Assembly (NCBI RefSeq): GCF_000372725.1 | Contig: NW_005201391.1 | Location: 236,736-300,735 of the forward strand | Length of the DNA: 64,000 nt | Source of the DNA: Emiliania huxleyi CCMP1516 | Lineage: Eukaryota | Reading direction: 5' to 3' | In this document: in pieces, positions 1 to 64,000 of the stretch | How the letters are laid out: each line of letters starts with the position of its first letter | Numbering within the stretch: the stretch's first letter is position 1 | Made by a program: the position numbers and the translations under genes | The notes under the pieces: model-generated | Seen by the model: only the letters and a program-made list of their open reading frames with translations | The model's database searches: none | Told to the model about the DNA's origin: nothing

Positions 1-755
1 TGGCCCAGCTTGCCATAGCCTCCATCGCCCCAGCTCCAGACGGCTCCGTCGGCGGTGAGGGCGAGGTTGTGCACCTCTCCAGCCGAGACAGCGACGACGC
101 GCCGCCCAGCAAAGGCCTCGATCTTCTTGGGCAGCAGCTGGATCTGCCAGTCGCCGTGGCCCAACCGGCCTTGCCCTCCATAGCCCCAGCTCCAGACAGT
201 GCCGTCGGCGGCGAGGGCAAGGCTGTGGCCGGGGGCAGCCGACACGCTCATGGCGCGCTCGCCGCCCAGAGGCGAAGGGAGGAGGGTCGGCGTGTTGAGC
301 TGCGTCACTCCCTCGCCGTGCCCGAGCAGCCCTGGCAGCCAGCTCTCAGCCTTTCCGCACGACGAGAGCCGCCCCTCGCCGTCGATGAAAAGGTTGTGCC
401 GATCGCCTGCTGCTGCCCTCGCCGGCGGGTTGGACTCGCACAGCAGCGCAGCGAAGCACAGCCACCGCACGGTGCAGCCCTCGCCCTCTGGCTGCGCAGG
501 CAGCACGTAGCCGCGCTCTTGCGCCCACAAGCGGATGCCCTCCACCGCAAGCGAGGCGTGAAAGAGGAGCGAGATGGCCGCAGCGCGAGCGATGTCGACG
601 GGGCTTTTGCAGCGAGAGAGGGCGCGCGCGAGGAGCTCCGTGGGGAGGTCGAGGAGGCGGGGGGGCGGCGGCGTGTCTGGCGAGGGAGCGGCGGTGGAGG
701 CGGAGGCGGAGGCGAGGCGGCGCGAGCGGCGCGAGCGGCGCGGCGGGGTGGACAT
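1..755 (-). CDS. F-box plus RCC1-repeat protein, 5' part; runs off the window edge
   Basis: Manual minus-strand translation from ATG at 755 gives MSTPPRRSRR..., an F-box-like LLDLPTELLARALSRCKSPVDIARAAAISLLF, then RCC1 repeats HSLALAADGTVWSWGYGGQGRLGHG and HNLALTADGAVWSWGDGGYGKLG. Absent from the ORF track because there is no stop codon in the window. Confidence 0.85.
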   Translation of the reverse strand, partial: MSTPPRRSRRSRRLASASASTAAPSPDTPPPPRLLDLPTELLARALSRCKSPVDIARAAAISLLFHASLAVEGIRLWAQERGYVLPAQPEGEGCTVRWLCFAALLCESNPPARAAAGDRHNLFIDGEGRLSSCGKAESWLPGLLGHGEGVTQLNTPTLLPSPLGGERAMSVSAAPGHSLALAADGTVWSWGYGGQGRLGHGDWQIQLLPKKIEAFAGRRVVAVSAGEVHNLALTADGAVWSWGDGGYGKLG

Positions 756-873
756 CGCGAAGAAAAGAATTCCGCGCCCACGAACGCCGCCGCCCTCGCC
801 CGGGGAGTTGGGCACGGGATCGCCGCCCGCGGAGTCAACGGGATCAGGCAAAGAAGACGAGACGACGGCGGGG

Positions 874-995
<122 letters not shown>

Positions 996-1142
996 CCACG
1001 GCCGAAGAAGCAGAAGAGGGGGGGAGAGCTCCGCACCTGTCGCCGAACCAGCGGAAAGCGCGCGCGGCCGGGGCAGAGGCAGTGGCAGTGAGAGCTAGAG
1101 AGCGGAGAGCGGTTCCAGCCAGTGATCAGTTAGTATATATAT

Positions 1143-1674
1143 TTGCAGACATGGGTGCGAAACAACGAGAAGACCAAGGCAAGGGCAGAGGAGAGAGAGA
1201 AGAATATAGGATGGATAAAGCGCCTGTTCACGGCATGGAGGGTGAGCCACGATGAACGTAATGAACGTAGAGCCGAACGGGAGGAAGCCGGGGAAGAAGA
1301 CTCCGAGGAAGACGAAACACCAGTGGTAATCCCGTCGTCAGCTGTAACGATGCACCCGAAGGGGACCCCAGCGCCAACATCATCCGTGGAGGTACAAGTG
1401 TTCGAAGAGATGAGAGTGGACCTGAGCAACGATATGACTTGGCGGCAAATGATCGCAGTGGGCGTCACAAGAGTCGTCCTTGCGCGAGGAGAGCTCGATA
1501 AACTCGAGGGGCCGAAATATGCCGCGAGGAGGGCAGAGTTGCGCCGAAAGGCGGGAGAAGCCGCGAGAGCAAGGGATCGGCAGGCGGCGGCGGCGTCGCC
1601 GGACGAGGCAGACGAGAGCGACGCGACAGAGGAGGAAGCGACAGGAGGGAGAACGACGAGAGTGGGACGACCGC
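1143..1674 (+). mobile_element. Left half of a dispersed repeat, probably the 3' part of a non-LTR retrotransposon ORF, split by the 1675-10304 insertion
   Basis: 1360-1674 is near-identical to 19882-20205. The continuation of that intact copy resumes at 10305. Confidence 0.7.
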
Positions 1675-2157
1675 CAAGTCGTGGGGTCCAGACTCACACG
1701 AGACTCACACACGGCCGGCGCCAAGCGCGCGTAACCACCGAGCCGCTCTCCGCCGCCGCTCCTCGCCACCAACCATGATGGTGCGTGACTCGTTCACCCC
1801 CCTCCCCTCACTACGACCAGCCCTCTCACCCACCACGCCTCGTCGCCGCGCCTTTCTTTTTGTGTGTGCGGCGGCGCCGACGCCCGAGTCCAGACGCCCG
1901 CCAACGCTCGCTCGCCGCCCCGATCACACAATCTCCCCAGCGACGTTCTCCCTGCCCAGCGCTCCCGCCGCCGGCGCTGGCTCGTCAGCTCCCCCCCGAC
2001 ACGTGGAGACAAGCTCCCACCATGACACACGCGGCGCGCGCATACAGCGCGCGCAGCGCAGCGCACGCGACTCTTCCTCCCTCCCTCTCCACAGATCCCC
2101 CCCTCCTCCCGCACCACTCGCTCACAGCCTCCCTTGCCACCTCTCCTCCACCAACAG

Positions 2158-3243
2158 GGCAACTCCGATTCCACGAAAACCCTCATCAAAACTGGCGGGA
2201 GGTACATGGCCGCGCACCTCGGCGTCGCCGACGCCGACGCAGCGGTTGACTACCTCAAGACCAACGTGTTGAACCAGTGCAGCAGCGGCTGGAACGACCC
2301 GATCCTCCGCGAGTACCTCAAGAAGGACGTCTACCAGAAGTTCTACAACAACAAGAAGATCGACCACGAGAAGGCCGAGATCAAAGACGGACATGTCAAG
2401 GCTGTCGACACGTGAGTACATTCCTGTAATCCTGCAACGCCGCGCACCCTCTCACCCCCCCCCCCCCTCCCGCCCTCCCAGCTTCCTGCGGCGCACTCTC
2501 ACCGACCACTTCAAGCAGCTCCAGCCGGACCAGACGTACTTCTCCAGCATCACGCCGAGGGCGGAGCTCTACGCGTACAGCAGACCAAGCGCAACCACGT
2601 CCAGGCCGGCAACCCCTTTGGCAGTAACCGCTCGTCGACGCTCGTCGACATTGGCACGGTCTTCAGCGTGCTCCTCGTGATGTACAACATGAGCGGCACG
2701 GCGCTGTTCAAGGGCCTCAACCTCGCGGCGGGCGTCACGCTCATGCTCGCGTTTGGGCTGCGCAACATGAACGTCGAGGATGCGTCGTGGGGTTCTTTTG
2801 AGATCTTTCAGCTCGACGCAGGGGGGCGTCCGTTCTGGTACCTCTCCAACAAGCGCTCCCCCTGGGTGGGGCGCGTGAGCACGCTCCGCAAGATGGACAA
2901 GGTCGAGAGCCTGCGCGAGTTCATTGCGCACAAGAACGTCTTCTTCTGCCCGTTTGTCGCCATCTCGCTCCGCCGTTTCTACCTCCTCTCTACGAGGCAG
3001 ATCGAGCTCCCCAACATGACCAACTGGATGAAGCACGAGAAGGCGGAGACGGAGGACGAGGACCGCATCAAGAGCGAGAAGGTCGTGAGCGGCGTCGGCT
3101 GTTTTCTGCCCATGGTTTCCCAGCACCGAGAGGTCACGCGCTTCGGCAAGCTGAATCCGGAGGACTTGAAAGACGCGGCGAGCAAGGCTGACCCGCCCAT
3201 CGACCCGGGAGTTCACGCGGCCGTGTCGTCCCCACTCTTCTGA
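2158..3243 (+). pseudogene. Crypton/Ndc10-domain-like tyrosine recombinase, frameshifted and apparently C-terminally truncated
   Basis: GT-AG intron 2412-2481 and a 1-nt frameshift near 2579. Motifs SNRSSTLVDIG, TLMLAFGLRNMN (candidate first catalytic Arg, codon 2761-2763) and REFIAHKNVFFCPFVAISLRRFYLLSTRQIELPNMTNW resemble, from memory, CryptonF DRG.GTL.DGY, LLRG and RHKDV..CP.GALA.Y.F.RF...PDF...W. The HxxR and Tyr motifs were not found, and the first exon was not located. Confidence 0.62.
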
Positions 3244-4397
3244 CGCTTCTTGTGCTGCCTGCTACGCTGAGGTGTGAATAGCATTTGAATGAGGTGTGGA
3301 ACATCACATTCACAGTCCAAAGTAAAGAATATAGGTACTATGCGAAGCAATCCGCCGTGATCTCGAGGTGAACAGCGTCTGCGAGCTTCGACGATCTCTC
3401 GCTTGCGGTCACTCAAACGCGTTTCGCTGTAGGTGAGCTGCTTGCTGCTGGCGCCAGCTGTGCGACACTCTCAGCCGAGCTCTGAGCCGCTCCTCGCCCC
3501 GTGTCGCAGGCCATTCGACGGCTCATGCGCTAGGTTCGCCCATGGCAGCGTGCGGCTTGCCGCGCGTCGCTGCCGTCTTGCTCGCGGCAGCATCAGCTCA
3601 CCAGCTCTGTCGCGCCCGCTGCCGCCGCCCTCGGCCGACACGGTCGCGCCGGGTGTACCCGGTGTCCCTCTCGCCGTCGCCAGCGCGCGCAGAACCGGAA
3701 CCGCCGACGAAACCGCCTATAGGTGTGCTACGCGCCGAGGCACCGTCGGGCCGGCCACCAGCCGTCGCCGCCACCACACTCGCTGCCCTCGGCTCCGCCG
3801 CCCTTGTGCGAGCTGCATCGCTTACCGATTAAGCTACGTGTGAGTCACTCTCCGCCCTCGGCGCGACTAGTCAGCAGTAGCGAGTGTGTGCGTCGCTGCT
3901 AGAGCCGGCCGAGGCAGTCCCGAGGGCTCCTCGCAGCGACTCGAGCGGGTCCGAATTCACTCGGCGACCGGTAAAATAGCGACGGTGTCACTTTTCAAAG
4001 ACGTACGTAACACGCGGACCGCCTCCCCCACCGTGCGATTGCCTTCAGTGGCCGCCAGACGTCCGGACCGCTCGCTTTTGGTGTGCAGCAGGGATTGCTG
4101 GCGAATGCCGCAAGTGGCTTTGGTGCTCGCGAGCACCCTCGCATACCCTTTCTTCGGCCTAGGGCCAAGCCTCCGGTCCCGTGCCGCCCACATGTTGCCC
4201 GACTTGGATGCCTGAGGCACGGCTGTGGCCGGTAGTGCACGAAAAACGAGAAAACAGGGATTTTCGATTTCGCCGACTTTGCCCATTAATAGAGCGAACC
4301 ATCCCCGACGGCAACTGCGTCAAGCAATCGGGGCGGCCCCGGCGCGTTGCGGGCGCGTTGCCCCGCGTCCCCCCACAGTAAGTTGCCTGACGTCAGC

Positions 4398-6486
4398 ATG
4401 CCCTCCCCCAAAAATCGCGCGCGAACGTCGTGGGCGCGCGTTGTCCTTGCCATCTGCGCCCTCGGCCTGCTCGCTCGCGTCGCCGGACAATGCGCCAACA
4501 TGAAAAAGGACCCGCACCTGGCATTCGCTCGCGGCGGCCGTGCCGACTTCAGAGGCCGCAATGGTGCATACTACTCGTTCCTGTCCACACCGAGCTTCGC
4601 GATAAACGTGCGCACTGAGGAGGCCCAGTTCAAGACGTACCGGGATGCGCTAACGGTCGACGGCTCCTTCATCACGGAGGTGCACGTCGTGGCGCTGGTT
4701 GGCGGGGAGAAGCACAAGCTGGCGACGGCAAGCTTTTGGACCTCCGAGCTGAACGAGTTCACAACGGGACCCAACATGATCACCGGCACGTGCGGCGACC
4801 GCGGCCAGTTCTTCCTCGGCATGGGCGGGTACAAGAAGTGCGAGGAGATGGAGATTCTCGTCAGGTTCTCGAGCGCAAGGTTCCGGGTCCCAGGCTGGGT
4901 GATCAAGGTGGCCGCCGCGCCAGTTTTCGGCCGCATTAGCGGCCCGAGGCACCGGCTCGACGTGTCGCTGCACGCGCACGGGGACGAGGCGGCGCTGGCC
5001 CAGACCCACGGCCTGGTCGGGCAGTCCTTTGCTTGGCGTACGGCGCGGGACGGGAAACGCGACCTCTACCCCTCAGAGGGGCGCTTCCGCACGTCGGCGA
5101 TGGCGGAGGGCGCAATCGAGGGCAACGCGGCCATGTACGAGCTCCCGGGTCCGCTGACGACGGAGTTTGCCTTCTCGCGCTTCCACGAAGCAAAGCAGCC
5201 GATGCTTCCCCTCCCGGCCGGCGCAGCAGCGGTGGACGCCTCGTCGACAGACCAGGTGGAGGTTGCTGGGGCGGCGAGTGCGCCTCCGGACGAGCGCAGG
5301 CTCTACGAAAAGCTGACCGGAGTTGCACACCCGTGCGCTCCGCCCTCTTCCCCCCCCCCCTACCCGCCTGGTATGCCGCCGACGCCGACGCCGTCGCCGG
5401 GCCTTTATGCAATTGGCGGATGGCTGCAGCCTGGGAATGAAGCCACAAAAGTGACATACTTCTCGAACAATAACGGCGTTAGTTGGGAACGACGGGCCGA
5501 GATGGCAACAGCTCGGGTGCAGTTCGCGATGGCGGTCGACCATGAGCACAAGAAGATTTATGTCGCCAGCGGAGACGATGGCAAAACCAGTGAAATGAAG
5601 AACAGCGCCGAGGCGCCACCCGCAGCCTCATGCCCCACTCGCTTGCCCCCTCTTCTCAAGTTATCGGCACCCCCGGTAGGGTGCCGGTAGGGTGTGACAC
5701 GACCCCCGCACATTCCACACTGCTGAATAGGTATACGACACTACCGAGGGCACATGGTCAAATCTCCCGGACTTGCCACATGACATATGGTACTACGCCG
5801 GTGCGTTCGAATGCGACACCTTCTTTGTGTTTGGGACCGATCAAGCAAGGCACGATCAAGCAAATTTCCGTGCGGCTTCTTATAACATTACCAATGGGGA
5901 ATGGAACGAGGAGACTGAAATCCAAAACATGATGCACAGGGGGGGGTGGGAACATTACGATGCAACGTACAACACAATGGGCACCGCTGTGGGGTACAAC
6001 GGGAAGCTCTACTTCCTTAGCTGGCTCTACTACAATCCGGCGCTTCTTATCTGGGATGTTCTTAACAAGAAAATGGAGGGCGGACCGCCTGACCCGGAGT
6101 ATCGCCAAAACCTTGCAATGGGCATTTTCGACCATGCCATTTTCATCGCTGGTGGGGCAAAATATGGGGGGGGGCCGATGTGTCTGTCTGGAGGAGAGGG
6201 GTGTCGGTCTGTCTGGAGGTTGAATTTGCCTATCACTAACCAATCGCAATGGATTGAGGAATTGTCCCTACCAGAGCCCTGGAATGGCGTATCGTATGGG
6301 CCCCCAACGAGTGCTGAGGTGGATGGCACATGGTGGGTTAATTTTCGAGACGACACATTAGAGGATACCGACAAGGTCTGGGTTTACAATGGCTCGTGGT
6401 CCACTGAAAGCCGCTCCCCTGGAAACTTGGCTGACTTTGGGGGGCTTCACTGGAACCTCGCACAGTTTGCGACGGTGAGTGCCTGA
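4398..6486 (+). CDS. Secreted protein with vWD/root-cap-like (DPH) domain, Pro-rich linker and Kelch-like beta-propeller
   Basis: Signal-like WARVVLAICALGLLARVAG, then KDPHLAFARGGRADFRG. Kelch-like LYAIGG, IYVASG and IFIAGG. A GC-AG intron at 5613-5730 joins ORFs 4347-5690 and 5773-6486 in frame (NSAE|VYDTTEGTWSNLPDLP). Confidence 0.85.
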
Positions 6487-6618
6487 AACGAACGAGATCT
6501 CAGCAGACCTGAAACGGAGCAATGGATTGCTGCACATACTGGACTTACACGCACAACATGTCGGTCGTCCTTTCGTTGGATGAGATCTGATGAGACCCCC
6601 CCGATCTCGAGAGGCGGG

Positions 6619-6690
6619 TAGAGGCGGGGAGGGGCGCGGAGGGGCGGGGAGGGGCGGGGAAGGGCGGGGAGGGGCGGGGAGGGGCGGGGC
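6619..6690. repeat. (GGGGCGGGGA)n G-rich decamer repeat
   Basis: About 7 imperfect tandem decamers. Confidence 0.9.
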
Positions 6691-8439
6691 GGCACGAGAC
6701 ATGCGCGGCGTAATTCTTTTATATCGGCGTGTCAAGGCGTGTCAAATACAATGCGTCGGCACCCAGCCCGGCGTAGAGAGGGCGTGGTCTCTGGGGGCGC
6801 GCGGGGGCCATAGAGGGCACCCATGCGGGGGGGAGATGGGGTCCCACGGCCCGCCGCAGGCGCCGATTCTTCCGTTTTTTTTCTTTTTTCGCGCGATTTT
6901 TTACTTGTTCTCATGGGAATTCGGCGTATCACGCCTTGCGACAGCCTGTCGGCGCTGCTGACCGTGCCCTGCTGCACAATTGATCACCTGCATAGCTCGC
7001 GGCCTTAGTATCAAGCATTCAGTGACGACCTGATCGTACGGTCAGTAGGAAGGTGTCCTTCCAACGTGTGCACGCTTCTGGCGCAATGCGCGTCGCCTCG
7101 GATTGGCTGCTGGCACTCTCGAGGCTATGCCTACGCAGCCTCGCGCGCATGGGCAGTCAAGAGGGACCACGCACCTTCTCAGGACAGCGCCGGTACCTCT
7201 CTCTTGGACCGGCAAACGTGGTGGTCTCGTGTCACCAATGTGGGACCAGTGCGGCATCGCGCCATCGACAGCTCTGAACTGCGCCTCACCACTGACCGGG
7301 AAGGCAGCCACGTGGGGGCCAGCACCGGTCGCACATTGTGGCAGCAGTCAGCAGTGCATGTCTGATAGCTAGAGCAGCAGCGTCAGGGTCGCAGGGTCGG
7401 ATCGTGTCAAGCCTCTCGCCCGGCCGGCCGCGTGCAGACGTCGGCCTGTCTGCTGTCTGGAGTGATCTGTCGGCGGTCAGTACGACCGATCAGGTCGGAG
7501 TTTTCTGATGGTTGGAGGGTCTATCTGTATGTACTCCTCGAGATCTCTCCAAATCTGCCCTCTAATCAACCGTAATCATTCGGGAAGTCGGTGCTAGGTG
7601 AGACTAGCGGAGCCGGGGCCCCGTTTCCGCACTGCGGCGCGGCGCACCCCTCCCCCCACCTCTTCCCCCTGGTAGAAGCCAGAAGAAGGGTCACACCCCA
7701 GCGCGTCCTTCACCTTGACGGTGTCGATGTCAAATCCCCGAAATCGACCAAGCCGTGTCTTTTTCTTTTGCTGTGAGAAGATGTGTCTGGCTTCAGCAGG
7801 TTGTTCGAACCCATTAATGTTGAATTGTTTAATTCCAGCTCACCCCCCCGGTCAAACCCTCAGCGTTGCGTTGTGTCTCTGGCACAAAGATTCCACAAAT
7901 TCATATAAGAACCTCTTGAGAGGGTTGATGGTGATTTGAGAACGGTGGGAAGCATTGTTGCGCGGCAAGTCATCCGGTGACGTCCAAGGGGTGTCGCGCC
8001 TGTGCTCTTCACTCTTAATATAATCACAAACACTCCACGCAGGGCGTTGATGTTGTCAAAATGCTCGCCAAAAACATCATGCCAATCATTCCAAAACTGT
8101 GACGCGTCACCCCAGAGAGGGGCTGCCATCGCCGAAGCTGTGCTTAAGCATAACTCCAAAACCCGCAGCGGCCCAGGGGGCCTTGGGGGCAGCCCGCCGG
8201 ACCGCCGCTGCACGGGGCTAAGCACCAGTCGACGGGGAAGATGAGCGTAGTTGATGGCTTAGGCTATCGCCCGTGCTTCCCCTCTTTTCGTCAGAGTGGG
8301 ACTTACGCCGCGCCGGGTAAGGGGCGCGCCCGGTCCTCGACGGAGCCGCGCGCCCCAAACGACCCAGGCGGCGAGTAGTCGATCTCGAACCTCCGTCACG
8401 TTGTTGCCCGTGGTTAGCGCCCGTCCTCTCCGCCCGTTC

Positions 8440-8850
8440 CTACTCGAATTGCTCCGGAGGTGCCCTTGGCGGCTCGCCCCCTCGTTTCGGGCACGCGTTG
8501 CGGTCGAAGATCTCGAAGTTGCGCCGCGCGATTATGGCCGCGTGCTCTTGCAGGAAGCGGTGGCGTTCGCGGCGGACCCGCCACCGCTCGCTGTCGGAGG
8601 ACGCTTTGGCGAGCTTGGCGGCGAAGTTGGTGGTAAACCAGGCTGCCGCTTCTCGACCGATGCCTCCGCGCGTGCTCGATGCCCACGTCATGAAGTCGAA
8701 GTTATTGGCGTCGCACGCCGCGGCCTTGGCCTTCCTCTTCGCCTCCTCGGGGTAGTCGGTTGCGAGGCGCTTGCCGCTCGCGAGCGGGCCTAGCATGCCG
8801 TGGTGTACCGCGGTGGTGCACGTGCCGTCGAACGTTGAGTGAGGTGTGTC
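8440..8850 (-). mobile_element. 3' remnant of a CRE/R2-type non-LTR retrotransposon (restriction-like endonuclease region)
   Basis: Translation FDGTCTT...EEAKRKAKAAAC...FDFMTWASSTRGGIGREAAAWF...FLQEHAAIIARRNF follows the D.T / E..K..K / F.P.A.ET.GG.G / LQ..S..L.R.N pattern of RLE domains. Confidence 0.65.
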
Positions 8851-10304
8851 CGGTGGCTAACCAGCCGCCGTAGTTGCGCCCATCCCAGTGTGTGCCGTTG
8901 TAGTGCTCAAAGAGCGACAGCGTGCGCGGTGGCTTCGCCTTGCCGATGGTGCAGGGCGGGCACTCGGGTAGCATCGAGCGATGGTAGATGCACTTCGACG
9001 TGTCGCCCACGCCGGTGCAGCGCGTCGCGAGGGTGATGGCACCCTTGGGGTGGTTGAGGTAGCCTTGCGTTTCGTAGAGCCACGCCCGGTCGTGCAGTTC
9101 AGTGGCGGGGCTGATCAGGTCGATGCCCAGCACTTTTTTTCCCTCTCCTGAGTGGTCCCTAAGCCCTTGGGATGGACAAAGGCGATGCACGCACCGAGCA
9201 GATCGGTTCAAACTGAAGACAGGAGCGCATTCGCCACCCCCTACGCATCTCCCGATCAGCTCCCGACGCAGGCGCACGCTTGAACTCTGGGCTCGCTCAG
9301 AGGCGCGCCGCGCCGCGCGCCAAGGCGGCGCCGAGGCCGGCGCCTTGCTCCCGGCCCGCGGCCGGCACCGCCTCGCCCCACCACTGACCGCCCTGTGGCC
9401 CCTGTGCAGGCGTGCCGCAGGCGTCGCTCGAAGCGACGGCCGGGTGTGGGCTGCTCCCTTGCCCCGTCACCCGCCGCGCCCTCGCCCGGCCGCCTCACCG
9501 CGCACGGAGCGCTCGGCTGCTCGCCGCCGCCGCCGCGCGTCCCGCGCCGCCACGCTTGCCCTTGCCTTGACGCGCTCTGCGCAAGCAGAGCGCTCGTCTC
9601 TGGCACAGACGGAGCAGCGACCGCGCCAGCGGTCGCTGCTCCGCCCCCCCGACGCGCGCGCTGCCGCCGCCGCCGCCGTCGCCGCCTCCTCGCCGTCTCT
9701 CCCTCCGTGTGGTGTGTGGTGCGCGCGTGCGCGCGCAGCGCACGGCAGCGTCTCCACCCCTCACGCGCGCGCCCGCGCCGCCGCCGCCCCCGCCCCCGCC
9801 GCCGCCCCTGAAGGCGAGGCTGTGGCGACAGCTGGCGTCAGAGCGAGAGCGGAAGGCTAAGCTCCGTCGAGCCGAGCGGCGGCGGCAACGACGGCTCGGA
9901 GAGCCCAAGGAGGACGTGGCTGAAGAACCTAAACCGGACGAGTACGACTCGGACGCGGCTCACGAGGGTGATGCTCCGAGGGCGGGTGCCACGCGGGATC
10001 CAACATACCGCCTCCCCGAAGGCGCGCACACACGATCGCACTCATCGTTACCCGAGCACTCAGGCTGCCCTGAGCGCTGCCCCTGGCGTGCTGCGGCAGC
10101 GCCGCTACGGGTACCGGTGCTGGTGCCCCAGCTGCGCATGGGGAAACCACCCTCCCTCCCCTGCAACACCCTCCCTCCCTCCCTCCCTCCCTCCCCCCGC
10201 ACCCCCCTCCCTCCCTCCCACCCTTTCCTGTGCGAAGAGAGCGCGTTTAGCCGCCCCGGGGCCCAAAAATCGAATGTGTGAGTCTCGTGTGAGTCTGGGG
10301 GCGA

Positions 10305-10509
10305 GACCGCGAGGTGGCATGAAGGTTGCAGCGAGAATCGGCGAGGGACTGCGAAGGGAGATAGAAAGAGGCAGACGACCAAAGGCGGGCTCCGCAGCCG
10401 ACGCCTGACCGTCGGAAAGCGAACAGGAGGGAGGACCGGGAGGAGAGGGGAGCCCCTTCGGATGGGGGGTGGGGAGATCGGGCGGAGGGGCCCTGAGTGG
10501 CGATGTCGG
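10305..10509 (+). mobile_element. Right half of the split dispersed repeat
   Basis: 10305-10382 is identical to 20200-20277. The reading frame continues from the left half (GRPRGGMKVAARIGEGLRREIERGRRP). Confidence 0.75.
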
Positions 10510-10587
10510 GTGAGAGAGATTTTTAGCAATACCAAACAACTCTAACACTCACACATCATTTGGGGCCTGGAGCCCTGTTCACGCGCG
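10510..10587. repeat. Dispersed repeat GAGAGAGATTTTTAGCAATACCAAACAA...GGGGCCTGGAGCCC, copy 1 of 3
   Basis: Near-identical copies at about 44003-44067 and 60201-60280. Confidence 0.9.
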
Positions 10588-10614
10588 TTTATGTGAACGC
10601 TCGTCCATGCGACC

Positions 10615-11035
10615 GGCAAAGGCTGGGTCAAGGAGCACAAGGGACAGTACTACGACGCGCTCCATGTCAAGAACGGAATCGTCAAAATTTGTCTCGTCGA
10701 AAGGGCGGCATCGCGCCGCCGACCAAGAGAATCATCTTCAACTTCGCCAAAGTGCAAAGAGGTCGGCAGCCCGAGCGCCGTCGACCGCACCGACTACGGC
10801 ACAGCCTCCGGCAGCGCCCGGGGCTTCGCCCAGCACCACTCGCAACAGCTCTCGCGCGCCGCCGTCTGTGGCGACGCGCAGAAACATCAACAACGCTGCT
10901 CGCAACATGCGTGTCGCGCACTCATTCATGACCGGTCTCCAATGTTCCACCCCCCTGCGCGCGCGGGCCTTCTATAGGCCCGCGGGTAGTCTCCCCCCAT
11001 CCCCAGGGCCTCCAGGGCTCGCACCTCAACCTCTC
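10615..11035 (+). mobile_element. Degenerate 3' end of a CRE-like non-LTR element
   Basis: Frameshifted reading GWVKEHKGQYYDALHVKNGIVKICLVE/GGIAPP.../DRTDYGTASGSARGFAQHHSQQLSRAAVCGDA. 10757-11035 is repeated at about 59834-60110. Confidence 0.55.
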
Positions 11036-11169
11036 ACAGACCAGCGCACAGCGCTACACGAGGTATTTTCTTCTCAATAACAAGGCTGTGAACGGAGCTT
11101 GGTCACTTATCAACCTATCTGTGAACGTGAACGAGAGCGTACGGGGTCCTCTCTTCGCCATGCACAGAC

Positions 11170-12462
11170 GGTGAACCTTCTTTTGTACCAAGGTAGGATT
11201 GAGAGCAGCCTCGCTCTCAATCCTAGAAGTCGAAGGATTGTGAGCAGCACTCCTCGCAATCGTAGCATCTCTGCGATTGTGAGCCCTTACGCTCGCAATC
11301 CTACATCTTCTAGGACTAAGAGCAGCTCCGCTCACAATGTGACTGGTGACGCCTACGACTACTACCAGCGCGCTCACAATCCGAGCAAACTCTAGGGTTG
11401 CGAGCAGCTTAGCTCACAATCCTAGCAACATGCCTTCGATTTCGAGCAAAAGCGCTCGCAATCCTAGAACTTTCGCCGATTGCGAGCGACACCGCCCACA
11501 GTCCTACGACTTCTAGGATTGCGAGCGGGTCCCCTCGCAATCGGTGCGATCACTGTTTGGATTGTGAGGAGACCCTCCCGGCGCGCTCACTCACAAGCGC
11601 TCGCGGCTGGAGCGATTGGGAGCGCCCTCTGTGCGAGTGCTATAGCAGTCCTTGGATCTTTGGTACGATTGTGAGCGCAGCCGCTCATAGTCCTACAAGA
11701 TGTAGGATTGCGAACGCTCCTGCTCGCAATCAGAGGCATGTTGCTAGGATTGTGAGCATAAATAAATAAATAAAAACGGACACCTCTCTACTGTGAGATG
11801 GGTAAAAAGGAACAGGTCCCCGCCCTTGCGATCTTTGTGCCGGGTTCTTTGTGGGTGTGGTCGGCGACTAGCCGGGGTCGTCCTCCGATGGGGGACTAGC
11901 ACTAGCCGTCTTCCACATGGTCCCTCGGGTCCCTGCTGCTCCTAATCTCGTCGTACATCCTCCTACTGATCTCCGCAAAGTCCTGCTCCCTCCCTCGTCT
12001 CGCCCTGCGCGTTTGCTCCGCCTCCCCGTCGTCTGCCCTGCGTCGTCTGGCGACGGGTCCTCCATAGTCGGTCGAGGTCGCCGCCCTCCTCGTGCCTCTT
12101 CCCAGCGTTCCCTCGGCGGCCGATGCCGTCTGCTCCGGCTCCCCAGTCCCCGGTTCTGCCCTGCTCTCGTCTGCGCTAGTTTCTGCTTCGTCATCACTGG
12201 CGCCGATTGTGAGCAGTGCTGCTCGCAACCCTAGAGTTTGCTCGGATTGTGAGCGCGCTGGTAGTAGTCGTGGGCGTCACCAGTCATTTTGTGAGCGGAG
12301 CTGCTCTTAGTCCTAGAAGATGTAGGATTGCGAGCGTAAGGGCTCACAATCGCAGAGAGATGCTACGATTGCGAGGAGTGCTGCTCACAATCCTTGCTTC
12401 GACTTCTAGGATTGAGAGCGAGGCTGCTCTCAATCCTAGCCTGGTACAAAAGAAGGTTCACC
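11170..12462. mobile_element. Non-autonomous Mutator/Foldback-like DNA transposon
   Basis: 9-bp TSD TGCACAGAC at 11161-11169 and 12463-12471. TIRs of about 295 bp begin GGTGAACCTTCTTTTGTACCA and are built from repeated GATTGYGAGC/GCTCRCAATC motifs. Confidence 0.92.
11759..12204 (-). mobile_element. 5'-truncated LINE/SINE-like insertion with (TATT)n tail, nested in the right TIR of the Mutator-like element
   Basis: 11-bp TSD GATTGTGAGCA at 11748-11758 and 12205-12215. Removing the insert restores TIR symmetry. Its 3'-terminal ~65 bp recur at 20367-20433. Confidence 0.85.
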
Positions 12463-12473
12463 TGCACAGACCA

Positions 12474-13918
12474 GCGTTGCGTTTTTCTCACACCACGTGC
12501 CTCTTGACATCCGTTCTTGAAAAAGTGGGTGGGTGGGTAAAGGCTTCGTAGGCCCCGGATGGTGATGGGTGGGTGGGTGGTGGGTGGGTGGGTGGGTGGG
12601 TGAGTGGGTGGGTGAGTGGGTGGGTGAGTGGGTGGGTGGGTGGGTGGGTGGTGGGTTGGGGTGGGTTTGTTTGGTCGTTTCTCTCTCCCCTCGCGCGCGT
12701 CTTCGAGGGCACAGCTCTCGTCGTTGCCACAGCATGTCGTTCCTCGCACCGTGCCCACGTGACGGCACCAGCTGACCGAGATCGCGCTCCCCGACGGCTG
12801 CCGCGTGCTTTACGGGCGGCTTACGGCGCGCTCAACAAGTCCTCCGAGGGCGGACTGCTGTTACGCTCGACGAGTGCGACGCCGCTCGACCAGCTCGAGG
12901 GGTTCAAACGCGAGGCGACCATCGTCTCCGCCGAGCTCGACGACGAGGCGGCCGTTATTATCTGACTCCTGTCCTCGGGAGGGCGGCGGCTGCGGAGTAG
13001 GGGCGGCGGCGAGCTCCCGGTTGCAAATACTCGCCTCACGGTCCAAGATGGCGGCTCGCGCCCCCGACCGTGCACCAGCATGCCTCTCTAGTGCCAGTAG
13101 TCTAGTCCCGCCTGCCACCAAGATACCGAGAGCTGGGCGCACTCATTGGGCTATTATCTGCCCTCGGGAGGGCGGCGGCGGCGTGTAGGGGCGGCGGCGA
13201 GCTCCAGGTTGCAAATACTCGCCTCCACGGTTCCAAGATGGCGGCTCACACGCCCAACCATGCTCTGGTGCGTCGATTGGGTCGCGTCTGCTGCCCGTGT
13301 CTCTGTCTTATCGGCGCGACGACAACAAGCTACCCCTACCCCTAAGCCTAAGCCTAACCCTAACCCCAACCCTAACCCTACGAACCCTAACCCTAACCGG
13401 AAGAACTCGGAGCATTCACCGAGAGCTCGCGTCAACGGACCGCTGGTACCTGGTTCCTCCATTCCGACCCGAGGCGGCCCGTTCTTAGGAGCTGCACAAC
13501 GGCTTGAACTCTCTGACCCTAACCCTAACCCTAACCCTAACCCTAACCCTAACCCTAACCCTCGGCTGTGGGTCAGGCTGTGCTGTATAAGGCGCGCGAG
13601 GCTGGGTGGGTGCTTTGCTACCTTGCTTGTGTCTCCCGTGGCCGATGGTTGGTTGGGTGGTGGGGGTGGGTCGGTCGGTGTGGGTGGGTTTCCTCGCCCT
13701 ATCAGCCGGGCCGTGAGGTGGGTGGGGCCGGGCGGGGTTGGGTGGGTGGTTCGCTGGTTCCAAGCAAGCCCCATCCAGGCCGTGAGGTGGGTGGGGTGGG
13801 TAGGTAGGTGGGTGGTTCCAAGCCTCAGCCGGGCCGTGAGGTGGGTGGGTGGGTGGGTGATTCAAGAAGCTCGTGCACGTGAACGGATGTCAAGCATGTG
13901 GGAAAAAAAACACAACGC
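12474..13918. mobile_element. Putative TIR-bounded non-autonomous element rich in (GGGT)n and (CCCTAA)n
   Basis: CTTGACATCCGTTC at 12503-12516 is inverted at 13881-13894, within an imperfect ~45-bp IR. No TSD was recognised. Confidence 0.55.
13334..13562. repeat. Two interstitial telomere-like (CCCTAA)n tracts
   Basis: Degenerate tract at 13334-13398 and 7 perfect units at 13517-13558. Confidence 0.95.
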
Positions 13919-13984
13919 ACGATTCGCCCGAGGGAGGGGGAGCTTGCTCACAGTTTGCCCTTTGCTGCCTTCCCGGGCAAACGC

Positions 13985-15110
13985 ATGACGGCCTCCAATG
14001 GAAAATGGCAGTCCACTCTTCGCAGCGGCCTCGCCCGCTGGTGCACCACCGTCGGCAGCTGCTCTGTCCACGGCGTCCACGTGGAGCGACTGCGACCGAG
14101 CTGCCCGCTGCTCCTGCTCAGTGGTGCGACGCCGGGCCCGTTCTACCACTCGCACCCGCACGATCCGTCGCAGTTCGACCACCTCCACTTCGACATGGCG
14201 AGCCAAGTGAGGGCCAACCTCAAAACGGTCCGCGACATCTTGGACGCGCTTGGAGATGCTGAACTTCCGTTTCACCTCGATGGCGGGTGCATCGAGCGCA
14301 GCCGTCGCCACGCGCAGCTGCTGCACTGGGTGAGCAACCGCGGCCAGGGCTTCGCCGCCAACGCACGCGTAACGGCAGACATCTCGCGCGCCGCTTGCAA
14401 GGAGCTGGGCATGGGCCTCGCCACTACGCTCGCCACGTTCGAGACTTCAGGCAACGTCTCGGACCGGCGCTCCCTGCTCGAGTTAGAGACCATTTGCCAA
14501 GAGGTCTGGTTCCAGATACCAGTGCCGACATCAGAACTGTAGGCGCTTCCTGATCGAGACTTTTGCCATGTTTGGCCTCGAAGGGGCCGAGCTTGGCCAG
14601 ACCGCCGAGACGGCGAGAGCCGAGACTAGCCGAGACTAGCAGCCGAGACTGGCGGCGAGGAATATGACTTCGATGCGTTTAGTCATTGGCTACTCATCCT
14701 GGATCAGGTGCGGGTGGATCTCGTCTCGCAGTTCGACGCCGTCGACGAGGAGAGCAGCATATACTCGGTCGGAGGTCAGAGGCACTTCATGCCATACGTG
14801 CCGGCGTACGCCGTCTGCGGACCGGCGGACCTCGCTCTCTTCTCGCCTGCTGATACAGATTAGCTAATCAATAGTAATGAATGGTTTAATATTCGCCAGA
14901 TAGGCGGACCTCGCCCTCTTCTCGCTCTCCGCCGCGTCCGGCGAGAGATCCGCGCCTCGCTCGGGAGAGGAGCAGGTACATCTCGCCATCGACAAGCTAC
15001 TGCGCGTGCTCTCCACCCTCGGCGCGACCTTCGACGGCGTGGCGCTGCTCTGGAACCGCGTCGCTGACCTCGACGCGCACGAGGAGGCCGTGCTGATGAG
15101 CCGCGCGAGG
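13985..15110 (+). CDS. Hypothetical multi-exon protein
   Basis: Host-like codon usage in 13985-14515 and 14905-15110, with decamer-repeat intron-like spacers between. No family recognised. Confidence 0.4.
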
Positions 15111-15684
15111 TGGACGGGCCTCGCTCTACCCTGTCGCCTTACATACCGCCAAATCACTAGTCCGTAATCATCAATCACAGGAGGGGCCTCACCCGCCCTC
15201 TGGCAGAGGCGGTGCTCGAGGTGGCCGCCGCGGTGCTCGAGGCGCCAATAAATTAAATCCCAAAAGTTAGCGTTTGATGGGATCTTGACTAGGTGGCCGA
15301 CGCGGACCCGAACTCGCATGCGCCCGACGGCACGCCACTCGCCATCGAGTACATCGTGGTGGCTCAAGTGCCAAGAAGAAGAGCCGGGTCCGACTGATAT
15401 TAGACGTGTGGTTCTTCCTGGTTCCTGCGTCCTCGGCTTAACGGCTACGGGCCTCGTTGATCGGGCGGCGGCGAAGACGCCTAGTGTGTCTACACTGCGC
15501 GAGTCCGAGCCTGTGGCTGTTCTTCACAGCCCGCAAGCTCGTGTATTTCTCTTACTGTGACGTACTGACGTAGTCGTAGAGACCCTGGGAAGGGGGAAAG
15601 CTCCGACGTCACACCCTGCCGAACCGGTGAGCGGTGTGGCGACACTCGCAACAGACAGATGGTGCAGAAAGACACGCCGTTGTA

Positions 15685-17292
15685 TCATGGGGAACGCGGT
15701 GTGTCTGCGGCGGGCCGCACCACCACCCTTGGCAGCACAAAGCTGCGCCAGAGGTCCACCAGCCCCGGCGCCGCCCCCTCGCCGTCGAAGCGCTCCTCGT
15801 CCCACGCGATCAGGTAGCCCAGCCGCATCACCGCGACCGCCCACTTGCGAGCCGCCTCCGGGAAGAGCTCGTGCGACTGCGGCGACCACTCCGCCGCCTT
15901 GACGATGAGCCTGCCCACCTCCACCGCCGCGGCCGCTGGCTCCAGGTTGGCCGGCCTGAGGAAGGGCAGAGGCGTGGGGCGTGTCCAAAGCGAGGATCCG
16001 GCGAGTGGGGGAGGGACCATAGCGCGCCTCAGTGCGAGGGCCTTGGCCTCGCCCGCCACGCGCACGCCGAAGCGTCCCGTCGAAGCGCTCGCGGAGACGA
16101 CGACGCCGACCTTGCCGTTCATCGACGGCCGCGAGACCAGAGAGTGGATTGCGACGGTGGAGCCGACGGCCGCAGCGGTCGGATCCGACTCGCCCCACGA
16201 ACAGAGGACGCGCGCCCGCTCGAGGGCCGACGGCTCGCCGGCCGAAGTGTCCGCGCCGCCGCGCAGCAGCGCCCGCGCCCGGTCGACGGTGAGCGCCTGC
16301 GGGAAGAGGGACAGTGAGCGTGAGGACAATGCACTCACGCTTCTTCAGCCGCTAGTCTCGGGGCACGCCTCGAGGTGCTGGAGCGGCGTCCAGCCGCGGC
16401 TGGCGACCAGCCAGGCGGCGAGGTCGGCGTGGCCTTGGAAGTTCGTGACCTCCTCGGGCGTGCCAAGGGGCGTAGCGGCGCGGGAGGCGCCGTAGGAGGA
16501 GAGGAGCTTGGCAACCTCGAGGTGGCCCTGGTAGCACGCTATGAACAGCGGCGTGGCGCCGGTGTTGCGGGCTTGGCCGACCGCTGCGCCAGCCTCGAGG
16601 AGCAGCCGGGCGATCTCGACGTGGCCCATCAGGCACGCGATGTACAGCGGCGTGGCGCCATCCGCTGCGGCTTGGTTGACCGCCGCGCCCGCCTCGAGAA
16701 GCAGCTGGGCGATGTCGAGGTGGTTGTTGTGGCATGCCATGAACAGCGGCGTGGCGCCGTCCTCCTTGGCTTGGTTGACCACCGCGCTGGCCTCGAGGAG
16801 CAGCCGGACGATCTCGACGTGGCCCTGCTGGCTCGCGATGTGCAGCGGCGTGAAGCCGCCATCCGCAGCTTGGCCGACCGCCGCGCCAGCCTCGAGGAGC
16901 AACCGGACGATCTCGAGGTGGCCGTTCTGGCACGCGATGAACAGCGGCGTGCAGCCGTTGCTCGTCGCTTGGCCGACCGCCGCGCTGGCCTCGAGGAGCG
17001 CCCGGACGATCTCGAGGTGGGCCTGCCGGCACGCGAGGAACAGCGCGGACGCGTCGCGGCCGTTCGTCACCCCGACGCTCGCGCCGCCCTTGAGCAGCAG
17101 CCGCACCGCCTCGGCCTGCCCGTGACGAGCGGCCCAGGTGAGCAGCGTGTCCTGATTCTCGGTGTCGAGCCGCGCGTCAAGCTGGGCCGTGAGCGACGTG
17201 CCGCGCGTCCCCCACCCGGAGAGGAGGGCGCGCAGCGAGCCCAGGTCGCCCACCGCTAGGTCGGGCAACAGAGTTGGGCTCGCGGCGCTCAT
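15685..17292 (-). CDS. Ankyrin-repeat protein with C-terminal SH3-like segment
   Basis: About 7 ankyrin repeats (GxTPLFIACQxGHLEIVRLLLEAGA). GC-AG intron at 16297-16368 and a second probable in-frame GC-AG intron near 15957-16025. Confidence 0.92.
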
Positions 17293-17450
17293 GCCGCCAG
17301 AAAGAAGAAAGACCCAGAAAGAAAAAACCCGAAAGTCATGCACATGGCGCGGAGCAGCCCCGGGTTGGTGTCGAGCATTCTGAAGCGCGCCGGCAGGCTG
17401 CTCGGAGAGCCAGTCTATCTGTTCGCAGTTCGGGGATGACGTCAAGGACT

Positions 17451-17867
17451 CATAGTCTGAGGGTTCCTAAAAGTTCGGCCGATTTGGGTCAAAACGCTAA
17501 AAGCACGCCTAGGCGTAGAGTTGGGGCAAAACGACAAAAGTGGGCCCGCCCGGGGCAAAATGGTAAAAGTCGCGCGCCGCAGGCGCGCAAAAATTTTGCG
17601 AGGGGCGCTTTCGAGGCGAGCAGCACAGCATGTTTCTAGCCATAGTGTGCGGGAACTACTCAACTACTTCGCGCGGGACAATAGCTACTACTTACTGCAC
17701 CTCCGGCGCGCGGAGCCTCCGGCCCGGAGCGCCGAATTTTTTTTGAGACGAAATGCTAAAAGTTAGGCGCTCCGAGACGATCGAAGTGATAAAAGTCGCA
17801 CTCTCCCCTGACCCGATCAAAAGTCTAAAAGCACCCGAGGCTCCAGAAACCTAACCCTCAGACTATG
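17451..17867. mobile_element. MITE, P-element-like, copy 1
   Basis: 15-bp perfect TIR CATAGTCTGAGGGTT and 8-bp TSD CAAGGACT at 17443-17450 and 17868-17875. Confidence 0.92.
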
Positions 17868-17981
17868 CAAGGACTATTTCAATCATTTCCCGATCGCCCC
17901 GGAGGAACGGCCCCGCCAGACACACTCTCAGCAAGGTCCGGGTGCATAATGCGCCGTGAGAGTCACACCAGACACACAAAA

Positions 17982-19620
17982 TCACACGCGCAAAACGTCC
18001 ATAATCTGGGCACGGCACAGCGGGCAGCGACCGCTAGCCAGCCGGGCCGCGCACGCGTGGCACAGCGCCACGTGGCCGCACGGCTGCAGCCGCGTGTTGA
18101 TGCGCCGGTCGAAGCAGACGCAGCACTCATTCGCCTCATCCGCGGCGTCGCCCTCCTCGTCGCCCGGGGCGGGCGAGGGCAGCACGACGGGCCACAAGTG
18201 CCAGGTGCCGTCGAAATCGCCGAGCGCATGCCGGATCGACCACTCTCCGCGCACGCCGCCGCTGAGGGAGGGCTGCCTGGTGTATGCATGCACAGGCAAT
18301 CAAGGGCATCATGCGGAGAACGCAAGGCATCGCGTGAGCACCTGCAAGACAGTCGAGTGCGTGTCTTCGCGAGCGGGAGTCGAATGCAGGGGCCAGTACT
18401 CCGCATCTACGGAACGGCCGCCCGCCCACCCGCCGCGCAGCCTACAGCAAAACGTCCACCGACCCCCGGTTTACCGCGGAGACACCCGCCCCCCTTCCGG
18501 CGCGCCGCTCGGTGCCTCCCCGCGGTACTCGACAGCGTGGCCGTGGTTCTCCTACCGAAACAAGGGCGGTCGAATGGGCGAGCGGTTTGCTGCTGTCCGT
18601 CTAGTGGTGAGCCGCTCCTCCGAGACGCGCCCTGCCGCGGTGAGCGAGCCGCCCTCGTACCGCTTGGTTAGGGCGACGCGGCCGCTCGCCTGCAGCGAGG
18701 TCCCGAGCAGCCTCGCGGAGGACTCTCGTGAGCAATGCCTCGCCGCCGACCTTGCCCGGCTCGCCTGCAGGAAGGCTCCGAGCAGGCTCCGAGAAACGGA
18801 TTCCGATGGCCAGGGCGAGGCGCCAGTTCGCCGAGGCGCGGCCGCGGAGCTGGTAGGCGCCCACGCCGTCCCTCCCGCTCCCGTGCACCTCTCCGCCGCG
18901 CTCAAAGTGCAGCGTAAACTCGACCACACCGCACTGCCGCGTGCCGACCGTGTAGTAGCCGCGCCTGTGAGAAGCAGCTCCGAGAAAGGTCAGGGGCTCC
19001 GCGAGGGAAGCCGCGACCACGTAGCAGCCGCGCGCCAACGCCCGCTGGGGTAGATGGCGGCGTCCGCGCTCTGAGCCGCCGCAACGCTCCCGAGGAACTC
19101 GTCTACCGTGGGTGGTGGCCGGCGGCGGAGGCGCCAGGGTCGACGCCGCAAGAGCAGCCAGCCCGTCGAGGCCGCCGCCGAGAGGGAGGCGACGAGCTGC
19201 ATCCACGAGAAGCGGCAGCCGCCGTTCGGCTGCCGCGTGTAGAGGAGCCGGCACGCGTCGCAGCCGGCCGCCGTCTGGTTGCGGCAGACCCTGCAGCCAG
19301 GGCTGCACGCGAGGCAGCCCTCCTCCGCTGCCGAGAGAAAGTACCCGCTCTCGCAGGCGTCGCACCGTCCTGGGCCGGCGTCGTCGCAGGCGGAGCAGTG
19401 CGCCCCGCACGGCTCGCACGTGCATCCCACGCGCACGTAGGCGTACTGGCACGAGGCGCAGCAGTGAGGGCTCGAGCAGACGCTGCAACCGACCACGAAG
19501 CAGTCTGGCGTATCATCCTCCGTGTTGTCACCGCCGCCGCCGCCGTCGCCGCCGCTCGGTATGCCCTGGGCGACGGTCGCGAGCAGGAAGGATGTCAGAA
19601 GGGCGTGAGAGAGAATGGTG
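17982..19620 (-). CDS. Membrane protein with furin-like Cys-rich repeats, a TM helix and a C-terminal C3HC4 RING; putative E3 ligase
   Basis: Signal-like ILSHALLTSFLLATVAQG; Cys-rich CxxCxxxCxxC...CDACESGYFL; hydrophobic WMQLVASLSAAASTGWLLL followed by RRR; RING CCVCFDRRINTRLQPCGHVALCHACAARLASGRCPLCR. Start codon and internal exons unresolved. Confidence 0.72.
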
Positions 19621-19881
19621 AAACCGTCTCGTAGAAAGCGTGGCCGGCGGCGCGGCCAGCACGCTGGCTCGTAGTGGACTGCCGCGGCGACTTTTTTCGG
19701 TGTCCTTCGAATACGGTACTTTCGTTTACCCACATTGTGAGTATCCTCTGCCAGTTTGTCTTCATGGTCGCCCCCACCCACCCCATCTCCTACCAGCTAC
19801 CTACCCACCCCATCTCCTACCTACGGGGCCTCAAAAAGATTTAATTACTTCCGGCTTGAATGTGAGCTTCCTGTGATCCTT

Positions 19882-20300
19882 AGGGGACACCAGAGCCAGC
19901 ATCATCGGTGGAGGTACAAGTGTTCGAAGAGATGAGAGTGGACCTGAGCAACGATAATTCGATATGACTGGGCGGCAAATGATCGCAGTGGGCGTCAGAA
20001 GAGTCGTCCTTGCGCGGAGGAGAGCTCGATAAACTCGAGGGGCCAAAATATGCCGCGAGGAGGGCAGAGTTGCGCCGAAAGGCGGGAGAAGCCGCGAGAG
20101 CAAGGGATCGGCAGGCGGCGGCGGCGTCGCCGGACGAGGCAGACGAGAGCGACGCGACAGAGGAGGAAGCGACAGGAGGGAGAACGACGAGAGTGGGACG
20201 ACCGCGAGGTGGCATGAAGGTTGCAGCGAGAATCGGCGAGGGACTGCGAAGGGAGATAGAAAGAGGCAGACGACCAAGGGTTAGGGTGGGCGACGGCTAG
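19882..20300 (+). mobile_element. Uninterrupted copy (empty site) of the repeat that is split at 1674/10305
   Basis: Reads ...GAGTGGGAC-GACCGC-GAGGTGGCATG... with a single GACCGC. Confidence 0.85.
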
Positions 20301-20366
20301 CACCACACTCCTCTCCTTAAAATCCCTGTGTGGTGGCGGCGTGCCGTCTCCTCCCTTGGGTTGTCA

Positions 20367-20433
20367 AATAAATAAATAAAAACGGACACCTCTACTGTGA
20401 GCGATGGGGTAAAAAGGAACAGGTCCCCGCCCT
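20367..20433 (-). mobile_element. LINE-like 3' end with (TATT)n tail
   Basis: Near-identical to 11760-11826. Confidence 0.75.
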
Positions 20434-21303
20434 GCCACTCGTGGTGTGAGTCGTGTCCTGTTTTCCTTCTTTCTTTCTTTTCGCCTGATCCTGTGTACTG
20501 GGCTGCTGGGTTTTTAGGCATTGTGGGGTTGGCACTCCCATCGACCCTCATGACCTCCTGCGGTCTCTGAGATGGACACCAGTGGGTGTGGGACCACAGC
20601 CAGGTTACACTCGAAGGCTGGGTAAGCAGTAGAGGTCGATACTCGACGCGTCCCACATGGTCTGTGTCGCTGTCGGCACGCTGTCGACAGGACGTCGAGC
20701 GACACCGGTGGCAGTGCCACCCAGGAGTGGTCGGGCGGTCTCCCGTCATGAGAGAGCCACCATGTGATCCGTATGATGGTTCCTGACAACCGCCTTAGTC
20801 AACTTTCGTCACAATTCCCGCTCTGAGAGGAGCTGCGGGTCAGCTCGACAGCTGGAGCTGTGTCGCCAGCGTGCGGCGGCCTGCCTCCGGAGGTGCCTCT
20901 GAGGTGGACATTTTTTGGTCACCGTGAGAGAACGCGTTCGAATTTTCACTCCGGAACTTCAACTCCGCACGCGCACCGGCCAGGGCTACAATAGTGCCAG
21001 TGAGGCGGAGGCGCGAGTCGGAAGGCCGCGACCGTGAGATTTGGTCCCTCATTTTACCTACAATCGCTGTGAACCCAGCCACGTATGTTCATTTGCGCGA
21101 TTTTTGGCATTTGGCTCCTCCGTTCTCTCGTCTCTCGCTCTCTCCCTCTTTGTTTATTCGTTGGGCCCCTCGGACTCTTGCTTGGACCTGGTTGGCTAGT
21201 AGCGGCACGCCGGACAGCTGCATGGGGGGCACCACCCTTGCGCCCCCGCCGTGGGGTCAGTCAAACGGCCCGCACACCTCGCGCGCGAGCGCTCCCTCCT
21301 CGC

Positions 21304-22952
21304 CTACTCGCAGGAGGAGAGGCTAAAGTTCCGCACCCCTCCCGCACCCCGCACCACGGCCCCCGCGGCCCCACCGTCCAGCCGCTCGGCGAGCTCCTCT
21401 TTGGTCAGCCACGCGTGCCTACCAGCAAACGCCTGCGGCGGTGATGCCGTGCTCGCAGCCGTTGAGTCACCGCCTCGGCCTGCGCGGCGAGCCACGCCAC
21501 GCCCTTCGGCTGTAGCTCGACTGCATCTCGGCTGCATCTCGGCTGCATCTCGTCTGCATCTCGTCTGCATCTCGCCCTTCGGCGCCCGCGCCCGGCTCCA
21601 CCTCGCCCGCGACGTACTGCAGCCTCCAAAAGAAAGTAGCGGCCTCGCCGGCCGGCAAATGCGCCAGCGGCGCGTTGCCCACCCAATGGAGCTGGAGCGA
21701 CGCGCCTACGGAGGCCACCGCGCCATTTCCTCCCGAGGGCGCGCCCGCGCCCGCTCCCGCGCCGGACTAGCACTGGCCGGACTAGCCGGACTAGCCGGAC
21801 TAGCCGGACTAGCTGCGCGCGCCGCAGCTGGCAGAGAGGTGTTCTCCGAGGCACTGACGGACAGTCGGCGCCTGCGAGGCGAGGCGCAAGAGCAGCTGAG
21901 AGCGGAGGGCGCTCGTCCGAGGGTCGGAGCGAGGAGTTGGCGGGCGGCCGCCGCCTCGGCGCCGCCGCTCCAGTCCACCTGAAGGGGCGAGGGCGTGTGG
22001 TTCGGTGACGTATTGGCTCAAGCTATCTCAGGCGAGTCTATGGTCGATGGCCGAAGTGGAAGGGCCCCCCTGCCTCCGGAGCGCCAGGCCGTCCGTGTCC
22101 GACACGGGACGTCGGGCCCGACAGTCCGCGACAGTCCGCACGCGCTGCACAGTGCGAGCGCATCGACGTGCTCGCGGGAGGGGGAGGTGGGAGGGGTGGT
22201 GGAAGAAGTGGGAGTGGTGTGGTCAGGCCCCAGGCGAGGCGCGTGGCGCGTGGGCCGCCCCTCTCACACCTGAGGCAGCCGCCAAGCGCCGCCCTCGCGC
22301 AGCACGAGGTAGAGCCGGTGAGCCAGCTTGCGGTCGAGGGACGTCTCATCCCCCGTCCGGTCCCCCTCCCCCTCGCGCGCGCCCTCGGACTCGATGATTG
22401 CCGCCGCGCGCAGCCGCGCCTGCCTCCGGTCGGGCCGTGAGAGCGGTGAACAAAGAAAAAGAAATCCGCGGCGCGCAGCCGCGCCTGCCTCCGGTCGGGA
22501 CCCTCCTGCGCCACCGTCAGCTGCTCGGGGTAGACCTTGGAGAGGTGCGCGGCGAGCCTGCAGCCGAGGGTCGGGCGAGGGTTCGCGCAGGGTTGGCGGC
22601 CGTGCAGGGGCAGCCGTGGAACCGGAAGAGGCGGAGGGTTGGGAAGGCGAGGGCCGCGGCCGAGTGCTGCCGCCGCAGCGGCAACGGCGCTCGCGCTCCT
22701 TGCGCGGCAAGAGTGCAGCGCGCGCCGATTGCGGGCTATGGTGAGCGGACCCGGCTCGGTGGGGCTGGGTGAGCCGGCGCGCCTCTCGCGCAGCTCGAGC
22801 GACTCCCGTTTCCAGGCGGGCAGCTCCGGTGTCACCACAGGTATCCGCTCGACGAGAGCCGCGAGGCGCGCAGAGCTTGCATATCGCCGAGTCAAGTTGG
22901 CGTTTGGCGGGGCGGCAGCGCGTCGGGGCGGGCGAAGAAAACGCATCTGCAT
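21304..22952 (-). CDS. MRPL46: Mitochondrial ribosomal protein mL46-like, multi-exon
   Basis: Exon fragments LVERIPVVTPELP, DETSLDRKLAHRLYLVLREGGAWRLPQ, HWVGNAPLAH...TFFWRLQYVAG and AWLTKEELAE match the recalled mL46 motif order. Confidence 0.75.
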
Positions 22953-23699
22953 GGACCGCGCGCCCGAGCAGCGGAACGGAAAGTTTTTTTCGGACCTTGA
23001 GTCGGGCAGCTGGGGTCGGGGTGTGTGTGAGTGTGTGGGGGGGGGGAGGGGGGGCTCGAGGCGCCAGACGCTGTGTTGCCCTTGAGCTAGTCCTTCCCCG
23101 GTCGCCTAGCCTCCGCGCTGTCTGGCGAACGCCTGTATGCCATGCGCGCGGACAAACCCGCACGGACGGGGAAGCAAGCAAGCTTCACGGGTTCGAGTCG
23201 TCAAACATTAAGCAGCGGAGGTGTGCCGAGGGGGACCGGGAGGCGGTAAGCCGTCGTCGCCCGGCGCTGCTTGCACGTTGCAGCACCATGACGATGGCGC
23301 TATAAGAGGTTCCTCTTTTCCGCGCCCCCCCCCCCCCCCGCAAGGCGCGCGATACACGACCAACCAACCAACACAGTGACTGAGGGCCAGTGAGGGCGAG
23401 CCCTCGCTGGTCACAGCTGTGGGCAGCCACACAGTACGCTGTCTGTGTCAACTGTGCAAAGTGTGAAAAGAAGTCAGAGTGTGTGAGCAGCAGAGGAGCT
23501 GCACTCCAGGCTTCTGTCTGTCGTAACGAGCTGCATGCCACCGAAGGCGCTGTGTCGAGGTTCGACGCGCCGAGCGGCGCAGGTTGGAGGAAGCCGCCGC
23601 CGACGAGCGTAGAGCGTCGGATTCACTCGCCGCGGGGACACGGCCCATACATAGGCATAGCCGTGGCCGTGTCCCCGTCTCAGCGGCGAGGCGCGGGAC

Positions 23700-24092
23700 T
23701 AGGGTTGCCTAACGTTAAGAGCTGAACAGTGTTGCTAGTGTTAACAGTAACAACAGAACAACAGTGGGGCTCCCCAACAACAGTAGCTAACGTTAGGCCC
23801 ACTGAACAACAGTAAGGATGGCCTGGCAGTGACCCACGACGATCTCTAGATCGCGTTTTTTTTCGAGCTCAGACGGCAGCGAGCGACTTGTGCCTGCAGC
23901 CGTAACTCGGCCTCTGTCCAGTGCGGGTAATACCCGGGGTTTTGCCATTTTCTGCTTGCTCCGCTGAACAACAGTAACAACAGTAACAAACAGTAACAGC
24001 ACGGGCTGGGGTGAACACTTGAACAACGTTGAGGAGATTTCAGCCAACAATAGTGCAACTGTTAGACCCAAAGTTGCGTTGGCACCCCCCTA
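23700..24092. mobile_element. hAT-like MITE
   Basis: 8-bp TSD CGCGGGAC at 23692-23699 and 24093-24100. Imperfect TIRs TAGGGTTGCCTAACG / CGTTGGCACCCCCCTA. Internal AACAGT-type subrepeats. Confidence 0.88.
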
Positions 24093-24737
24093 CGCGGGAC
24101 CGTCACACAGGCGAAGTGGGTCGCGTCCTCCGATTTCCTCAACTCAGGGCCCGTGTGGGGGCTGGCCTCCGAGTCAGACTCCGAGTTCGTGTTTTGGGTT
24201 CAAGGGGTGTGGTGGTGGACCGGACGCCGCGTTGAGCTCCTACGATATCGGGTGACAGGGGGGAAGGGGGTGCGGGTGGGGGTATAGAGGAGCAGCTAGG
24301 AAAGGGAGGGTGGGCGAGCGGGATGGGGGTTGAGGGTTGGTGGCATGGTGGGTGAGCGGGAGCGCCGCCGCTCGCAATCCCTAGAAGTTCTAGGATTGCG
24401 AGCCCCGGCGCCGGCTGCCCGCTGCGCCTGCGGAGCCTGCGCTCGCAATTGTTTGGAGCGCACATGCGTTGCTGATTGATCGCAATCATTCGCACTAGTT
24501 GATTACTGAGTTACTGATGCACACACTCCTCCAACACATATATCCGCCTCTCTCCAATGAGAGACGCCACGTCAGTGGCTGCGGCTCAGGTCAGAGGGCC
24601 CAGCGACTCGTCGGTTGGGTGTAAACGGGCATTGCCTGTGGTCTTCAACGCACAAAGGGTGTGAATAGAGCTCTCTTGATCCTTCTGAGCACGAAGACCA
24701 CTCGAACTCTTCTGCAGACTTTAGTTTTCCCGGTGTT

Positions 24738-25597
24738 CATAAGCTGTGATACGAGCGTCACTTTGTACCCACCCCCCCTACTTCGTGGGGACCCCCCCGC
24801 CGGTCGGTGGTCTGCCCCCGAGGTGGACCGGACCCCCCCTCCGGTCGGTCGCTCTCTCGGCGGCGGGAGGTGTGACGACCGACCCCCCCCTCGGTCGGTG
24901 TCCTTGCCGTGAGCCCCCTGAAACGCTCTCCCTCCTTCTCGCGAACCGCCACGTGGGCGCTTCGAAATCGCCGGTTTTCACTATGAAAACTAGTCACGCA
25001 GCCAAGCGCCAAGGAGACTTCTTCGCCGAGGCCCGAGCGAGCCCGACCCCACACATGCATGTGGAGCATCTACGCAGTCGCAGGCCTGGTCCTGCTTGCC
25101 GTCACTTTGTACTCCAGACTTCTCCGCAGTACGCGCGCATCGTCCCTTCCGATGACTACGATGACTTGCCAGACTTGATCGACACATCGCCGCCGCCGTC
25201 ACCGGGCTCATCGGCTTCCGAGAGTCGCCCAAGCGACAGCGAATGGCAATCGATGGACGCCGCTTCTGGAGCAACTCAGTTTAATCGCGACATGCTGCGC
25301 GTTGCGCGCGGGCAGAGCTATGCCGGCAACATGATCTGCCTCGCACCCGGTCTTCGCGTCTCCAAATTTCCCCTGGACCATGATGCCACCGTGTGCGGTG
25401 TGACGCTGTGACCCTCGAGCCAACCCGACCGACCCCCCCCTCGGTCTGCGCTCCGACCGACCGGACCCCCCCTTCGGTCTGCGGTATTCCGCGGCCGCCG
25501 ACCGGACCCCCCCTGCGGTCGGTCGGTCTGCGCTGGGCGCTCAAACCGCGAAGTCGGCCTGTTCACTACAAGATGACGCTCGTATGAATAGTTTATG
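24738..25597. mobile_element. Putative TIR element with subterminal hairpin motifs
   Basis: Imperfect ~33-bp TIR with core ATACGAGCGTCA / TGACGCTCGTAT. GACCG(G)ACCCCCCC..CGGTC motifs cluster near both ends. No TSD seen. Confidence 0.6.
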
Positions 25598-26515
25598 CGC
25601 CCGCCGCAGCCCGCCCTATCTATATTCACCACGGGCCACGAGAGCCCTGCAAGCAGCTGGCATGTTCTATCGCCCGGGTGGCGGGCTGTCTGCACACAGA
25701 CGTCTCGTCCCATGGCTGACGCACGGATGGTCCGACCTGTGGCGGAGTTTGACCTCAGCTCGGCCGTCGGTGTCGGCGGGCTGACGGCGGCCGCCGGAAT
25801 CGCGATTCGCTCTGCCAGCTGCCAGCAGCCTCGTGTCGCCGCTCTCGTTGGCGCAGCAGCAGCGATTGGCCTTTGCGCCGTCGCTCGACGGCGTCACCGC
25901 CCATCCGACCTGCGCAGCTCCTGCAGCTCCTGCTGTCAGTCTTCTGCTCTCACGCACTCGCCGCGCGCGGATTGTGCGCCGCGCCAAGCAGGACACGTGC
26001 TCATGCAAACAATGCAAGAACTTGGTTGCGCCGCTTAGTGGCGGCGCTGGTTTAGAGGAAGCGGCAGCGTGGGAAGCAAAGCAGATGGAGGCGGCGCGGC
26101 ATGCCAAGGACTGCTGCTGGCGGAGGTTGAGCGGCTAAGTGCAGCAAGGGCCAAGGGCAAGAAGGGCAAGAAGAAGAAGAAGATGTGGGCGTGGGCGATA
26201 CGGGCGCCGCTAGGCTCAACGAGGAGATGCTGTCCTGCAGTTAGAGAGCTCGTAGCGAGCTCGATTTTGATGAGAATTTGATGAGAAATATCTCAATTTT
26301 TGAGCAAAAACGCCAAAAAATCGGCGCCTGCGGCGGGCCGGGGCCTCCGGCGGCGCCTGCGGCGGGCCGCTGGGGCTTCCGCCCCAGACCCCGTTTACAC
26401 CCGAGCTATGCCCCACGACCTGAGCCGGAGCGAGTGCCGATACTCGAGTTGTCAGAGACGCCGCCTCGCCCGGATCGCGCGCCGCCCCACACAAAGGGCG
26501 CCGCTCGCCGCGCGC

Positions 26516-28237
26516 TCAGTGCCGGTGGCGGGAGTTCGCGCAAGTGTTGATCACGACGTAGTTCGCGAGGCTCGGCCCCAGCTTGATGTCGTTGCGGCCG
26601 AGGCGCGGGTCGGCGTCGCGCGAGCGGACGCGCTGCAGCGGCGCGTCGACGGCGTGCGTGGTGAGGCGCACCTGAGGCGAGGTGGGGTGCCGGTCTCTCC
26701 ACGCACACCGAGTCGGGTGTGTGTGTGTGGGGGGGGGGGCAAGGCCGCAGGTTGAGTGCAAGGCCCAGTGCGCGCGGCTCAGGCGCACCTCGCACTCATA
26801 ACTCGACCACATCTCGGCTATACCTCGGCTGCATCTCGGCTGCATCTCGGCTGCAACAAGGCGCTCCTCGCACTCGTAGACGGACACCTCGCGCCAATGC
26901 ATCGGGAACTCGGCCGCGGAGGCGGTGGTGACAAAGACGACGCCGCCGCGCGTCGCGATCGAGTTTGCGTGCACGTGGCCGTGCAGCGAGAGGCGGACGT
27001 GGTCGTACCGTGCCAGCAGCGCCAGCACCTCCTCGCGGTTGTCGATAAAGTCCTGCGCCGACACCGAAAGAGAATTTCGCCGAGATCCGCCGAGATCCAT
27101 CGAGATCCGCCGAGGTGGCACTCCTGCGTCGGGTCGACCCAGCCGTCACCCGGCGGTTGCACGAGCAGCTGGTGCATCACCAGAATCACCGACTGGCGCG
27201 CGGCTGCCGACGCGTCCAGCTGCGCTCGCAGCCACCCTAGCTGCGTGGCGCCGATGTGGCCGCGGCCGTCCGAGTCGCTGTCGATACCGTCGGTGGCGTC
27301 AAGGAGCAGCACCCGCCAGGCGCGGGCGCAGACCGCTCGGTAGATGGTCCGCGCGTGGACGGTCGCATCGCAAGCGTGTCCCCAGGGCTGCGCCGCGTCG
27401 CACTCTCTGGACGCGTTGGCGCACATGGCCTTGCGCCATGCGCGCGTCCCCCCCCCCGAAGGGTGGATGTCGTGGTTGCCTGGCAGGTGGTAGACCGGCC
27501 AGCTCGTGCCTGCGGGAAGGGTCGGGGGAAGGGTCATGCAGGGCTCGGGCAGGGCGGTGGTCAGGCCCCGGCTCGTGCCTAGTACGGAGGCCTCGAGCGA
27601 GCGGTACAGCCGAAGCGTCGTCTCGAACTCGCCGCCCTCCTGCAGGAGAAGTCGGGCAAGGGTCGGGCAAGGGTGGAGGGGTGGCCTCGCCTCCCGCCGA
27701 GTGTGGTGGCGAGTGGTGTCCCATCTCCAAGCACGGCAGAGTGCAACGGCCCGCCTGCTGAAAGCTGCTGCCGCCGCAGACGGCATCGCCGGCGTGGACT
27801 GCAAAGTCGGCGCCGGAGGCTGCAAAGGCGGAAAGTTGGCGCAGTAGCAGCGGCAGCACCTCCTCGGCCGCGTCGACCACCAGCCCGTCGCGCACCGGCG
27901 CCGCCGCCACCCGCCGCATCCACGCCGATCGCGTCGAGGAGCGAACCCAGTAGTGGGTGTCGGAATAGACGGCAAACCGGAGCAGTGGCGGCCCATCCGC
28001 CGGGCTGGAGAGCTCGCGCGGCCGCAGGTGTATCAAGTGGCTGCCGGGACGCAGCCGGCGGCGCGACTTGACCTTGTGCAGCCGGCGGCGCATGGACCAC
28101 TCCTGCGACTGGCCGTGAGCGGCGTCGTCCGCGGCGTGGCGATCAGCCTGCTGGTGGAGGAGGCACGCAGGGCCCAGGAAGCTGGCTAGCAAGAGGAGGC
28201 CGCAGCGATACGGCCGAGCCCGGGCCATTGTGTCCAT
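26516..28237 (-). CDS. Calcineurin-like metallophosphoesterase with N-terminal signal/anchor, multi-exon
   Basis: All five motifs occur in order: FAVYSDTH, HAGDAV, LPGNHD, ILVMHQ, LHGHVHAN. Confidence 0.9.
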
Positions 28238-28815
28238 GGGCGCCAGCAAGTCGGCGCGGGTGAAGTGGGCGGCACGACGGCGTGTACAGCTAAAATCGAA
28301 AATTTTCTTTTGTTTAAATTCTTTTCGCGTGAGGGCGGAGGGTATTCGCCCCCCTAGGTTGGAAGGAGATGAGGAAATGGAACAGCCCAAGAAAAGGAGC
28401 GGAACAAACACGTATGGGAGGGTAAAGTTGTGCGTCACGCTGACCTGATCAGTTATCACGCCTTATAGCAGATAGTTTTTTTTCGCGCGAACTTGAAAAG
28501 CACGTCTTGTCCTTTCGCCTGCGGAAACGTTCAGGGGCAGCGTGATCTTGTCCTCACAGGTCGACTGCATCGTGTATGCCACGCTCGCATCATGCCCATG
28601 CCCATTTCTGACACCGTCCTAGACATGCAACCCAACTCACACCGGACGAGAGCAACCAGTCGGACGTACTGACAGCTGCACCTGCTGCTCACACGCAGCT
28701 CAGCGCGCCAGTCCATGACCATGAGCACGTAGCACATGCCCCTCTCAGTACGATATGTGCGCCCACTCACTCACTCCGGCGCGCGTCCCCGGCAGCAGAT
28801 TGCTGATATACGTGC

Positions 28816-31590
28816 TCAGTTGCCGTACACGGCGGAGAAGCAGCCGTCAGGGAAGACGCCAAAAGCGCGCGTCTTTTTGCTCAAGGTCCGCTCGCGAGGC
28901 TGGCGGAGCTCATTGGCCTTGGCGCTGCCGAGCCGGTGCGCGCGCTGCTGGGGGGGGTGGTTGGACGACATTTGCCCTGGCTGCGTCGACGCGCGCGGTC
29001 CGAGTCGCAAGGGCACGACGGTCGTGCCGTCATCACAAGTGCGCGTGAGGCCGAGCTGCCGCAGCTGCTTGAGGTCCTGCAGACGGAGGCGCACCGTCCC
29101 CCTGCACGAGAGTAACCACAGAAGCTCCCTGTCGAGCTCCTTCCGCTCGCTCGACGACAGCTTCGCCCCGCCTGCCGCTGCTGCCCCTCCCTCCCCACCC
29201 TCCCCTCCCTCCTCCCCCTCCTCCTCCTCCTCCCCCTCCTCCTCCTCCTCCTCCTCCTCCTCCTCCTCCTCCTCCTCCACCACCACCACCGCCGCCACCG
29301 CTGCCACCGTCGCCATCGGCGCTGTTCCCACCGCCGCCACCGCCGCCGTCGCCGTCACCACCACCGACGACGACGACGACGACGACGGCTGCGACGACGC
29401 CCCCGCAGCCGCTCCGGTCGCCGACCGACGAGGCATTGCCGTGAGCAGCGCCCTCGGGAGGTGCGCCATCCGCAGCGTCTTCAGGTCGCCGTCCGGCTCG
29501 CGCCGCTGCTCGCGGATCAGCAGCTGCGTGCCATGCCGGGCGAAGAAGCTGAGCGACGACCAGCCGTGCGGCTGACGGACCACGCGGCCGGAGCCAGCCG
29601 CGCCGCTGTAGGCAGCGTAGCCAGCCGAGATCGCCACATCAGAGATGGGCTGCACATTCGGCGGGCAAAGCTGCTTCGGCAGCAGCCACGGGTAGGCCTC
29701 GACGGTTTGGGCGAACGAGACGCGCCGCTCCGAGTCGCTGCCTGCGGCGACCGCGATCGAGCACAGCGCCGCCCGGACCTGCGGGCGGAACCTCGGGTAA
29801 GATATGCTGTGAGATCGCACCTGAGCTCAGCAGGGCTAGGCGTGCCTGCACGCGGAGGACCTCGACGTGGTAGCTCTCGACACGGCTCAGCAGCTCGTCG
29901 GTGCACTCGAACCGGTTGCTGATGTCCGCCGAAGCCTCCTTGAGGGCGGCGCGCACGTTGGAGCGAAGGTGGTCCTCCAGCTGCTCGAACGTCCACACGC
30001 ACACTGTCTCCTTCTCAAACTGCAGGCGGAAGCGGACGGCTTGGAGCACCGTGTCGTCAGCCGCGAGGGCATCGAGCGATGCGGCGTTCTGCTCGGCGCG
30101 GATCGGCACCTGGCGCACAAGGGCGTCCAGGGCCTCCGAGGCGGCGTGCGTCGCGCAGCGCCGCTGCAGCGCCAGGGGCACGTCGCTCGAGCATCCGGGG
30201 CACGAGCAGCTGAAGCAGCGCATGTCGGTCGCCATGGTGCCCGCGGGATAGCCGCCGAACGGAGCCTTGGCGCCGCGGCCGCAGCCGACCGTGCCGCAGC
30301 GGTCCCCGCCGCCGCACCCGATGCAGCGCATGTCGGTCGCCGTGGTGCCCGCGGGATAGCCGCCGAACGGAGCCACGGCGCCGCGGCCGCAGCCGGCCGT
30401 GCCGCAGCGGTCCCCGCCGCCGCACCGGCTGCAGCGCATGTCGGTCGCCGTGGTGCCCGCGGGATAGCCGCCGAACGGAGCCACGGCGCCGCGGCCGCAG
30501 CCGGCCGTGCCGCAGCGGTCCCCGCCGCCGCACCGGCTGCAGCGCATGTCGGTCGCCGTGGTGCCCGCGGGATAGCCGCCGAACGGAGCCACGGCGCCGC
30601 GGCCGCAGCCGGCCGTGCCGCAGCGGTCCCCGCCGCCGCACCTGATGCAGCGCATGTCGGTCGCCGTGGTGCCCGCGGGATAGCCGCCGAACGGAGCCAC
30701 GGCGCCGCGGCCGCAGCCGGCTGTGCCGCAGCGGTCCCCGCCGCCATGCTCGACGCAGAGCTTCCGCTCTCCCCAGCCGAAGCGGGGGTGCCTAGCGCCT
30801 CTCTTGCAGCCGTCCTTGCTGCAGCGGAAGGAGCCGCCGTGCTCCTTGCAACGGTCGGGGTGCTCGCCGCGCCTCTGCGCGCGTTTGAGGCAGTCGCCGA
30901 TCACGCACAGCGCGTGATTGCCGCAGCGGCCCTCCTTCCGTGCCACAAAGGAGATCGTCGGGCAGCGAGGGCACTGCCGCCCCTCCTCGCGCGGCCGTTT
31001 GGCGCGCGCTTTCGGCCCCGCTGCGCTGCTCCCTCGCGAAGCGCTCGCCGCTGCGCTGCCCCCGCCCCCCCCACTGCTGCCCCCTCCCTCCACACTCAGC
31101 TTCAGCCGGCCCTCAGGGACGGTCGAGAGGAAGGTGCGGAGGCTCGTGGGCGGCGCCTCGAAGCAATTCCCTAAGTGTCAAACGTGCGCCCTCATCGCCC
31201 TCGCAGGGTCGCCGCGATCGACGCCTAGCCGCAGGAGCACGCGCCGTCCTCCGCCCACTGGAGCGCGACAGACCCAGCCGCAGCCACCTCGCCGTGAGAC
31301 AGCTCTGCCTCGTAGAAGTCCTTCCAGGTCACCACGCCGTCCTCCACATCTTCCTCAAAGACTGCCCACACCCCCGAAGCCGCCGCCAGCTCACTCGGCG
31401 GTGGGATGCGGTCGAGAAGAACGACGGCATTGACGTTCACCCAAGAGGTCGGCGAGCCATCTTCCCACTCGACTCGTACTTCGCGAGCGCCCGCCCGCAC
31501 CCGGCTGCCAGTAATGCAACCACCCCAGTAGCAGCCGTCGCGCTCGCTCCACGCTAGCACTGGCTCGCCGCCACTGATTGTCACATCCTG
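28816..31590 (-). CDS. Tandem Tudor/Agenet-like plus WRKY19-like Cys/His-repeat protein, multi-exon; ends uncertain
   Basis: VLAWSERDGCYWGGCI...VRVEWEDG and VWAVF...FYEAEL...VALQWAEDG, joined by a GC-AG intron (31171-31244) to CxxxGCxKxA...CxEHGGG repeats. Acidic tract further downstream. Confidence 0.65.
30218..30745. repeat. 105-bp coding tandem repeat, about 5 copies
   Basis: Encodes GGGDRCGTAGCGRGAVAPFGGYPAGTTATDMRCxRC on the minus strand. Confidence 0.95.
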
Positions 31591-32068
31591 CGCGTGCGGA
31601 GAATGGGACGTCGGCAGCCGGGTGGTGGGGTTTGGCGGGCGAGGTGCGGCGCGAGCAGGCGCCGTGTGAAGGCACGAGAGTGTTGAGTGCGCGGTCTGTT
31701 TGTGTGTGCGGTAGTGCGGAAGAGCCTCGGAAGAGTCAGAGCTGCCGGCTGAGCTGTTTTCGCCGACGTGACCGCCTGCGCGAGTCAAACGGGCGCGGGA
31801 TCGAGCTAGTCAGCGAGCGAAACGTGGATCAGTGCCGCAGCATAGAGGCCAGAGCCGCGGCAGGGGACGGTGCAGAGCACAGAGAGAGCACTGCCGGTGG
31901 TGACGATGGAGGCAAGGGCGGTGGCGGAGAGGCGGCGGCGGCGAGGAACATGGTGGGGGAGGCGGTGGCGATGATGGCGAGGCGGCGGCGTGGGCGGCGG
32001 GGGGGGGGCGAGGGCGGCGCCGAGGGCGTCGGCGGTCTGGGTAGCGGGATATGCGTATTCCCGCGCCC

Positions 32069-32405
32069 NNNNNNNNNNNNNNNNNNNNNNNNNNNNNNNN
32101 NNNNNNNNNNNNNNNNNNNNNNNNNNNNNNNNNNNNNNNNNNNNNNNNNNNNNNNNNNNNNNNNNNNNNNNNNNNNNNNNNNNNNNNNNNNNNNNNNNNN
32201 NNNNNNNNNNNNNNNNNNNNNNNNNNNNNNNNNNNNNNNNNNNNNNNNNNNNNNNNNNNNNNNNNNNNNNNNNNNNNNNNNNNNNNNNNNNNNNNNNNNN
32301 NNNNNNNNNNNNNNNNNNNNNNNNNNNNNNNNNNNNNNNNNNNNNNNNNNNNNNNNNNNNNNNNNNNNNNNNNNNNNNNNNNNNNNNNNNNNNNNNNNNN
32401 NNNNN
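32069..32405. other. Assembly gap
   Basis: Run of N. Confidence 1.
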
Positions 32406-32658
32406 ATAAAGAAAGAAGAAAGAGATAGAGTGAAATCCAAAGAAAAGAAATAACACAGAATCTATGATTAAAGACAAAGAGGGACAAAGATGATATTACG
32501 AGAACAAATGAGATCATAGTAACAAAAGGAATACAGGAACAAAATATGAGAAAAAAGAAGAGAAAGAGAGTAAAAAAACAACAAAGGAAAAAGCCCCGCT
32601 GTGTGCGCTTCGAGGAGCTGATTGCCCCGCCCGGCGGCAGCGGCAGCTCGCCGCCCAC

Positions 32659-33670
32659 CTGAGGAGCGCCGCGGGCCGGGGCCTCGCCCGCCTCGCGCAA
32701 GCAGACGCAGAGCAGATCGGAGACCCCGTCATCGCTCGGGTCCAAGGCGAGCGCCGCCCGGTACGACGCGGCCGCGAGGTCGTACTGGCGCAGCCCGCGC
32801 AGCGCGCGGCCCTTCAGCGCATGGGCCTGCGGCCAGCGCGGCCGCTGCAAAACGGCCTGGGATGCGTCGAGCAGCGCCTATTCGCGATTCATCCAAACAC
32901 TGCTGGGACACGCGCTCGACGTGTCCGCGCCGCCAATCTCGGTCGATCTCGGTCAATCTCGGCCAATCTCGGCTTATCTCGGCGGATCCGCACCAGCGAG
33001 AAGTTGTTGTCGGACGCATGTGCGGCAGATCGAGTGCAGAACAGCTGCGCCGCGGTGTCGGTGAAGAAGTGGCCGCCGAGGGTGGTGATCGCCACCGTGA
33101 TGAAGGCGACGGCCGCCTTGTGGTCGCCCTCGTCGAAGGCCTCGGCGCCCGAAACTGCTGCGGCCGCGCCTGCGCTGCACAAAGCGCCGGCGCTGGGCTC
33201 GAGCCTCTCTGCGGCCCGCGCGGCGTTGATGTTGTCCGGGTCGAGCAGGTGGCAGAGGCGGTAGGCCCCGACCGACTTGACGAACTGCTCGAGCCGCTCG
33301 TACGCCGCGCCCATGCGCGACCACCTGCGGGGGCGCGGACACGTCTGGGACGCGTCCGGGACACGCCTTTCCCGCCCGCCGCCGCCCGGCCACCCCTTGG
33401 CGAAGTGCGGGTCGAGATCGACGCACTTCGAGGCGTGCAGCAGCGAGAGGTTCCACTCCTTGAGCGACGCGTACACGGCGGAGAGATTGGAGTGCAGCAA
33501 GTATGCAGAGGCGCCACTCGGGTCGAGCGAGATGGCGTGCGTGTAGATCTCGCGCGCCTCGTCGAGGTTGCCTGCCTGGTAGGCCGCGTTGCCGCGCGCG
33601 CGGAGCGCATCGCTCTCGTCCGAAGAGAGCTGCTCAGAGGGGCCCTCCTTCACCTTGGTGGCGTCCTGCA
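32659..33670 (-). CDS. TPR-repeat (STI1/HOP-like) protein, partial, between gaps
   Basis: LRARGNAAYQAGNLDEAREIYTHAISLDP...LHSNLSAVY...KCVDLDPHFAKG and KGRALRGLRQYDLAAASYRAALALDP. Confidence 0.85.
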
Positions 33671-33907
33671 GCGGGGCTGAGGGTGGTGGGTGCGCGGCAC
33701 GACGGCAGGTGCGTGAGCGCTGCGGTGCGAGGGGCGGTGGTGACGAGGGGTCGGCGGGCGGAGGGAGGGGGCGTCCTCCGGGAGTCGGGCGGGTGGTGCG
33801 GCTGGGCGCACGGGCGGCGGAGCACGGAGGGGGGGGGGCGGGGGGGAGGGCGGGAGCGAGGAGGGGCCAAGGGGCGCGAAGGGGGGGGGGGGGGGGGGGA
33901 ACTTTAA

Positions 33908-34007
33908 NNNNNNNNNNNNNNNNNNNNNNNNNNNNNNNNNNNNNNNNNNNNNNNNNNNNNNNNNNNNNNNNNNNNNNNNNNNNNNNNNNNNNNNNNNNNN
34001 NNNNNNN
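33908..34007. other. Assembly gap (100 N)
   Basis: Run of N. Confidence 1.
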
Positions 34008-34200
34008 CTCCGCCAGAGCGAGATCGCCACTAGCAGCAGGCAGCAGCTGGGGCACAGTTTCCTCCGCGTCTGCGCCAATGTATCCTGTCGTCGAGAAGCG
34101 AGTCGCGTCCGCTCGCACAAAGGGCCGAACGAGCAGCTCCGCCCCCGCCCTCATCAGGTGTGTCTTGCCGGAGCCAGAGGGCCCGAGCAGGCGCACACTC
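34008..34200 (-). CDS. ClpX/HslU-like AAA+ ATPase fragment running into the gap
   Basis: LLGPSGSGKTHLMRA...PFVRADATRFSTTGYIGADAE...DLALAE: Walker A followed by the DAT/GY(V/I)G pore-loop pattern. Confidence 0.7.
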
Positions 34201-34559
34201 CGTTTGTGGGGGGGGCCGAGCGTGAGCAGCCCGACGTGTGCGCCTCGGGATGCTGCTCTTGCTGGTGCTGCTGCTGCTCGGTGCGGACGACGACGCCGCC
34301 GGTGGTCTCGGCGGACTGCTGCGGGGAGACGGGCGGGCAGGCGCGGTATATGTACGCGCAGTGCTAGGGGTGGGGAGCGGCGCTGTGGGAGGGCCGCGCC
34401 TCCTCGCCCTTGGTGTCGTCCGGGACGGGATCCTGAGTCGGGCAAGCGCGCGGCGGTGAGGGCGGGTGGCGCGCGGGTGTGCCGCGCGGGTGGTGGCGCA
34501 CGGGTCGCGCGCGGGTCGCGCGCGGCGGGTGGCGCGCGGGAGGAGAGTTTGGGCCTCAA

Positions 34560-35229
34560 AGCTTTGAGGCTGGAAGTCCAGGCTCTTCGGGAAACATGGG
34601 GGCGACCGCGTGGATGGCAGGCACCCAAAGCATGTGAGGCTGGTGTCGAGCGGGGCTGTCACAATCTCGAGGTCGTGCAGCTCCCAGCACTCCACGCTGT
34701 TGTCGGGCAGCGCCACCAGGGCGTGAGTTGCCGGCTCACTGCTCGCGGCCGCCTCGACCCCCGCCTCTCCACACCACTTCTCGAGTAGTCCAGCGCGGAC
34801 GGCAAAGGAGAAGACCGCCACCGCCCCGTGGATGCCGAAGAGGAGCCAGTCGAAGGTGGGGAGCTCGAGGACGCGCAGCATGCCCTGCACCAGCTTGAAG
34901 TCCTCCGCGTCACCGCCCTTGTCTGGGTGGTTTCGGGCCGCATACTTGCGGAAGGCCGGTGTGATGCCGGTCCGCGCCCCGTAAGGTTCCAAGAGCTCGA
35001 CTGCGCGCGCAATCTCGTGGAGCGCCGCGCTCCACGCGGCCGCCTCCTCGGGGTGCCCAAGACCAACTAGGACGCCGACCTGTTGGTGTCGGGCGTGTAC
35101 CACACTTTCGCAGAGCTTCGGTGTGACCTGTGCACAGCGGGGCGCGGCTGAGGAGCGCGGCGCGCGCGGGGGTGGAGGGAAGCCCGAGGCGCGCGCCAGT
35201 TCATCGTCGCGGGAGTCGCCTTCGCCCAT
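34560..35229 (-). CDS. J-domain (DnaJ-like) protein; 3' end uncertain
   Basis: ITPAFRKYAARNHPDKGGDAEDFKLVQ contains the HPD motif. Confidence 0.65.
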
Positions 35230-35832
35230 CTCCTTTCACGCGGCCCACGTCCAGCCAGCGTCCAGCGATCTGGCCACTTTCTGCACGGGCGAACTCGCGG
35301 TTTTTTCCCCCTCGAGCCCTCGAGCTTTGTATGAAATGAACTCGGGGGCACGGGACGCGGCACAAACGGGGCACAAACGCCAGGCTACAAAGACGGGGAG
35401 GCACGTAGTGAGGAGCCCTCGAGCTTCGCTCTCTCTGACCCTCTCACGCCCCTTGGGGCTCTTGCCGGGTACCAAGCGCGTGCTCAAGAGCCATTCATCG
35501 TTTTTGTTTTATCTCTCGCTCTAAAAAGGGATTGTTGTGCGTCTCAGCTCTCAGTACTCAGTCTCAGACTCACCCTCACGAGTCGGTCCCCTTGTGTGAA
35601 GGCTGAAGCGGGGGCCCTTCTGATCAGTCAATACTAACCAAGGGAGATTTGTGCGTGTCCGATCGGTCCCGAGGCACCCGCGCGGCTCTAGGGACTCCGG
35701 CTAGTCGCCTTTCCCTCCTCTCGGTACAGCTCGCCCCCGCGCAACCCGCGCAAGGACGGGAGGTCCGCCTCAAACGGGAACGGCCCTCCCGCTCCATTCC
35801 TCTCCCACCACTCCTCCGGGTCCCCCCCCTCC

Positions 35833-38800
35833 TTGACTAGCACGCGGCGGAGACCCTCCAGCACCGCGGCGCGGTGTGACGCCGGGACCACCACCTCACC
35901 CGGCGCAGCAGCCTCGCGCTGCCTGCGCTCCGCGCGGCAATGGCGCGCGACCTCCGTGTCCGCGTCCGCCGCCCGCTTGCGCTTGGAGCCCGGCCCCACG
36001 TGCGGACTGTCGTTGCCGACCGTCGCTGCTGTCGGGGCGGTAACGAACGAGCCGCCGCTGCCTGCCGCGCCGCCGCTGTGCAGCACCACGCCGTGCGGGA
36101 TGCACCCAGCCGGCTCCTCGTCGCGCAGCCGCGCCGCCGCTCCCTCGTCGCAAGGTGGCGGGCGGTCTCCCCGCGACGCCGCAGGGCCGTCGCCGGTCGG
36201 AGAGCACGTGGTCGCCTCCCCTCGCGCCACTCTCCCCTCCCCCAGCCGCGCCTCCGCTTCCGCGGGCACTGCGCGGCTCCACTCGCCCCGGAGCGCGGCC
36301 GCCGCAAAGTGGAGCAGCGCCCCGCGGCGCGTCGCGTACCCGAGCCGCACGAGCGCGCCGTGCGTCGCGAGCGCGCACGCGCACCGCCACTCGGCGCCCG
36401 CCTCGTACTCGTCGGGCGTGATGCTGATGCCCTCCGCCTGAAGCGCCCCAAGCCCGACCTCGTCCCTCTCGACGTCGGCGCGGAAGTGGCTGCGGAAGGC
36501 GTCCTCGAGCGCCCGCCGCAGCTCGGCGTGGTCGACGTGGTCAGGGAAGGGTGGAGCGCTCGACGGCCGCTGCGCCTTCGCGGAGGAGCCAACCAACCCA
36601 CCGCCCGCTCCCTCGGCCCCCTCCTCCGCCCCCACCCCTCCCTGCGCCGCCGCCGCTGCCTTTGCCTCACGCTGGCTGGTAACGCAGCTCCGCCCCCCTG
36701 AGCTGCCACAGCCCCGAGGTGAGTCCCCGCCCTCCCCGGCGTCGCTGGGCACCCGCTGTGGTCGGCTCCACTCCGTGCCGAGCAGCTGCGCAAACGGCAC
36801 CACGTGCTCCACCGGCCCGGCCTCGTCCGCCGTCAGCTCCTCCGGCTCGGGGAGGCGAGGCAGCGCGCCGTCGGAACTGCCCCCCTCAGCGGTCGGCAGC
36901 GCCTTGAGCCGCAACCAGCTCTTCGCGCCGCCGCCCTCCCACGCGGTGTGGCCGAGGACGAGCATGGCGCGCGGGGTTAGCTCCGAGCGCAGCCACACCA
37001 CGTCGCCCGCCTCAAAGGCTCCCTGGACCTCAGCCGATGGCGCCGCGGCGGCGGGTCGGGCAGCGGCTCCTGCAGGGGGCAGTGAGCGTGGCTGTCAGCG
37101 AAAGCGGCGGGTGCCTGCACACGAACCGGATGGACGCGCGCCTGCCGACCCCTCGCCCCCGCTCGCGTAGCCCTCGCCGCCCCCGCCCGTCAGCGCCCGC
37201 ACCTCGGCCGCGAGCTCGAGCGCCTGCTCCTTGCTGACCGCGCCCGAGTGGATTATCTGGCGGATGCTCTCCGCGGGCGGCCGCCACGCGTTCTCGTCGC
37301 AGTACCACGAGAGGGCGCGGAGGAGGGTCTCACGCAGCGCCGCGTCCCCCGCCGCCTCCACCGCCAGCCACGCGGCGCGGAAGCCGGTGTACAGGGCGCT
37401 CACCGCCCCCTCCTCGAGGAGGAAGGGCTCGCCCGACGGTTGGGTGGAGGCGGTTTGGGGCTGGAGGCGGAGGTGGCGGGGCGCGTTGCCGCCGCGCTCC
37501 CCCCGGATGGGCCACGTCTCCTCGAGGACGAGGTGCGGCTGGTGCGGGCTCGCCCCCGCGGGCAGCCGCTCGGGGTACAGAAACACCAGGTGGCCCGCCC
37601 GCACCTTGGCGATGCGCAGCGGGTGCTTGCGCCGCTTGGCGCGCTCGGGCCGTGCGTCGCGGCGGAGGCTCGGGGCTCCTCCGGAGGGTGGCGGGCTGCC
37701 GCCACCGCCTCCGCCGCCTCCGCCGGGCGGCCTGATGCTCCACCTCTTGTTGCCGTCGTCCAGCCGCACGTGGAGGGCGACGAGCTCCTCCTTGACCCGG
37801 TCCGCCTGTGAAGGGGGAGGACGTGTCGTGGAAGTGTCATGGACGCCGGCATGGCCGGCTCCCACGCAACACACCTCCGCCCACTCGCGCCGCGAGCGGA
37901 GCGCGTCCCGCCGCTCGAGGAGCTCGAGGACCCGCAGCAGGTTCGGGTCGTCGCTCCCTCCCTGTGCCCCGCCTCTGCCGCCACCAACCGCGCGCTCGCG
38001 GGAGGGGGGCGGAGCGACGCAGCCGTGGTCGCGCTCGGGTCGTGCGTCGCCGCCGAGCTGTGACACCTTTGCGCCGCCGCGGCCCCTCCGCTTCGCGCCC
38101 AGGACGAGCCTGCTCGGGTCCCGAGCTTCCTGAGGCGGCCGGCACGCCTCACCGGAGAGAGGCGGGGCAAAGGGTGTGTGTGACGGCGGCGGCGTGCCTG
38201 GTCGAGGAGCCGCTGCAGCATGGCCTTGGCCTCGCGGTCGGTCAGCCCCCGCCGGACGAGGGGCGTGATCTGGCAGATCCGCACCGTCCAGTGCCTGCGG
38301 GCGTCGGACGGCGGGCGCGAGACGGGGTGCAGCACGTCCATGTTGCAGCAGGCGAGGTCGGGCGAGGTGTCGAGCTCGAACTCCCGGTCACGGTACGTTC
38401 CGAGCATTTTCCTCCGGCCGAGCAGCCGCGTGTCCCACAACGTGGGCGACGCGTACACGTGCGGCGTCACAATCGCCTCAAACAGCCACTGGGTCGGGCC
38501 GGGCTCGCCAAAGATTGCGATGTGGAGCGCGTCGCCCGCAGAGGATAGTGAGGGGTACGTGCGCGACTCTCGCAGCGCGCGCTGCACACGCCGCACTGCC
38601 TCGTCGCCCAGCCGCTCCTCGAGCACGCCGAGCGGGTCGAGCGTGATCACACGAGAGGTGCCCAGCACAAAGAGATCGTAGTCGACGACCTCGACGATGG
38701 CGAGCGGCCGCGAGCCGACGACAGCCGGCGCGGGGTCGAGGGACCAGCAGGGGTCGGCCGCATCAACGGGAAGTCGCCCGGGAGGGTGGGCTCGCCAGCC

Positions 38801-38848
38801 GGGCGGCTCCGGGAGGTAGGCGAGGACAGAGCCCGACGGCCTGACCAT
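35833..38848 (-). CDS. One or two hypothetical multi-exon proteins, including a CysRS C-terminal-like segment
   Basis: Long ORFs with host-like codons and the segment RDALRSRREWAE/ADRVKEELVALHVRLDDGNKRW. Gene boundaries unresolved. Confidence 0.45.
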
Positions 38849-40217
38849 TCACAGCCTTGCCGCCAAAAGAATTCTTAAAAGCCCTCTCACAGCACACTGG
38901 CACGACAAGGGCGCGGACTGGCGCGGACTGGCACACTCACCGGCTCACCGCCGGAGCCGCCTAAGCGACTCCGTTAAGAACGGCACGGCGGCGCGGCGCG
39001 GCGGCGGGCGACGCAGGGGCGGGGCGGCGCGGCCACCTGCACTGACCTCTGGTCTCTGGCCTTTGGAGCGGAGCAGTGGTCGCGCCGCCCATGTCCGGAT
39101 CCACATCTTCTGGCATCTCCCCACATCTTCTCGCATCTTCCCGTATCTCCGGGAATCCCGCGGTATCCCCCGGTATCTCCCGGCATCCCGCCATATCCCG
39201 CCGCGGATACCGCGAAAAAAATCGGCCAGAGCAGGTATCGAAAAGTGTCAGCGCCCAAAGGCAGGGAGGTACAGCATGTTGAGTTGCTCACTGTGGGGGT
39301 GGGGGTGGGGGTGGGGGGGGAGGGGTCAGGCTTTGGTTCTAGGTAGGTGGAGGGGCCATCTCAAAGATCTCTCCAGGAATCTCATGACACAGCCGTCAAG
39401 GGCAGTACACAGCCAGTGCAGGACGGTCCACAGCCATGCACAGCGGTACGCACCCTCAGTAGTACGCACCCTCAGAGGGCAGTACACAACTGGAGGGTAG
39501 TACACAGCCAGCGCAGGATGGCACACAGCCATCCTGCTAGTGTGCAGGCGGAACGCGACCTGGGCGGTACGCACCCCCAAGGGCATTGTGGGGCGTTGCG
39601 GGGAAAGGCTGTCCTGAAGCGAAAGGCTGTCCTGAAGCGGGAGGCTGCCTTGTTAAACTCGTTGAAGTCGTCGCACAAGGTCCAGCCGGTAGTACGCACC
39701 TGCTACATTGGGGGCGCGTATTGGCGAACTCAGGATATGGCGGGATATGGCGGCGGCATATGGCGGGATACCGGAGATACGGGGAGATACGGGGAGATAC
39801 GGGGAGATACGAGGAGATTCCGCAAAAGAATCGGCCAGACCAGGGCTGCGTTGAGGGGAAAGGCCGACAAGCGCCTAGCAGTCATGGGAGGGGATGGGTG
39901 CTTGGGGCACACCTATGCAATTGGGTTGTAGGCCACCGGTGGCTAGGAGCACGATTATTTGTGTTCATAGCACAAGAGTGACGTAGCAGCTTGTGGGTCT
40001 TGTGCAGAGACGGATGCAGTGCGAGCTGCACCTTGAAATGTGTGGCGACGAGGTTGGCGAATGCAGGTCCTGCACGCAGGGCCACAGGGAGCACTGGGTG
40101 AGGACAGCGCAGGAGAAAAAAGCTCATCTGGCGCATGTAGGGGGGTAGGGTGTGGCAGAGCAAGCAGAGAGATTCCGTCACAGCTGCAGTTGCTCAGAAG
40201 AGCACCGCCGACGGATT

Positions 40218-43200
40218 TCATTGTGTGGGGCTAGTGGAGACCCACGGGTGCACCTTCGTCACATCGGACGAATGGCTCAGGAATTCTCCGTTGAGCACCT
40301 GGTTGATGTGCGGCCAGCTCGTCGGCGGCTGCTTGCCGGTCAGCTTGGGGAGCACGGTCGCGTCCCAGCCGGTCTCCGAGTCGAAGATGGTGTAGGCGTA
40401 CTGGTTGGACATGACTCCCACGTACCACATCTGGCCAACGTCGTGCTTGGCGAACAGCCCGTGCGTATAGTTTAGCCACACGCGGAGGTCGCCGCCCTTG
40501 CTCCGGCTCTCAAACATCCAGCAGCCCCACTCGGTGGTCACGACGGGGATGTCACCGTGGCCGCTCCGTTTGCGCCAGGCGTCCACGAAGTCGAACTGCA
40601 ACTTGATCGGCGCCTGCCACACCTTGAGCCCATCCCGCCACTCCGTTTCGGGGCCATCAAGGACGAGGTCACCGTCCCACATCGCGAAGGTGGTCTGCTG
40701 CGCTGTGGGAAGGCCGGGGACTATCGATGGGTGCCTCGGCTCGTAAAAGTGGAACGCCACGCCCACATTCGGGTCGTTGTAGAAGCTTCCGCCACTGCCA
40801 AAGGTGTACGGGAGGAACTGTGCCGTCACGTACTCGAGGAACTCGGCGTCGTTAAGCCCAGGGCTGCCGACTAGAATCGGGCGGTCTGGGTCAGCGCTGC
40901 GGATTGCCTGCACCGCCGCATTGCACAGCCGCATCGCGTTGGCGTTGCCCGTGTTGGTAGTGGGGAAGCCAATGCCTTTGGGCTCGTTGAGTACCTCAAA
41001 GACCAATCGTTTGGAGAAGCCCTGCGCATGCAGGGTGCGCGGGTTCAGTGTGGGTCGATGGTGGTCACGCGGCAGGTACGTGCGGTGTTGTACCGCGCGC
41101 CGGTCTGAGGATACACCTTCCATGCGCGGGCCAGCGCACCCCAGCCTTCACCGCGATTGCGCCGTCCGTTGGAGATCTCGCAGACGCCTTTTGTCACGTT
41201 CCACGACCAGCCCCATTCGCCCCACATGCACACGACAATGGAAAGCCCGGCGTCCAGCGCGTCCTCGATCTGCTTTTGCTTCTCCTCCATCTTTGATGAA
41301 AAGGGCATGAAGATGCGCACCGACTCGAAGCCCGCCTCTGCGATTGCCTGCATTTGCGACTTATCGTACTGCCACTTGAACCAGACGCCGCTGCTCGGTG
41401 TCGCCACATCGAGGTTGATGCCGTTCTTGAGCGGCGCAGACCAGTCGAAGACTGGCGGCCCGGAAGGTGGTGATAGCGGTGGGGGCAAGGGCGGAGCAGA
41501 AGGAGGCAGCGGTGGGGGCGGCGGTGGGGGCGGTGGGGATGAGGGCAGCGGTGGAGTTGGTGGCGAGGGTGGGGCGGAGGGAGGCAGCGGTGGCGGTGGC
41601 GGTGGGGGCGGTGGCAATGGGGGTAGCGGAGGCGATGGCGGCGGGGGCGGAGCAGGCGGCGGTGGAGTGGGCGGGGGTGGAGTAGGTGGGGGGAAGGAAG
41701 GCACGGGTGGCGGTTGCGGTGGGGGCGGAGGGGAGGAGGGCAGTGGGGGCGGGGGCGGCGGGGGCGGAGCAGGCGGCGGTGGAGTGGGCGGGGGTGGAGT
41801 AGGTGGGGGGGAGGAAGGCACGGGTGGCGGTTGCGGGGGCGGCGGAGGGGAGGAAGGGAGTGGGGGCGGGGGCGGCGATGGCGGAGGGGAGGAGGGCAGT
41901 GGGGGTGGTTGTGGAGGTAGGGGAAGAGAGGGCGGAGGTTGCGGCGGTGGTGGTGACGCTGTGCAAGCGTTCACAGTGACTTTGGCCTTATGGCCAGTGT
42001 CGCGCAACTTCGAGCAAGATGGCGTGAGGCGACACCAGCCACCATTCCACAGCGAGACGAACATGCAGGCCGGAGTCTGCTCACAGAGCTCGACGCAGCC
42101 CTTCCCCGGCTCAAAGTCGTTAAAGAGGTGGGGGTCGTCTGCGCAGTAGAGGGTGGCTCCCGACGAGATGGAGTTGCCGCAGCCCGCGGTCAATGCCGGC
42201 GTTGGTGGTGGCAGCGGGAGCGGAGAGGCGGGAGGTAGCGGTGGGGGCCGTGGGAAGCATTCGGTGCAAGCGCCGCAGCCCGACCACGAGCACAGATCCG
42301 GCCAGGGTTGGGTCTTGCGGGCGCAGAACGCCATGCAAGAAGCTGGCGGCGGTGGCGCCGGCGCTGGCGATGGTGGCTGTATCGGTGAGGGTGGAGGCGG
42401 CGGCATAAGGGGCAGTGGGGGGGGAAGGTGCGGCAGCGGTGGTGCGGGTGCTGGCGACGATGGAATCGGCGGCGGCGATGAGGGCGGTGGCGGCGGTGGC
42501 GGCGGTGGCGGCGGCGGCGGTGAGGGTGGAGGCGGCGGCAGTGAGGGTGGAGGGGGCGGCAGAAGGGGCAGTGGGGGGGGAAGGTGCGGCAGCGGTGGTG
42601 CGGGTGCTGGCGATGATGGATGCGGTGGCGGCGATGAGGGTGGTGGCGGCGGTGGCGGCGGTGGCGGCGGCGGCGGTGAGGGTGGAGGGGGCGGCAGAAG
42701 GGGCAGCGGGGGAGGAAAATGCGGCGAGGGTGGCGGTGGAGGGTGCCGAGGCGGCGAAGACGGTGGAGGCGAGATGGTCCCAAGTAACAATAACGGCGGC
42801 AGCGAGGGCGGCGGGCCGGAGCACTGTCCACAGCCCTTGCAGGCGTCCCGACCGCACAGCTTCGGGAAGCCAAGGGTATGGGTGGCGCAGTAGCCTCTGC
42901 ACTCGCCCTCTGTGGGGGAGGGAGACGGCGCGGGGCCGGAGCACTGCCCACAGCCCTTGCAGGCGTCCCGACCGCACAGCTTCGGGAAGCCAAGGGTATG
43001 GGTGGCGCAGTAGCCTCTGCACTCGCCCTCTGTGGGGGAGAGAGACGGCGCGGGGCCGGAGCACTGCCCACAGCCCTTGCAGGCGTCCCGACCGCACAGC
43101 TTCGGGAAGCCAAGGGTATGGGTGGCGCAGTAGCCTCTGCACTCGCCCTCTGTCGCCGGAGCGGGCGTGGGGGAGGGGGACGGCGCGGGGCCGGAGCACT

Positions 43201-43744
43201 GCCCACAGCCCTTGCAGGCGTCCCGACCGCACAGCTTCGGGAAGCCAAGGGTATGGGTGGCGCAGTAGCCTCTGCACTCGCCCTCTGTCGCCGGGGCGGG
43301 CGTGGGGGAGGGGGACGGCGCGGGGCCGGAGCACTGCCCACAGCCCTTGCAGGCGTCCCGACCGCACAGCTTCGGGAAGCCAAGGGTATGGGTGGCGCAG
43401 TAGCCTCTGCACTCGCCCTCTGTGGGGGAGAGAGACGGCGCGGGGCCGGAGCACTGCCCACAGCCCTTGCAGGCGTCCCGACCGCACAGCTTCGGGAAGC
43501 CAAGGGTATGGGTGGCGCAGTAACCTCTGCAGTCGCCGTTGGCCGGCGGCGCCTCCTCGACCGCTTCTGAAGAAGACGATGGAGGAGGGGTAGTGCACTG
43601 AGAGCACCCACCGCAACCACTCCATCCGCATCGGGTTTTCCAAGGCTGCGGTTTTGCGCTGCAGAACCCATTGCAGATCGCCGCTGCCCCGCAGCCGAGC
43701 TGCAGCAGTGCGAAACAGAGCACAGCCCGGCCGAGGATCAACAT
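40218..43744 (-). CDS. Secreted modular glycoside hydrolase family 5: Cys-rich repeats, Pro-rich stalks, PAN/apple-like domain, GH5 core
   Basis: Signal peptide MLILGRAVLCFALLQLGCGAAA. GH5 motifs GINL, AEAGFESVRI, VFEVLNEP (acid/base), FHFYEP and VVTTEWG (nucleophile). GT-AG intron 41022-41116. Confidence 0.9.
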
Positions 43745-44874
43745 TCGACGTGAAGACTGCCCGCCGGAGGGGCACAGAGTGGCAGATCTGGTCGCTGCCG
43801 GCGATGAAGGTCAGACGGAGACGCGCTGACCAACCGTACTAAGCCGACAGAGGAAGGAGAAATACGGCCAGGCGGGTCCTACATTTGTTTTCCTTCCTTT
43901 CTTTCAGACGTGAGTATGTCGAGTGAGCATGTCAAAAATAAAGATAGTAAGTAAGATTACGAGGCCGTCGGCCGCCCAAGACCCCCCCCCCCCGAAATGA
44001 AGAGAGAGAGATTTTTAGCAATACCAAACAAATCTAACACTCACACGTCATTTGGGGCCTGGAGCCCCTGCACAATGATGTTTATGGTGGTTTAAAGTTT
44101 GCGGGGGGGGGGGGGGGGGACAGCTTTGCGCGGTCGAATTCAATTTGGGGGGGTTTACGACGGTTTTGGGGATCCTCGATCCTGCCGACGCGCTACAGTT
44201 GTAGCCCCACTGGCACTGCACATAAGATGGACGGACACCTCACCGGGAGGGCCCTCGCAGCAGCCGGGGCCGACGCCTGCAGACTTAGTCTTCGCCCGAT
44301 CCGGCGGTATGCAACGGGTAGGCGCGTTGAGGCTTGCCGCCTCCTCTGCGCCAACGCGGCCTGTGCCGCAGTTTGCGATTGCCGCCAGACAAGAGGAGGA
44401 GCAGAGCCGTTTGGCGATAGGGCCAGGCAATCGCATTCGCCCCGTGGGCGTTGCGGACCCGGCCCTGTTCACGCGCGCGCGAGACGTGCAGACAGGGTTG
44501 CCAGGTGAGAGCGAATGGCGCGGTTCACGCCTCGCACAATGTTTGTGTTGTGAAATGAAAGGCCTACTCGAGTAGAACGGGAGCAGCGACCCACCCAGCC
44601 AGCCCCCCCTTATTTATTTCCTGTTTGCACCAAGTGTGGGCTATGATGAGCTGTGTGTGAGTGTCCGCCCGCAGGCAGGCGCGGGCGGTGTATATTCCTG
44701 ACCCCCCCAAAGACCCCTTTTGACACCCAGCGGACCACCCTCCGAGGAAGAGCTACCAGTCATACTGCGTAAAATCCTTCGTTACCGTTGTACTTTTAGT
44801 ATGGAGAAATGAGGGATAAACCCGGCCCCGGCACGCCGCTTTTTCGGCGTTCGATCTGTAGAGCTCTATCAGAT

Positions 44875-47800
44875 ATGCTAGCGTGTCTGCTCGTGCCGCT
44901 GCCGGGGCTCGACCCCTGCGCCCCTGTGTCTAGTGTGGATCGCGACCCGCATCTTCACTTCGCTCATGGCGGCCGCGCAGACTTTCGCGGCGAGCACGGC
45001 CGCACTTACTCCTTCCTCTCGGCGCCTGGCCTAGCGGTCAACATCAAGACAGAGGATGCCGTCTTTCGGATGAATGGAGGCCGTCTGGTCGTGCACGGGT
45101 CCTTCATCACCGAAGCTCACGTTGTGGCACGCGCGGCAGGTTCCAAGTTTGCCTTTGTCAATGCATCCTTCTGGGCGCGTGAGCTGAGAGAGGACAGCTG
45201 GGGTTGGCAGGTGATCACCGGGGCCTGCGCCCAGACGTCTTTCAAGATTGGCAGGCGGGGTTCCAAGGCCTGCCTCGGGCTGTCCATTCGCATGCGGTAC
45301 TTCAGTGCCACGTTCGTGAAAGGGGGCTGGACTATTGACATCAGGGGCAACCACGTCTACGACCGAGTCGCAGGACCCACGCACCGCCTCGACATCAGCT
45401 TCAGCGCCGCTCGCGGGGAGGCTCGCTCTCTGCCGCATGGCATTGTCGGCCAGAGCTTCTGCTCCTCCGCGCCGCGACGGGGCCGCGTCGACGAGTACCC
45501 TGCCGAGGGCCACTTCACGACGCAGGCAATGGCTGAGGGCGCGATAGAGGGGGAGGCGGCCATGTACGAAGTGCCGTTCGCGCACGCGGTCGACTTTGCA
45601 TTTTCCCGATTCGAAGCAGAGCCACTGACCCCCAGCCTCGCAAGCAACGGCACGGACTTGGCCCTAGAAGCCGCGGCAACTGAAGCAGTGGGACAAGCGA
45701 CGATTTCGCACGACAGGCGTCTATCGGAACAGGCGCCGCCCTGCGCACCTCCACCACCCCAGGCAGACAGCGACAGCGACGGCGCGCCTGACGCGGAGGA
45801 GGGCACGGGCGACGCAGACAGCGACGGCATCCCCGACGCAGAGGAGTCCAACACGAGCGACGCAGACAGCGACGGCGCGACCGACAACGTCGACCCCGAC
45901 GCAGACGGCGACAGCATACCCGACGCAGAGGAGGACACCAGCGACGCAGACAGCGACGGCGCGCCTGACGCGGAGGAGGGCACGGGCGACGCAGACAGCG
46001 ACGGCATCCCCGACGCAGAGGAGTCCAACACGAGCGACGCAGACAGCGACGGCGCGACCGACAACGTCGACCCCGACGCAGACGGCGACAGCATACCCGA
46101 CGCAGAGGAGGACACCAGCGACGCAGACAGCGACGGCGCGCCTGACGCGGAGGAGGGCACGGGCGACGCAGACAGCGACGGCATCCCCGACGCAGAGGAG
46201 TCCAACACGAGCGACGCAGACAGCGACGGCGCGACCGACAACGTCGACCCCGACGCAGACGGCGACAGCATACCCGACGCAGAGGAGGACACCAGCGACG
46301 CAGACAGCGACGGCGCGCCTGACGCGGAGGAGGGCACGGGCGACGCAGACAGCGACGGCATCCCCGACGCAGAGGAGTCCAACGCGAGCGACGCAGACAG
46401 CGACGGCGCGACCGACAACGTCGACCCCGACGCAGACGGCGACAGCATACCCGACGCAGAGGAGGACACCAGCGACGCAGACAGCGACGGCGCGCCTGAC
46501 GCGGAGGAGGGCACGGGCGACGCAGACAGCGACGGCATCCCCGACGCAGAGGAGTCCAACACGAGCGACGCAGACAGCGACGGCGCGACCGACAACGTCG
46601 ACCCCGACGCAGACGGCGACAGCATACCCGACGCAGAGGAGGACACCAGCGACGCAGACAGCGACGGCGCGCCTGACGCGGAGGAGGGCACGGGCGACGC
46701 AGACAGCGACGGCATCCCCGACGCAGAGGAGTCCAACACGAGCGACGCAGACAGCGACGGCGCGACCGACAACGTCGACCCCGACGCAGACGGCGACAGC
46801 ATACCCGACGCAGAGGAGGACACCACGCCGCTGAATCCACCCTCATCCGTGCCGCATCCGCCCGACAAGGCGCCCACGCCGCCGCCATCGCCGCCACCCT
46901 ACCCTCCGATAGTGGCTCCATTACCTCCTCCCCCATCACCACGGCCTCCTCCTTGCCCACCGACGGATGTGACGTTTGAGGCCAGCACGGCGAGGACAAG
47001 CAGCACCTTCTACGTGTTTACGGCCCAGTGGTGCGTCGACGGCGGAACGACGGGGACTCAAGTGGCAAACGCGCCGAAGAAGTGCCAGACCGGCACGTGG
47101 ACAAGCGTGACGAGCGAGCAGAACCCCTTCGTCGAGGTCGACCTCGGGCAGGAGCGATACGTGGGTAGCGTCGGTATCTCTCACCTGGCGGATCTGGGCT
47201 ACTTTGAGGTGTGGCTGTCCGACACGACCACCCCTCAGACTCAGTGCGCCGAGGGCAACGCGGGTGCCTCCTCGAGCATGGCCGAGGAGGTGCTGGACTG
47301 CGTCGGGTACGCGCGGTACGTGACCGTGATGCTCCCGGGCGCGTCTCGCAACCTGGACTTGTACGAGGTGGCGACGCACCCGTGTCCGACCGACCCGTCT
47401 CCGCCGCCGCCGCCGTTCCCACCTCCAGTCGGACCGCTGCCGAAGCCGCCGCCGAGCCCGATGCCTCCTCCTCGACTGCCGTCATGCCCACCGACGGATG
47501 TGACATTCGATGCCGTCGGTGCGACAATGAGCAGCACCTTCTACGTGTTTACGGCCCAGTGGTGCGTCGACGGCGGAACGACGGGGACTCAAGTGGCAAA
47601 CGGGCCGAAGAAGTGCCAGACCGGCACGTGGACAAGCGTGACGAGCGAGCAGAACCCCTTCGTCGAGGTCGACCTCGGGCAGGAGCGATACGTGGGTAGC
47701 GTCGGTATCTCTCACCTGGCGGATCTGGGCTACTTTGAGGTGTGGCTGTCCGACACGACCACCCCTCAGACCCAGTGCGCCGAGGGCAACGCGGGTGCCT

Positions 47801-50485
47801 CCTCGAGCATGGCCGAGGAGGTGCTGGACTGCGTCGGGTACGCGCGGTACGTGACCGTTGAGCTCGACATACTACATCTTCGGAGCCGGCAACTTAATCA
47901 ACGGCGTCACGGTCCACAGCAGCGCCCAATACGCAGCCGGTAACCAAGGCGCCACCGGCTCCTGGGGAGCGCAGAGCGCCACCGCGAACCCGTTCGCCGA
48001 GATTGACCTCGGAGAGGCGAAGAGCGTCGGCAGCGTCACGCTCTACCCAACCCACGCCTTCGGCTCGGGCTCCGGGTACTCTAAGGGCGCTTTTGAGGTG
48101 TGGATCGGTGACACCGCCTCGTACCTGAACGTCCCCAAAATTGATGCAACCTCAGCTACCATGAGCTCCACATTTTACACGCACGGTGCTGGAAACCTGA
48201 TCAACGGCGTCACGAGCACCTCCTGTACGTCCCCCTCCGCATCAGGTTGCCCAGGGTCCACGGGTTCGTGGAGCTCGTATACGTCGGAGACAGACCCATT
48301 TGCTCAACTCGACCTCGGCGCGCTGAGCGACATCGGTTACATCGTGTTCAATGCCAGATCGACTTTTGGCACCGACGCCACAATCACAGGACCGTACGAG
48401 GTCTGGCTCAGTGACACGGCCACGTGGACTTCCTCTGGCTCCCGCTGCAACCTTGGCGACTTTCCGTCATCGGGAACTTCCCTCACAATCGACTGTGTGG
48501 GGACTGCGCAGTACGTCACCTTCATTCTGCCCGGAGCGAGCCGCAGGTTCCAGGCGCAGGAGTTGTCAGCTTACGGTCCGGTGCCGACCACTCCTGCAAC
48601 AACAGGCAGGCTTTGTAATGTGGGCGACCAGTCCGACGCGTCTGGCTCGTCGCTCACGGTCGGCTGCGTCGGAACCGGGCGCTACGTGTCAATCATGATG
48701 CCCGGGAGCAGCCGATATGTGGATTTTGTCGAGATCGAGGTGCACCCATGCCCCTTCGACCCCTCGCCGCCCCCACCGGCACCGCCTGGCGCGCCGCCGC
48801 CACTTACCCCACCTCTGAGCCCGCCCTCCTGGCCGCCGTTCCCGCCGAGCTGCCCGCCCTCGGACGTGGCGTACACCGCCACGGGTGCTACCATGAGCTC
48901 GACATTCTACATCTTCGGAGCCGGCAACTTAATCAACGGCGTCACGGTCCACAGCGGCGCCCAATACGCAGCCGGTAACCAAGGCGCCACCGGCTCCTGG
49001 GGAGGGCAGAGCGCCACCGCGAACCCGTTCGCCGAGATTGACCTCGGAGAGGCGAAGAGCGTCGGCAGCGTCACGCTCTACCCAACCCACGCCTTCGGCT
49101 CGGGCTCCGGGTACTCTAAGGGCGCCTTCGAGATCTGGCTCGGCGACTCGGAGACGACCGACAACACTGCGGCGAGCGATCGAGCCGCCTTCGACGCGCA
49201 CGTCGGCCGCAGCTTCAACGGAAGGCACTGCTGGGCGGGCGACCAGTCCGACGCGTCTGGCTCGTCGCTCACGGTCGACTGCGTCGGAACCGGGCGTTAC
49301 GTGACGATCATCATGCCCGGGAGCAGCCGATATGTGGATTTTGTCGAGATCGAGGTGCACCCATGCCCCTTCGACCCCTCACCGCCCCCACCGGCACCGC
49401 CTGGCGCGCCGCCGTCTGGACCTCCGCCGTCGCTACCGCCGCCGTCTGCACCGCCCTCGTCGCCACCTCGCAGCCCGCCCTCCTGGCCGCCGTTCCCGCC
49501 GAGCTGCCCGCCCTCGGACGTGGCGTACACCGCCACGGGTGCTGCCATGAGCTCGACATACTACATCTTCGGAGCCGGCAACTTAATCAACGGCGTCACG
49601 GTCCACAGCAGCGCCCAATACGCAGCCGGTAACCAAGGCGCCACCGGCTCCTGGGGAGCGCAGAGCGCCACCGCGAACCCGTTCGCCGAGATTGACCTCG
49701 GAGAGGCGAAGAGCGTCGGCAGCGTCACGCTCTACCCAACCCACGCCTTCGGCTCGGGCTCCGGGTACTCTAAGGGCGCTTTTGAGGTGTGGATCGGTGA
49801 CACCGCCTCGTACCTGAACGTCCCCAAAATTGATGCAACCTCAGCTACCATGAGCTCCACATTTTACACGCACGGTGCTGGAAACCTGATCAACGGCGTC
49901 ACGAGCACCTCCTGTACGTCCCCCTCCGCATCAGGTTGCCCAGGGTCCACGGGTTCGTGGAGCTCGTATACGTCGGAGACAGACCCATTTGCTCAACTCG
50001 ACCTCGGCGCGCTGAGCGACATCGGTTACATCGTGTTCAATGCCAGATCGACTTTTGGCACCGACGCCACAATCACAGGACCGTACGAGGTCTGGCTCAG
50101 TGACACGGCCACGTGGACTTCCTCTGGCTCCCGCTGCAACCTTGGCGACTTTCCGTCATCGGGAACTTCCCTCACAATCGACTGTGTGGGGACTGCGCAG
50201 TACGTCACCTTCATTCTGCCCGGAGCGAGCCGCAGGTTCCAGGCGCAGGAGTTGTCAGCTTACGGTCCGGTGCCGACCACTCCTGCAACAACAGGCAGGC
50301 TTTGTAATGTGGGCGACCAGTCCGACGCGTCTGGCTCGTCGCTCACGGTCGACTGCGTCGGAACCGGGCGCTACGTGTCAATCATGATGCCCGGGAGCAG
50401 CCGATATGTGGATTTTGTCGAGATCGAGGTGCACCCATGCCCCTTCGACCCCTCGCCGCCCCCACCGGCACCGCGATGGCCGTAG
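44875..50485 (+). CDS. Giant putative secreted protein: vWD/root-cap-like domain, Asp-rich repeats, multiple F5/8-type-C/galactose-binding-like domains; frame break near 47858
   Basis: RDPHLHFAHGGRADFRG domain paralogous to the 4398 gene, 6 x 59-aa acidic repeats, and repeated NPF(V/A)E(V/I)DLG...FEVW...C.G.GRYV modules separated by Pro-rich linkers. Confidence 0.8.
45772..46826. repeat. 177-bp coding tandem repeat x6, thrombospondin type-3-like DxDxDG motifs
   Basis: Unit DSDGAPDAEEGTGDADSDGIPDAEESNTSDADSDGATDNVDPDADGDSIPDAEEDTSDA; copies almost identical at the DNA level. Confidence 0.97.
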
Positions 50486-50987
50486 CCCAGCTCGAGAGAC
50501 AAAGCCGGTGTACGCAGTGAGTGGCCGCCGCGCCAGCGCGGGCGAGCGCCGCCAGCGCAGGCGTGCGACGCCAGCGCGGCAAGCGCTGCCACGTCGCGGC
50601 GCGTGGATGCCCTCTCGTTCCCGTTTGTGCGCCTCTTCCACCTCCTGCCAGCTCAAATCTACATGCATGTCTCTCTCTCTCTCTCTGCATGTGCATGTGT
50701 GAGTGTGCGTGTTTCCCTCTACTTTTGGAATACAAGTTGGAACGTGGGGAAAAAGCTAAAGTCCCAAACGCAAGCCCTACCTGTGCGCTATACACCCGCC
50801 CCCCTGACTGACGACGAGACATGTGCATGCACATGCACATGCACATGCACATGCGCATGTGCATGTGCATGTGCATGTTATCCCAAAACACGACAAAAAA
50901 CTCCCCAAAAAGCGCCACTCGAATCTCGAAACTCCAGTCTCCACACACAGCAGTCTCTGCCGGGACGCGGGAGGCTCTCTCAGGTCT

Positions 50988-53440
50988 CTAGAGCCTCGCC
51001 TTTGCGGCGCACGCTCGCTCGAAGCCTCCCTGCGCCGAGAAGCGCGCCTCGACCGCCCGTGCGAACGCGCGGAGCGGGCAGAGCTCCAAACCAGGGCTGC
51101 ACCCTGGCAGAGGCTGCGGCACGCCGTTGAAGAGCGCGCGCACCACCTGTTCACAGCTGCACCGTGAAGAGACGCTGCTCACGCCACGGTGCGCCGTCGA
51201 CGAGAGCGCGCGCAAACCAGCGCGGGCGACCGCCCCTCGTCGCGCCTCACCGGCGCCCACACCTCAAACACCACCCGCGACGCGTACGGCGGCCATCCGC
51301 ACCGCTCACTCTCGCCGGTGGCGTCGAGGGCGGCCAGGAGCTGCGCTACCACTGTGTCGTGCCCCGACAGCAGCGTCAGCCTCGCCCCGCTCCCCTCCGC
51401 CGCCGCCTGCGCCCGACATGGCCCGAGATGGACCGAGGTGGCCCGAGGTGGCCCGAGGCGACCCGAGATTGCCCGAGATTGCCCGAGATTGTCCGCCCCC
51501 CGCCTGCAGACGGCTCGTGATCTCGAGCAGCAGTGGGTGCATCGCCAACCGCGACGCCTCCCGCCCGCCCGCCCGCCCGCCGTACCTTGCGCAGTAGGCG
51601 CTGTCTCCCGAGATGACCCGAGATGACCCGAGATGACCCGAGATGACCCGAGATGACCCGAGATGACCCGAGATGACCCGAGATGACCCGAGATGACCCG
51701 AGATCGCCCGAGATGACCCTAGATCGCCCGAGATCACCCGAGATTCACCCGAGCTCTTGCCCGAGATCGCCCGAGATGACCGAGATGACCCGAAATTGCC
51801 GCACCGCGCGCAGTAGGCGCTGTCTCCCATCAGGCGGAAGGAGGCCGCCAGGGCCGCACTCACGCATCCGCCCTGCGCCGAGCAAGGGGGGGAGGAGAGG
51901 TGAAGGCGAGGGAGAGGGGAAGGGGGGGGACACACACACACAACGGTCGGTGTGCGTGTGTGAGTACAGAAAAGAAACACGGCGCGCCTGCGAGCAAGGC
52001 CGCGGCATCCCGTGGCACGAGAGCGAGTGAAGCGCGTCGGCGACGTGAGTCGGCGGCATCGCCCGCGCCTCCTCCCCGAGTAAGCCTCCAAGTTCGTCCC
52101 TCGCGCCGTCGTCCCCCCGCCACGCCGCCTGCTGAGCAACACGTCGAGATTGGCCGAGATCAGCCCAGGTTAGCCGAGGCTGCCCCACCACGCCGCCTGC
52201 TGAGCCCGCGCCATGCTGCCTGCCAGGGCGCATGCGCCCTGCCGCTCCGTCTCGCCACCGCCGTCCTCGCTGCCGACCTTGGAGGAGGAGGCGAGGCCGA
52301 CGCCGTGCATCACCTCCGCCGCCTCGTCCGCGCGCTGAGGGCGAGGGCACAGCCCGTCCGTCAGCCTCTCTCCCCACTCCCCTGCGCTAGGCGCTGCGGC
52401 GCCTTGGGAGTCCCGAGTCCTGACCGCGTATGCCGTGTGCGTCGGCGGCGGGCTCTGGGCGTGGAGGGGCAAGCGAGTGTGTGTCGGGAGAGAGAGGGGT
52501 GTGGTGGACAGCTGGCGGTGGAGGGAGGACCACCGTGTGTATGCGCGTCGGCGGAGCGAGTGGAGGGCGGAGGGTCGGCGGCAGGAGGCCGTAGAGGAAG
52601 GCTGCCGCCGACCTGTTCACAGCTTGCGCCGTGAAGAGGCGCCGTGTCACAGAGTCGGAAGCAGAGAGCTGCCGCTCACATCTGAGTGCGCGTGTAGTCG
52701 GTGGAGCGCACATACACACCGACGCGCGAGCTGTTGGCGCGCCTCGATCCCGAGATCAGCCGAGATCAGCCGAGATCAGCCGAGATTCCCCAGTGTGGGT
52801 GTCGGCGCGCCTCTCCGCCGCAGCCTGTCGGAGCAGTGGCGCAAAGGAGCGGCCGAGGTGCCTTGGAGCAGCGTGGGAGTGATTAGTGCGGTACACTCGG
52901 CGGCGGGGGCTGGCATAGCAATTTTCGGACCCAACAGCGTGTCATTCGGTGTGAGGCTCGTGCACTGCTGTCCGGACGCATCGGGCATCTGTCAACGGCG
53001 TGCCTGCCGAGCGCCACGTGCTGCGCAAAGCCGCGCGGCGTGAGCTGGCCGGGAGCGCAGTCGCCGTGCCGGCCGGGAAGCGTCTTTGGCAGCAGAGGGC
53101 GGTAGAAAGGGCTGCCGTCCAGGCCGACCACCGCCACCTGCGCCGCTGCCTGCTTCTGCTCGCTACCGACCGGCCGGCACATCCAGCGAGCAGTCGTGTT
53201 CGTGTTGGGAAGCGAGTGGATCGACGAGCGGTCGCCGTGCCGAATCGTGACGAGCACGCCGACGAGCTTCAGGCCGTCTGCTGTGACCTTGCCCTCCGAA
53301 CCCTGAGGCGGAGCTCCGCAGTACGCCTCGAGGGCTGCCGAGCCGCCGGGACTGGTCGCGAGGACGAAACGCCGCTGCTCCCGCAGGAGCAGCAGAGCGG
53401 TGCACGCGAAGGCCAGCAGCAGCGCGAGCGTGCGTTGCAT
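50988..53440 (-). CDS. Histidine acid phosphatase (branch 2) with signal/anchor, multi-exon
   Basis: VLVTIRHGDRS catalytic motif, GQLTPRGFAQHVALG, LLSGHDT, and C-terminal VRALFNG...CPLRAF. Confidence 0.9.
51608..51793. repeat. (CCGAGATGAC)n intronic decamer array
   Basis: About 18 units, perfect at first and then degenerate. Confidence 0.97.
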
Positions 53441-53598
53441 GAGACGATGTGTGCGATACGACGGCCGAGTGTGCGCGCGCAGCTTGTTTCTTTTTTACAA
53501 AGTTGTTTAAAGGAGAGCCCGCGAGTCAGAGAAAAGAAAAATCCGCCCCAAGCTGCACGCGAACACGGCTCGGGTCGAGGACGACAGCAACGTGCAGG

Positions 53599-54212
53599 AT
53601 GAAGTTGCTCTCGATCAACGCTCTCACGCTATGCACTCGTGAGCGCCCATCTGCTAGCACACGTGCCGGCACCCCGGCACACCATATGTCGGTGTCTGCT
53701 AGGAGTATCAACACTGCTCTCGTGCCGCGGGGACGCGTCAAGCCCGCCCTGCCTCAGGCGACATGCGGAGGAGCTGCGGCTTCTACTCCAAACTCGGGCT
53801 GACGGCGACGTTTGGCGGGCCAGACGCCGAATTCACAACCTTCTCGGCCGAAGCACCCGTCACGGCGGCGACGAATCGGCTGCACGTCAACCTTGTCCAC
53901 GCGCCTGCCTACCTCCCGCCTCCGCCGCAGCGGGGCGTGCCTGGAGGATGGGGCAGGGCCGTCATCTTTGTGGACGACGTGGATAGTCTGCAGGCACGGC
54001 TCGTGGCGGCCGGCTTGGACGCGCCCTGTCCACGCGACGCTCCGTGGGGAGAGCGCTGCTTCCACGTGAAGGACCCGGATGGGCACGAGCTCTCGTTTGC
54101 GACGCCCGACTACGCGCACCCGCGCTGGGACCCGGCGACGCAGAGGGACGAGAGCGCGCTGACGGGCGCGCTGGACGAGCTGCTGGGAGCCGAGCAAGCT
54201 GGCGAGCGCTGA
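53599..54212 (+). CDS. Glyoxalase/bleomycin-resistance (VOC) family protein
   Basis: GT-AG intron 53639-53757 gives INALTLCTR|DMRRSCGFYSKLG...IFVDDVD...PRDAPWGERCFHVKDPDGHELSF. Confidence 0.92.
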
Positions 54213-54407
54213 GAGGTGTGTTTTCGTATCTCATTATCTCTCTGTGTGTGAGAGGGAGTTGTCGCGGTTTATGTGTACATACGGCTCAGAGGTTGCTACA
54301 TTCCATATTGTGTCAGTCTTGCTGCGGTAACTGTGAGAGCTTCCGCCGCCGGCGGGGCGAGGCGAGGTAGAGAACGCCAGACAACGCGCACTCTGCACAG
54401 TCTGGCG

Positions 54408-54959
54408 CATAGCGGTCTGAGGGTTAGGTATTGGTTTCTGGAGCCTCGAGTGCTTTTACGCTTTTGATCGGGTCAGGGGAGAGTGCGACTTTTACCACTT
54501 TGGTCGTCTCGGAGCGCCCAACTTTTAGCATGTTTCAAAAATTTCTTCGGCGCTGCGCGCCGGGTGCAGCAAGTACTAACTAGCTATCGTCCCGCAACGG
54601 CAAGTAGTTCCCGCACACTATGGCTAAAAAAATGCTGCCGCTCGCCCCTCGAAAGCGCCCGCCGGTGTGTGTCCAAACATGTAGCGCTACAAGTTTGTGA
54701 CACATAAGGACGCATCCTCCCACAACACTTCACCCGCTGGCTTGGTTGCAGCTGCCGACCATCTGCCGGCTTGGGGGGGCTAGTGGCATTCGCCGGAGAG
54801 TAGAATGTCCAAAATTTTCGCGCGCCTGCGGCGGCGCGACTTTTACCATTTTGCCCCGGGCGGGCCCACTTTTGTCGTTTTGCCCCAAATCTACGGCTAG
54901 CCGTGCTTTTAGCGTTTTGACCCAAATCGGCCGAACTTTTAGGATACCCTCAGACTATG
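54408..54959. mobile_element. MITE, P-element-like, copy 2; inverted relative to 17451-17867
   Basis: 8-bp TSD GTCTGGCG at 54400-54407 and 54960-54967. Ends CATAG(CG)GTCTGAGGGT / ACCCTCAGACTATG. Body is the reverse-complement homologue of copy 1 with about 135 bp extra. Confidence 0.92.
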
Positions 54960-56897
54960 GTCTGGCGCGAGACCGAGAGACCAAATTCGGCATTCCTTCC
55001 CATTCATCCGCTTTCGGTTAGTGCATGGCAAAGTTTCTCCTTGAGCTGGTTCCGTTCCTGAGGGCGCGGTGTTAGGCCCTCGACTCTCGGCTTTGACCAC
55101 TAGCAGGGGTGGGCGCCACAGAGTAGGTACGTGTCGAAACACCACTCTAGTCTACGGGCAAAGTGCGCCGCCCACCTGCTGACTGCTCGCCGTTGCCGCT
55201 TGCACTAGCGCCGCGTCGACCACCGCGTCGGATGCGGCTGTCAATTCGGAGACCAGAAAGATGCCACGGCCGAACGAGAGCTCTTGACCTTTAGACAACG
55301 AGAGTCCCACTCTCGCAGTCATCCGCCAGTTCGGAGTGTGGGCTCGTAGAAGGCAGTTTGAGCGCTTCGGAACGCTAGGGCGGGTGCGAGTGGCACCTAT
55401 ACGAGCCCATAGCGCCGCGGCGCCAAGCCGGGCTCCGATGGCCTGAGCGGGAGAAGAGAGAGAGGGGGGGGCAAGTCGCCCTTGGGACGACGATTGGGGG
55501 CAGGGAAGGAGCGTACACCCTCACCTTGCACAGATCAGCCGTCGTCGCCGAGTCACTCGCCGTCGCCATTCTGTCCAGCCCGAAGGAGTCGCAGCACCTG
55601 ATGGCGTTGGTTGCGCCCATTCCGAGTGGCTTTTGGGCCTTCAGAGGCGTTCGGTTCCGGGGTGGGGCACATCGTAGAAAAGAGAGGAGCTGCGTCGATG
55701 CCACGGCGCCTTCTCCTATTCGTCCACCATGGCATCGGTGTGCAGCTCTCCTCTCGCCCACTGCGTCGAGAGAGGCTCCTCCTCGTCTCTCTTCTGGATG
55801 GAACGCCACACGAAGCCTTCGCGCCGTCTCGCTCCGGTGTGAGGCTATCTCCTGGCCGCCACGTCCGCGGGAGGCCCCGCCGCTTGACCGTGCCCCAGTC
55901 GGCCTGCGTCTGCGCCGCCTTGTTCGCATGATAGCTGCGTAACCTCGCCCTGTAGAAGCTTGCAAAGGCTGCACCGCCGAGGGCGAGGGTGGAGCCGTTC
56001 CCGAGAGCCACGCTCGTGGCGTCACGCTTTGCAGCAATCGAGGCGGAGACGAGCTCGAGCGTTTGGGTCCAGCCCTGGGGGAGTTTATAGATTGATCGAT
56101 GAGTAGGCTTCCATCCGCAAGCTGCGAATCTCAGGCTGCAGTCTGCTAAGCTTGCAGGCACGCCTGCTCGTGTACCCTCAAGGAGACGATGGCTGCGGAC
56201 TCAAGCTCCGCCGCAATGGCGTAATTGAGCCCATCTTCGACCTATGATGAAAGAGCCAGGTGCAGCAAAGTGCCTGCCATCGTCGACGGCTAGCGTTCTG
56301 CGCGCCACCTGCAACTCTGCCGACAAGACTCTCGTCACGTTGCCCGCCTCGGTCAGCTGGTCGCAGGCGCGCGAGCGACCACCGTTTCCGGCGCACGCCA
56401 CGCGCCTAAGAGCACCAAGGGAGAAGAGAGCGATGTGGTGGGGCTTGGACAACTTACCTGCGGCAACATGGCCTCGTGATTTAGTGACATTGTGCAAGAG
56501 TGGGAGCGCGTCTCCTCGCGATCGTGCGTCTGCCCTCACGATGCTCTGCCCTCACTCACGGGTGGAGCCGTGGGACCAGAGCTACGGCTGTGGTAGAGCA
56601 CCGAGGTCGTGGAGTATGCTCCAAGTGGAAGATTGCACGGCGGCGGCAGTCGCACGCACCGCCTTCCGTTCCGCATTGTCGCTGCGATAAACGCTCGTCT
56701 GAATGCCGGGCTGCCGCATCACAATGATCGCTGGCAGCGTGTGAGTGAGCGTCATTATTTGTGACTCCACTCACCACGCAGGTGGTCTTAAAGTGTATGT
56801 GCTTTGATCGATGGTGAAGTCTAGCCGCGAAACGCGTTTCCGAAACCCACGCTGCACCTGCGGGGCTGTTGAAGGCTTGCGTCCTGCAATGTACGCA

Positions 56898-57027
<130 letters not shown>

Positions 57028-57228
57028 GCGCGGTTGTTGGCACTAAGAAAGAGCACACAGAGGGAAAGCCTCACTCGGCCGGCAGGGTGACCACCAACCA
57101 TCCAACGAGACGCTGCATGCCCGCCGCTGCGCCGACCGACGGCTAGCTAGCTGGGGCGGGCGGGGCAGACCACCACCCATTTTATTCTTTGTCTCAAGGA
57201 AGGCGTGTGCAGCGTGCAGGTGGGCACG

Positions 57229-57238
57229 AAAAAAAAAA
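57229..57238 (-). terminator. RNA polymerase III oligo-T terminator of the tRNA
   Basis: T10 on the minus strand, 6 nt after the tRNA 3' end. Confidence 0.8.
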
Positions 57239-57244
57239 CAAAGA

Positions 57245-57327
57245 CGACCTTGACAGGGATCGAACCTGCACGCCCAGAGGGCACAAGCTTAGCAAGCCGG
57301 CGCGTATACCAATTTCGCCACAAGGTC
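57245..57327 (-). tRNA. tRNA-Ser(GCT), class II, with weak anticodon stem
   Basis: Acceptor stem GACCTTG/CAAGGTC with G73; D arm GCG-AAATTGGTATA-CGC; anticodon loop TTGCTAA; variable arm GCCC-TCT-GGGC; T arm GCAGG-TTCGATC-CCTGT. Confidence 0.88.
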
Positions 57328-57526
57328 ATTTGTTTGAGGGGCTCCAATGAATGCCTGTTTGGTTGCTGACCCTCTCCCTCGCACACGACTTATATTCAGC
57401 CCTCGCGCACCGTGCCCCGTACACTTGTGGCGGCTTCCGCTGCCTGGGTCCCGTGGTTTGGCCTTCCTTCGGACACGACCTGGACTCAACCGGTGGACGT
57501 CCCCCTCCTGCTCCTCCGCCTTCGCG

Positions 57527-59425
57527 ATGAGGAATTCCACGACGCCCGGCGAGAACGGCGCGCTCGAGCACTCCGACGCCGGCTCCCCGCTCGTCGCCCT
57601 CTTCTTCAAGCTCGTCCGCTCGCTGCCCGACGACTCTCTCGCCTCGCTGACCGCCGCCGTGCCCGCCGAGCCCGCCGAGCTCGCCGATCTGACGGTGCTC
57701 GCCTTCCAGACCCGCGCGACACGCGGTATGGGCAAGGGCGAGAAGGACCTCTTCTACAAGCTGCTCGCCGCCCTCCCCGTCGAGGCTGCGATGGCGACGC
57801 TCCACCTCGTGCCGCACTTTGGCTACTGGAAGGACTACCTGCTCATGCAGGGCGTCGCTGGGATCGACGCGGCGGTCAAGGACAAGGCGCTGTCGCTCCT
57901 CGCCGACCAGCTGCTCAAGGACGCGGCCGAGATCGAGGCGGCCGAGAAGGAGGCGCGCACCCCGAACCTCACCCTGGCCGGCAAGTACGCGCCCCGCGAG
58001 GGCTCCGCCTTTGACGGCCTCGCCAAGCGGCTCTCCAGATGCCTGTTTGGGAGCAAGAACGACGCGGCGTCGGCGCGCAAGTACCGCAAGCTCGTCGCCG
58101 CCCTCAACCGCGCCCTCCTCACCACCGAGGTGCTGATGGCGGCCAACCGCTGGTCGGAGATTGAGTTCGCGCGGCGCTCGTCCCTCTGCCTGCAGCGGTC
58201 GCGCAAGGCCTTCCTCAACGAGGCGCTCAAGGGCACGCTGATGGCGGCGCAGGAGGAGACGGGCAACCGCCACCCCGAGGACGAGCAGCGGGTGACGGCG
58301 CGGCGCAACCTGCGCAAGGCCCTCCTCGATAAGGGCGCCAAGGCCGTCAAGGGCAAGCAGCTGTATCCGCACGAGATCGCGCAAAAGTGCATGCGCGGCG
58401 GCCGTACCGAGCTGTCGACCCTCGAGGCGGACCTGATGCACGCGCAGTGGGAGGCGATGCGCGAGGGCGTCAAGGAGGCGATGGCGGCCGCGGCAAATGC
58501 GCGCGAGGCGGCGGTCGCCGAGGCGGCGGGGGAGGGTGCGCCGCTCGAGGCGGTGGCGGCGCTGCGGGCGGCGCTGCCCAAGCCGGTCGACCTCGGCAAG
58601 CTCGTGCCGCTGGTCGACGTGTCTGCGTCGATGACGGGGACGCCGATGGAGGCGGCCATCGGCCTCGGCCTGGTGGTTGCCGAGCTGTCCCACCCCGCCT
58701 TCCGCAACCGCGCCATCACCTTCGAGTCGAGCCCTCGTTGGGTGAACCTCGACGGCGCAGGCAAGGTGGCGTCCAAGGTGCGGGCGCTGCAGGGTGCCAG
58801 CTGGGGCGGCTCGACCGACTTTGAGTCGGCGTGCGAGCTGATCCTGGGCTGCGCGGAGAGCGCCCGCCTCAAGCCGGACGAGGTGCCCGACCTGATCGTC
58901 TTTTCCGACATGCAGTTCAACGAGGCGAGGGGCGCGCACAGCTGCATGTACGGCCGCTCCGGGCGCGTCGCGTCGTGGGAGACCCACCACGAGCGGCTGA
59001 CGCGGCGGTTCGCCGAGGTGGGGCGTGCGGTGTGCGGCGAGCCGTACGCCGCGCCGCGCATCATCTATTGGAACTTGCGCGGGAACACGGTGGGCTTCCC
59101 GGCGCAGGCCGACGCGCCCAACACGCAGCTGCTCTCCGGCTTCTCGCCGTCGCTCCTCAAGCTGGTCCTGGCGGGCAAGGACCTGGTGGGCGACGAGAAG
59201 CAGGTGCGGCTGCCCGACGGCACGGTCACGGTGGTGCGCGAGGGGCCGACGCCGGAGGAGACGGTGCGCGCCGCCCTCGACGACCCCGCCTTTGACGCGG
59301 TGCGGCTGGCGCTGGCGGGCGTGCAGGAGGGGCCGCTCGCGGGCTACTCGTTTGAGAAGGACGACGCGGTCGTGGTGGCGGACGCGCCGATGGCGGAGGA
59401 GTTTGAGTTGGAGAGTGAGTGTTAG
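57527..59425 (+). CDS. DUF2828-family protein (helical repeat plus vWA, Ro60/TROVE-like architecture)
   Basis: Intronless ORF with GENGA, GKGEKDLFY, FGYWKD, AGKYAPRE, MIDAS-like DVSASM, WGGSTDF, FSDMQF, IIYWNL and SGFSPSLLK. Confidence 0.88.
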   Translation: MRNSTTPGENGALEHSDAGSPLVALFFKLVRSLPDDSLASLTAAVPAEPAELADLTVLAFQTRATRGMGKGEKDLFYKLLAALPVEAAMATLHLVPHFGYWKDYLLMQGVAGIDAAVKDKALSLLADQLLKDAAEIEAAEKEARTPNLTLAGKYAPREGSAFDGLAKRLSRCLFGSKNDAASARKYRKLVAALNRALLTTEVLMAANRWSEIEFARRSSLCLQRSRKAFLNEALKGTLMAAQEETGNRHPEDEQRVTARRNLRKALLDKGAKAVKGKQLYPHEIAQKCMRGGRTELSTLEADLMHAQWEAMREGVKEAMAAAANAREAAVAEAAGEGAPLEAVAALRAALPKPVDLGKLVPLVDVSASMTGTPMEAAIGLGLVVAELSHPAFRNRAITFESSPRWVNLDGAGKVASKVRALQGASWGGSTDFESACELILGCAESARLKPDEVPDLIVFSDMQFNEARGAHSCMYGRSGRVASWETHHERLTRRFAEVGRAVCGEPYAAPRIIYWNLRGNTVGFPAQADAPNTQLLSGFSPSLLKLVLAGKDLVGDEKQVRLPDGTVTVVREGPTPEETVRAALDDPAFDAVRLALAGVQEGPLAGYSFEKDDAVVVADAPMAEEFELESEC

Positions 59426-59769
59426 CTTTGTTTGTGATGCCACACCACGGCACGCCATCTTAGAGATCTTTGCTCGGATTACTTTTCCCTCGAAGACATA
59501 CTAGTTTTTTTGTTGGTGTTCCGGTGCCTCTACAAAACTATCCGAGATCACATGGAGCTGACCACAGGGTTTGCGGCGATCACTGTCCTACCAGCGGGCA
59601 CAGAGTGGGGCCGCGGACACCCGTGAATGACCTTAATTCCAAGACGTCCGACCTATCCCACGCTCTCTCGCGTTTTTGCGTGAACGTGGGACTCAGCGTT
59701 GCATGTCTGACTAACTAGTCGATCTCTGTCTGTCTCCTCGTTCTCGAACACTGTCCGTGCGTGTGATGA

Positions 59770-60610
59770 ACTCAACCTCTCACCAGCACGCAGCGCCATG
59801 GAGGTATTTTCTTCTCAATAACAAGGTCTGTGAAGAGGTCGGCAGCCCGAGCGCCGTCGACCGCACCGACTACGGCACAGCCTCCGGCAGCGCCCGGGGC
59901 TTCGCCCAGCACCACTCGCAACAGCTCTCACACACCGCCGTCTGTGGCGACGCGCAGAAACATCAACAACGTTGCTCGCAACATGTCGCTCACTCATTCA
60001 TGACCGGTCTCCAATGTTCCACCCCCCTGCGCGCGCGGGCCTTCTTAGGCCCGCGGGTAGTCTCACCCCATCCCCAGGGCCTCCAGGGCTCGCACCTCAT
60101 ACAACCTCTCATACACCAGAAGAATGTTAGTGTTCGTAGACCAGCGCGCAGCGCCATGGCACGCATTTTCTTCTCAATAACAGGTCTGTGAAAGACCAGC
60201 GTGAGAGAGATTTTTAGCAATACCAAACAAATCTAACACTCACACGTCATTTGGGGCCTGGAGCCCTGTTCACGCGCGCGCGAGACGTGCAGACAGGGTT
60301 GCCAGGTGTGCGACGGGGTTGTGCGTTTCTGTGAAAGACCAGCGCGCAGCGCCATAGGCGTGACTGTCTCTGTGCGATTTCGGGCCCGGGGTTGTGCGTT
60401 CACATGCATGTGAACCCCAGGGCCTCCAGGGCTCGCACCTCAAACCTCTCACAGACCAGCGCACAGCGCCATAGGACGTATTTTCTTCTCAATAACAAGG
60501 CTGTGAACAGCGTGTTGCGTGACTGTCTCTGTGCGATTTCGGGCCCGGGGTTGTGTGTTTACTGCCCGGGGTTGTGCGTTTACGTGAAGAGCGTTTTTGT
60601 GTGAACAGCG
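59770..60610. repeat. Composite repeat cluster sharing modules with 10510-11100 and 44003-44510
   Basis: Repeated ACCAGCGCRCAGCGC...TATTTTCTTCTCAATAACAAGG modules, a CRE-like remnant at 59834-60110, and the GAGAGAGATTTTTAGC repeat at 60201. Confidence 0.85.
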
Positions 60611-60699
60611 TGTGTAAACCGGCGGCCCCTTTTTGGCCGACCTTAGTTGTCCGTCGCGGTTTGTGCTCGCGCACCCCACGAGCTCGAATCGCCGACCAC

Positions 60700-61446
60700 A
60701 TGATCCTCGCCGACAAGCAGGACCTGCAGCGGCAGCTCACGCTCTCGCTCCTCCGCATCGACGAGAAGGAGCTCGAGTACTTTACGCAGAACTGCTTCGC
60801 GATGGGGACGCAGGCAGCGCTGTTCGCGCTCTTTGGCTTTGATAAGATGGTCGAGGCGCGGTCCGACGTGACGGGCAGCTCCATGGGCGGAGAGACGGCG
60901 TTCCAAATCAAGATGGCGTGGATCACGTTCAACGCGTTAAACATGGTCGCCGGCCTCGCCGCTGTTGTAAAGGCGACGCAGATGTCCATTCGGATCCCCG
61001 GGCTCGCGCTCCGTGGGCCCGAGGGCTCGATGGCGCGCGCCGTGCAAGTGATGCGGACAGAGTACTGGCGGCTGCACGCGTACTTTATGTTGTCCCTCGT
61101 GGCCCTGCACGTCACCACGGCCATCTACTCGCACATCCTCTTTGAGGGCGACGCCCACCTCACGATCCCCACCGCCCTGATCGTCACCGCCACGCTCGTC
61201 TACCTCCTCTACGACTACCTCAAACTCAAGGAGAAGGTCCGCGCGCCGTGCCGCGAGGGGCGGGCGCTGCGGCGACGCAACCGGGGGGGAGGAGAAGGAG
61301 GGCCGGGGAGAAGTCGGACCGCCTCCCCCTCGGCACGGGCGGCGCCGAGCGGCCCGCCATCGATGGCGGCACTGCGACTGCGCGCGCTGCGGGCGCAAGG
61401 CGCGGCGCGCGGCGAGCGAGGCGCCGCCTCACCCTCTGGCAGATGA
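60700..61446 (+). CDS. Four-TM Orai-like membrane protein; 3' exon uncertain
   Basis: First helix TQAALFALFGFDKMVE parallels Orai TM1 RTSALLSGFAMVAMVE. Loop PGLALRGPEGSMARAV and three further hydrophobic helices. Probable splice donor at 61237. Confidence 0.65.
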   Translation: MILADKQDLQRQLTLSLLRIDEKELEYFTQNCFAMGTQAALFALFGFDKMVEARSDVTGSSMGGETAFQIKMAWITFNALNMVAGLAAVVKATQMSIRIPGLALRGPEGSMARAVQVMRTEYWRLHAYFMLSLVALHVTTAIYSHILFEGDAHLTIPTALIVTATLVYLLYDYLKLKEKVRAPCREGRALRRRNRGGGEGGPGRSRTASPSARAAPSGPPSMAALRLRALRAQGAARGERGAASPSGR

Positions 61447-61963
61447 CCCAGCGCCAGGGGGTAACCCGCAGCGATAAGCATAAGAGGGGGGCGCGAGCGA
61501 GCGAGCGGAGACACGACCGGAGAGCCGAGAGAGAGTCAAATAGTTGCGCACCACTGATTCGAACTATCAAAACATGGTCCCACATGCCCCGCCAATATGA
61601 ACTTCAAGTCTCCGCGGACATGCTGATGCTCGGTGTGATTCGTGAAGAGAGCAAGAAAGCGAGGAGCGCCAGGAGCGAGACCGAGACCGCTCTCTACAGG
61701 AGCGCGCCGCGAGCGCTTGGAGCCTACGGATAGCGCTTTTCGGATTCGCCTCAATTTGCTCAAACCCTGCCCGGATCGAGGCCGGCGCGGGGCGCTTGAC
61801 CCACCAACGCCATTACACACACTCCATCGCAGCTGAAATCGACACACACAAGGAGCCAAACAGCTGCCCGCTCCGGCGTCGAGCGCGCCGGCAGCGCGCC
61901 GCGAGGGGCGGCGGCGCTCTTGCGCACGCGCTCTCGCACACGCGCCGCGCGCCCACGCGGCCC

Positions 61964-64000
61964 TCACGCACTGCTGCGGCCCTGCCCTTGATCCTCTGCC
62001 GCCGGGGAAGCGCCGCCGCGGCCTCCCTCCTTCGCGCCGCCCCGGCCGCCCCTCGACCGCCCTCCAGCGCGCTGCGGCTGCGGCGCTTGCGCCGCCGCAG
62101 CTGCGACGCCCTCTGCCGCAGACGCAGGCGGCGGCGCCGCCGGCGCGTCCGCCGCGCCGCCCACCCCACCGCCGCCGCCTCCGCGTCCGCTGCCCCGTCC
62201 GCCCCGTCCCTTGCCGCCGCCTCCGCGCCCTCCCTTGCCCTTGCCTCCTCCCGACTCGCGACTCGGCGCCTCGCTGTTCCCCTCCTCGGCGGCGTGCCTG
62301 GTGTACGACCCGGGGGGCTGAGGGCGGGGCATGCAGCACCTGTGCGGTGTATCCGGAGCACAGCGTGCATACAAGGGCTGCGAGGAGCGGAATGCGGCAG
62401 CTGAACACGTGTGTACGCCAGCGCCAGTCGGGAGACAGATCCGTCCTCTCCCCGCTTCTAAGGGCGCGCCCGTTGGCGTGCTGCTCTGGCGGGGGCCCGC
62501 GAGCCGCGTCGCCGTTGCGCGCCTCGGGCTTCCCCTTGCCGCTGCCACGAGGCTTCGCCGCCGCCCCTCCGCCCGCGTCCCCGTCCGCCGCCGCCGCCTT
62601 CGCAGCGGCGCGGGGCGCGGCGCCGTTGGCTTGAGCGGCGCTGTTGCCGTTGGCGGTGCCGTTGGCAGCCTCGCGCGCCGCCGACTCTCTGCCGCCCTTA
62701 CCTCCGCCCTTGCCGCCGCGGCCCCTGCTCTCGCCGCCGCCACGGCCGCCGCGGCCTTTCCCGCGCGCCGACTGGGCGGCGGGCTCGTCGTCCTCCTGCA
62801 GGGAGACGCCGCGGGTCATATCTCGGGTGACCTCGGCCGATTCCAGGTCCTCTCGGGTGATCTGGAGCGATCTCGAGCGATCTGGGAGCATCTCGTCCTC
62901 CTCCTGCAGCGTGATGCCGCGCAGCTCGCGCCGCAGCCGCTCCGACTCCCTCGCCTCGTGCTCGAACTCGGAGAGGTACTGGAGGTGCGTGTCCATGTAG
63001 GCGAGGGCCGAGTCGACGGCCGTGCGCGTGCCGACGAGCACGACCTGAAGCAAGCAGGAGCTGGTGAGCCAGGGGGGGAAGGACGGCGGTCAAGAAGCGC
63101 GAGCCGACGAGGGCGACCTGGCCCGCAGCCTTGTCGATCGAGAGGCGCGTCACCTGAAGGAAGGCTCCGAGAAGGCTGAGTGCGCGAGCACGGCGCAGCC
63201 TTGTCTCTCTAGCGACGGGCGGTGCGGCGCCTGCGTCTTCTCCTGCAGCTCCTTGAAGGTTCGGCCGCCCTTCCCTATCAGCCAGCCGATCTGCTCCTGC
63301 TCGACGGGCGGAGGAAAGACGTCGGTTGGAGGGAGCGAGCGAGAGAGAGGGGGGGGGGGAGAGAGAGAGAGGGGGGGGGGAGAGACTGCGTGTGTGCGCG
63401 TGTGTTGACCGCTCCTGCTCGACGGGCACGCGGCGCGAGACGAACTCGAGCAGCTCGCGCGCCGCCTCGATCGACTCCTGCGACGGCCCGACGATCACCA
63501 CGCGCGGGCCATCCGGGTCCACCTCAACCTTGTCGACGCCGGCCGCCTACTCTCGCGCAATCTCGCGGTGAGCTTCGGGGCCATCTCGGTGCCCCCCTGC
63601 GCGGGCCTCGTCGGCCGCCTTTTGCGCGCTGCGCACCGTCGCGCCGCCCTTGCCGACGACGAGCCCGATCAGCTCCTTGTCGACGGGGAACTCGAGCCGG
63701 AAGGACGAAATCAGCCGCTCGCGCTCGTGCTGCAGCTTGGCGGAGAGCTGCTCGCGCTCCGAGTGCACGCGCGCCATGTCGCCGACGTGCTTGCCGTGCA
63801 GCTCGATCAGCATCTTGGCGGTCGCGCACGCCTTCTCCGCGCCGAGCAGCTTGATCTGGTGCACGTCGCGGTCCACCTCGAACGCGAGCACCTTCGACTT
63901 GGAGACCACGTCCGAGACGACGCGCTGCTCGTTTGCCTTGCGGCGGAGAAACACAACAGCGGTCAGCCCGCCGCCCCGTCGCCTCGCACCGCCCCTGGAC
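61964..64000 (-). CDS. FMR1/FXR-like KH-domain RNA-binding protein with RGG tail, 3' part, multi-exon
   Basis: KH motifs LIGLVVGKGG and IGWLIGKGG, plus AARELLEF, VGTRTAVDSALAYMDTHLQYL and RGG boxes. The 5' end lies outside the window. Confidence 0.85.

What the first reader, a model, noticed from the sequence alone, without database searches (positions are those of the whole stretch)
1669..10310. 8.6-kb cargo-carrying Crypton-like tyrosine-recombinase element, Starship-like, with an empty-site paralogue in the same window
Seen in sequence: a repeat that is continuous at 19882-20300 is broken here. Its left half stops at GACCGC (1669-1674) and its right half restarts at GACCGC (10305-10310), so 8630 bp were inserted with a 6-bp direct repeat. 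Just inside each end is a perfect 24-bp inverted repeat (1688-1711, 10275-10298). The first gene inside resembles a Crypton/Ndc10 tyrosine recombinase and is followed by a complete-looking secreted-protein gene and other fragments. Established: Cryptons have short terminal direct repeats, some have subterminal inverted repeats, and fungal Starships are large elements with a leading tyrosine recombinase and cargo genes. Inference: this is a gene-carrying YR transposon in a haptophyte, which I do not know to have been described, and it could contribute to strain-variable gene content.
Basis: partly seen in the sequence, partly recalled or inferred. Interest (0 to 1): 0.9.

Follow-up and report, generated by a model that had tools for sequence, protein, structure and literature searches.

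The report
Cargo-carrying Crypton fused to RuvC resolvase
This 8.6-kb insertion is a dead, gene-filled copy of a multi-copy jumping-DNA family in what is likely a marine alga; the family's intact enzyme is likely a Crypton-type recombinase fused to a predicted DNA-junction-cutting (RuvC-like) domain, and its short right end borders different DNA in different copies, so it may move host genes much as fungal Starships do.

Summary
The insertion is real: the empty site, the direct repeat and the perfect 24-bp subterminal inverted repeats all check out. Both ends recur at unrelated flanks. The constant core is 5 bp (GACCG), not 6, and the inverted repeats sit asymmetrically, as expected for a tyrosine-recombinase (YR) element, not a DDE one.

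This copy is dead: its recombinase is frameshifted and stops at residue 333 of a 1,312-aa relative, P0009. P0009 has no Pfam or fold hit, but it follows a published CryptonF alignment motif by motif. It ends in a RuvC-like Holliday-junction-resolvase domain with all catalytic residues; support is weak-to-moderate and rests on one sequence.

Inside lie one intact 656-aa signal-peptide/Kelch-like gene and nested repeats. The ~75-bp right end borders at least four different inner sequences across copies, one an intact MFS transporter gene. That the cargo moved as a unit is not shown. It is not a Starship member (no DUF3435), and the host is inferred.

Verdict: a new CryptonF-like variant with variable interiors and a likely resolvase fusion, not found in my paper searches.

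The parts
1360..1668 (+). Left half of the very high-copy host repeat that was interrupted (target)
   Evidence: summed contig depth 2e4-4e5 against tens for single-copy pieces
1669..1673 (+). Left core GACCG (recombination core, inferred)
   Evidence: homology with L002, which has an unrelated flank, starts exactly here
1688..1711 (+). Left 24-bp subterminal inverted repeat, itself two tandem 10-bp units; 14 bp inside the core
   Evidence: identical in L002
1674..2157 (+). Conserved left end and 5' region of the family
   Evidence: 94% identical to L002 over 1669-1997; depth about 5-10 times single copy in run X1
2158..3213 (+). Broken CryptonF-like tyrosine-recombinase gene: exon 2158-2411, GT-AG intron 2412-2481, exon 2482-3213 with a frameshift near 2578; equals residues 3-333 of P0009; catalytic tail, GCR1_C-like and RuvC-like parts absent
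   Evidence: contigs of other copies leave the window's sequence at 3204-3215 (table 8)
3268..4289 (.). Nested ~1-kb high-copy repeat, starting about 55 bp after the point where the recombinase gene breaks off
   Evidence: contigs of 889 and 1,041 bp at depth 2,647 (X1) and 1,008 (X7)
4398..6486 (+). Intact 656-aa cargo gene: hydrophobic signal-like N-terminus, multigene-family domain (paralogue at 44929-45633), Pro-rich linker, Kelch-like repeats; GC-AG intron 5613-5730
   Evidence: open spliced frame; weak Kelch Pfam hits, E 0.001-0.5, below cut-off; 5431-6622 is 54% GC, single-copy in X1 and X2, without cover in X7
6797..7600 (.). Nested very high-copy repeat(s)
   Evidence: depth table
8351..9400 (-). 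Nested multi-copy fragment; by eye the C-terminus of a restriction-like-endonuclease non-LTR retrotransposon (recalled motif, no Pfam hit)
9814..10161 (.). Single-copy segment next to the right end; without cover in X5 and X7; in X6 it continues into different DNA after 10137
10232..10304 (+). Short (~75 bp) multi-copy right end
   Evidence: depth 410-1,160 in X1 against 14 just inside; 91% identical over 68 bp to L001
10275..10298 (-). Right 24-bp subterminal inverted repeat, 6 bp inside the core
10305..10309 (+). Right core GACCG
   Evidence: L001 and 8 of 19 contigs with listed outer loose ends run through it into other flanks
10310..10385 (+). Right half of the interrupted host repeat
19882..20280 (+). 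Empty-site paralogue of the target repeat, with one GACCG

Best explanation
This is a non-autonomous, cargo-filled copy of a multi-copy DNA transposon family whose ends recur at unrelated GACCG sites and whose intact protein is likely a CryptonF-type tyrosine recombinase fused to a predicted RuvC-like Holliday-junction resolvase. SHOWN: defined ends; constant 5-bp core; asymmetric subterminal inverted repeats; empty site; broken recombinase here; a 1,312-aa open relative; different inner neighbours of the right end. INFERRED mechanism: (1) recombinase supplied in trans binds the two 24-bp repeats, which would face each other across 25 bp once the ends are joined; (2) it recombines the two GACCG cores to release a circle and inserts it at another GACCG, as proposed for Cryptons and shown for Starships; (3) the fused RuvC-like domain would cut the Holliday junction left after the first strand exchange, so a 5-bp, slightly variable core suffices and copy number can rise; (4) because the right end is only ~75 bp, whatever lies between a left and a right end would travel, whether it entered by internal replacement or by pairing of ends from different copies.
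For: Ends. L002 has the left end at an unrelated flank starting at GACCGC; L001 has the right end at an unrelated flank ending GACCG|G. In one search, 8 of 19 contigs with listed outer loose ends run through GACCG, 2 through GACC, and 4 leave at 10306 (the two single-contig rows read GAACCG). The active Chlamydomonas CryptonF-1_cRei ends in CACCG and targets CAYCG (PMC9977147, passages). Protein. P0009 lacks the window's intron and is open for 1,312 aa. Against the four-sequence CryptonF alignment in PMC3627910 file S14 (compared by eye) it keeps the order and near-spacing of the pre-Arg helix and R183, K226, H-K-N-x3-C-P (239-246), F-Y-x8-F-P (255-266), R343, G-H (366-367), Y377, two C-terminal helix motifs (470-478, 520-527) and a GCR1_C-like region (916-1000) (positions). 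The catalytic tail is conserved in 4 of 4 other homologues that reach it. RuvC-like domain. D1104, E1190, K1229, K1245 and D1278-x-x-D1281 fall in register with a 30-sequence RuvC profile. It scores 7.2 bits against a best of 2.1 for 500 shuffles and 2.7 for 344 window decoy tiles; hhalign P = 0.004. Cargo. L001 carries an intact 458-aa MFS gene (Pfam MFS_1, E 7.8e-21) whose stop codon lies in the right end. The same 30 letters border the right end in runs X1 and X5; two further inner neighbours occur in X1 and in X5/X6.
Against: No Pfam, PHROG, NCBIfam or PDB profile scores P0009 as a YR, Ndc10, GCR1_C, DUF3435 or RuvC, and a 9-sequence bacterial YR profile did not score it. The motif patterns were written after seeing both sides, so their 0 of 100,000 shuffle result overstates significance. 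In hhalign local mode 1 of 150 shuffles beat the real RuvC score. The fusion rests on one protein from one contig, and no second long relative was found. Position 340 is K where CryptonF has H of H-x-x-R. No sequence holds a whole intact element, or the MFS gene together with a left end. 5 of 19 contigs leave the right end at 10298-10300, before the core. The unique cargo here is single-copy in X1, so no second jump after capture is shown. Much of the interior is nested repeats that could have entered afterwards. No circle junction was seen; contigs would drop it.
Confidence: 0.6

Rival explanations
1. An ordinary Crypton inserted here at normal size, died, and was then filled in place by deletion, nested transposons and a Pack-type element that brought the Kelch gene. 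The ends never moved the cargo.
For: The recombinase breaks off about 55 bp before a separate high-copy repeat; about half of the interior is multi-copy repeats; the unique parts are single-copy in X1.
Against: Right ends of several copies border unrelated DNA directly, including a complete MFS gene ending inside the right end. About 3 kb of recombinase gene is gone, not merely interrupted. No inverted repeat over 14 bp brackets the Kelch gene.
Confidence: 0.27
2. The ends are served by a DDE or other non-YR transposase that duplicates a fixed GACCG target, and the 1,312-aa protein is a passenger; or its RuvC-like D-E-D-D domain is the actual transposase, as in IS110.
For: Perfect inverted repeats are typical of DDE elements; no profile confirms the YR; RuvC-like DEDD transposases exist (PMC5718144, passage).
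Against: The inverted repeats are not terminal and are offset unequally (14 and 6 bp); the core is non-palindromic and constant; the YR motifs are complete and colinear with CryptonF; the RuvC-like domain keeps the two lysines and the helix before D-x-x-D of junction resolvases.
Confidence: 0.06
3. The 8.6-kb block is a misassembly that joins a left end and a right end from different loci through the high-copy flank repeat.
For: No spanning read was seen, and the block is full of repeats.
Against: The two flanks rejoin to the base into the intact repeat with exactly one core, which a chance join would hardly give. There is no N gap in 1-32068. X1 holds all the unique pieces almost letter for letter.
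Confidence: 0.07

Closest known systems
CryptonF DNA transposons (Kojima and Jurka 2011, PMC3212892, parts 1-2 of 7 and passages read; alignment in PMC3627910 file S14 read whole; CryptonF-1_cRei in PMC9977147, passages)
   Same: YR plus GCR1_C-like region in one protein, with the same motif order; short direct repeat at both ends; 5-bp target much like CAYCG; no reverse transcriptase.
   Different: Perfect 24-bp subterminal inverted repeats (Cryptons are described there as lacking them); C-terminal RuvC-like domain (described extras are DDE, C48 peptidase and HTH); K in place of H in H-x-x-R and G-H in place of G-x-W; variable gene-bearing interiors; host outside the listed groups.
Starships (PMC10104507, PMC11162782, PMC13465315, passages; bioRxiv 10.64898/2026.09.21.753150, abstract only)
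   Same: YR as first gene at the 5' end; short direct repeat from target homology; asymmetric inverted repeats; variable cargo; nested transposons.
   Different: No DUF3435 match; CryptonF-type motifs; 8.6 kb against typically hundreds of kb; one intact cargo gene; the captain here is dead; non-fungal host; faithful movement of cargo not shown.
RuvC / poxvirus A22-like Holliday-junction resolvases (phaeoviruses encode a YR and a separate A22 resolvase: PMC13236599, passages)
   Same: D-E-K-K-D-x-x-D pattern in register with phage and bacterial RuvC.
   Different: Fused to the recombinase in one chain inside a small transposon; no viral relative found in IMG/VR.
Pack-type non-autonomous transposons such as Pack-MULEs (recalled, not read)
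   Same: Non-autonomous copy with host gene pieces between the ends; the cargo gene looks chimeric.
   Different: YR-type ends, no variable target duplication, and cargo includes complete genes.

Membership tests
CryptonF | Tyrosine recombinase with catalytic R-K-H-R-H/W-Y set | tested here: met
   By motif only, in P0009: R183, K226, K340-x-x-R343, H367, Y377, colinear with the published alignment. The window copy lacks the last four.
CryptonF | Profile or fold match to Crypton/Ndc10 YR | tested here: inconclusive
   No Pfam hit at E<=10; model pLDDT 33; no Crypton profile could be built here.
CryptonF | GCR1_C DNA-binding domain | tested here: inconclusive
   By-eye match at 916-1000; no Pfam hit.
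CryptonF | Short (4-6 bp) terminal direct repeat homologous to the target | tested here: met
   GACCG at both ends, one copy at the empty site, constant at unrelated flanks.
CryptonF | No terminal inverted repeats | tested here: not met
   Perfect 24-bp subterminal inverted repeats; filed as CryptonF-like variant, not as a plain member.
CryptonF | Placement in the CryptonF clade of a YR tree | not testable with these tools
   No Crypton sequences could be fetched as data.
Starship | DUF3435 captain | tested here: not met
   No DUF3435 hit for P0009 or P0001-P0005; motifs follow CryptonF.
Starship | YR is the first gene at the 5' end | tested here: met
   2158-3213, about 490 bp inside the left end.
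Starship | Direct repeats, sometimes asymmetric inverted repeats | tested here: met
Starship | Cargo genes faithfully mobilised with the element | tested here: inconclusive
   Intact genes lie inside ends, but no cargo was seen at two sites.
Starship | Giant size (typically hundreds of kb) | tested here: not met
   8.6 kb here; lengths of other copies unknown.
DDE TIR transposons | Inverted repeats at the very ends, flanked by a target duplication | tested here: not met
   Repeats lie 14 and 6 bp inside a constant core, and the outermost bases are not inverted.
RuvC-type Holliday-junction resolvase | Four acidic catalytic residues plus two conserved lysines in order | tested here: met
   D1104, E1190, K1229, K1245, D1278, D1281 in register; profile score weak.
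RuvC-type Holliday-junction resolvase | RNase H-like fold | tested here: inconclusive
   Single-sequence model pLDDT 37; no significant fold match.
RuvC-type Holliday-junction resolvase | Cuts four-way junctions as a dimer | not testable with these tools
   Needs a biochemical assay.

The most novel reading that the evidence does not exclude
A second, non-fungal lineage of cargo-mobilising tyrosine-recombinase transposons: small Starship analogues of a bloom-forming marine alga, driven by a single-chain recombinase-resolvase that finishes its own Holliday junctions and moves whole host genes (MFS transporter, secreted Kelch protein) between GACCG sites, feeding strain-variable gene content.
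Probability: 0.35. Interest if true: 0.88.

Novelty: new variant of a known kind. Interest (0 to 1): 0.72.

Why it matters
The papers read treat Starships as confined to dikaryotic fungi and Cryptons as simple elements without inverted repeats. A Crypton-type family with variable gene cargo in a marine protist would be an independent route to eukaryotic cargo-carrying elements and a candidate source of strain-specific genes. The recombinase-RuvC fusion gives a testable answer to an open point. Active CryptonF excises cleanly yet gains copies by an unknown 'complex' route (PMC9977147), and a built-in junction resolvase is a concrete mechanism. A one-protein integrase with a 5-bp target and ~75-bp right end could also serve as an insertion tool for algae.

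Tried and rejected
Searches that found nothing:
- No whole genome was held, so no genome-wide pairing of ends.
- Homologue searches for longer proteins and for whole P0009 found nothing. P0009 is hidden behind a 180-aa cluster representative, so other fusions may be hidden too.
- No relatives in viral contigs, prokaryote genomes, plasmids or phages (one 69-aa hit at E 0.2, rejected).
- Exact look-ups of 9 of 9 window or L001 ORFs were not in the collection, so no source names for the cargo or host.
- Earlier-finding searches by sequence and place were empty.

Structure and profile work:
- AlphaFold models of P0001 (6 rows) and of the P0009 C-terminus (1 row) had pLDDT 33 and 37. Their four fold searches gave nothing significant; RNase H-like folds near the top are at E>=0.1 and not counted.
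- The full YR region of P0009 was not modelled.
- The representative-protein search (10 tries) and the protein atlas (11 tries) did not complete, so the deep-profile test stays open.
- A bacterial YR profile (9 domains recovered from 30 loci) was too narrow.
- RuvC profile: 31 viral and bacterial loci were chosen, 30 kept. They were found through a G-K-G-N-A-K-K-E word, so the set is biased.

Considered and dropped:
- GGCCGCCAAGT in other copies of the 6797-7600 repeat resembles the left end, but it is two single-base variants.
- Lack of cover of the Kelch part in X7 and of 9814-10161 in X5 and X7 is only a hint, since contigs show presence, not absence.
- No RNA run was laid.

Literature: searches found no haptophyte Crypton and no Crypton-RuvC fusion. 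Repbase, subscription journals, the Emiliania genome paper (not held) and unread supplements may already list this family.
Full report
1. Observation. The insertion is as described. The repeat that is continuous at 19882-20280 is split at 1674/10305 (95% and 99% identity), with GACCGC on both sides and 8,630 bp between. The 24-bp inverted repeat is perfect, far beyond chance (about 1e-11), and by far the longest in the block. The flank is a very high-copy repeat, and contigs of 4 of 4 runs show the joined, empty form. The empty site is therefore a paralogue, not an allele. No molecule spanning the filled site was seen.

2. The ends define a family. A scan of metagenome contigs for the 24-mer gave 2 loci. 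L002 is a left end, 94% identical over 329 bp, whose similarity starts exactly at GACCGC after an unrelated flank. L001 is a right end, 91% over 68 bp, that runs through GACCG and then leaves. Laying four runs on 9780-10330 showed that only 10232-10310 is multi-copy (depth 410-1,160 in X1 against 14 just inside; depth is a rough guide only). Of 19 contigs in the listed rows with an outer loose end (5 rows were not shown), 8 run through GACCG, 2 through GACC, 4 leave at 10306 and 5 at 10298-10300. So the constant core is 5 bp, with variants or subfamilies. The inverted repeats lie 14 bp and 6 bp inside the cores and the outermost bases are not inverted. That fits YR-type attachment sites and not DDE termini. 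If the ends were joined, the repeats would face each other across 25 bp containing the core. CryptonF-1_cRei of Chlamydomonas ends in CACCG and targets CAYCG (PMC9977147, passages).

3. The recombinase here is dead. The gene has a 70-bp GT-AG intron (2412-2481) and a frameshift near 2578. Five close homologues were found among 204 candidates, one from MMETSP. One cluster member, P0009, is open for 1,312 aa on a 4,097-nt Logan contig and lacks the intron, so it is probably a transcript. The window encodes only its residues 3-333, and contigs of other copies leave the window's sequence at 3204-3215. The catalytic tail and about 980 further residues are missing between the ends.

4. What the intact protein is. 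No library names it, and both structure models were unusable. The YR call rests on comparison by eye with the four-sequence CryptonF alignment in PMC3627910 file S14. The G-L-x13-L-R spacing before R183 is the same as in MCi-2A. There follow K226, H-K-N-x3-C-P, F-Y-x8-F-P, R343, G-H 367, Y377, G-G-Y, two later helix motifs and a GCR1_C-like region at 916-1000 (positions). Differences are K340 for the H of H-x-x-R and G-H for G-x-W. The ordered pattern occurred in 0 of 100,000 shuffles, but I wrote it after seeing both sides. A narrow bacterial YR profile did not score the protein. I put CryptonF-like YR at about 0.8.

5. A RuvC-like domain at the C-terminus. Residues 1097-1300 carry D1104, E1190, K1229, K1245 and D1278-x-x-D1281. 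With a profile of 30 phage and bacterial RuvC proteins fetched here, the region scores 7.2 bits. The best of 500 shuffles scores 2.1 and the best of 344 window decoy tiles 2.7. hhalign puts all these residues in register, P = 0.004, though 1 of 150 shuffles beat the local score, and Pfam gave no hit. I put a RuvC-type resolvase at about 0.75. The fusion is seen in one sequence only. Searches showed no Crypton-RuvC fusion; the one paper holding all terms mentions them separately. Unchecked notes from this scan report Cryptons paired with GEN1-like or RusA-like junction nucleases in other genomes. These are leads, not support, but they suggest a recurring need that is met here by fusion.

6. The interior. 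In order: a ~1-kb high-copy repeat (3268-4289); an intact 656-aa gene (4398-6486) with a hydrophobic N-terminus, a domain with a 49%-identical paralogue at 44929-45633, a Pro-rich linker and weak Kelch matches, split by a GC-AG intron; very high-copy repeats; a probable retrotransposon tail on the minus strand (recalled motif); and a single-copy segment at 9814-10161. The Kelch half is 54% GC against 66% for the window and is single-copy in X1 and X2. The intron shows that the gene came in as genomic DNA.

7. Cargo varies. In L001 an intact, intronless 458-aa MFS transporter gene (E 7.8e-21) ends inside the right end. The same 30 letters border the right end in X1 and X5, and two more inner neighbours occur in X1 and in X5/X6. 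So run X1 alone shows three different sequences behind the same right end. In X6 the window's own inner segment continues into other DNA after 10137, as a source copy would. Not shown: that these right ends pair with left ends, or that any cargo has jumped twice.

8. Mechanism (inferred). Recombinase from an intact copy binds the inverted repeats, recombines the two cores to release a circle, and inserts it at another GACCG. Circles were proposed for Cryptons (PMC3212892) and are reported for Starships (bioRxiv 10.64898/2026.09.21.753150, abstract). The RuvC-like domain would resolve the Holliday intermediate when short or imperfect homology blocks the second exchange. The tiny right end would let any DNA between two ends travel. 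The main rival is filling in place of a dead element (0.27).

9. Host. Not shown. Marine holders, an MMETSP homologue, 66% GC, a GC-AG intron and CCGAGAT-type repeats (48 words) fit a haptophyte such as Emiliania/Gephyrocapsa huxleyi by my recall only.

10. Comparison and verdict. It works like a small Starship, but it is not one: no DUF3435 and 8.6 kb. Starship recombinases were found only in dikaryotic fungi among the fungal classes surveyed (PMC11162782; PMC13465315). It is CryptonF-like but breaks the 'no inverted repeats' rule and adds a resolvase-like domain and gene-bearing interiors. Searches showed no haptophyte Crypton; Repbase and unread supplements could hold one. New variant of a known kind, interest 0.72.

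Noticed in passing
window 11170-12462: Fold-back block with 258-bp inverted arms (95%) built from ~39-bp palindromic units; looks like a MITE or Foldback-type element.
   Followed up: no
L001 294-1670: Intact intronless MFS transporter gene whose stop codon lies inside the family's right end; the same end occurs in runs X1 and X5.
   Followed up: partly
window 44929-45633: Paralogue (49% identity over 239 aa) of the cargo gene's N-terminal domain, followed by a near-perfect 177-bp tandem array at 45595-46956; no Pfam family.
   Followed up: partly
window 7601-8260 (- strand): Lower-GC (53% over 7601-8107) broken reading frames that by eye recall a D5-like primase-helicase tail; no Pfam or PHROG hit.
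   Followed up: partly
loose ends at 10298-10299: Right-end variants that leave the window's sequence straight after the inverted repeat (X1 depth 132; the same flank in X5 and X7): possible sister subfamilies with another core.
   Followed up: no
window 10510-11093: High-copy repeat with further copies at 44004-44067 and 59771-60508.
   Followed up: no
window 17465-17858 and 54426-54944: Two inverted copies of a dispersed repeat, 84-97% complementary, 37 kb apart.
   Followed up: no
window 1-560 (- strand): RCC1-like repeat gene fragment by eye (recalled motif), upstream of a (CA)59 microsatellite at 875-993.
   Followed up: no
L002 887-944: The flank of this left end holds a second GACCG about 46 bp upstream of the core, in repeated GGTAGAC words.
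   Followed up: no
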